A DNA stretch of 24,000 nucleotides from Candidatus Caldarchaeum subterraneum (GCA_000270325.1 BA000048.1:320080-344079); one strand, 5' to 3'. Counted from the stretch's first letter, positions 1 to 24,000 are shown. Program-made: numbers and translations. The notes: generated by a model not told the origin, from the sequence alone.

Positions 1-827
1 CTTGTCGCTGGATAGTTGAAGAACCATTGCCATATTTCGCTGCGGCCTACAGCAGAGGGGTTACTGATGCTTAGCCTCGAAAACATTGCCAGTATTCTTT
101 CAACCAAGTTTGAATATCGGGGGACGAGGATGACCCATTCCAACATATACCATAGTAGAGCGACTGAAACACCGGTGGCCGCGAAGAGTGCCAGCACAGT
201 TCTCCAGTCATACCGCAGGAGCCGGCCATGCTCCTTTTTCTTGGCTTTTTCGACGGTTTTCAAACCCGCGTACAGCAACAGGGGGACAATCACCACGAGC
301 GCAGACTCTTTCGCGAGGAAAGACGTAGCGAATAAAGGTGCCGCCATTATTTTCCGTTTAAACCTATTGTCTAGCAGAAAGTAGATGCCGGCGAGTAGGA
401 AGACCAGCATGAATATGTCTATGCGGGCCACTCGTGAGAAGTAGAAGGTGAGTGTCTCGAATGAGAAGAGGAAGGTGGCGAGTGGTGTCGCGTAGTTGAA
501 CTCTTTCCTGTCCTGAAACAGTCTGCTCACAACGAGATAGAAAATGGGTATCGCCGCTGTTCCCGCGATAACTGACATGATGCGCCAGCCGAATGGGTTG
601 TCGCCGAACGCCAGCATGCCCAACGCTATAAGCATCTTGCCAAGCGGAGGATGTCCACTCCTAGGGTCTATTGGCAACCCCTGCTCATTCTGACCCAGAA
701 TACTACGTGCATCGGGAACGTAGTAAACCTCGTCACCTATCTGTCTGTCGGGAACATCCAGCTTATACACCCTGATTAAAAATGAAACAATAGTTAATGC
801 TGCGACGAAGACAATGCGCTTATTCAT
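1..827 (-). CDS. GT39/PMT-family (dolichyl-phosphate-mannose-protein mannosyltransferase-like) membrane glycosyltransferase; N-terminal ~275 codons, 3' part runs off the left edge
   Basis: Absent from the supplied ORF track because there is no stop in the window. Reverse-strand ATG at 827-825, open to position 1. My translation is MNKRIVFVAALTIVSFLIRVYKLDVPDRQIGDEVYYVPDARSILGQNEQGLPIDPRSGHPPLGKMLIALGMLAFGDNPFGWRIMSVIAGTAAIPIFYLVV... It has the loop-1 DE motif (GDEVYYVPDA) and the HPPLGKxLIALG box typical of PMT/GT39 enzymes, followed by several TM helices. A TTTTTA box (plus 855-860) lies ~30 nt upstream of the ATG. Confidence 0.75.
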   Translation of the reverse strand, partial: MNKRIVFVAALTIVSFLIRVYKLDVPDRQIGDEVYYVPDARSILGQNEQGLPIDPRSGHPPLGKMLIALGMLAFGDNPFGWRIMSVIAGTAAIPIFYLVVSRLFQDRKEFNYATPLATFLFSFETLTFYFSRVARIDIFMLVFLLAGIYFLLDNRFKRKIMAAPLFATSFLAKESALVVIVPLLLYAGLKTVEKAKKKEHGRLLRYDWRTVLALFAATGVSVALLWYMLEWVILVPRYSNLVERILAMFSRLSISNPSAVGRSEIWQWFFNYPAT

Positions 828-1073
828 CCGAGAACGAAGTCATTGTTCCTTTCCTAAAAATCTTAGTTTCTACGGCGTTCATATATAAGTTATTTCATGT
901 AAAACCCGTCTTTGCAAAATATTCCGCTGATTATCAAAATGAGAGGAACTATCTGGAGGTAGCCAAGCTCTTGATTATGTTTGGAAAACGTGTGAAAACA
1001 TCGGTTTCGTCAGAGGCGGCCCATGTTTTGATGTAGTCCGTCATGACAAGTAGGTCTGCTGAACGTAGCCTGT

Positions 1074-2126
1074 TTATCCTGCGCCACGCCATATTGTAGG
1101 CTTCTTCGAGGGGTGTTGTATTTTTCTCTGGGCCATGGTCACTGCTTTTTTCATGTTGTAGTGTGTAATCTTTGATATTGTTTTCCTGTTTTCCTCGAAA
1201 CTTCTGTTCAATAATGTTAGGGCGCTGGCTATCGCTCCTCCGGCTGTTGATATTATGTCGGGTATTATGTTGATGCCCGTGTGTTCGAGGATGCGGGCGG
1301 TTGTTACGGATATGGGGTAGTTGGCTATTGGGGCCACTATTCTACAGGGTATTGGTCCTGTAATGGTTTTTGGTCTTGCGCCCGGAACGAATATGTCTGT
1401 CTTGATGTTTGTGATGTCTGTGGGCGGTAGGAGACGGGAGGCGGGGTTCCTCTCGGCATAGATTCTGAGACAGTTTTCACCGTGTCTAGTCCTTAAATCC
1501 AGTAGCTGGTCGATGTCCAAGCCTTTGGGGTCAAAGAGAGTATGATACCTGTTGGATACTGCAACCATGATGTATCCACGTCTGCCTAAGAGGTGAGCCG
1601 CGGCGGTTCCCATGTTTCCGAACCCCTGCAGAGAAAACATCTCCACGTCCTCAATGTTTTTGATGTGTCTGAGCGCCTCTATGGATGCGTGTAGACTCTC
1701 TGCCACGGCAAGCCCTGTATCTGATAGAATTGATTGCCCTCTATGTAGTGTGGGTCGCCGCCTGTCACCTAAAATTGAGTAAAGATATTGTAGGTCTTCT
1801 TCGCTGAACCCTATGTCTGAGCCGGGGATGTAGCTTCCCTTAACCAGTAATTCTTTGGTTTTTTCAACAAATTTCTGTATTAGGTTTTTCTTGTCGACAT
1901 TGAGCGGGTCAGCCGCTATCCCTGTTTTGGCCCCGCCGACCGGTATACCTGCCAAAGACGACTTAAGGGTCATCAGCCGGGCCAGCATCTCCGTCTCCGC
2001 CCTAGTTACGTCGCTGGCTATTCTTACACCGCCCCAGCTGATCCCCATTATGAAATAGTCTATGACAAGCCATCCAACGGCCTGTCCAAGGTTTAGCTCC
2101 ACAACCCGCCCCGGACGAGCAATCAA
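1074..2126 (-). CDS. Glu/Leu/Phe/Val dehydrogenase family amino-acid dehydrogenase (short, 350 aa)
   Basis: TTG start at 2126 directly after an in-frame stop. Contains SWGGVRI, the catalytic-Lys box IPVGGAKTGIAADP, and the Rossmann motif LQGFGNMGTAAAHLL. The size fits the short Leu/Val/Phe-DH-like branch; substrate not assignable from sequence. Confidence 0.85.
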   Translation of the reverse strand: MIARPGRVVELNLGQAVGWLVIDYFIMGISWGGVRIASDVTRAETEMLARLMTLKSSLAGIPVGGAKTGIAADPLNVDKKNLIQKFVEKTKELLVKGSYIPGSDIGFSEEDLQYLYSILGDRRRPTLHRGQSILSDTGLAVAESLHASIEALRHIKNIEDVEMFSLQGFGNMGTAAAHLLGRRGYIMVAVSNRYHTLFDPKGLDIDQLLDLRTRHGENCLRIYAERNPASRLLPPTDITNIKTDIFVPGARPKTITGPIPCRIVAPIANYPISVTTARILEHTGINIIPDIISTAGGAIASALTLLNRSFEENRKTISKITHYNMKKAVTMAQRKIQHPSKKPTIWRGAG

Positions 2127-2174
2127 CTACAAATCACGCCGTGCCACCCATTTGTTAAGGTTTTTTGGCTGGTT

Positions 2175-3386
2175 TTGTTGTTTTGGGTTGTGCTTTCTTC
2201 GCTTAATGAGTTGATGGCTCGTTGGGGTGTTGACGCTGTTGTGGTGTATGGCGAGTCGACGGCCTCTTGTCCTGAGTTGGCTTATGTTGTGCGGGCTCCG
2301 GTTGCGCGGGGTGGTTTGTATGTTAAGAAGAGAGGTGAGGAACCTCTTCTGGTTGTAAGCAACTTGGATGTGGAGAGCGCGAAAACTGGTCAGGTGCGTT
2401 TGGTCAAGACCTATAATGATTATGGGTTTAGAGAGTTTGTCCGCAGGTTTGGCCGCGGCCGTGGCTGGGCCGAGTTTGTTGCCGAGGTTCTGCGGAGGGA
2501 GAAAGTTGGTGGAGGGCTTGTTCTGGCGGGCAGGTTTGAAGCGGGTCAAGCGGTTTTTCTCGCCGACCTTCTCCGCCGCAAAGGCTTCAGGGTCAAAGCC
2601 TCTCCAAGCCCCTCGCTCCTCGACCTCTGTAGAAGAACAAAGGATAGCTGGGAGGTTGACCGCGTCAGAGAAGCCGGGCGGAAAACCGTCGCAGTTGTTC
2701 AGCGTGTGGAGAAGATTCTCGAGGAAAGCCGCGTGGCAGGTGATAAGGTGCTTTATGAGAACAAGCCGCTGACAGCCAACGTCCTTCGACAAGCTGTTCG
2801 ACAGGCATGCGCAGAACAGGGGCTAAACCTCGTGGAAGGCTTCATCATCGCCGTCGGAGCAGAGTCAGCGGACCCACACTACAGCGGCGAAAAAGACACA
2901 CCAATAAAACCCGGCGAACCTGTTCTCCTCGACATTTTTCCCGCAGACACTACGGGCTATCGCTACGATTTTACAAGAACCTATTGTGTTGGAAGAGCCA
3001 AGCCACTGCTACGCAAAATGTATGCGGACACCGTTGAAGCCCAGAGAATTGCTTTGGACATGATTAGGGAAAACATAGGCTGCGAGGCGCCGTTTATACG
3101 GGTGTGCCGCCTCTACATGGCCCGTGGATGGCCTACGCCGCTTAGCAGACAGCCTGTTGAACGCGGATTTGTTCACGGCCTCGGGCACGGGCTGGGTTTG
3201 ACGATTGGTGAGGAGCCTTATCTCACACGCTTCAGCCGAGACCCCCTTCTCTCGGGAGATGTTGTGACGGTGGAGCCGGGGCTTTATGAGAAAGGATTCG
3301 GCGGTGTACGTGTGGAGGATGTTGTTCTGGTGGAGAGCAGCCGCTGCACTGTATTAGCCGAGCATAGACGGGAGCTGGAGCTTTAG
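2175..3386 (+). CDS. M24B family Xaa-Pro aminopeptidase / prolidase
   Basis: 403-aa ORF with metal-ligand motifs DIFPADTTGYRYDFTRT, HGLGHGLGLTIGEEP and VEPGLYEKGFGGVRVEDVVLV, plus an N-terminal creatinase/prolidase-like domain. Start is ambiguous (TTG 2175/2178, GTG 2190, ATG 2214). The conserved-looking LNELMARWGVDAVVV helix favours a start upstream of 2214. Confidence 0.9.
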   Translation: MLFWVVLSSLNELMARWGVDAVVVYGESTASCPELAYVVRAPVARGGLYVKKRGEEPLLVVSNLDVESAKTGQVRLVKTYNDYGFREFVRRFGRGRGWAEFVAEVLRREKVGGGLVLAGRFEAGQAVFLADLLRRKGFRVKASPSPSLLDLCRRTKDSWEVDRVREAGRKTVAVVQRVEKILEESRVAGDKVLYENKPLTANVLRQAVRQACAEQGLNLVEGFIIAVGAESADPHYSGEKDTPIKPGEPVLLDIFPADTTGYRYDFTRTYCVGRAKPLLRKMYADTVEAQRIALDMIRENIGCEAPFIRVCRLYMARGWPTPLSRQPVERGFVHGLGHGLGLTIGEEPYLTRFSRDPLLSGDVVTVEPGLYEKGFGGVRVEDVVLVESSRCTVLAEHRRELEL

Positions 3387-4186
3387 CCGAGGAAAACCCA
3401 GAGAGAATAGGCGGCGAAAGCGCCGTATAGAGATGTGAGAAAGTTTACCACATCGTTGTTGATTACCCTGCTTCCGCCAAGATAAATTGTCTCCACACCA
3501 CAGTGTCGCCTAACCTCGACTGCGCGTCCACACACTTTGCACCTGTATCTCGACTGAACAAGCCCGCCGACGACGCTGTCGAACAAGCTTCCCGTAAACC
3601 CTGAAAAAACGCTGACGAGCGCGACCTTGCTCAGGGGAAGCGTGTCCAGGGAGAAGCCTGTGTAGATGAAAACCGTAGCCGCCGTGATGAATCCTGTGAC
3701 AAAGGCCGACATCAGGCCGAGAGGAGTCACACCGCCGGGTGTTCCCGGCTCAGTCTTCTTCAAAGAGGTTATCAAAATGGGCGGTCTCTTAGAGAGAAGA
3801 CCAAGTTCAGTCGACATGGTGTCGGCGAAAACCGCTGACACTGCTCCGATGTATAGTGGCAGAGCCGTGGCGGGGTCTATGAGAAAGTATCCGGCTGAAG
3901 CTATGAGAGCTGCCGCGAGCCCGTTGCTTATGACGTTGCTCCATGTTCTCACTCCTCTGCCGTATTCGCCGTATTTCTCGCGGTACCGGTATCTTGTGGA
4001 GAAGCCTGATACGATGAAGAAGACGAGGAGCAGGAGAAAATGCATCCGGCCGCCGAAAATGTATATCATGTAGCCCAAGACGACGGCTGCCCCGGCTCCA
4101 CGCAGGTCGAGGAAACGGCCCGCAAGCGCCACAGCTCCAACAACGGCGATGACCACAGTCGCCTCAAAAAAATTCGCCAACAACAC
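3383..4186 (-). CDS. DUF92/TMEM19-family polytopic membrane protein
   Basis: 267-aa hydrophobic ORF with family-typical blocks: WSNVISNGLAAAL, VFADTMSTELG, GTPGGVTPLGL, FDSVVGGLVQ and INNDVVNFL. It also has a CKVCG-x8-HCG cysteine/histidine knuckle. Its start is 4 nt downstream of the stop of the hisS anticodon-binding frame (4191), suggesting co-transcription. Confidence 0.75.
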   Translation of the reverse strand: MLLANFFEATVVIAVVGAVALAGRFLDLRGAGAAVVLGYMIYIFGGRMHFLLLLVFFIVSGFSTRYRYREKYGEYGRGVRTWSNVISNGLAAALIASAGYFLIDPATALPLYIGAVSAVFADTMSTELGLLSKRPPILITSLKKTEPGTPGGVTPLGLMSAFVTGFITAATVFIYTGFSLDTLPLSKVALVSVFSGFTGSLFDSVVGGLVQSRYRCKVCGRAVEVRRHCGVETIYLGGSRVINNDVVNFLTSLYGAFAAYSLWVFLG

Positions 4187-4190
4187 TTCT

Positions 4191-4499
4191 TCACTTCGCC
4201 AACATGTTCAACACCTTCTCAAGAGAATCGGTGACCTGTGTTCTCGATGCGAGGTCGCGGAGAGTAACAGTGCCATCTGCCGCCTCTTTGTCGCCGATGA
4301 TGACGAGATTCTTAATTCCTCTGTTCAGGGCTGTTTCGATGGCGTCGCCCAGCTTCTTCCGAGAAACGTCAACAAAGACAGAGAATCCATTTTTTCTCAG
4401 ACTGTCTGCTACAAGCAGAGCGTAGGATGACGCTTTGTCCGATAATACTGTGAGAAGGATTGTTGGGGGAATGGTGTAGTTTGTGTTTTTCTGCCGAGG
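4191..4499 (-). pseudogene. hisS: Displaced 3' portion of hisS: HisRS anticodon-binding domain in a different frame, with no start codon of its own
   Basis: My translation of the reverse strand in the frame ending at TGA 4193-4191 is PRQKNTNYTIPPTILLTVLSDKASSYALLVADSLRKNGFSVFVDVSRKKLGDAIETALNRGIKNLVIIGDKEAADGTVTLRDLASRTQVTDSLEKVLNMLAK*. This is a typical class IIa anticodon-binding domain. The frame contains no ATG/GTG/TTG before it, so it is missing from the ORF track. Confidence 0.8.
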
Positions 4500-5458
4500 A
4501 GATGCATCTGGATGCGTGTTATGCCGATGGAGCAGCCGACAGCTGGAGTGGGTTTTCCGCCGAATAGCTCCACCAACCCGTCGTAGCGGCCGCCGCCGTT
4601 AAACGACAACTGCTCCCCTTCAAGTTTCTGTTCAAAAATCATCCCGGTGTAGTATTCAAGCCCACGTGCGAATCCGAGGTCCACCTCGATCGAGATGTTT
4701 GGGTCAACGTTCATGATGAGTGAAACGATTGTTTCAAGGTTTTCCAGTGACTGCATGGCCTTGGGCCAGGGTGAAACCATGTCGCGGGCCCTTTCAACCA
4801 CTTCCAAGCCTCCTCGATGCTCTGCGAGACGCCAAAGCGTTTCCACAGCGTCTTTATCGAGATGCTGCTCCATCAGCTGCCGTGCCTCTGTAAACATTTT
4901 GCGGTCGATGAGGGAAAGTATGATGTCCTGCGTTTTCTGCTCAACATTATCCATGATTCCCCTCATTATTCCGACGTGGCCTATCTTGAAACGCTGCTCA
5001 ACAAGCCCCAGTCTCTGAAAAACATCCCTGCTCGCCAGAATAATCTCGGCATCGCTCATGGGGTCTCTGCTTCCGAAAAGCTCAAGCCCACCCTGCCAAA
5101 ACCTCCGCCTCCTACCCCACTGCGGCTCATCATATCTGTAACAGTCGGCGATGTAGCCCAGCCGTAGCGGCAGAGGCCTCCGAGAAAGCTTGGATGCGAC
5201 AAGCCGTGCCACAGATGCTGTGACTTCTGGGCGCAGCACCAGTTTGCGGCCGTGTGGGTCGTCGAAAACAAACATGCGATGCCTTATTTCTTCTCCCGAC
5301 TTTGCCTCAAAGAGTTCGAGATATTCTAGGGTGGGTGTCTCAACCTCCTCGTAGCCATACAGCCTATAAATCTCACGTATCACGTCCACTATCCGCTGCT
5401 TCACCGCGAACTCTTCGGGAAGCAGGTCATCCATGCCGCGTGGAGGCTCGAAGGACAA
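4409..5458 (-). CDS. hisS: Histidine--tRNA ligase, catalytic core (as-encoded ORF; its last ~30 codons are out-of-frame read-through after a frameshift)
   Basis: Class II motifs are present: LRPEVTASVAR and the motif-3 region NGGGRYDGLVELFGGKPTPAVGCSIGITRI. The tail RKTQTTPFPQQSFSQYYRTKRHPTLCL looks non-native, and the expected anticodon-binding domain continues in another frame down to 4191. TTG start at 5458. Confidence 0.9.
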   Translation of the reverse strand: MSFEPPRGMDDLLPEEFAVKQRIVDVIREIYRLYGYEEVETPTLEYLELFEAKSGEEIRHRMFVFDDPHGRKLVLRPEVTASVARLVASKLSRRPLPLRLGYIADCYRYDEPQWGRRRRFWQGGLELFGSRDPMSDAEIILASRDVFQRLGLVEQRFKIGHVGIMRGIMDNVEQKTQDIILSLIDRKMFTEARQLMEQHLDKDAVETLWRLAEHRGGLEVVERARDMVSPWPKAMQSLENLETIVSLIMNVDPNISIEVDLGFARGLEYYTGMIFEQKLEGEQLSFNGGGRYDGLVELFGGKPTPAVGCSIGITRIQMHLLGRKTQTTPFPQQSFSQYYRTKRHPTLCL

Positions 5459-5492
5459 GCTTCACACCTTCCCAAACCCTCGCCACCTCTCT

Positions 5493-5500
5493 ATAAATAT
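5493..5500. promoter_or_regulatory. TATAAATA box in the 91-bp divergent hisS/htrA-like spacer (possibly serving both directions)
   Basis: Only strong AT-rich element between 5459 and 5549. It lies 35 nt from the hisS TTG (5458) and 50 nt from the protease ATG (5550). The protease ATG is preceded by GAGGT at 5538-5542. Confidence 0.4.
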
Positions 5501-5549
5501 GTAGAAATCATCCATCACCGTTAATACATGGCCCAGCGAGGTCTCTGAC

Positions 5550-6698
5550 ATGACAAACGGCTCTGCGAAACTGGTTACCGCGGTTGTAGCTTTAGCCGTT
5601 GTCTTGGTTGGGCTCAACTTCTTTTTCTACGTCACTGTGAGAGAGGATGTTTTGGGTCTTCAGCAAGCTGTTTCCTCGCTGCAGACCCAGGCAGTGGAAA
5701 AAACTGTCACCCTTGTCTCACACGTCACCTCCGTGGTGACCGTCGCTGGAAACCGTCCCAGCTATGCCGACATCTTTGACATGGTGAAGGACTCGGTGGT
5801 TTTGATACGTGTTTTTTCCTCAGCGGGCGGGGCTGTGGGCAGCGGGTTCGTGTATGACACCGAGGGCCACATAGTGACAAACAACCATGTCGTGGCCGGC
5901 GCCTCTTCAATCAGGGTAGTGTTTTACAACGGCGAGATGTATGCCGCGCGGGTGGTTGGGACGGATGTTGACAGCGACTTGGCTGTGATAAAGCTGGAGA
6001 ACCCGCCAAAGAACCTTAAGCCTCTGAAGCTGGGAAACTCGACGGAGCTCAGAATAGGAGAAGAGGTGATAGCTATAGGTAACCCGTTCGGGCTTGAGGG
6101 GACACTGACCACCGGTGTGGTGAGCCAGAAGGGCAGGCTTCTCCCGACTGGCAGAGGCTACTCAATACCGGGCGTCATACAAACAGACGCGGCCATCAAC
6201 CCGGGAAACTCCGGAGGCCCGTTGCTCAACATGAGGGGCGAGGTTGTCGGGGTAAACACCGCGATAGAGCCGGGCGGGGTTGGAATCGGCTACGCCGTGC
6301 CATCGTCAATAGTCGCGCGGGTTGTTCCAGCACTGATTAAAGACGGGGTTTACAGACGGAGCTGGATGGGGATTAGCGGAACGACTCTTGACATGGACAT
6401 AGCTGCCGCGGGAGGATACAACGTCACCCGAGGAGTTTTGATATCACAGGTCGTGAACAACAGTCCTGCGCAGAGTGCGGGTCTCCGAGGAGGTGATAGA
6501 ACGGTGGTTGTTAACGGTGTTCAGGTTATTGTCGGCGGCGATGTGATAGTGGCTGTCAACGGGGTGCCGATAAACAGCATCGACGAGCTTCTTGTATACA
6601 TGGAGGAGAAAACCAGCCCCGGCCAAACCATAACGCTGAACATCGTGAGAAACAACCAGTTCATCACCGTCTCTCTAACACTCTCCACAAGGCCATGA
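5550..6698 (+). CDS. HtrA/DegP-family trypsin-like serine protease with C-terminal PDZ domain, N-terminal membrane anchor
   Basis: Catalytic triad context: TNNHVV (His), DSDLAVIKL (Asp), GNSGGPLLN (Ser). PDZ-like segment GVLISQVVNNSPAQSAGLRGGD...AVNGVPINSIDEL. TM helix LVTAVVALAVVLVGLNFFFYV. SD-like GAGGT 7 nt upstream of the ATG. Confidence 0.9.
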   Translation: MTNGSAKLVTAVVALAVVLVGLNFFFYVTVREDVLGLQQAVSSLQTQAVEKTVTLVSHVTSVVTVAGNRPSYADIFDMVKDSVVLIRVFSSAGGAVGSGFVYDTEGHIVTNNHVVAGASSIRVVFYNGEMYAARVVGTDVDSDLAVIKLENPPKNLKPLKLGNSTELRIGEEVIAIGNPFGLEGTLTTGVVSQKGRLLPTGRGYSIPGVIQTDAAINPGNSGGPLLNMRGEVVGVNTAIEPGGVGIGYAVPSSIVARVVPALIKDGVYRRSWMGISGTTLDMDIAAAGGYNVTRGVLISQVVNNSPAQSAGLRGGDRTVVVNGVQVIVGGDVIVAVNGVPINSIDELLVYMEEKTSPGQTITLNIVRNNQFITVSLTLSTRP

Positions 6699-6699
6699 C

Positions 6700-7626
6700 C
6701 TAGGTCTCTTTGACACACCGATTCCTCAACAGCCCCACCTTCTCAATCTCGGCCTCTACGAGGTCGCCGTCTCTCAGATACCGTTTACCCGCGGCGGCTA
6801 CGCCGGCTGGTGTTCCAGTCGCTATGATGTCTCCGGGTTCAAGGGTTAACCCGTCGGAGATGTATTCGATTAGTTCACCGATTTTGAAGAACATTTCATC
6901 GGTGGAGCCGTTTTGACGCACCTCCCCGTTCACCTTCAACACAAGCCTGAGCGGATACGGGCTGCCTACCTCATCTCTTGTGACAAGGTAGGGGCCGCAT
7001 GGAGCGGCTGTGTCGAGGCTTTTTCCAAGTATCCAGTTTTGGCCGAAGGGGTTCAGCTTCTCCGGCCAACCCGGCGGCAATTGCTTGTCCCGAAAGCTTA
7101 CGTCGTTGAAAACCATGTATCCAGCTATGTATTCGTCAGCTTGTTTAGCTGGAATGTATTTGCCTTTTTTACCGATTACGACGGCAAGCTCTATCTCGTA
7201 GTCCACCATGGTTGAGGTGCGTGGGATAATTATGTTCTCCCCGTGCCCGATTAAGGTGTTGCCGAATTTTCCGAAAAAATACGGCTTCTCGGGGACGGTG
7301 ATTTTCATCTCCTGCCCATGCATCACGTAATTGGCTGCTACGCACAAAATCTTCCTAGCATCAGGAACAGGGGCCTTGAAAACTATTTCGGATTCCTTGT
7401 AGTATAGAGGCGGCCCGTCACCATACTGCGCCGCCTTGTTCCTCAGCTTCTCCACAAGCCGTGCCGAATCCTCGCCCGCTATCAAGAAGCTTCTCATAGA
7501 GTAGAGCCATCGCGGGGCATCCTCACCATAAACCAGTTTATATGCGCTAGGCAGGTCTAAAACCCCTTTGCCAGTTAACAGCCCAACCCTCCTGTCTCCA
7601 TATTTCTCAAAAGACAGCAGCTTCAT
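6700..7626 (-). CDS. Fumarylacetoacetate hydrolase (FAH) family protein (2-keto-4-pentenoate hydratase / oxaloacetate decarboxylase-like)
   Basis: 308-aa ORF with the FAH-domain blocks DYEIELAVVIGKKG, NDVSFRD and GDIIATGTPAGV. An ATATAC element (plus 7651-7656) ~27 nt upstream of the ATG suggests a leaderless mRNA. Confidence 0.9.
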   Translation of the reverse strand: MKLLSFEKYGDRRVGLLTGKGVLDLPSAYKLVYGEDAPRWLYSMRSFLIAGEDSARLVEKLRNKAAQYGDGPPLYYKESEIVFKAPVPDARKILCVAANYVMHGQEMKITVPEKPYFFGKFGNTLIGHGENIIIPRTSTMVDYEIELAVVIGKKGKYIPAKQADEYIAGYMVFNDVSFRDKQLPPGWPEKLNPFGQNWILGKSLDTAAPCGPYLVTRDEVGSPYPLRLVLKVNGEVRQNGSTDEMFFKIGELIEYISDGLTLEPGDIIATGTPAGVAAAGKRYLRDGDLVEAEIEKVGLLRNRCVKET

Positions 7627-7712
7627 CGGCGACCTACCCGATACAAGCCTGTATATGAGCTATTTCTTCAGAAAAAGAAATAAACTTGTTAGAGCGGTTC
7701 TGTGGAGACGGT

Positions 7713-9197
7713 ATGCAAGCTCAGCAGTTCCTGGGTCTTTCGTTTGGAAGGTTGCGTAACTTTGTCAACGGAGTGTGGATGGACTCGCGGACTGAGGTGT
7801 GGAGGCCGGTTTATGACCCCGGTGCTGGACGGATTATCGCCGAGGTTCCCTATGCAACCGATGAAGAGGTAAACTCTGCCGTAGAAGCCGCTGCAGAAGC
7901 TTTCGAGAAATGGAGCCGCACACCTTTCCTCGAACGCGTAAAATACCTCTTCGAAGTTAAGCACGTCCTCGAGAATCATTTGGACGAGTTGGCCGCGATT
8001 AACACTCTTAACCATGGGAAGACACTTGATGAAAGCCGTGGCGACTTGCGGAGGGCGATTGAGAACGTGGACGCCGCTATCGCTGCAGCCTATACCTTGG
8101 CGAAGGGTGAGATGCTGCATGAGATTTCGCCGCGGATTGATGAGTATTCTGTAAAGGAGCCGCTTGGAGTGTTTGCGGTCATAAGCCCGTTCAATTTCCC
8201 GATAATGATTCCGTTCTGGTTTTTCCCCTACGCCATCGCCTTGGGCAACACGGTTGTGATAAAGCCCAGCGACGTAACTCCTGTGCCGATGACTCGTGTG
8301 ATGGAGATTCTGCAGCAAGAGGTTAAGCTGCCGCCCGGTGTTTTAAACCTTGTCCACGGCGGAAAAGAGACAGCGGAGGCGCTTGTCAAGCATCCCCATG
8401 TTAAAGGTGTTTGTTTTGTCGGCTCAACACCTGCGGCGAGGAACATCTACAGGTTGGCGGGTGAGCATGGGAAACGCTGTATAGCTCAGGGTGGTGCGAA
8501 GAACTACATCGTGGTCATGCCTGACGCCGACATGGATGTGACCATACCGGCCACGGTGTCCAGCTTCTTCGGCAACACGGGCCAGAGATGCCTCGCTGGA
8601 AGCAACCTCCTCGTCGTGGACAAAGGGTTCAAGAAGAGTTTTCTGGACAAGTTTTCGCGGCGTAGCAAAGAGCTCGTGATAGGGCATGGTCTCGTGCAGG
8701 GTGTTGAGATGGGGCCTCTTGTGAACAAGGCCGCGCAGACGCGTGTCAAAACCTATGTTGAGAAGGGTGTTGAAGAGGGCGCGAGGCTATTGCTGGACGG
8801 CACAGAGGTGAGTGTTCAGCAGTTTCCTGATGGATTTTACCTGGGAGCAAACATCTTCGACGAAGTGACACCGGACATGACCATCGCGCGGGAGGAGATT
8901 TTCGGGCCAGTGGCGTCCGTGATAACAGCCTCCAGCCTCGATGAAGCCATCGAAACAATTAACACAAGAACCGACTACGGAAACATGGCGTGTATCTTCA
9001 CCTCAAGCGGCTCAAACGCGGCGAAATTCATCAAAAACGTCAACGCCGGAAACATCGGAGTGAACATCGGCGTAGCCGCTCCAGCGGCATACTTCCCCTT
9101 CGCCGGAAGAAAAAACAGCTTCTACGGTGTCCTACATGGACAGATAGATTCCGTCGACTTCTTCACCGACAAAAAAGTCGTGATAACCCGTTGGTGA
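7713..9197 (+). CDS. Aldehyde dehydrogenase, methylmalonate-semialdehyde dehydrogenase (CoA-acylating)-like
   Basis: ALDH motifs are present: FPIMIPFWFFPYAIALGNTVVIKPS, the catalytic Cys in FFGNTGQRCLAGS, and EEIFGPV. The C-terminal GVNIGVAAPAAYFPFAGRKNSFYG...FFTDKKVVITRW is typical of the MMSDH subgroup. The ORF opens at TTG 7686. I prefer ATG 7713 because an AAATAAA box (7678-7684) lies ~30 nt upstream of it. Confidence 0.9.
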   Translation: MQAQQFLGLSFGRLRNFVNGVWMDSRTEVWRPVYDPGAGRIIAEVPYATDEEVNSAVEAAAEAFEKWSRTPFLERVKYLFEVKHVLENHLDELAAINTLNHGKTLDESRGDLRRAIENVDAAIAAAYTLAKGEMLHEISPRIDEYSVKEPLGVFAVISPFNFPIMIPFWFFPYAIALGNTVVIKPSDVTPVPMTRVMEILQQEVKLPPGVLNLVHGGKETAEALVKHPHVKGVCFVGSTPAARNIYRLAGEHGKRCIAQGGAKNYIVVMPDADMDVTIPATVSSFFGNTGQRCLAGSNLLVVDKGFKKSFLDKFSRRSKELVIGHGLVQGVEMGPLVNKAAQTRVKTYVEKGVEEGARLLLDGTEVSVQQFPDGFYLGANIFDEVTPDMTIAREEIFGPVASVITASSLDEAIETINTRTDYGNMACIFTSSGSNAAKFIKNVNAGNIGVNIGVAAPAAYFPFAGRKNSFYGVLHGQIDSVDFFTDKKVVITRW

Positions 9198-9202
9198 ACA
9201 GT

Positions 9203-9280
9203 TGTCCCCCGCCACTAACTCACCGCTTCATAGACGGGCGTTTCACCGTGTCTCGAGCGGAGCTTAAGGTGTGGCGGGGG
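9203..9280 (-). ncRNA. Candidate single-hairpin H/ACA-like guide sRNA (alternatively a 3'-end/terminator hairpin)
   Basis: Reverse strand reads CCCCCGCCAC-ACCUUAAGCU-CCGCU-CGA-GA-CACGGUGAAACGCCCGUCUAU-GA-AGCGG-UGAGUUA-GUGGCGGGGG-ACA. There is a perfect 10-bp lower stem and a 10/7-nt internal loop (pocket-like). A 5-bp upper stem follows, then a 3-nt bulge plus GA opposite GA (K-turn-like), and ACA sits immediately 3' of the lower stem. It lies 12 nt downstream of the pheT stop on the same strand. Confidence 0.4.
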
Positions 9281-9292
9281 CATGAGATAGTT

Positions 9293-10966
9293 TCACTCGG
9301 CGCGATATAGTTGTTGCAGCTTGTATAGTTTCTCTATCTCTATTTCGAAAAGTGTGACGGGCATCTCTATGCCAAAGTTCTCCAACACTGTGGGAGAAAC
9401 CTCACCGACTATCCCTGCTTTTGAGCCGTCGATTGTGAGAGCTGCGCATCTTCCCTCGATAAATGTTCCCATGGTTGCTGGAATGTATTCGGGTTTTAGT
9501 TGGAGAAGTTTGAGGAGTTCGTCGAGGACGCTTTTTGCCTCGCTGTAGCCCGCTTCTGCGTATGCGATGGCTGCGGCCAGTTTCTTCATCCTCACAGTTT
9601 TCTCCGGGGCCGCTGGCTCGATATGTATGATGTCGCCGAGCTCAAAGATTCTCTGAGGGTATAGATTGTCCGTGTTGTTTGCGAGTGTTGCCAAAAGTGA
9701 TGGGATGAGGGATGTTCTGACCATGGTGTATTCGCGTGTGGCTGGGTTCGCGAGCGTAACATGCTCTATTTCGTCTAAACCGGACATTTGATAGTGTGTT
9801 TGCTCATTTGTTAGCATGAGGTTGTGGACTTCTGTGAAGCCGAGTCCCAGCATCGTCTCCGCTACTTTTTCGTAAAATGTTGTCTGGGGCCTTAGAGAGC
9901 CGTAGGTGTTTGACTGCGGGGCGACCGGTGTCATGTTGTTGTAGCCATAAGCGATGGCGATGTCCTCAACCAAGTCGACTGGATGGAGAATGTCTGCACG
10001 ATGCCGTGGATAGAGAACTCGTAGCCTTTTTCCCTTTACACGCGGCTCCATACCCATTCTCCGCAGAAGCCTGGTGGCCTCTCTCAACGAAAGCTGCAAC
10101 CCCGTCAACCTCTTCACCAGCTCCATGTCCAGCATCATCTCAAGAGGCCTGGTATCAGGCGTGTAGAAGCCTTTCCTCCCATACACAACCCTCACACGCT
10201 GCACAACGCCGCCCGCGTCTGCGAAGGCTTCGGCGAGAATGTTCAAGGCCTGGTTCACTTTTTCCCAGTCTGTGCCAGTCACGTCGATGAAGATGTCTCT
10301 TCTGCCCGGTGTCAGCTCTGTTATCGAGGCGTTTACTATGGGTGGCATCGAGAAAACCTGTCCACGGCTGTCGACGATGACAGGCGCTTTGGAGGCGTCT
10401 TTTAGCAGCCAAGCATGTTTCCGGCCTATCTCGCTCTTTGACAACACCTCACGCGGCGTCATGGCCCTGTAATCCTTCAACGGGACGAACCTTACCTCAT
10501 CCATGCCTACAGCTTTGTATGTGAACGGCGGAGATATTGCCGATAGGTCATGTAACCCTATAGCTGTTTTTCTCCTGTTTCGGCCAATTATCCAGTGAAG
10601 GTCCTCCTGCATCGCAATAAACTCGATGAGCTCGGCCTCGGAGAGTTCGACGTTTCTGACTACTGCGCAGACGATGTGTGGCCGGATGTTTTCGACACTT
10701 TTGTCGACGTAAACACTTATCCCCGAGAGCGGGTAGCTTCTTTTCCTGAGACCTGTTTCTATTCCGAGGTAGCTTCGAAGAGCTGCTGCGACGCCGTATA
10801 CGCTTGAGAAATCGGGTCTGTTGGGGTTGTATTCCACACGTAAGATGTCGCCGGTCTCCTCGACACTCATGCCAAGGGCCGCCAAGTTGTCGGATATTTC
10901 CTCGAGGGTAAGGCTTCTTCCCACGAGACGCCGTAGTTTCTCAACGTCTATGTTGACAACCGGCAT
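9293..10966 (-). CDS. pheT: Phenylalanine--tRNA ligase beta subunit (archaeal type)
   Basis: 557-aa ORF with an archaeal PheT N-terminus (MPVVNIDVEKLRRLVGRSLTLEEISDNLAALGMSVEE), a B3/4-like region and a C-terminal class II-like fold. Its start lies 1 nt after the pheS stop (tight coupling). Confidence 0.95.
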   Translation of the reverse strand: MPVVNIDVEKLRRLVGRSLTLEEISDNLAALGMSVEETGDILRVEYNPNRPDFSSVYGVAAALRSYLGIETGLRKRSYPLSGISVYVDKSVENIRPHIVCAVVRNVELSEAELIEFIAMQEDLHWIIGRNRRKTAIGLHDLSAISPPFTYKAVGMDEVRFVPLKDYRAMTPREVLSKSEIGRKHAWLLKDASKAPVIVDSRGQVFSMPPIVNASITELTPGRRDIFIDVTGTDWEKVNQALNILAEAFADAGGVVQRVRVVYGRKGFYTPDTRPLEMMLDMELVKRLTGLQLSLREATRLLRRMGMEPRVKGKRLRVLYPRHRADILHPVDLVEDIAIAYGYNNMTPVAPQSNTYGSLRPQTTFYEKVAETMLGLGFTEVHNLMLTNEQTHYQMSGLDEIEHVTLANPATREYTMVRTSLIPSLLATLANNTDNLYPQRIFELGDIIHIEPAAPEKTVRMKKLAAAIAYAEAGYSEAKSVLDELLKLLQLKPEYIPATMGTFIEGRCAALTIDGSKAGIVGEVSPTVLENFGIEMPVTLFEIEIEKLYKLQQLYRAE

Positions 10967-10967
10967 G

Positions 10968-12527
10968 TCACATACTCCTCATGGTTCTGAAGGCTTGGAA
11001 AGGTGAGACGCTTCTCAGCCATCCCAGGTCGTTGAGATGGAAGGTTCTGATGTCCTCCAGCCCGTAGATGACCATGGCGAGCCTCTCTAAGCCGAGGCCC
11101 CACGCCAGAACAGGATGCTTTACGCCGAATGGATAGGTTGTCTCGGGCCTGAAGATGCCTGAACCCCCGAGCTCCAGCCATCTGCCGCCCAGCCTGACCT
11201 CCACCTCCATCGACGGCTCTGTGTAGGGGAAGTAGCTTGGCTTGAACCGTATCTCCCTCAACCCCAAGCGGCTGTAAAAATCCCTTAGAACACCCATCAA
11301 CATCCGGAGGCTTGCATCCCGCTCGACGACGATGCCCTCTATTTGGTGAAACTCCGCCAAATGCTTCCAATCCACCTTCTCGTTGCGAAAGATTCTGTCG
11401 ACGCAGAACACTTTCACCGGCGGCTGCTTAACTGTGGCGAGATGTCTTATCGTCGTGGCGGTGGTGTGTGTTCTCAGGAGAAGACGCCGCGCCTCCTCAA
11501 GCGACCACTTGTATCTCCAGCCCTTCGACCCCGTGTCTCCACCATTTTCATGCACCTTGCGAACAGCTTCAACATGCTGAGCAGGAGGGTCTCCAGCCCT
11601 GGGCTCAAGAAGGTAAAAAGTGTCCTGCATTTCTCTGGCCGGATGATCCTGTGGCTGAAACAACGCGTCAAAGTTCCAGAAAGCAAGCTCGACAATCGGG
11701 CCCTCTATTTCCTCGAACCCCATCTCGACATAGGCCTGTCTCACCATGCGTATTAGCTCGGTGAGCGGATGTCTTTTGGCGGCGAAGATAGGTGGTGTGG
11801 GGGCTTTGACATCGTAGCGGCTCAGCCTCAACTCGCGCCATCTCCCCGTTCGGATAAGCTCGGGAGTCAAACGAGTCACCTCAGGCACCACCGTCTCCTC
11901 AAGCAGAGAGACGGCTTCGCGGCCCTTCTCAGTCAAAACCACTTTTCTCACAGGCCTCTCAACAAGCTTCACCACACGCTGCCTACGCAGAAGCTCATCC
12001 ACCACTTCACGAAGCGCCCCCGCATGGGGAACCTCCACCTCGCCACCCCTCTTCAACTCCCTAAGGAAATTCTCCACATCAGTCGACGGCGGAACATGGC
12101 CCTTCAACACAACCACCGTAGCACCATTCTTTTTCGCAAACTCAACCCAGCCGCGGCGCCTCGCCCACATAAGCCCAATATCCGCCCTCTCGAGAGCTCT
12201 CACCTCGTCGACGGATGCTTCACCACCGCGTCGCTGAAGAAACTCGACAACCCTCCTCTCGGGCAGGCCCTTAACAACATACTCCTCACCCTCAGCATCT
12301 AAGGCCACAAATTTCCGCGACGTCTCTTGCTCAACAGTTACATACCCTTTGTCACGGAGCCATCCACACGCCTTTGCGATGGAAGAGAGCATGGCTTCAC
12401 CGTCCCTACCCCATCCCCGAACGTTTTCGGCAGCCTTGGCGGCCAACTCTTCATAGGACGCGGCTCCGCCCAGCTCATACAGTGAACGGAGAACAGCTTT
12501 CTCAAGCCAGTGAAGAGCCTCTGTCAT
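10968..12527 (-). CDS. pheS: Phenylalanine--tRNA ligase alpha subunit (archaeal/eukaryotic type)
   Basis: Class II motifs are present: FQPQDHPAREMQDTFYL, LRTHTTATTIRHL, FRNEKVDWKHLAEFHQIEG and GLGLERLAMV. The ORF opens at TTG 12569. I prefer ATG 12527 (MTEALHWLEKAVL...) because a TTTTTTATCG box at 12551-12560 lies between the two candidates, ~29 nt upstream of 12527. Confidence 0.95.
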   Translation of the reverse strand: MTEALHWLEKAVLRSLYELGGAASYEELAAKAAENVRGWGRDGEAMLSSIAKACGWLRDKGYVTVEQETSRKFVALDAEGEEYVVKGLPERRVVEFLQRRGGEASVDEVRALERADIGLMWARRRGWVEFAKKNGATVVVLKGHVPPSTDVENFLRELKRGGEVEVPHAGALREVVDELLRRQRVVKLVERPVRKVVLTEKGREAVSLLEETVVPEVTRLTPELIRTGRWRELRLSRYDVKAPTPPIFAAKRHPLTELIRMVRQAYVEMGFEEIEGPIVELAFWNFDALFQPQDHPAREMQDTFYLLEPRAGDPPAQHVEAVRKVHENGGDTGSKGWRYKWSLEEARRLLLRTHTTATTIRHLATVKQPPVKVFCVDRIFRNEKVDWKHLAEFHQIEGIVVERDASLRMLMGVLRDFYSRLGLREIRFKPSYFPYTEPSMEVEVRLGGRWLELGGSGIFRPETTYPFGVKHPVLAWGLGLERLAMVIYGLEDIRTFHLNDLGWLRSVSPFQAFRTMRSM

Positions 12528-12550
12528 CCCCCCGTATTGGCCGAACAGCC

Positions 12551-12560
12551 CGATAAAAAA
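12551..12560 (-). promoter_or_regulatory. TATA-like box (TTTTTTATCG on the reverse strand) upstream of pheS
   Basis: AT-rich element centred ~29 nt upstream of ATG 12527. This matches the archaeal TATA-to-TSS spacing and implies a near-leaderless pheST mRNA. Confidence 0.35.
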
Positions 12561-12627
12561 CCCATTCAAGGAATGTTTGCTGTGAAGAATGCTATTGCTG
12601 AGAAGATGTTGGCGAGAAGCATGAGAA

Positions 12628-13194
12628 CTATGACCGGTAGCAGCAGCAGTAGGAAGTTCCCCCGACTACCGCGGCGCCCATCAACGCACCCGGCTCAGCC
12701 ACCGCTAGCGCGAGAACAACAGCCACAAAAACAAGCACAAGAACCAGCGCAACTATTCTCGCCACAGCGGCTCGCCTAAACCAGACAGAGTTCAAAACCT
12801 TTGCAGCCCGGAAATGTGACCCAAGCTCCAGAACAAAAGTGGCTAGCCCCAGAGCGGCAAGCGTCACCGCGGCCGCGAGAAAAACAGCCAAGTAACCCAT
12901 TATCTGCGGAAGTAAAGCTGAGGCGACGGCCGTCGAAAAATTTTCGCCGCCTATCGCGAAGGGCGTGGACATGATGACGCCGATGATGCTGCCCAGAAAG
13001 AAAACCAGAAAACCAACCGACGCCAAAAATGTAACCACCATCAATACACCTGTTGCGCGGAAAAGACTCTGCCCCGTCCTCGAACCAACCTGATACCAGG
13101 CAACACCAATCAAGAGTGGTGCAACGATGTTTGCCAACGGAATAATGTTCAAAACATAGCCTATACCGCCCAGAAGACTCATTTCCACTCCCAT
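12628..13194 (-). CDS. Small polytopic membrane protein, DUF996-like (weak family call)
   Basis: Very hydrophobic ORF with ~5-6 TM helices. The N-terminal LLGGIGYVLNIIPLANIVAPLLIGVAWYQVGSRTGQSLF resembles archaeal DUF996 proteins as I remember them. The ORF opens at TTG 13251, with in-frame ATGs at 13203, 13194 and 13182. A TTTAAA box at 13220-13225 favours ATG 13194 (leaderless). Confidence 0.6.
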   Translation of the reverse strand: MGVEMSLLGGIGYVLNIIPLANIVAPLLIGVAWYQVGSRTGQSLFRATGVLMVVTFLASVGFLVFFLGSIIGVIMSTPFAIGGENFSTAVASALLPQIMGYLAVFLAAAVTLAALGLATFVLELGSHFRAAKVLNSVWFRRAAVARIVALVLVLVFVAVVLALAVAEPGALMGAAVVGGTSYCCCYRS

Positions 13195-13279
13195 AAACAA
13201 CATGCATCCCCTATATGGCTTTAAACAACGACCACACCATCCACAGCACAACGATTAACGCTCCCCAAACAAATCCTCA

Positions 13280-13364
13280 TGCGGGGGGTGGGATTTGAAC
13301 CCACGAACCCCTTCGGGACAGGGGCCTGAACCCTGCGCCGTTGACCAGGCTTGGCGACCCCCGC
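13280..13364 (-). tRNA. tRNA-Leu (anticodon CAG), class II with long variable arm, no intron, CCA not encoded
   Basis: Reverse strand reads GCGGGGG-UC-GCCAAGCCUGGUCAACGGC-G-CAGGG-UUCAGGC-CCCUG-UCCCGAAGGGGUUC-GUGGG-UUCAAAU-CCCAC-CCCCCGC-A. The 7-bp acceptor stem is all G-C. The anticodon loop is UU-CAG-GC, the variable arm is 14 nt, the T-loop is canonical UUCAAAU, and the discriminator is A. Confidence 0.92.
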
Positions 13365-13394
13365 TGAAAAAACTTCACAGAAGCAGGCTTTAGG

Positions 13395-13401
13395 CTTTTA
13401 T
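13395..13401 (-). promoter_or_regulatory. TATA-like box (ATAAAAG on the reverse strand) upstream of tRNA-Leu
   Basis: Centred ~34 nt upstream of the mature tRNA 5' end, implying a short leader removed by RNase P. The same AT-rich element read on the plus strand (CTTTTAT) lies ~34 nt upstream of the SIS gene TTG at 13433. Confidence 0.35.
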
Positions 13402-13432
13402 CCTCGGCTGAAACGGTATCCGTGGAAAAAAG

Positions 13433-14590
13433 TTGTCCGAAACTGTCTCGAGCCTTGGTTATGTGAACAGAATTTATCGGAATGTCAGCGCGGTCGACTT
13501 GGATAGCTTGGAGAGGCTTTTGCACGACATCCAGTCGGCGGGAGTGATTATTCCGCTTGGGGAGGGCCGTTCTAAGGGCGCGTTGAGCATCGCGGTGAGC
13601 GAGATGGCGAAGATGAGGGATGGGAAAATCGTTATCGACCGCGGAGACGTCGGTTTCCCGGGGAGAGAGATCTCCGAAGCCGCTCCAATTCTTAAGCAAA
13701 GGTTTGGCCGTGTATGTCTCCTGATAAACTCTGGCTCAGGCCGCAGCATCACACCCCTCGTCGACGCCCAAAACCTCGCATCATACATAGGCAAAACAGG
13801 CGCCCACAGAGACTACACAATAGACCTCGTCACCTCAGACATTCAGTCACCGCTAGCCAAAATAGCCAGCAAATATGGAAACGTTCTCCATCTCATGGGG
13901 CGTGAGGAGGTTGCGGAGGCTGAGGAGGCTAAGGTTTTCCGCGATGTGGGAATAATGGAGGACACCTTCATACTTGGAAGCGGCGTCCTGTTCCACGCAA
14001 TCGCCGAAGCACTCTATGACAAAGCCCTTCCGAGCAAGGCGTATGAATACGCGAGAGAGATATGTCTTGAGGCGGGGAAAGTTGTTGAGAAAAGTCTAAC
14101 ATCAGAGTTCTACGAGTTTGTGACACGCAAGCTCGAGACAAGGAGTCTCTGCTTTTTCGGGGGGCTTGGAAGCAGCTATGAGGTGGCGAGGATGACCGCT
14201 GTGAGGGTGAGCCACATCAAGAGAGCCATAGGAGACCAGGTGTATGTAGCCCGCGAGTCCAGCACACCAGCCCCTCGGCAAGGCGACCTTCTCATAGTCA
14301 TCTCAAGCAGCGGTGAAACAGAGATAGTGTCGACATGGTGTAAAAGCTTTAAGCGGATGGGTGGGCAGATAGCCGCTGTCGTCGGCAACGCCGACAGCAC
14401 CATCGCATCTATGGCCGACAGCGTTTTAGAAATCCCTGTCAAAAATGAGCTAGGGCGTCCGAACAGGTTTTACGTCTACGCAGAGTTTGCGCTCAGCCCG
14501 CTGCCTATACTGCTTGTCGAGAGTCTAGAGGCTAAGGGCTTCAGGTTGCCTGAATACATTCTGAGATGGCATCAGAGCGTGACGGCTTAG
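13433..14590 (+). CDS. Tandem SIS-domain sugar-phosphate isomerase/binding protein
   Basis: 385-aa ORF with two SIS-type modules. The first has IIPLGEGRSKGALSIAVSEMAKM ... LLINSGSGRSITPL. The second has LCFFGGLGSSYEVARMTAVRVSHIK ... GDLLIVISSSGETEIVSTW. Specific activity (PHI-, GlmS-isomerase- or PGI/PMI-like) is not assignable by eye. Start is TTG 13433 or GTG 13463. Confidence 0.8.
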   Translation: MSETVSSLGYVNRIYRNVSAVDLDSLERLLHDIQSAGVIIPLGEGRSKGALSIAVSEMAKMRDGKIVIDRGDVGFPGREISEAAPILKQRFGRVCLLINSGSGRSITPLVDAQNLASYIGKTGAHRDYTIDLVTSDIQSPLAKIASKYGNVLHLMGREEVAEAEEAKVFRDVGIMEDTFILGSGVLFHAIAEALYDKALPSKAYEYAREICLEAGKVVEKSLTSEFYEFVTRKLETRSLCFFGGLGSSYEVARMTAVRVSHIKRAIGDQVYVARESSTPAPRQGDLLIVISSSGETEIVSTWCKSFKRMGGQIAAVVGNADSTIASMADSVLEIPVKNELGRPNRFYVYAEFALSPLPILLVESLEAKGFRLPEYILRWHQSVTA

Positions 14591-15673
14591 CTACTCCAGC
14601 ACAGGCCTAATGGGTCTTCCAAGCTGCTCATAGAACTCACGCATCCACGGTAGGATGTCGCGGCCGAGCAGGTTGAGGAACTTCTCCTCGTTTGGGGAGG
14701 CGCTGTGGATGTAGACGCGGTCGAAGCCGAGTTTGAGGAGGTGGGAAAGGGCTTTGAAGATGTCGTCCACATCTGTTGTGATGAGCCATGTCTCCTTGAT
14801 TTTCCTTCTCTCATCGTCACCAACCATGGCCTCTAGGACCCTTGGGTCTGAGATCTTCTCCCTTTTCTCACGAGGTATCGCGGTAGGCGCCCAGAACAAC
14901 GCAGCCTTATAGGCTCTATCATAGTCATGGTCATAGGAGACCTTGAACTCGAGACATTTACTCAGCTTCGAGGGGTCTTTGCCAGCTTTCCTCGCACCCT
15001 TCTCCAACGCAGCTATAATCTCCATGTACTTATCCATCCCACGCGGGTTTGTCAGTATGCCGTCGCAAAGCTCTCCAGCTATCTCGGCGACTGTGGCGTT
15101 GGATGTTGCGACATATATCGGGATTTTGGTGAGCGGCTTTGTGTAGAGCTTGGCTGACCTGAGCTGGTAATATTTTCCCTCGTAGTCGACGAAGTCACCT
15201 TTCCACAGTAGCTGAATTATCTCGATTGCCTCCCGCAGTCTCTCGACCTTTTCTCTGTAGCCGGGCCATTTGAAGCCGAGAGGTGTCTCGTTCATCGCGT
15301 GGCCTGTTCCCACTGTGATGAATATGCGGCCCGGGTAAAGGTAGTCTAGTGTGGCGAAGGCCTGTGCAACTATCGCGGGATGGTAGCGGAAGAAGGGCGT
15401 GGTCACTGCGGTTCCTAGCTCAACTTTCTTCGTGTGCTCCGCGACAGCCGCCAGCACAATCCATGGAAACCCGGCCTGACCACCTGTGTCGCTCCATGGA
15501 TGGAAGTGGTCGCTTAAGGCAATTATGTCAAAGCCAACAGCCTCCGCGTGAATGGAGTGGGCCACGATTCTCGCCGGGTCATACTGCTCGAGACCAGCCC
15601 AGTAACCAAGCCGCAAAACACCGTTCAAAGCCAACATACCAACGCGGAGTCTCATTATAAAAGTATGGCCCAT
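14591..15673 (-). CDS. LLM-class (luciferase-like) flavin/F420-dependent oxidoreductase, F420-dependent G6P-dehydrogenase-family-like
   Basis: 360-aa ORF. The N-terminal LRLGYWAGLEQYDPARIVAHSIHAEAVGFDIIALSDHFHPW matches the FGD/Mer-like LLM TIM-barrel pattern, and GRIFITVGTGHAMNE is also present. In-frame ATGs at codons 1, 7 and 13 leave the start ambiguous. Confidence 0.8.
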   Translation of the reverse strand: MGHTFIMRLRVGMLALNGVLRLGYWAGLEQYDPARIVAHSIHAEAVGFDIIALSDHFHPWSDTGGQAGFPWIVLAAVAEHTKKVELGTAVTTPFFRYHPAIVAQAFATLDYLYPGRIFITVGTGHAMNETPLGFKWPGYREKVERLREAIEIIQLLWKGDFVDYEGKYYQLRSAKLYTKPLTKIPIYVATSNATVAEIAGELCDGILTNPRGMDKYMEIIAALEKGARKAGKDPSKLSKCLEFKVSYDHDYDRAYKAALFWAPTAIPREKREKISDPRVLEAMVGDDERRKIKETWLITTDVDDIFKALSHLLKLGFDRVYIHSASPNEEKFLNLLGRDILPWMREFYEQLGRPIRPVLE

Positions 15674-15784
15674 CTTCCGTCATGCTCCTCCAAGGTTAAA
15701 CCGCCTAGGAGTGGCTGCTGGATGGAAACTGGCCATATAGAATGGTTAAAGCTAATAGAATGTTCATGACCATAGTGTTCGCTG

Positions 15785-16438
15785 ATGTGGATTTACCTCT
15801 CTCATATTCTCACAAGAAATTCTCCCTGCTACGATGATGGCCCGCGGCCAGAGTTTACACCAGATAAACAGATTGCTAGGGGTGATAGCAGCAACACGTA
15901 TTTCATTAAGCTGCTAAACCACATAGGGACACATGTTGACGCACCCTACCACTTTGACCCAAATGGCCGAAAAATCTCATCATACAGGGCTGATGAACTG
16001 GTCTTCGAGAAACCGTTGCTTATCGATGTATCCAAAGACGCTGGCGAGCTGATCACCGTCTCGGACCTCGAAAAACATAGCCAAACCCTGCATAATGTAG
16101 ACTTGCTGCTCATAAGAACAAGCTTCCAACGCTACCGGGAAAAAGACCCCGAAGCCTTCATGAGGAGGGGCCCATGCTTGTCAGCCGAGGCCGCTTCTTT
16201 CTTGAGACAGTTCGGCACCCTCAGGGCCCTCGGCGTCGACACGATATCAATATCTTCTCCCATGAGAAGAGAGGAAGGGCGTGAGGCTCATCGCAGACTC
16301 CTTGTCGGCAGAAGTTTCCTGATTATCGAGGACATGGACTTGCATGATAAGCCCAGTGTGTTCAAAAGAGTTGTGGTGGCTCCGCTTCTCGTGGACGAGG
16401 TTGACAGCGCCCCGTGCACGGTTTTGGCGGAGGTTTAG
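15785..16438 (+). CDS. Cyclase-family protein (kynurenine formamidase-like metal hydrolase, PF04199-type)
   Basis: 217-aa ORF with the family signature HIGTHVDAPYHF (HxGTHxDxPxH) and a C-terminal LIIEDMDL block. Confidence 0.85.
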   Translation: MWIYLSHILTRNSPCYDDGPRPEFTPDKQIARGDSSNTYFIKLLNHIGTHVDAPYHFDPNGRKISSYRADELVFEKPLLIDVSKDAGELITVSDLEKHSQTLHNVDLLLIRTSFQRYREKDPEAFMRRGPCLSAEAASFLRQFGTLRALGVDTISISSPMRREEGREAHRRLLVGRSFLIIEDMDLHDKPSVFKRVVVAPLLVDEVDSAPCTVLAEV

Positions 16439-17277
16439 GCTAGTCCGCCTGCTGCGAAGGAGATGAGTGCGAGAAGCATCCACAGCAGTGTCAGGTTTTT
16501 CTGCTTCTTGGCTTCAGCGGGTTCGGGGTTTTTGATTATGCGTATGCTGCTGTAGACGAAGCCTGCGTCGGCTGCGGCCACAAGTGGTAGATATAGAATG
16601 TTTACCACCTTGAGCAGGTATGGAAGCGGGCTGAGCATCACCGCGGCGATGTAGAACCCTGCCCCTACCCTAGAAGCCGTCCTTAGCCCACTTTTCCGCG
16701 CAATCGTTGCCACCCCTCTCACTGCATCACCTTCCACGTCGGTGATGCCTTTGATGACTTCTCTGCCTGTGTTCGCCAAGAAAGCCAAAACCACGAAGAC
16801 AACAACACGCCAAGACACATATCCGTCGGCGAGCAAAGAACCATAGAGAAAAGGAGCAACCACGGTGAAGCTCACAGCGAAATTGCCTACCAGCCCAGCC
16901 TTTTTCAGAAACATGTTGTAAACTGTTGATACAGCCAAAGCCACCGCAGCCATCAAAAAACATGCCGTGGATGACAAGAACGCGGTGAGAAGTCCTGCGC
17001 CAGCCAAGATAGAGGATAGAGCGACAGCCGAGGTCGGCGAAACCTCGCCCGATGGTATGGGGCGTCTAGGGTTATTGACCAAGTCAACCTCCCTGTCGAA
17101 GTAATCGTTTAACGCCATGGACGAGCCTGTTAGTCCGAATGATGTTACGAATGCGTAGAATATCTGCTGGGGGTTGATGGCCCGTGTTTCGGAGAACAAC
17201 ACACCTATCAAGACAGCGAAAAACATCAGCAATCCGTTGGGCGGCCTCACCAACCTTAGAAGAGACATTATCCTCAT
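16435..17277 (-). CDS. UbiA-family prenyltransferase, most likely digeranylgeranylglyceryl phosphate (DGGGP) synthase
   Basis: 280-aa ORF with ~8 TM helices. It has the first Asp-rich motif in MALNDYFDREVDLVNNPRRPIPSG and a second motif region at GITDVEGD. Length and motif context match archaeal DGGGPS. It lies 9 nt downstream of the endA-like gene on the same strand. Confidence 0.8.
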   Translation of the reverse strand: MRIMSLLRLVRPPNGLLMFFAVLIGVLFSETRAINPQQIFYAFVTSFGLTGSSMALNDYFDREVDLVNNPRRPIPSGEVSPTSAVALSSILAGAGLLTAFLSSTACFLMAAVALAVSTVYNMFLKKAGLVGNFAVSFTVVAPFLYGSLLADGYVSWRVVVFVVLAFLANTGREVIKGITDVEGDAVRGVATIARKSGLRTASRVGAGFYIAAVMLSPLPYLLKVVNILYLPLVAAADAGFVYSSIRIIKNPEPAEAKKQKNLTLLWMLLALISFAAGGLA

Positions 17278-17286
17278 TTTTTCAGC

Positions 17287-17832
17287 CTACTTGTTCCAGA
17301 GGTCGACGGTTGAGGCGTGGTAGTAGACCACCTCGTTGCGTCTATCCAGAACAGCCACGACAGCTACTTTATCCATGGCTCTGCAAGACCTGACGAGCGA
17401 AATAAGCTCGTCCACCGACACGCTTTCACCCTCATACAGGGGAATAACCAGATATTTAGCAGGCTTCGCCGGATACTCGCCTCTCTCGAAAACCCTGAAC
17501 CTTAGCTTGGGGCCGAACCCCTCCTTCACCACATAACGTCTCTTACGCAAATCCATGTAGATAACGTAGTCCCGCCAAAGGTTGTGGTCACGCTCAGCGA
17601 AGAAGCTAAGCAGCTCACTGAAGCCGAGCTTCCTCCCAGACCGGTAAACCTCCGCCTTGCCATGGTTTACAAGGTAAAGCGTTTCAACCTGGCTGAAGAA
17701 ATATCGTTTCTCACCCCGCATATCGCCGTAGCCACGTTCCCTGAACCAGCCTAGGTCCCCCTCGACGAAAACAACTTCGCCATCATTCAACAACTCGAGG
17801 CTTGCAGCCACGCTGACTACTTCCTCGCCCAA
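17287..17832 (-). CDS. endA: tRNA-splicing endonuclease family subunit (probably the non-catalytic/structural subunit of a heterotetrameric enzyme)
   Basis: 181-aa ORF that aligns by eye with M. jannaschii EndA: LYLVNHGKAEV, YMDLRKRRYVVKEG, FRVFERG, KYLVIPL, LVRSCRAMDKVAVVAVLDRRNEVVYY. Positions equivalent to the catalytic Tyr and His read Phe and Pro, while the Lys is retained. TTG start is ~28 nt from the TATATATA box. Confidence 0.8.
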   Translation of the reverse strand: MGEEVVSVAASLELLNDGEVVFVEGDLGWFRERGYGDMRGEKRYFFSQVETLYLVNHGKAEVYRSGRKLGFSELLSFFAERDHNLWRDYVIYMDLRKRRYVVKEGFGPKLRFRVFERGEYPAKPAKYLVIPLYEGESVSVDELISLVRSCRAMDKVAVVAVLDRRNEVVYYHASTVDLWNK

Positions 17833-17859
17833 CCCCGAAACAGGTTAGGAAGCCTACTC

Positions 17860-17867
17860 TATATATA
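17860..17867. promoter_or_regulatory. Palindromic TATATATA box in the 53-bp divergent spacer between endA-like and the first gene of the MoxR cluster
   Basis: Only AT-rich element in 17833-17885. It lies 28 nt from the endA TTG (17832) and 19-22 nt from TTG 17886 on the plus strand. This spacing fits near-leaderless transcripts in both directions. Confidence 0.45.
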
Positions 17868-17885
17868 CATACAGAAACGGCATAT

Positions 17886-18662
17886 TTGATAAAGCATAAG
17901 AAAAGGCTGTTTGGAGTATGGTTGGTGAAGAATCCTAGAGCCGTCCTTTTACTGGCTGTCGTTGCGCTTCTGACAGGGTTTAGCCTCTTCGAGATAGTGC
18001 CACCTATCTCGACCAGTTCTCTGCAGTTTGACATAAGGTTGAGCGAGGCCCCGGCCCGCCCCTACATACTCAGGGTAAGAGTTGAGCAAAAGCCTGTAGA
18101 GGGGTTCGCCGCCGTCCCTGTTCCAAGGGTTCTCGTATCTCTCGACAACTTCACCACCGTCACAAACCTAAGCGGCTACGCTTTCTTCACAACAACACCC
18201 GGCAAACACGTCATATCTGTCGCATCCACCACAGCCACTCTCCCAACCTATGCAGTAGATGTAGAGGTGACGACAAGGATAACCGAGCTGGTTATTAGAT
18301 TCGTGGAGACAAGGCTCAGCCTACAGTCCTTGGACGTGGTGATGGACACATCAACCCAGACAACATACGTCACAACCACCTACACACCGCCAGTCAACAG
18401 CAGCCTCTACGTGGGAAAACCCTATCTAACCTACATCGACCAAAATAACTATCTCAAACGACACATAGGCGAGGACACAGTTTCATACCTTCCCGGCCCC
18501 ATTCCACAATACAGAGGCCCATTCAACGAGATAAAAACAGGCGAAACTCTTCAACCCTACACAGCATCCGTGTCAATCGAGGGTCTCGTTCAGCTAGTGA
18601 TTCTTAAGGAGAGCTTTATCCCAGCATTCTACGTCGAGACGCAGCTAACAAAACGGGAGTGA
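17886..18662 (+). CDS. Hypothetical membrane-anchored, Thr-rich beta-type ectodomain protein (cluster gene A)
   Basis: 258-aa ORF with an N-terminal signal-anchor (KNPRAVLLLAVVALLTGFSLF) and three N-x-S/T sequons (NFT, NLS, NSS). VLVSLDNFTTVTNLSGYAFFTTTPGKHVISV weakly resembles carboxypeptidase-regulatory-like beta-sandwich repeats. No family recognised. An alternative start at GTG 17925 is preceded by GGAG (17913-17916). Confidence 0.6.
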   Translation: MIKHKKRLFGVWLVKNPRAVLLLAVVALLTGFSLFEIVPPISTSSLQFDIRLSEAPARPYILRVRVEQKPVEGFAAVPVPRVLVSLDNFTTVTNLSGYAFFTTTPGKHVISVASTTATLPTYAVDVEVTTRITELVIRFVETRLSLQSLDVVMDTSTQTTYVTTTYTPPVNSSLYVGKPYLTYIDQNNYLKRHIGEDTVSYLPGPIPQYRGPFNEIKTGETLQPYTASVSIEGLVQLVILKESFIPAFYVETQLTKRE

Positions 18663-18669
18663 AAGGGAA

Positions 18670-19119
18670 ATGGAGTCTCTCCTATACAACGTCTCGTTCT
18701 GGCTCATGCTAAACATCTTCCTAGTCGCAGCCATCGTCAGCCTCGTCCTCGTCAACCAATCCAGGTCCAAAAACAAACAACCGCCCAACTCATCACAACA
18801 AATCATAACCCTGAAGGAAGAAGAGGAACTATTCAAACAGTTGCTGCAGAAAGGTGAAAAAAGAGATGCCGTCGTCAAAGTTTTTCCACAGGTCTTTAAA
18901 AAAATATGCAAAACTGCAAACGTTGAGACAAGAGGCTACACCTTCAGGGAGGTCCTCAACTCGGGCCGCATCCCACAGACCTTTGCAGCGTATCTGTCCA
19001 GTATGTATGAGGTTTTTGAGCCCGTGAGGTATGGGGAGATGAAGCCTACGGAGGAGACGCTTGCCAAATTCGAGGAGAGTTTACACAGGCTTTCGGAGGA
19101 ATTCTGGTATGATGGTTGA
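18670..19119 (+). CDS. Single-pass membrane protein with DUF4129-like C-terminal domain (cluster gene B)
   Basis: 149-aa ORF with an N-terminal TM helix (VSFWLMLNIFLVAAIVSLVLV). GYTFREVL...LSSMYEVFEPVRYGEMKPTEETL matches the DUF4129 pattern (TxRE ... YE..RYG + acidic tail). It lies 7 nt after gene A, with GGGAG/AGGGA upstream. Confidence 0.6.
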   Translation: MESLLYNVSFWLMLNIFLVAAIVSLVLVNQSRSKNKQPPNSSQQIITLKEEEELFKQLLQKGEKRDAVVKVFPQVFKKICKTANVETRGYTFREVLNSGRIPQTFAAYLSSMYEVFEPVRYGEMKPTEETLAKFEESLHRLSEEFWYDG

Positions 19120-19381
19120 AAATGCTTTTTTCATACTGCTGGCGTTGATGCTTGCGGGAGCATTATCGCTTCTGGCTATTCCACGTGAAAAGAAAAGGAA
19201 AGATGTTGCTCGGGGTGAGGGTGTGGTGCTTGACCAATACGCGGATTTGGTGAAACTGGTGATGGATGGTGAGGTGAGGGAAGCGTTGAAAAGAGTTAGG
19301 AGATATGTTGAGAAGGAGACCGACACTGAGAGAAGGCGGCTGCTGAAGAATGTGGAGGCTGAGTTGAGAAAACATGTCTAA
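19109..19381 (+). CDS. 90-aa single-pass membrane protein with highly charged helical tail (cluster gene C)
   Basis: ATG 19109 is preceded by GGAGG (19095-19099, 9-nt spacer) and overlaps the end of gene B by 11 nt. Sequence: MMVENAFFILLALMLAGALSLLAIPREKKRKDV...REALKRVRRYVEKETDTERRRLLKNVEAELRKHV. The track ORF opens earlier at TTG 19061, inside gene B. No family recognised. Confidence 0.5.
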   Translation: MMVENAFFILLALMLAGALSLLAIPREKKRKDVARGEGVVLDQYADLVKLVMDGEVREALKRVRRYVEKETDTERRRLLKNVEAELRKHV

Positions 19382-20330
19382 TCTGTTTGCTGCTATGCTT
19401 GGAGAAGGTGTAAAGGCTGAGGTAGGTAAGGTAGTGGTGGGGATGCATGACGCCATAGAGTCCCTGATTATCGCGTTGTTGACAGGTGGCCACGTCATAA
19501 TGGAAGGCGTTCCAGGCCTCGCGAAAACTCTTCTCGCAAAATCATTCGCCATGTCCCTGGGACTAAGCTTCAAGAGAATACAGTTCACGACCGACATACT
19601 TCCATCAGACATAATCGGCGGCCTTGTCCTCAACAGAAAAACAGGCGAGCTGGAGTTTAAGCCTGGCCCGGTTTTCGCCAACGTGGTTCTGATAGATGAG
19701 ATAAACAGGGCTCCTCCGAGAAGCCAGTCGGCGTTGCTCGAGGCTATGCAGGAGAGGCAGGTGACGGTCGAGGGCGTGACCTACAAGTTGCCTGAGCCTT
19801 TTCTCGTCATCGCCACACAGAACCCAGTGGAGCTTGAGGGCACCTTTCCTCTTCCCGAAGCAGAGATAGACCGCTTCATGATGAGAGTAATAGTCTCCTA
19901 CCCAAGCCGCGAAGAGGAAATCCAAATTCTCAAGATGAGGGACATGCTCGGCGAAGATATCCCTGTCCAACCCGTGATAACCAGCGACCTGCTCAACCTC
20001 GCCATGGACGAAGTGAGGCATGTCAGGGTAGTCCCCGAGGTATTGGAGTACATCGTTGAAATCGTCATGAGAAGTAGGAAAGACACTCGGCTGATGCTTG
20101 GAGCGAGTCCGAGAGCTGAGATTGCTCTTCTATACGCGGCCAAGGCTTTGGCTGCCCTGAACAACCGTGTATACGTTATCCCCGATGACGTTAAGAGGGT
20201 GTGCTACCGTGTGCTCAATCATCGTCTCATGCCTAAGCCCGAGTACATCGACCTCTCCAAGAAAACCGACTACGGATTCGTGGAGAAAGTCATTGAGGAA
20301 TATTTGTTGGAGACAGAGGTTCCGATATGA
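19374..20330 (+). CDS. MoxR-family AAA+ ATPase (MRP-type)
   Basis: 318 aa. Walker A is GVPGLAKT. Walker B/sensor region is VVLIDEINRAPPRSQSALLEAMQERQVT, followed by FLVIATQNPVELEGTFPLPEAEIDRF and the C-terminal lid GASPRAEIALLYAAKALAAL. Overlaps gene C by 8 nt. Confidence 0.95.
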   Translation: MSNLFAAMLGEGVKAEVGKVVVGMHDAIESLIIALLTGGHVIMEGVPGLAKTLLAKSFAMSLGLSFKRIQFTTDILPSDIIGGLVLNRKTGELEFKPGPVFANVVLIDEINRAPPRSQSALLEAMQERQVTVEGVTYKLPEPFLVIATQNPVELEGTFPLPEAEIDRFMMRVIVSYPSREEEIQILKMRDMLGEDIPVQPVITSDLLNLAMDEVRHVRVVPEVLEYIVEIVMRSRKDTRLMLGASPRAEIALLYAAKALAALNNRVYVIPDDVKRVCYRVLNHRLMPKPEYIDLSKKTDYGFVEKVIEEYLLETEVPI

Positions 20331-21583
20331 AGCTAACAGCCCAAGGCTACAAAACACTCGTCTCCATGTTTATCATAGTGTTTTTCGCGTCAACTGTCTC
20401 GGTGTACAGGGCTTTGAGCCTCTCAATCTACATTGTGGGGGTTTTCATCCCTCTCTATTGTTTTTTCGCCGCCTCATCTCTAAGAATGCTTAGCCAGAAC
20501 GATTTTCTTTTTTCTCGACATGTTAGGAGAGCGCTTTTGCGAAAAGGTGAACATGCTGAGGTGCGTGTTAAGGTTGAGAACAAGTCGGGTCGAAGAGTTA
20601 GAGTCCGTGTTTTAGAACGTATAGACGGACTCAAGGTTGTTGAGGGTAGTGTTCAAGCTGAAAGAAACTTGGCCCCAGATGAACTCCTCGAACTCTCCTA
20701 CACTGTCACCTCCCATGGACGCGGCATAGGTCTCCTCGGGCCGCTGGTAGTGCATGTCTTGGACGACTACGGCATGGTCTACAAAGAATTCACGCTGGGA
20801 GAAGAGGTGAAGATTGTTTTCACGGAACACGTCATAGGCCAGCCGAAGCTCTCTGACGCGGTAAAGACGGTGTTCCCCACCCCCTATGCAGGAACAGGCT
20901 CCTCCCATGAATACGGTGTAGACGACATTTTCCGCGAGATAACAAGGTATGAAGAGGGGCAGCCGCTAAAAGCCGTTGATTGGAGAAGAACAGCGCGAGA
21001 AAACGGGGAAATATTTGTTCGACGGTTTGATAAGCAAAACCGTCTCCGCATCTGTCTCGTGCTTGACTACAGCCATGGCAACATCTTGGGCAACCCATCG
21101 CTTCTAGACTCAGTCGTTGGAGCAGTATCTACGCTTGCCTCATCTGTTCTGGAGCGAGGTGACTCGGTAACCATAGTGGTCCCGGGCGCAAGAGAAGGTG
21201 TAGTTAAGGCGACTGGGCTGAGGGATTATTTCAGGCTATTGACCTTTCTCTCCACAGTAGCGCCAGTGTCGCAATACAGGATTGTAGATTGGTTGGAATA
21301 TTTGCATGGTTTTGACGCCGTCTTCATGGTGGGCAGGTTCGCAAACCTTGACGAAGCCTCTCTAAAGACCGTGGCTGAGAAGGTTAGGCTGTACGGCGGC
21401 GTCTTATACTTGCTCGTCCCAACCTTGGAAAACGTGACGAGACCTGCGAAGGCATTGGAGGTTCTTGAACAGGCCCGTGTCCAGAGGCTTCGAAAAATCT
21501 ACGGTCATGTCTATTTGGTTAGGCAGACGGATTTGCTGAACTATCTTGTTCACCTCCATAGAAGCTTGAGGATGATGATATGA
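20327..21583 (+). CDS. DUF58-domain protein (degenerate vWA fold) with two N-terminal TM helices
   Basis: 418 aa. The DUF58 signature is FREITRYEEGQPLKAVDWRRTARENGEIFVRRF, followed by ICLVLDYSHGN (a DxSxS-like MIDAS remnant reading DYSHG). ATGA overlap with the MoxR stop. GAGGT lies 6 nt upstream. Confidence 0.9.
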   Translation: MKLTAQGYKTLVSMFIIVFFASTVSVYRALSLSIYIVGVFIPLYCFFAASSLRMLSQNDFLFSRHVRRALLRKGEHAEVRVKVENKSGRRVRVRVLERIDGLKVVEGSVQAERNLAPDELLELSYTVTSHGRGIGLLGPLVVHVLDDYGMVYKEFTLGEEVKIVFTEHVIGQPKLSDAVKTVFPTPYAGTGSSHEYGVDDIFREITRYEEGQPLKAVDWRRTARENGEIFVRRFDKQNRLRICLVLDYSHGNILGNPSLLDSVVGAVSTLASSVLERGDSVTIVVPGAREGVVKATGLRDYFRLLTFLSTVAPVSQYRIVDWLEYLHGFDAVFMVGRFANLDEASLKTVAEKVRLYGGVLYLLVPTLENVTRPAKALEVLEQARVQRLRKIYGHVYLVRQTDLLNYLVHLHRSLRMMI

Positions 21584-22293
21584 TGGATAAGCTTTTGAGG
21601 GCGGTGGCACTTCTACCCCCCGTTGTCCTCACATTATCAGTCTTGTCAATGCTGGATGTTTCAAACAGTTTCGTGTTTGTAGGGTTTTTCTCCCTTCTTT
21701 TCATCTCTGCGACAGACCGGTTCAAATGGGCAGGCATAATATTGGTCTATGTTCCCGCGGCCTACACCGTCTCGCTTCTGCTGACAGGCGTTGTTTCACC
21801 ATTTCTCGGCCTGGCCGCTGGCTACATAGTTTCTGCACCCGCCGTCTTCGCGATATCAGCATACAGAAGCAATCTATTCACTGGATTGGTTGGAGGCTAC
21901 TACGCGTCATATGTTTTCGCCCTTCTCCTAAACAACGTAACGTCAAGCGGTGTTGTGAGGCCCGAGAGATTGTTCATCATGCTTGTCCAAAACATCCTCG
22001 GCCTTTTCTCAACAGGGACAGTCAACATAACTCCCGCAAACCCAGAACCCGAGCTCATTTTCACGGTTCTCACAGCTTTAGCCTCCTTTGCACTCCTCAC
22101 ATCCTTCGCGGGCAATCAACTACAAAAAATAAACGAACCCTTCCTGAAAACCCTCATAACCTCACTAGCCCTGATGAGTCTCAGCATCTTCGTAGGCCAG
22201 CATTCGCCAGTGTTGACCCCCTATTTCCTACTGGCTTCATTTGTTCTGCTCACGGCTGCTTTAATGCTTTGGTTGCGCACCTCCCATGAATAG
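21580..22293 (+). CDS. Hypothetical polytopic membrane protein, ~7 TM (cluster gene F)
   Basis: 237-aa, almost entirely hydrophobic ORF. ATGA overlap with the DUF58 stop and GAGGA 7 nt upstream. No family recognised. Confidence 0.7.
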   Translation: MMDKLLRAVALLPPVVLTLSVLSMLDVSNSFVFVGFFSLLFISATDRFKWAGIILVYVPAAYTVSLLLTGVVSPFLGLAAGYIVSAPAVFAISAYRSNLFTGLVGGYYASYVFALLLNNVTSSGVVRPERLFIMLVQNILGLFSTGTVNITPANPEPELIFTVLTALASFALLTSFAGNQLQKINEPFLKTLITSLALMSLSIFVGQHSPVLTPYFLLASFVLLTAALMLWLRTSHE

Positions 22294-23803
22294 AGCACTG
22301 TATCTATTTGTGATTGCATTTCTGGCTGTCCCGTCTCAAGGACAGAGCATCGAGCCATATTGGCTAGTCGGGTTTGACGGCGACATCATGCTCCCGTTTC
22401 TCGATAGAGGTGTGCTCGAATGCGGTGTGGGTGAAAGTCTCGCGGTGAAACTTGTTGGCCGAGACGGATTCGTCGCTCTCGTTTCGCCTAATGGCCTAAG
22501 TGAAAATGTTTTTTTACGCGATGGGGAGAGAACGGTTCTCAGGAGGTTTGGGCCCGGTGACGCGGGAAACTGGACGCTTGTGGCCGACACCGGTCAGACA
22601 CTCACTCTACAGGTCAGGCCACCGTTAGCGAAGCCGCCTGTGCAGGTTTTGGCTAGGTTTGAGGGACCCTTTGTTGTCTTGACGGTGTCAACATCTCCAA
22701 ACACTTATGCGCTTTTCTTAGATGGACGTGGGGAGGGAGAAGTTGTCGCTGCAGGCTCTTCGATAGAGCTTGGTTTGAAGGGATTCAACGATACGAGGGT
22801 GAGAGTGGAGATAATAAGGAGGGAGCCGACAATAAGATACGGCGGGCTGCTCGACGGCTTGCCCTACACCATGCAGCTGGACCCCTTATCTGTCAACACA
22901 ATTGTAGAGGGCAGGAGGATAAATGACTCGACGGTGTTCAGCGTGAGATTACCTGCCGATGGTGAGCAGGTTTCAGGCTTGAGGAAGATGGGTTTAGGGC
23001 CTCATCTCATCCGTCTCTACTCGGTCTCAGACAAACGGATTCTCTTGGAGAGGGAGGTTGTGGTTGTGCCAGAATCGATGAAAAGCTTCACGGGGTTGAG
23101 TCGTGCTGTCCGTGCGGATGTGTGGGCCGCGGCCGCCAAAAACTTCACAATCCTTGTCGGGGACGAGGCTGGCAACCTCTGGATTCTCCAAATCAGGCCG
23201 CCGATAGCCTTCATCCGCTTGTATGACCAAATTCATTCGAGATACGTGAAAGGTGTGGGTGTGGCTTTAGCCGATGGACAGGCCCAGAATTTAGATGAAT
23301 GGACAGGGATAATCTTCGTCAACAGGATTGAGATAAATAACTATGGGAACAACAGCAGCTACAGCCCGTCTACAGAAACAAATGTGTCGCTTAACTTCAA
23401 CGCAACATCGCTGACACTGCCCCTTACGGTGACGGCGGGAGACAGGGTGACTCTAAACCTCCAGCTCCATCAAGCCCATATCACACTTATCTGGCCCAAC
23501 GGCACTACATACAAGGGCCCCGCCACTTTGACAATCAACTCGGCGAAATTTACAAACGCAACAGCGCTGCTTCTTCCCGTCGACAAATATGTTGTAAGAG
23601 CAGATAACCCGCCAAGCTTCTCCAGCAACGTTTACACCTTGACAGCCGACACTACCTGGACAATAATCATATTGGATAACCCTGCTGGTGTCGCGGGCTT
23701 TAGGGCGTCCGCCGTTCTTCTCACAGCCCTCCTAGTATACACCGTTTTTAGACTGCGTAAGACCTTTTATCGAGCGGACCTGTTTAGACGTGAGCAAAGA
23801 TGA
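22286..23803 (+). CDS. Hypothetical type-I surface glycoprotein: signal peptide, ~440-aa ectodomain, C-terminal TM anchor (cluster gene G)
   Basis: 505 aa. Signal peptide MNRALYLFVIAFLAVPSQG and C-terminal TM AVLLTALLVYTVF followed by the basic tail RLRKTFYRADLFRREQR. There are ten N-x-S/T sequons and an internal repeat N[WF]T..V.D..G..L.LQ[VI]RPP[LI]A at aa 95-115 and 286-308. Only one Cys. Overlaps gene F by 8 nt. No family recognised. Confidence 0.7.
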   Translation: MNRALYLFVIAFLAVPSQGQSIEPYWLVGFDGDIMLPFLDRGVLECGVGESLAVKLVGRDGFVALVSPNGLSENVFLRDGERTVLRRFGPGDAGNWTLVADTGQTLTLQVRPPLAKPPVQVLARFEGPFVVLTVSTSPNTYALFLDGRGEGEVVAAGSSIELGLKGFNDTRVRVEIIRREPTIRYGGLLDGLPYTMQLDPLSVNTIVEGRRINDSTVFSVRLPADGEQVSGLRKMGLGPHLIRLYSVSDKRILLEREVVVVPESMKSFTGLSRAVRADVWAAAAKNFTILVGDEAGNLWILQIRPPIAFIRLYDQIHSRYVKGVGVALADGQAQNLDEWTGIIFVNRIEINNYGNNSSYSPSTETNVSLNFNATSLTLPLTVTAGDRVTLNLQLHQAHITLIWPNGTTYKGPATLTINSAKFTNATALLLPVDKYVVRADNPPSFSSNVYTLTADTTWTIIILDNPAGVAGFRASAVLLTALLVYTVFRLRKTFYRADLFRREQR

Positions 23804-24000
23804 GAACCACGGTCTCGGTCATCAAGGCTGATGTCGGAAGCATCGCTGGACATCATAAGCCTCACCCCAAGATGATGGAGCTCGCGTCTGGGAAACTAGC
23901 TGAAGCCGAGAACACAGGTCTCATAAAATCTGGATACGCCACACACTGCGGGGACGACATTATCCTAGTGATGAGCCACGGCAAAGGTGAAGACAATCCC
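23800..24000 (+). CDS. fbp: Fructose-1,6-bisphosphate aldolase/phosphatase (class V FBPase), N-terminal 67 codons; continues past the right edge
   Basis: Not in the ORF track because there is no stop in the window. My translation is MRTTVSVIKADVGSIAGHHKPHPKMMELASGKLAEAENTGLIKSGYATHCGDDIILVMSHGKGEDNP. It matches the conserved N-terminus of archaeal FBP aldolase/phosphatase (ISVIKADxGSxxGH...THxGDDxxLxMxH). The ATG at 23800 overlaps the gene G stop (ATGA). Confidence 0.9.
   Translation, partial: MRTTVSVIKADVGSIAGHHKPHPKMMELASGKLAEAENTGLIKSGYATHCGDDIILVMSHGKGEDNP

What the first reader, a model, noticed from the sequence alone, without database searches (positions are those of the whole stretch)
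9203..9280. H/ACA-like guide sRNA candidate hidden in the convergent ALDH/pheT spacer
Seen in sequence (reverse strand): a perfect 10-bp G/C-rich lower stem, CCCCCGCCAC (9280-9271) with GUGGCGGGGG (9215-9206), is followed immediately by ACA (9205-9203). The stem encloses an asymmetric internal loop (ACCUUAAGCU / UGAGUUA). Next comes a 5-bp upper stem, CCGCU (9260-9256) with AGCGG (9227-9223). After that, a 3-nt bulge CGA plus GA on one strand faces GA directly abutting the stem on the other strand, which is the K-turn consensus arrangement. Established knowledge: archaeal H/ACA sRNAs are ~65-80-nt hairpins with a ~9-10-bp lower stem, a pseudouridylation pocket, an upper stem carrying an L7Ae-binding K-turn or K-loop, and ACA right after the lower stem. 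The plus-strand reading has CAU instead of ACA, so the signal is strand-specific. Caveats: the non-canonical stem distal to the GA pairs is weak, and the 3' pocket strand plus stem (17 nt to ACA) is slightly longer than the usual 14-16 nt.
Basis: partly seen in the sequence, partly recalled or inferred. Interest (0 to 1): 0.6.

Follow-up and report, generated by a model that had tools for sequence, protein, structure and literature searches.

The report
Archaeal H/ACA pseudouridine guide RNA
The hairpin is very probably an unannotated small guide RNA of the hot-subsurface archaeon Caldarchaeum subterraneum that directs pseudouridine formation in helix 69 of the large ribosomal RNA: a new member of a well-known RNA class, not a new kind of system.

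Summary
Window 9280-9203 (minus strand) forms a 10-bp stem, an internal loop, an upper stem and ACA, exactly as described.

It is not a chance hairpin. A covariance model finds one copy per genome in 56 of 76 genomes of the order/class. 14 of 20 base pairs show compensatory changes. A BRE/TATA-like box sits at a fixed distance upstream. The genome encodes Cbf5, Nop10, Gar1 and L7Ae.

The pocket strands match one outstanding site in the organism's rRNAs and tRNAs: the 3' strand of 23S helix 69, GAC-U-C-U-C-UUAAGG. The predicted target is U1921 (E. coli numbering). It lies 14 nt from ACA, and this register holds in nearly all lineages. U1923 is also possible. These are the positions of yeast pseudouridines 2264 and 2266.

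One genus has C1921 in its rRNA. Its guide changed to match and shifted register onto U1923.

No Rfam family matches.

This scan has previously noted H/ACA guides beside pheT in Nitrosopumilus-type archaea. The same synteny holds here.

Verdict: new member of a known kind, moderate interest.

The parts
9203..9283 (-). Predicted H/ACA sRNA gene, about 80 nt. The start is inferred at about 9283-9281. The ACA box is at the 3' end; the mature 3' end may lie a few nt further on.
   Evidence: The covariance model hit covers window 9283-9200 (= G000:C1:329279-329362). There is one copy in the genome. About 37 G-U cells in the family alignment would be A-C mismatches on the other strand.
9305..9315 (-). 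Archaeal promoter-like element. TATAT is at 9309-9305, preceded by AA at 9315-9314 (BRE-like). It lies inside the last codons of pheT.
   Evidence: In 42 homologues the A+T fraction is 0.88-1.00 at -26 to -22 and 0.90-0.93 at -32/-31 relative to the model start. Neighbouring positions are 0.2-0.6. This holds whether or not pheT is upstream.
9271..9280 (-). Lower stem H1, 5' strand (CCCCCGCCAC).
   Evidence: Ten perfect pairs. 7 of 10 pairs show double compensatory changes and 99.3% of cells are paired across 29 distinct sequences.
9263..9270 (-). 5' guide strand of the pocket, ACCUUAAG. It is complementary to 23S C1924-U1931 (CUUAAGGU).
   Evidence: CCUUAAGC is invariant in family f1. The A-to-G changes seen in other lineages keep pairing with U1925/U1926 by wobble.
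9257..9262 (-). Upper helix H2, 5' strand: C9262, U9261 (a U-U mismatch in this genome) and CCGC 9260-9257. U9256 is a variable bulge.
   Evidence: Pair 24-77 is C-G in 28 of 29 sequences. Pair 25-76 covaries (CG, UA, AU, UG). The four CCGC/GCGG pairs all show double changes.
9253..9255 (-). K-turn, non-bulged strand: C9255 (3n), G9254 (2n), A9253 (1n).
   Evidence: A9253 is invariant and G9254 nearly so across family f1. The arrangement YGA ... NAUGAR matches my recollection of the Pyrococcus Pf9 K-loop; this is an inference.
9233..9252 (-). Distal part: canonical stem GAC (9252-9250) / GUC (9235-9233) and the apical stem-loop GGUG-AAA-CGCC (9247-9237).
   Evidence: G-C is invariant and A-U or G-U is kept (helix 3). 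3 of 4 apical pairs show double changes (helix 4).
9227..9232 (-). K-turn, bulged strand: bulge U9232-A9231-U9230, sheared G9229-A9228, then A9227 (3b).
   Evidence: A-U-G-A is invariant in family f1 and the first bulge position is variable. UGA is kept in nearly all of the order.
9216..9222 (-). 3' side of the pocket. U9222 and G9221 close H2, A9220 follows, and the 3' guide is GUUA (9219-9216), complementary to 23S U1917-C1920. G9219 is 14 nt from ACA.
   Evidence: G-U-U/C always sits 14-12 nt before ANA, except in genus g8. U-to-C in several genera turns U-G1918 into C-G1918.
9206..9215 (-). Lower stem H1, 3' strand (GUGGCGGGGG).
9203..9205 (-). ACA box (ANA).
   Evidence: It directly follows H1. 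Relatives have ACA, AUA (for example G010, G014, genus g13) or AAA (all seven g7 genomes).
9171..9176 (-). T6 run, a possible archaeal termination signal 27 nt past ACA. It lies antisense to the end of the ALDH gene.
   Evidence: Sequence only. Downstream T-runs are present in many but not all homologues. This is an inference.

Best explanation
This is an independently transcribed, single-hairpin box H/ACA guide sRNA of Candidatus Caldarchaeum (Caldiarchaeum) subterraneum.

Inferred mechanism:
- L7Ae binds the K-turn in the upper part.
- Cbf5-Nop10-Gar1 bind the lower stem and ACA.
- The two pocket strands pair with the 3' strand of helix 69 of 23S rRNA and the linker that follows it: 5'-UGAC-U1921-C-U1923-CUUAAGGU-3' (E. 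coli numbering).
- Cbf5 isomerises U1921. This is the position that sits 14 nt from ACA below a 6-bp upper helix, with a 5'-UNN-3' unpaired triplet.
- In this genus it may also, or instead, act on U1923. That needs 6+7 bp with a canonical UN dinucleotide, 16 nt from ACA.

Shown here: the structure, its conservation and covariation, the promoter signal, the protein partners and the complementarity. Inferred: expression, protein binding and the modification itself.
For: Structure and conservation.
- The structure is exactly as described and unusually stable.
- The hairpin alone, not its flanks, is conserved at 78-99% identity in relatives, in some of them in different genomic contexts.
- Covariance models find one full-length copy per genome in 43 of 76 (R1) and 56 of 76 (R2) genomes of the order.
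- On 29 distinct sequences, 97.4% of cells are paired and 14 of 20 pairs show double changes. 0 of 500 shuffles reach this, and slid controls give 43-60%.
- About 37 G-U cells fix the strand.

Promoter and partners.
- A BRE/TATA-like box sits at a fixed distance in 42 homologues.
- Cbf5, Nop10, Gar1 and L7Ae genes are all present.

Target.
- I scanned the organism's own 16S, its 23S with the helix-69 intron removed, and 34 tRNAs. The two best sites are U1923 (score 13.5) and U1921 (12.5), both in helix 69. In the strict scan the next best site scores 7.0. In the looser scan the next sites score 11.5 (a G-U-rich site near the 5' end of the 23S) and 8.5.
- Shuffled guides reach the observed score in 6 of 1000 (strict) or 15 of 1000 (loose) trials.
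- Guide changes in relatives stay compatible with the invariant rRNA.
- Genus g8 has rRNA UGACCC in place of UGACUC. Its guide reads GGGUCA in place of GAGUUA, and U1923 sits at 14 nt.
- Family f3 carries the 5' guide AAGAG abutting H2, which leaves only U1921 (with or without C1922) unpaired.
- Genus g5 has C1921 and no detectable copy, even at the pheT 3' end.

Published rules and precedents.
- Archaeal rules: H2 of 5-6 bp, 14-15 nt to ANA, and a UNN triplet is functional (PMC2377435). The extended H2 is supported.
- The site is pseudouridine 2264/2266 in yeast (PMC2794176). Its U1923 equivalent is modified by a Cbf5 guide in Sulfolobus islandicus (PMC11077068).
Against:
- No Rfam family matches, even at E <= 10.
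- The target match on its own is only moderately significant (p about 0.006-0.015).
- For U1921 the 3' guide duplex is short, 4-5 bp, whereas PMC2377435 stresses the importance of the 3' guide. The UNN arrangement is non-canonical.
- For U1923 the ACA distance (16 nt) and the upper helix (4 WC pairs) fall outside the Pyrococcus rules.
- In this genome H2 contains a U-U mismatch and a bulge.
- The K-turn's distal canonical stem has only 2-3 Watson-Crick pairs.
- The constant linkage to pheT leaves open that part of the RNA is made by read-through.
Confidence: 0.85

Rival explanations
1. It is the same H/ACA guide, but in this genus the sole target is U1923 (equivalent to yeast 2266 and Sulfolobus U2066). 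The 3' guide GAGUUA pairs with U1917-C1922 and the 5' guide ACCUUAA pairs with U1925-U1931. This is the canonical UN arrangement with the upper helix frayed by two pairs.
For: - It is the highest complementarity score in the unbiased scan: 13.5, with 7+7 pairs.
- A9220 is complementary to U1921 only in genera g1 and g11, and becomes G where the rRNA has C1921 (g8).
- In S. islandicus a 6-bp 3'-guide duplex suffices for the equivalent site (PMC11077068).
Against: - The distance to ACA is 16 nt and H2 is reduced to 4 WC pairs. Both fall outside the 14-15 nt and 5-6 bp found for active Pyrococcus guides.
- G9221 pairs with the nearly invariant C9262 (28 of 29 sequences).
- In most lineages (g2, g3, f4, f3) the nucleotide at the A9220 position cannot pair with U1921, so this register is not conserved.
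Confidence: 0.3
2. It is a 3'-UTR or terminator hairpin of the pheST operon, conserved only because it ends pheT transcripts. It would be neither a trans-acting guide nor a separate gene.
For: pheT ends directly upstream, on the same strand, in nearly all homologues of families f1 and f4 and in some more distant ones. A T6 run lies downstream.
Against: - Homologues without pheT upstream (G003, G008, genera g11, g8, g6) keep the RNA and the promoter box.
- A terminator does not need near-invariant loop strands, an ANA box, a K-turn signature, or loop changes that track the rRNA.
- By established knowledge, archaeal termination relies on oligo-T tracts rather than hairpins.
Confidence: 0.04
3. 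It is a conserved K-turn RNA with some other role. For example, it could be an L7Ae-binding regulatory element, or an rRNA-folding or intron-splicing chaperone that pairs with the helix-69 exon junction without catalysing pseudouridylation.
For: - The 5' guide pairs across the exon junction of a 1133-nt LAGLIDADG intron.
- It matches the unspliced 3' junction (GCUUAAGGU) over 9 bp.
- No modification data exist.
Against: - Close relatives without this intron (G012) keep the same RNA.
- The full H/ACA anatomy is conserved, including ANA at a fixed distance.
- All four RNP proteins are present.
Confidence: 0.06

Closest known systems
Single-hairpin box H/ACA sRNAs of Pyrococcus/Thermococcus (for example Pab91, Pab160 = Pf9; PMC2377435)
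   Same: One hairpin with a lower stem of at least 7 bp, a pseudouridylation pocket, a 5-6 bp upper helix, an apical K-turn or K-loop, and ANA directly after the lower stem at 14-15 nt from the target. The protein set is also the same: Cbf5, Nop10, Gar1 and L7Ae.
   Different: There is no sequence or Rfam-model similarity. The target is different: none of the listed Pyrococcus guides is assigned to the helix-69 stem. This RNA has a true K-turn with a distal stem-loop rather than a K-loop. The lineage is also different (Caldarchaeales rather than Thermococcales).
Sulfolobus islandicus sR148 (PMC11077068)
   Same: It is a Cbf5-dependent guide for the helix-69 region of 23S rRNA. Its U2066 site is stated there to equal yeast pseudouridine 2266, which is U1923 here. 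A 6-bp duplex 5' of that U is used. The near-repeat UAACUCU / UGACUCU lets one 3' guide address two sites six nucleotides apart.
   Different: sR148 is 'atypical': it has no lower stem, no ACA and only a 3' guide. The RNA here is a classic H/ACA hairpin with both guide strands. No pseudouridine at the U1921 equivalent was reported in S. islandicus.
Yeast snR3 and snR84, human equivalents (PMC2794176)
   Same: They guide pseudouridines 2264 and 2266 in the helix-69 stem. By the paper's own equivalences (2258 = E. coli 1915, 2260 = 1917), these are the same two uridines predicted here.
   Different: They are eukaryotic two-hairpin H/ACA snoRNAs with an H box, no K-turn, and Nhp2 in place of L7Ae. 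No sequence homology was tested.
Haloferax volcanii sR-h45, stem-loop 2 (PMC7075261, PMC5029457)
   Same: It is an archaeal H/ACA guide acting on helix 69.
   Different: It is a double hairpin that targets the loop positions 1940/1942 (E. coli 1915/1917), not the stem.
Two-hairpin H/ACA sRNA between pheT and an EVE-domain gene in Nitrosopumilus-type archaea
   Same: It lies directly downstream of pheT on the same strand. A two-hairpin version downstream of pheT was also seen here in a more distant genome of the phylum (L233).
   Different: The RNA here is a single hairpin whose promoter overlaps the pheT stop region. Homology of the individual hairpins was shown only by a covariance-model score (E about 5e-5), not by matching guides.

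Membership tests
Archaeal box H/ACA guide sRNA | Lower helix H1 of at least 7 bp, flanked directly at its 3' side by ANA | tested here: met
   10 perfect pairs followed by ACA. Kept in all homologues with 7 of 10 pairs covarying. The box is ACA, AUA or AAA.
Archaeal box H/ACA guide sRNA | Internal loop (pseudouridylation pocket) with strands of 5-11 nt | tested here: met
The criterion comes from PMC2377435.
Archaeal box H/ACA guide sRNA | Upper helix H2 of 5-6 bp between the pocket and the K-turn, with at most one bulged nucleotide | tested here: met
   Six positions from C9262-G9221 to C9257-G9226, with one U-U mismatch and one bulge (U9256) in this genome. Most homologues have six Watson-Crick or G-U pairs, with covariation.
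Archaeal box H/ACA guide sRNA | K-turn or K-loop with tandem sheared G-A pairs in the apical part, bound by L7Ae | tested here: inconclusive
   The sequence signature is present: YGA on the 5' strand and N-A-U-G-A-R on the 3' strand, with the G9229-A9253 pair invariant. The fold and L7Ae binding cannot be tested with these tools.
Archaeal box H/ACA guide sRNA | Bipartite complementarity of the pocket strands to a stable RNA around an unpaired U | tested here: met
   23S helix-69 stem: U1923 scores 13.5 and U1921 scores 12.5. The next best site scores 7.0 in the strict scan and 11.5 in the loose scan. 6-15 of 1000 shuffled guides do as well. Compatible guide changes are seen across lineages.
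Archaeal box H/ACA guide sRNA | Target U 14-15 nt upstream of ANA | tested here: met
   14 nt for U1921 in nearly all lineages and 14 nt for U1923 in genus g8. In this genome U1923 is at 16 nt, so the rule is not met for that alternative.
Archaeal box H/ACA guide sRNA | The genome encodes Cbf5, Nop10, Gar1 and L7Ae | tested here: met
   All four score above the curated cut-offs.
Archaeal box H/ACA guide sRNA | Accumulates as a discrete small RNA, and pseudouridine is present at the predicted site and depends on the guide | not testable with these tools
No modification data are available for this uncultivated organism.
Any curated Rfam H/ACA family (for example HgcE/F/G) | Score at or above the family's gathering threshold | tested here: not met
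   There was no hit in the whole window at gathering scores. Around the hairpin at E <= 10 the only hit was an irrelevant miRNA fragment.

The most novel reading that the evidence does not exclude
The guide family 'slides' along the repetitive CUCUCUU tract of the helix-69 stem as the rRNA evolves. Most lineages would address U1921. In a genus whose rRNA lost U1921, the guide changed one base and shifted register by two nucleotides onto U1923, and in another such genus it was lost. In intron-bearing strains such as this one, the two guide strands pair on either side of a homing-endonuclease intron site. The canonical substrate therefore exists only after 23S splicing, which would order pseudouridylation after intron removal.
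Probability: 0.3. Interest if true: 0.55.

Novelty: new member of a known kind. Interest (0 to 1): 0.4.

Why it matters
- It adds an unannotated, Rfam-absent H/ACA guide family to Caldarchaeales (the 'Aigarchaeota'). My searches found no report of pseudouridylation guides for this lineage.
- It predicts that these archaea carry the eukaryote-type pseudouridines of the helix-69 stem (yeast 2264/2266). One of these has so far been mapped in archaea only in Sulfolobus, where a structurally atypical guide makes it.
- It gives a clean natural example of a guide changing together with its rRNA target.
- It marks a conserved pheT-sRNA gene pair that is useful for annotating related genomes.
- It does not change what is known about how H/ACA RNPs work.

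Tried and rejected
- **Rfam.** I searched the whole window at gathering thresholds and the local region at E <= 10. Nothing relevant was found.
- **Pattern scan of all reference genomes.** It was useful only for the organism names of five true homologues: Ca. Caldarchaeum spp., Archaeon HR01 and Ca. Pelearchaeum.
- **Repeat or MITE idea.** Rejected. There is one copy in the genome and one per relative.
- **Terminator idea.** Rejected for the reasons given under the rival explanations.
- **Target in the helix-69 loop.** The 3' guide GAGUUA is a perfect complement of UAACUC, which lies 5' of U1917, and GUUA is complementary to UAAC, which lies 5' of U1915. I considered this and did not adopt it as primary. 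The 5' guide then has no adjacent partner, and lineages with GUC in the guide pair only with G1918-C1920.
- **Search for more H/ACA genes.** A home-made descriptor scan recovered this RNA and about a dozen unconvincing hits, mostly of coding-like composition. BLAST with a second H/ACA-like RNA seen in genus g5 found no counterpart here.
- **Weak model hit near pheT in g5.** It is a palindromic stretch without ANA or a K-turn, and is not a homologue.
- **Literature.** Full-text searches for Caldiarchaeum together with H/ACA returned nothing. The search syntax cannot express 'H/ACA', so this is weak evidence of absence.

Full report
**1. What is in the sequence**

Read on the minus strand, window 9292-9198 is the 95-nt spacer between two convergent genes. 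One is an aldehyde dehydrogenase (7686-9197, + strand; Pfam Aldedh, E = 6e-138). The other is the phenylalanyl-tRNA synthetase beta chain (9293-10966, - strand; B5 and tRNA_synthFbeta domains), with pheS just upstream of it.

- a perfect 10-bp stem, 9280-9271 with 9215-9206;
- ACA at 9205-9203;
- loop strands ACCUUAAGCU and UGAGUUA;
- CCGCU facing AGCGG.

The minus strand folds at -41.2 kcal/mol (z = -4.07; 0 of 200 shuffles as stable). The plus strand folds less well (z = -2.86). Rfam has no matching family, either at gathering thresholds for the whole window or at E <= 10 for the local region.

**2. Organism**

The window lies in a single-contig genome of 1,680,938 bp with 51.6% G+C. Homologues of the RNA retrieved from public genomes carry the titles Candidatus Caldarchaeum sp., Archaeon HR01 and Ca. 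Pelearchaeum maunauluense. The size agrees with my memory of the published Ca. Caldiarchaeum subterraneum genome. The organism is uncultivated.

**3. It is a conserved, single-copy, structured RNA gene**

A BLAST-type search of 40 relatives found that the hairpin alone is conserved at 78-99% identity in three genera. The match corresponds to query positions 62-138, which is window 9279-9203. In several genomes the flanks are unrelated.

The alignment shows obvious compensatory changes. For example, GCC/GGC becomes AUC/GAU or ACC/GGU in the lower stem, and CCGC/GCGG becomes CCAC/GUGG in the upper stem.

A covariance model built from 12 sequences found exactly one full-length match per genome in 43 of 76 genomes of the order. 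A second model built from 30 sequences found 56 of 76. The order and the class hold the same 76 genomes.

On the 30-sequence alignment (29 distinct sequences):
- 97.4% of cells are standard pairs;
- 14 of 20 pairs show changes on both sides;
- none of 500 column shuffles reaches the observed values;
- sliding the 3' partners by 1-3 columns drops pairing to 43-60%.

The alignment was fitted to the model's structure, which favours it, but the margin is large. About 37 cells are G-U pairs that would be A-C mismatches on the other strand, which fixes the transcribed strand.

**4. It has its own promoter, and it is tied to pheT**

In 42 homologues the A+T fraction is 0.88-1.00 at positions -26 to -22 and 0.90-0.93 at -32/-31 relative to the model start. 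Neighbouring positions are 0.2-0.6. That is the spacing of an archaeal TATA box and BRE for a start 1-3 nt before the lower stem. In the window the box is TATAT at 9309-9305 with AA at 9315-9314, inside the last pheT codons.

The box is present whether or not pheT lies upstream. Even so, pheT ends directly upstream on the same strand in nearly all homologues of two families (f1 and f4), in genus g9, and in a more distant genome of the phylum (L233). In L233 the RNA has two hairpins, each followed by ACA. Earlier notes of this scan describe a two-hairpin H/ACA RNA between pheT and an EVE-domain gene in Nitrosopumilus-type archaea. The pheT linkage therefore appears to be old.

**5. Anatomy compared with the published archaeal rules**

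Muller et al. (PMC2377435) define the motif as follows:
- H1 of at least 7 bp;
- loop strands of 5-11 nt;
- H2 of 5-6 bp with at most one bulge;
- an apical K-turn or K-loop;
- ANA next to H1;
- 14-15 nt from ANA to the target U.

They also found that a 5'-UNN-3' unpaired triplet is functional.

Here H1 is 10 bp. The comparative data change the picture of the upper part. Position 9256 varies (U, A, C or absent) while its supposed partner A9227 is constant, so it is a bulge and not a pair. In contrast, C9262-G9221 is C-G in 28 of 29 sequences. The next pair (9261/9222, U-U in this genome) is CG, UA, AU or UG in most others. H2 is therefore six positions long, and the 3' pocket strand starts at A9220.

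The K-turn signature is YGA on the 5' strand (C9255-G9254-A9253) and N-A-U-G-A-R on the 3' strand (U9232 to A9227). A9253, U9230 and G9229 are invariant in family f1. GAC/GUC (9252-9250 with 9235-9233) and a covarying apical stem lie distal to it.

This places the 3-nt bulge on the 3' strand and merges the non-canonical stem with H2. My recollection of the Pyrococcus Pf9 K-loop (5' ..UGA.. / ..AAUGAG.. 3') has the same arrangement. The orientation is an inference from conservation; L7Ae binding was not testable.

**6. Protein partners**

Cbf5 (TIGR00425, 309.7 bits), Nop10, Gar1 and L7Ae are all encoded, each above the curated cut-off.

**7. Target**

The 23S gene (C1:1311688-1317180, minus strand) is 5493 nt long against a model of 2987 positions. 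It contains a 1133-nt intron encoding a protein with two LAGLIDADG-type motifs. The intron is inserted exactly between ...GGGAGUAACUCUGACUCUC and UUAAGGUAGCC. Intron-less relatives give the mature sequence GGGAGUAACUCUGACUCUCUUAAGGUAGCC, which is identical in most genera of the order.

I scanned the organism's own 16S, the 23S with this intron removed, and 34 tRNAs for bipartite complementarity. The two best sites are adjacent uridines in the helix-69 stem:
- U1923 (E. coli numbering): score 13.5, 7+7 pairs, canonical UN;
- U1921: score 12.5, 5+8 pairs, UNN.

In the strict scan the next best site scores 7.0. In the looser scan the next sites score 11.5 (a G-U-rich site near the 5' end of the 23S) and 8.5. 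Shuffled guides reach 13.5 in 6 of 1000 trials with strict settings and 15 of 1000 with loose settings. On its own this is suggestive rather than overwhelming. The comparative data add weight:

- (a) CCUUAAGC is invariant in family f1. Where it changes elsewhere (A to G at either A), pairing with U1925/U1926 is kept by wobble.
- (b) The trinucleotide G-U-U/C always lies 14-12 nt before ANA and pairs with C1920-A1919-G1918. U-to-C in several genera turns U-G1918 into C-G1918. This excludes the look-alike UAAC in the loop for those lineages.
- (c) In family f3 and in some hits outside the class (for example G115), the 5' guide is AAGAG abutting H2. It pairs with C1922-U1926 and leaves only U1921 (with or without C1922) free.
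- (d) In genus g8 the rRNA reads UGACCC (C1921) and the guide reads GGGUCA. It is fully complementary and shifted so that U1923 is the residue 14 nt from ACA, below a 6-bp H2. This is a canonical H/ACA geometry.
- (e) Genus g5 also has C1921. No copy was found in any of 8 genomes, nor downstream of pheT in five of them.

By the Pyrococcus rules the favoured target in this genome is U1921: 14 nt to ACA, H2 of six positions, and U1921-C1922-U1923 unpaired. U1923 needs H2 to fray by two pairs and lies 16 nt from ACA. However, it has the better complementarity, and A9220 matches U1921 only in genera g1 and g11. I cannot decide between them by sequence. Both may be modified, since single archaeal motifs are known to serve several sites.

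**8. Relation to known modifications**

In yeast, pseudouridines 2258 and 2260 equal E. coli 1915 and 1917, and the helix-69 stem carries pseudouridines 2264 (guide snR3) and 2266 (guide snR84). Both are conserved in humans (PMC2794176). By arithmetic these are E. coli positions 1921 and 1923.

In Sulfolobus islandicus, U2060 (= 1917) and U2066 (= yeast 2266) are modified by Cbf5 with the atypical guide sR148. This was shown by deleting the gene. sR148 has only a 3' guide and forms a 6-bp duplex at U2066 (PMC11077068). The RNA here is thus a classic-architecture guide for a region already known to be guide-modified in a related archaeal lineage. A pseudouridine at the 1921 equivalent was not among the sites reported there.

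**9. Intron and timing (inference)**

The 3' guide pairs within exon 1. The 5' guide pairs almost entirely within exon 2. In this strain the canonical substrate therefore exists only after splicing.

The unspliced 3' junction (GC|UUAAGGU) also complements the 5' guide over 9 bp. The closest relative without this intron (G012) has the same guide, however, so the guide is not an intron-specific device.

**10. Rivals**

- A pheT terminator or UTR hairpin is contradicted by the homologues that lack pheT, by the promoter box, and by conservation of the loop, box and K-turn.
- A mobile repeat is excluded by single-copy status.
- A non-catalytic K-turn RNA cannot be excluded without modification data, but nothing argues for it.

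**11. What could not be done**

Protein binding and pseudouridine formation also could not be tested. Literature searches could not express 'H/ACA' as a term, so the absence of prior reports for this lineage is only weakly supported.

**12. Verdict**

- It is a new member of a known kind, namely a Caldarchaeales-wide, pheT-linked, Rfam-absent H/ACA family.
- Its predicted target is the helix-69 stem.
- Interest is moderate. It rests mainly on the guide-target co-variation and on the eukaryote-like target positions.

Noticed in passing
outside the window: G000:C1:1313299-1314431 (minus strand), inside the 23S gene C1:1311688-1317180: The 23S rRNA gene is 5493 nt against a 2987-position model. 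One insertion is a 1133-nt intron encoding a protein with two LAGLIDADG-type motifs, placed exactly at the 3' end of helix 69 (..GACUCUC | UUAAGG..). Relatives either lack it (G012, genus g7), share it (G009, G014, G041), or carry a different intron four nucleotides further on (..CUCUUAA | ; G013, G064, G037).
   Followed up: partly
outside the window: 16S at G000:C1:1662154-1663645, 23S at C1:1311688-1317180: The 16S and 23S rRNA genes are about 345 kb apart, so they are not in one operon.
   Followed up: no
outside the window: G000:C1:451004-451968 (L218): The cbf5 reading frame is interrupted. Model positions 6-71 and 70-322 match in two different frames 8 nt apart, within the conserved GHGGTL / VSGVLP region. 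This fits a very short intron of the kind reported for cbf5 in some Crenarchaeota (from memory) or a frameshift. I did not resolve which.
   Followed up: partly
L183-L189 (genus g7), about 1501-1584 in each locus: All seven genomes of one genus have AAA in place of ACA after the lower stem. Others have AUA (G010, G014, genus g13). The middle base of the box is free in this family.
   Followed up: partly
L233:1400-1586 (genome G121, another family of the phylum): A two-hairpin H/ACA-like RNA lies directly downstream of pheT. Each hairpin is followed by ACA. The second hairpin matches the model built here (E about 5e-5). It resembles the pheT-EVE two-hairpin RNAs noted earlier in this scan.
   Followed up: partly
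L205:1501-1590 and L207:1501-1590 (genus g5): This is a second, unrelated H/ACA-like hairpin with different pocket strands (AUAGGCGGCG / ACAUCC), a CAAGG..GCGAUGAG K-turn signature, and AUA or ACA. No counterpart was found in the window's genome by BLAST.
   Followed up: partly
window 8990-9310 (+ strand): A 106-codon open frame runs across the end of the ALDH gene, the whole sRNA and the pheT stop. It is almost certainly spurious, being antisense to a structured RNA, but it could mislead gene callers.
   Followed up: no

Follow-up and report, generated by a model that had tools for sequence, protein, structure and literature searches.

Seven co-oriented genes (A–G; 17922–23803, + strand), in a 24,000-nt window of the Candidatus Caldarchaeum subterraneum genome, encode a MoxR AAA+ ATPase, a DUF58 protein, and five membrane-bound or exported partners. 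We give an even chance to the reading that A–G constitute one module: a membrane-tethered MoxR–DUF58 chaperone or remodelling unit for a lineage-specific envelope complex. The host lineage is Caldarchaeales (Aigarchaeota), rather than a classical crenarchaeon. A preliminary description of this DNA proposed a co-oriented, tightly packed MoxR/DUF58 cluster in which all other products are membrane-bound or exported, and this is upheld here; the predicted topologies of the products agree with hydropathy and the positive-inside rule.

Organization and conservation of the cluster

The seven same-strand open reading frames were recovered with the spacings first reported, with junctions (in order) of +7, −11, −8, −4, −4, and −8 nt. 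A TATATATA box (17860..17867, + strand) probably serves the cluster promoter as its TATA element; it is situated ~55 nt upstream of TTG 17922, giving a predicted transcript start at ~17890. The box is held in an 89-nt divergent spacer common to the cluster and a minus-strand tRNA-splicing endonuclease gene (17287–17832). The claim that a TATA-type box precedes the first gene only is consistent with the distribution of TATATA, which is confined to 17860–17867 within the cluster region; the window has one other copy, at 882. SD-like sites (GGAG/GGAGG/GAGGT/GAGG) are present upstream of B, C, D, E, and F, and none was found before G, the same pattern as initially described. From the spacing and the single TATA box, we infer that A–G are probably co-transcribed. 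The start of gene A had been placed at 17886; it is most likely TTG 17922, because this start is called on five independent contigs, has a GGAG 9 nt upstream, and is compatible with the transcript start (~17890) predicted from the box.

An eighth same-strand gene, absent from the preliminary description, encodes a class V FBPase (PF01950) that starts at ATG 23800 and runs off the window. It overlaps the stop codon of gene G by 4 nt, and the portrayal of seven coupled genes thus holds for the packing of A–G but not for the number seven in a strict sense. Inside the 3′ end of G is AAGACCTTTTAT (23759..23770, + strand), a putative TATA box probably belonging to FBPase and external to the A–G system. 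In 8/8 Caldarchaeum loci this DNA is conserved and its spacing to the FBPase ATG is constant, and the G–FBPase spacer of locus L013 carries a similar ACTTTTATCC; no SD was found before FBPase. FBPase therefore appears to have its own promoter embedded in G. Because FBPase adjoins the cluster in Caldarchaeaceae only, and has this apparent TATA box, the 3′ boundary of the unit is placed at G. Since an unrelated housekeeping gene overlaps G in the same manner as the internal overlaps, a 4-nt overlap alone is no proof of functional coupling, and tight spacing in a compact genome is in itself weak evidence for coupling.

Given these overlaps, A–G might not be one unit at all, with synteny simply inherited in a compact genome and D–E the only true pair. 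The flanking UbiA, tRNA-splicing endonuclease, and FBPase genes are equally syntenic across Caldarchaeaceae, as this explanation would have it. However, a comparison of 17 related loci, a small sample, in which the order of A–G in relatives was checked as had been suggested, shows that the order is conserved in different genomic contexts as well. Full A–G clusters occur with the same flanks in L006–L013 and L015, whereas those of L020 and L022 have other neighbours, which gives three or more genomic settings for the complete set. In L014/L021, L016, and L019 the cluster is shortened to small TM protein–MoxR–DUF58–F–G, with at least three further sets of flanks, and both forms are found entirely within Caldarchaeales/Nitrososphaerota. 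D–E–F–G are always together, across at least six contexts, usually accompanied by A–B–C or by one small TM protein; A–B–(C) is present in three sets of flanks. In other contexts, the module is not accompanied by FBPase or by the genes that precede it here. Furthermore, the junctions are near-identical in seven other Caldarchaeum genomes, and gene order and junctions are kept at 37–50% protein identity. We regard inherited synteny as very unlikely, and for D–G it is already largely refuted. Because the arrangement recurs in differing genomic contexts, A–G is, judged by gene neighbourhoods, a conserved operon-like unit beyond local synteny.

Rates of divergence differ within the unit: in more distant Caldarchaeum species, the accessory proteins are 32–57% identical, versus 73–78% for MoxR. 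Accessory proteins that serve a conserved motor as lineage-specific clients or adaptors would be expected to diverge faster in this way.

The MoxR–DUF58 core

Gene D (19374..20330, + strand) encodes a cytoplasmic MRP-type MoxR AAA+ ATPase of 318 aa, with Walker A (GVPGLAKT) and Walker B (LIDEINRA) motifs and 73–94% identity across the genus. The identification of a cytosolic MoxR ATPase in the middle of the cluster is supported by matches to AAA_3 (PF07726; 3.6e-62, 208.5 bits against a cut-off of 27) and AAA_lid_2 (1.7e-19, 69.7 bits). MRP-type MoxR proteins are defined by a directly adjoining DUF58 gene (Snider and Houry 2006, cited in PMC12067865), and here gene E (PF01882) begins 4 nt ahead of the D stop.

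Gene E (20327..21583, + strand; 418 aa) encodes a protein with an N-terminal TM hairpin, a β-sandwich (residues 60–166), and a vWA fold (residues 241–417), and its DUF58 signature loop reads YEEGQPLKAVDWRRTAR. The match to DUF58 (PF01882; 2e-7, 30.9 bits) exceeds the gathering threshold of 23.4, all of the retrieved homologues match PF01882, and the TM hairpin is present in the structural model, in keeping with the original assignment of a 2-TM DUF58 protein. The AF2 model is of moderate confidence (pLDDT 71); Foldseek aligns it with the vWA domains of TEM8, CMG2, and Rpn10 (TMt 0.5–0.67) and with TRAP-β/CARDB sandwiches. As modelled, E has the DUF58 architecture of TM, Ig-like β-sandwich, and C-terminal vWA-like fold. 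The MIDAS motif is eroded in this protein (DYSHG, versus DxSxS...T...D) and varies across the genus, but DxSxS is intact in L013, L014, L015, L017, and L019; L016 has DCSPE. Because of the DYSHG reading, metal-dependent substrate binding by this vWA domain is doubtful here, despite the intact motif in relatives.

The state of the MIDAS bears on the notion that MoxR and the vWA protein load an enzyme of the membrane or the extracytoplasmic space with metal, by way of cofactor insertion or enzyme activation (as for NorQ/NorD, CoxD/E/F, CbbQ/O, and the chelatases). The pairing of MoxR with a vWA-fold protein would fit such a role, as would the weak matches of D to the chelatase subunits BchD and BchI. 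Yet the conserved module includes no enzyme or metalloprotein gene, and the β-sandwich ectodomain and TM partners have no conserved metal ligands; together with a MIDAS that is eroded here and across the genus, this makes metal insertion highly unlikely.

Gene D also matches bpMoxR (PF20030; 5e-11, 42.5 bits), which might indicate a MoxR–vWA-type system for virus defence or biological conflict, with G, a fast-evolving protein restricted to one lineage, as a surface sensor or decoy. The bpMoxR match is far weaker than that to AAA_3, however, and from this comparison of profiles evidently reflects general MoxR similarity. In contrast to the MoxR–vWA–β-propeller ternary conflict systems, A–G have no propeller, effector, or nuclease domain, and PADLOC matches 0/7 of the proteins. 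The cluster also has a stable position among housekeeping genes, rather than in a variable island, and does not show the patchiness between strains that is typical of defence islands. A conflict function is accordingly an extremely improbable explanation.

Membrane and surface partners

Gene A (17922..18662, + strand; 246 aa) encodes a protein with an N-terminal signal anchor (residues 8–26) and an extracellular β-rich domain. The ectodomain is Thr-rich (Thr, 12.6%) and contains a CarboxypepD_reg/transthyretin-like β-sandwich motif (TNxxGYAxFxxxPGKH); there is no match above threshold in Pfam. Homologues of A are encoded in L006–L013, L015, L020 (4.6e-15), and L022 (3e-4). Gene C (19109..19381, + strand; 90 aa), which shares 11 nt with B and 8 nt with D, encodes an N-terminal TM helix (residues 6–24) and then a helical, highly charged tail on the cytoplasmic side. 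Its orthologues are confined to Caldarchaeaceae, apart from a weak match in L020 (2e-3), and in other lineages the position of C is taken by a non-homologous TM + basic-tail protein of 54–131 aa.

Gene F (21580..22293, + strand) encodes a polytopic protein of 237 aa with ~7 TM helices and an invariant PFLGLAAGY motif. Its homologues are always located between DUF58 and G (L013–L016 and L019–L022; 1e-45 to 2e-7). Gene G (22286..23803, + strand; 505 aa) encodes a protein with a signal peptide, ~4 tandem β-sandwich (Ig-like) domains, a C-terminal TM anchor, and a basic tail. It has 10 N-X-S/T sequons, versus 0 in D. The AF2 model of G is all-β and of moderate confidence (pLDDT 64), with only generic tandem-Ig matches by Foldseek. 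A set of 1.84 billion proteins contains just 35 representatives of the G family. F matched no Pfam family, and G and its family had no consistent Pfam match. The earlier statement that A, C, F, and G could not be placed in any family agrees with profile searches against Pfam and NCBIfam, in which all four proteins fall below every threshold.

Gene B (18670..19119, + strand; 149 aa) encodes an N-out single TM helix (residues 10–28) followed by a cytoplasmic DUF4129 domain. The match of the window protein to DUF4129 (PF13559; 15.2 bits, E 0.023) is below the 24.8 cut-off, and 5/8 orthologues of B match this family (best 2.1e-5). A profile of B aligns with the C-terminal TM + DUF4129 region (residues 1431–1554) of a 1564-aa TgpA-like protein in L017 (hhalign 95%, E 4e-8, 120 columns; hmmsearch 1.4e-6). 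This alignment substantiates the description of B as a TM + DUF4129-like protein and, on its strength, B is a detached homologue of the tail of TgpA-like proteins that comprises their last TM helix and DUF4129.

The kinship of B to TgpA-like proteins raises the prospect of membrane-proximal quality control or degradation, a model published for MoxR–vWA–transglutaminase-like (TgpA/YebA) operons (PMC3495828), in which the vWA protein recruits a substrate, MoxR unfolds it, and a peptidase cleaves it. In the case of A–G, that peptidase would be missing or supplanted by an unrecognised one, for example in F. A protein with both Transglut_core and DUF4129 is encoded in the nearest outgroup clusters, which also favours this model; on the other hand, Transglut_core (PF01841) has no match in A–G at E ≤ 1, though it is present in outgroup locus L017, and no other peptidase domain is encoded by A–G. 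The conserved residues of F include no invariant Cys or His, and the model leaves two large ectodomain proteins unexplained. We consider degradation unlikely.

Assembly or remodelling of an envelope complex, the reading to which we give an even chance, would accommodate the distribution of the products across the membrane. The TM hairpin of E keeps the β-sandwich and vWA-fold domain close to the membrane on its cytoplasmic side, the soluble parts of B and C face the cytoplasm, and A and G expose β-sandwich ectodomains that are rich in glycosylation sequons. By analogy to NorQ–NorD, RavA–ViaA, and CbbQ–CbbO, the vWA domain of E might recruit a MoxR hexamer to the membrane, where ATP hydrolysis by MoxR could remodel or assemble a complex of F, G, and A. 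In the preliminary description, the glycosylated surface protein(s) would be the client or output of an ATP-driven machine in the membrane, a proposal that stays conjectural. B and C may be cytoplasmic adaptors or regulators, with B in the role of the DUF4129 tail of TgpA-type proteins. The unit would thereby mature, insert, or turn over an assembly at the cell surface, corresponding to the archaeal secretion or membrane-remodelling role suggested in 2015 for related clusters (PMC5898192). It is conceivable, albeit not likely, that F, G, and A form a Caldarchaeales-specific surface structure (a SlaB-type S-layer anchor or a distinct lattice), the insertion or assembly of which is driven from the cytoplasm by MoxR, its hexamer bound to DUF58, B, and C. 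If so, the module would represent a device for envelope assembly or secretion that is powered by an AAA+ ATPase and unlike any characterised system, and would afford the first experimental handle on the role of MoxR–DUF58–DUF4129 clusters in any organism.

Comparison with known systems

The cluster was initially regarded as detached from the known partner sets of MoxR–DUF58 pairs. It does lack them in that no BatA/B-type vWA, TPR, or transglutaminase partners were found in the window; but B is a TgpA-type tail, and the closest MoxR proteins outside the order (54–57% identity) are encoded in TgpA/DUF4129–DUF4350–MoxR–DUF58–polytopic-protein clusters (L017 and L018). These clusters, the archaeal form of TgpA/YebA operons in Jordarchaeales and Desulfurococcales, have DUF58 directly downstream of MoxR, a cytoplasmic DUF4129 module after a TM helix, and a polytopic protein downstream of DUF58, as in A–G. 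They differ in that the DUF4129 module of A–G is a separate 149-aa protein and that G has no counterpart there; no homology was detectable between F (237 aa) and the polytopic proteins (422–435 aa) of TgpA-type clusters.

In the Bat (aerotolerance) operons of Bacteroides, Leptospira, and Borrelia (MoxR–DUF58–BatA/B (TM + vWA)–BatC (TPR)–BatD), the MoxR–DUF58 core is likewise followed by membrane or exported partners. BatD is exported, all-β, and anchored at its C terminus, and is G-like in that respect. The resemblance does not extend to sequence, as there are no Pfam matches to BatA/B-type VWA, TPR, or BatD in A–G or their homologues, including 32 members of the G family. The MoxR/vWA context in Borrelia has been described previously (PMC5700661).

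The PFNA operon of Bifidobacterium (pkb2–fn3–MoxR–DUF58–tgm) also has a secreted or anchored tandem β-sandwich (FN3) protein beside an MRP-type MoxR, DUF58, and a DUF4129-bearing membrane protein, and its proteins are species-specific and fast-evolving (PMC8430577). Unlike A–G, it is bacterial, includes a Ser/Thr kinase and a transglutaminase, and has the FN3 protein upstream of MoxR; no sequence homology to FN3 was detected for G or A.

The suggestion that A–G represent an archaeal envelope system not yet characterised was made in essentially the same form in 2015, when Makarova, Galperin and Koonin predicted an archaeal secretion or membrane-remodelling system comprising MoxR, Ig + vWA (DUF58) proteins, and Ig-like membrane or S-layer-like proteins (PMC5898192); what stands is a variant with its own F and G families. 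As in A–G, the arCOG01314 (DUF4350) system is a predicted operon known from genes alone (PMC5898192), with a MoxR/GvpN-family ATPase, an Ig-like + vWA DUF58 protein, membrane or secreted extracellular Ig-like proteins, and small 2–3 TM proteins. D, E, A, and G match these by architecture only. The arCOG01314 system has a DUF4350/GldG-like flavodoxin-fold protein, which A–G lack: PF14258 has no match in A–G, G is all-β, and an hhalign comparison of G with the L017 and L018 DUF4350 proteins gives a probability of 0.2%. Neither A, F, nor G has detectable homology to DUF1616/pfam07760 or to these DUF4350 proteins. A–G are further distinguished by their F and G families and by the free-standing TM + DUF4129 protein. 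A–G is thus a variant of the widespread MoxR–DUF58 cluster type, with lineage-specific membrane and surface proteins.

Gene layout and boundaries of the cluster

Genes A–G are encoded on the plus strand between 17.9 and 23.8 kb, and an ORF listing reproduces the seven same-strand genes of the preliminary description together with their junctions of +7, −11, −8, −4, −4, and −8 nt. The TATA-type box that had been described before the first gene only (TATATA, 17860–17867) is the sole copy in the cluster according to a motif scan. SD-like motifs (GGAG, GGAGG, GAGGT, or GAGG) lie 9–20 nt 5′ of A (with its start at 17922), B, C, D, E, and F, and are absent upstream of the starts of G and of the following fructose-1,6-bisphosphatase (FBPase) gene; the sites reported before B–F and the lack of one before G are therefore upheld. 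The start initially proposed for A (17886) is probably not. An exact-sequence look-up with the MoxR protein recovers the same locus on several assembled contigs, on which gene callers begin A at the equivalent of 17922 (246 aa). Furthermore, transcription from a TATA box centered near 17863 would begin at approximately 17890, which favors the TTG at 17922. The palindromic TATATATA (17860-17867) is situated in the 89-nt spacer (17833-17921) between A and a divergent tRNA-splicing endonuclease gene (minus strand, start 17832), and could represent a bidirectional TATA element serving both genes. Scans of the cluster region with Rfam, for tRNAs, and for bacterial promoters/terminators gave nothing beyond chance; across the whole 24-kb window there are zero Rfam families at gathering score, and a tRNA-Leu(CAG) gene is located elsewhere (13280-13364, minus strand).

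Directly 3′ of G is an eighth same-strand gene, encoding a class V FBPase (PF01950), the ATG of which (23800) has a 4-nt overlap with the G stop codon. Within the 3′ end of G (23759-23803), approximately 32 nt 5′ of this ATG, is AAGACCTTTTAT, the DNA of which is kept in 8/8 Caldarchaeum loci; in L013, a more distant Caldarchaeaceae-like contig, a similar ACTTTTATCC occurs in the spacer between G and the FBPase gene. AAGACCTTTTAT, lying inside the G coding region, is probably the TATA box of the FBPase gene, and the resulting FBPase mRNA is probably near-leaderless; this would make G the 3′ boundary of the unit. Such an embedded element may also be the reason why R-K-T-F, in the cytoplasmic tail of G, is invariant throughout the genus. 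Past the window end, approximately 4.3-5.5 kb downstream of G, L001 (14759-15983) encodes a SpoIIM-like membrane protein (weak PF01944 match) and a Peptidase_A24 prepilin peptidase; SpoIIM-like proteins have been tied to membrane remodeling in an archaeal survey (Makarova, Galperin, and Koonin, 2015; PMC5898192).

Composition and topology of the encoded proteins

Domain scores confirm the identities previously given to D and E. D (19374-20330) is an MRP-type MoxR ATPase (AAA_3, 3.6e-62; AAA_lid_2, 1.7e-19), and E (20327-21583) scores above the DUF58 cut-off (30.9 vs. 23.4 bits). Structures were predicted for two proteins, E and G, each from a shallow alignment. The AlphaFold model of E (pLDDT 71) comprises a TM hairpin followed by a β-sandwich (residues 60–166), a low-confidence loop carrying the DUF58 family signature YEEGQPLKAVDWRRTAR, and an α/β domain (residues 241–417) resembling the vWA domains of TEM8, CMG2, and Rpn10 (Foldseek, TMt 0.5–0.67). 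A PDB sequence search with the E profile found no relative with a solved structure, and a word-indexed homologue search with E returned 6 clusters, from Caldarchaeum only. The DxSxS of the MIDAS reads DYSHG in the window (residues 247-251; 21065-21079). This motif is intact in distant relatives among loci L006-L019 (DCSYS, DCSPS, DCSSS), and is eroded and variable inside the genus Caldarchaeum (DYSHG, DCSLP, DCTVS, DCSRA), which suggests that metal-dependent binding by the vWA domain has been relaxed or lost in this genus.

B (18670-19119) had been described as a TM protein with a DUF4129-like domain. Alone, it falls below the DUF4129 cut-off, and 5/8 orthologues match (best 2.1e-5); in addition, the B profile aligns over 120 columns (hhalign, 95% probability) with the last TM segment and DUF4129 tail of a transglutaminase/DUF4129 protein (1564 aa) encoded on a Jordarchaeales contig, so that the description stands. 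Outside the order, the nearest MoxR genes reside in clusters encoding, in sequence, a TgpA-like/DUF4129 protein, DUF4350, MoxR, DUF58, and a polytopic membrane protein (sampled from one Jordarchaeales and one Desulfurococcales contig, L017 and L018); thus, we infer that B is a free-standing remnant of a TgpA-type tail. As for A and B together being a split DUF4129 protein, the B half is supported, and A is without similarity to the ectodomains of these two clusters (hhalign). C (19109-19381), 90 aa long, is a TM protein in which six Lys/Arg residues follow directly on the helix. Residues 47-78 of B (18808-18903) and 40-69 of C (19226-19315) align over 30 columns (hhalign of profiles, 69% probability), a weak indication that C might have arisen by partial duplication of B.

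A (17922-18662) possesses a signal anchor, is Thr-rich (12.6%), contains a TNxxGYAxFxxxPGKH motif, and has weak β-sandwich matches to CarboxypepD_reg, EMC7, and DUF2846. A type IV pilin-like identity with a class III signal (R-A|V) was rejected, as the orthologues carry T, V, or I at −1. F (21580-22293) has approximately seven TM segments, an invariant PFLGLAAGY motif, and zero Pfam family matches when all orthologues are scanned; it shows no similarity (hhalign) to the 422-435 aa polytopic proteins of which it might have been a short form. G (22286-23803) combines a signal peptide with a C-terminal TM helix and a basic tail; its ectodomain is all-β, with approximately four sandwich domains, and the protein contains ten sequons. 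An equivalence to DUF4350 was discarded on account of its all-β fold and an hhalign probability of 0.2%. The positive-inside rule assigns the globular parts of B, C, and E to the cytoplasm, where D also resides, and the globular parts of A and G to the outside.

A, C, F, and G had not been placed in any family, and nothing above threshold was found for them in Pfam and NCBIfam; orthologue-by-orthologue scans yield sporadic β-sandwich matches for A and G (CarboxypepD_reg, PEGA, DUF2846, DUF4397). HMMER and AlphaFold with Foldseek had been proposed as the check on this point: profile searches assign no family to the four proteins, and the G model retrieves generic tandem-Ig or pilin matches only. 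A word-indexed homologue search with G returned 6 clusters, all Caldarchaeum, and an exhaustive profile search of 1.84 billion representatives gave 35 relatives, nearly all 465–540 aa and with sporadic β-sandwich Pfam matches only, and no connection to any larger family.

Conservation of the gene order

Profile HMMs for A–G, built from eight Caldarchaeum orthologues, were searched in the neighborhoods of increasingly distant MoxR homologues (17 related loci). Genomes of seven other Caldarchaeum species carry the complete cluster, with the gene order unchanged and the junctions nearly identical, even as the identity of the accessory proteins declines to 37–50%; it is also complete, with the same flanking genes, in L013 and a second Caldarchaeaceae-like contig, L015. 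In L020 and L022 all seven positions are filled and the flanks are entirely different (L020: A, 4.6e-15; B, 4.5e-19; C, 2e-3; E, 3e-38; F, 2e-19; G, 4e-21; L022: A, 3e-4; B, 6.5e-22; E, 3e-24; F, 2e-7; G, 2e-40); in L022, the place of C is taken by a 54-aa TM protein. A reduced form occurs in three further flank sets (L014/L021, L016, and L019), in which a 112–131 aa TM protein with a basic tail precedes MoxR, DUF58, F, and G; this protein was rejected as a B or C homologue, the alignment being confined to the TM helix. Given this recurrence with different flanks, D–E–F–G travels as one modular block, and A–B–C is an optional, ancestral-looking extension. The expectation that the arrangement would be kept in related genomes is thereby borne out, also where the flanks differ. 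The FBPase gene and the upstream UbiA and tRNA-splicing endonuclease genes do not accompany the module. That A–G are neighbors through mere synteny is very unlikely.

In the reduced, Calditenuaceae-like loci L014 (12607-14728) and L021 (10512-12655), G is followed by an ABC-permease-like protein (BPD_transp_1). The next product, 229-230 aa long, carries both a signal peptide and a C-terminal TM anchor and may supplement or replace an ectodomain component. Upstream of the full cluster, L020 (151-3678) encodes a protein of 1175 aa that combines a signal peptide with a C-terminal TM helix; its matches to ThuA and DUF7743 are faint or weak. ThuA and DUF4350 share the GATase1-like fold class, and the protein could be a DUF4350-like partner in the L020 lineage.

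Proposed function and relation to known MoxR–DUF58 systems

To our knowledge, MoxR(MRP)-DUF58 clusters belong to the most widely distributed operon types of prokaryotes still without a mechanism; in bacteria, they are linked to stress tolerance, envelope integrity, and virulence. The composition, topology, and block-wise conservation of the present cluster come directly from the analysis, and we give about an even chance to a joint reading in which D, tethered via E and the adaptors B and C, remodels F–G(–A). Hexameric MoxR would be held at the cytoplasmic face of the membrane by the vWA domain of E, C and the DUF4129 protein B may act as further cytoplasmic adaptors, and ATP-driven remodeling would take place on, or through, the F–G(–A) membrane/surface complex, for its assembly, insertion, or turnover. 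A conflict system is extremely improbable, as PADLOC returned zero matches and no defense-system identity was found for the cluster; metal insertion as its function is highly unlikely. MoxR–vWA–transglutaminase operons have been proposed as membrane-proximal degradation systems (Zhang and Aravind, 2012; PMC3495828), and for A–G a degradation system, which would have to be one without a recognizable peptidase, is unlikely.

The preliminary description of an uncharacterized archaeal envelope system was largely accurate as to the cluster, which is real; an envelope or secretion role had already been put forward, in that archaeal neighborhoods combining DUF4350, MoxR, an Ig+vWA protein, and Ig-like membrane/S-layer-like proteins were proposed to form a novel secretion or membrane-remodeling system (PMC5898192). 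In Bifidobacterium, the products of the PFNA operon include an FN3 surface protein alongside MoxR, DUF58, and a transglutaminase (PMC8430577). As recently as 2025, a review described both what DUF58 does and how it relates to MoxR as unknown (PMC12067865).

The cluster is a member of a known, widely distributed class. New here are a set of partners specific to Caldarchaeales, with two unannotated families among them (F, and G with only 35 representative clusters), the free TM+DUF4129 protein, and the lack of any enzymatic partner. The last of these makes it a minimal natural version of the MoxR-DUF58 system, and this may ease identification of the client or output; since the organisms are uncultured and the general idea is already published, the immediate payoff is modest. 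Neither A, F, nor G has detectable similarity (hhalign) to the ectodomains, DUF4350, or polytopic proteins of the outgroup clusters. Compared with the usual MoxR-DUF58 systems, the Caldarchaeales variant is missing the transglutaminase, DUF4350, and extra vWA or TPR proteins, but retains the motor and the vWA adaptor, together with a free DUF4129 module and the fixed pairing of polytopic F with the tandem-β-sandwich surface protein G.
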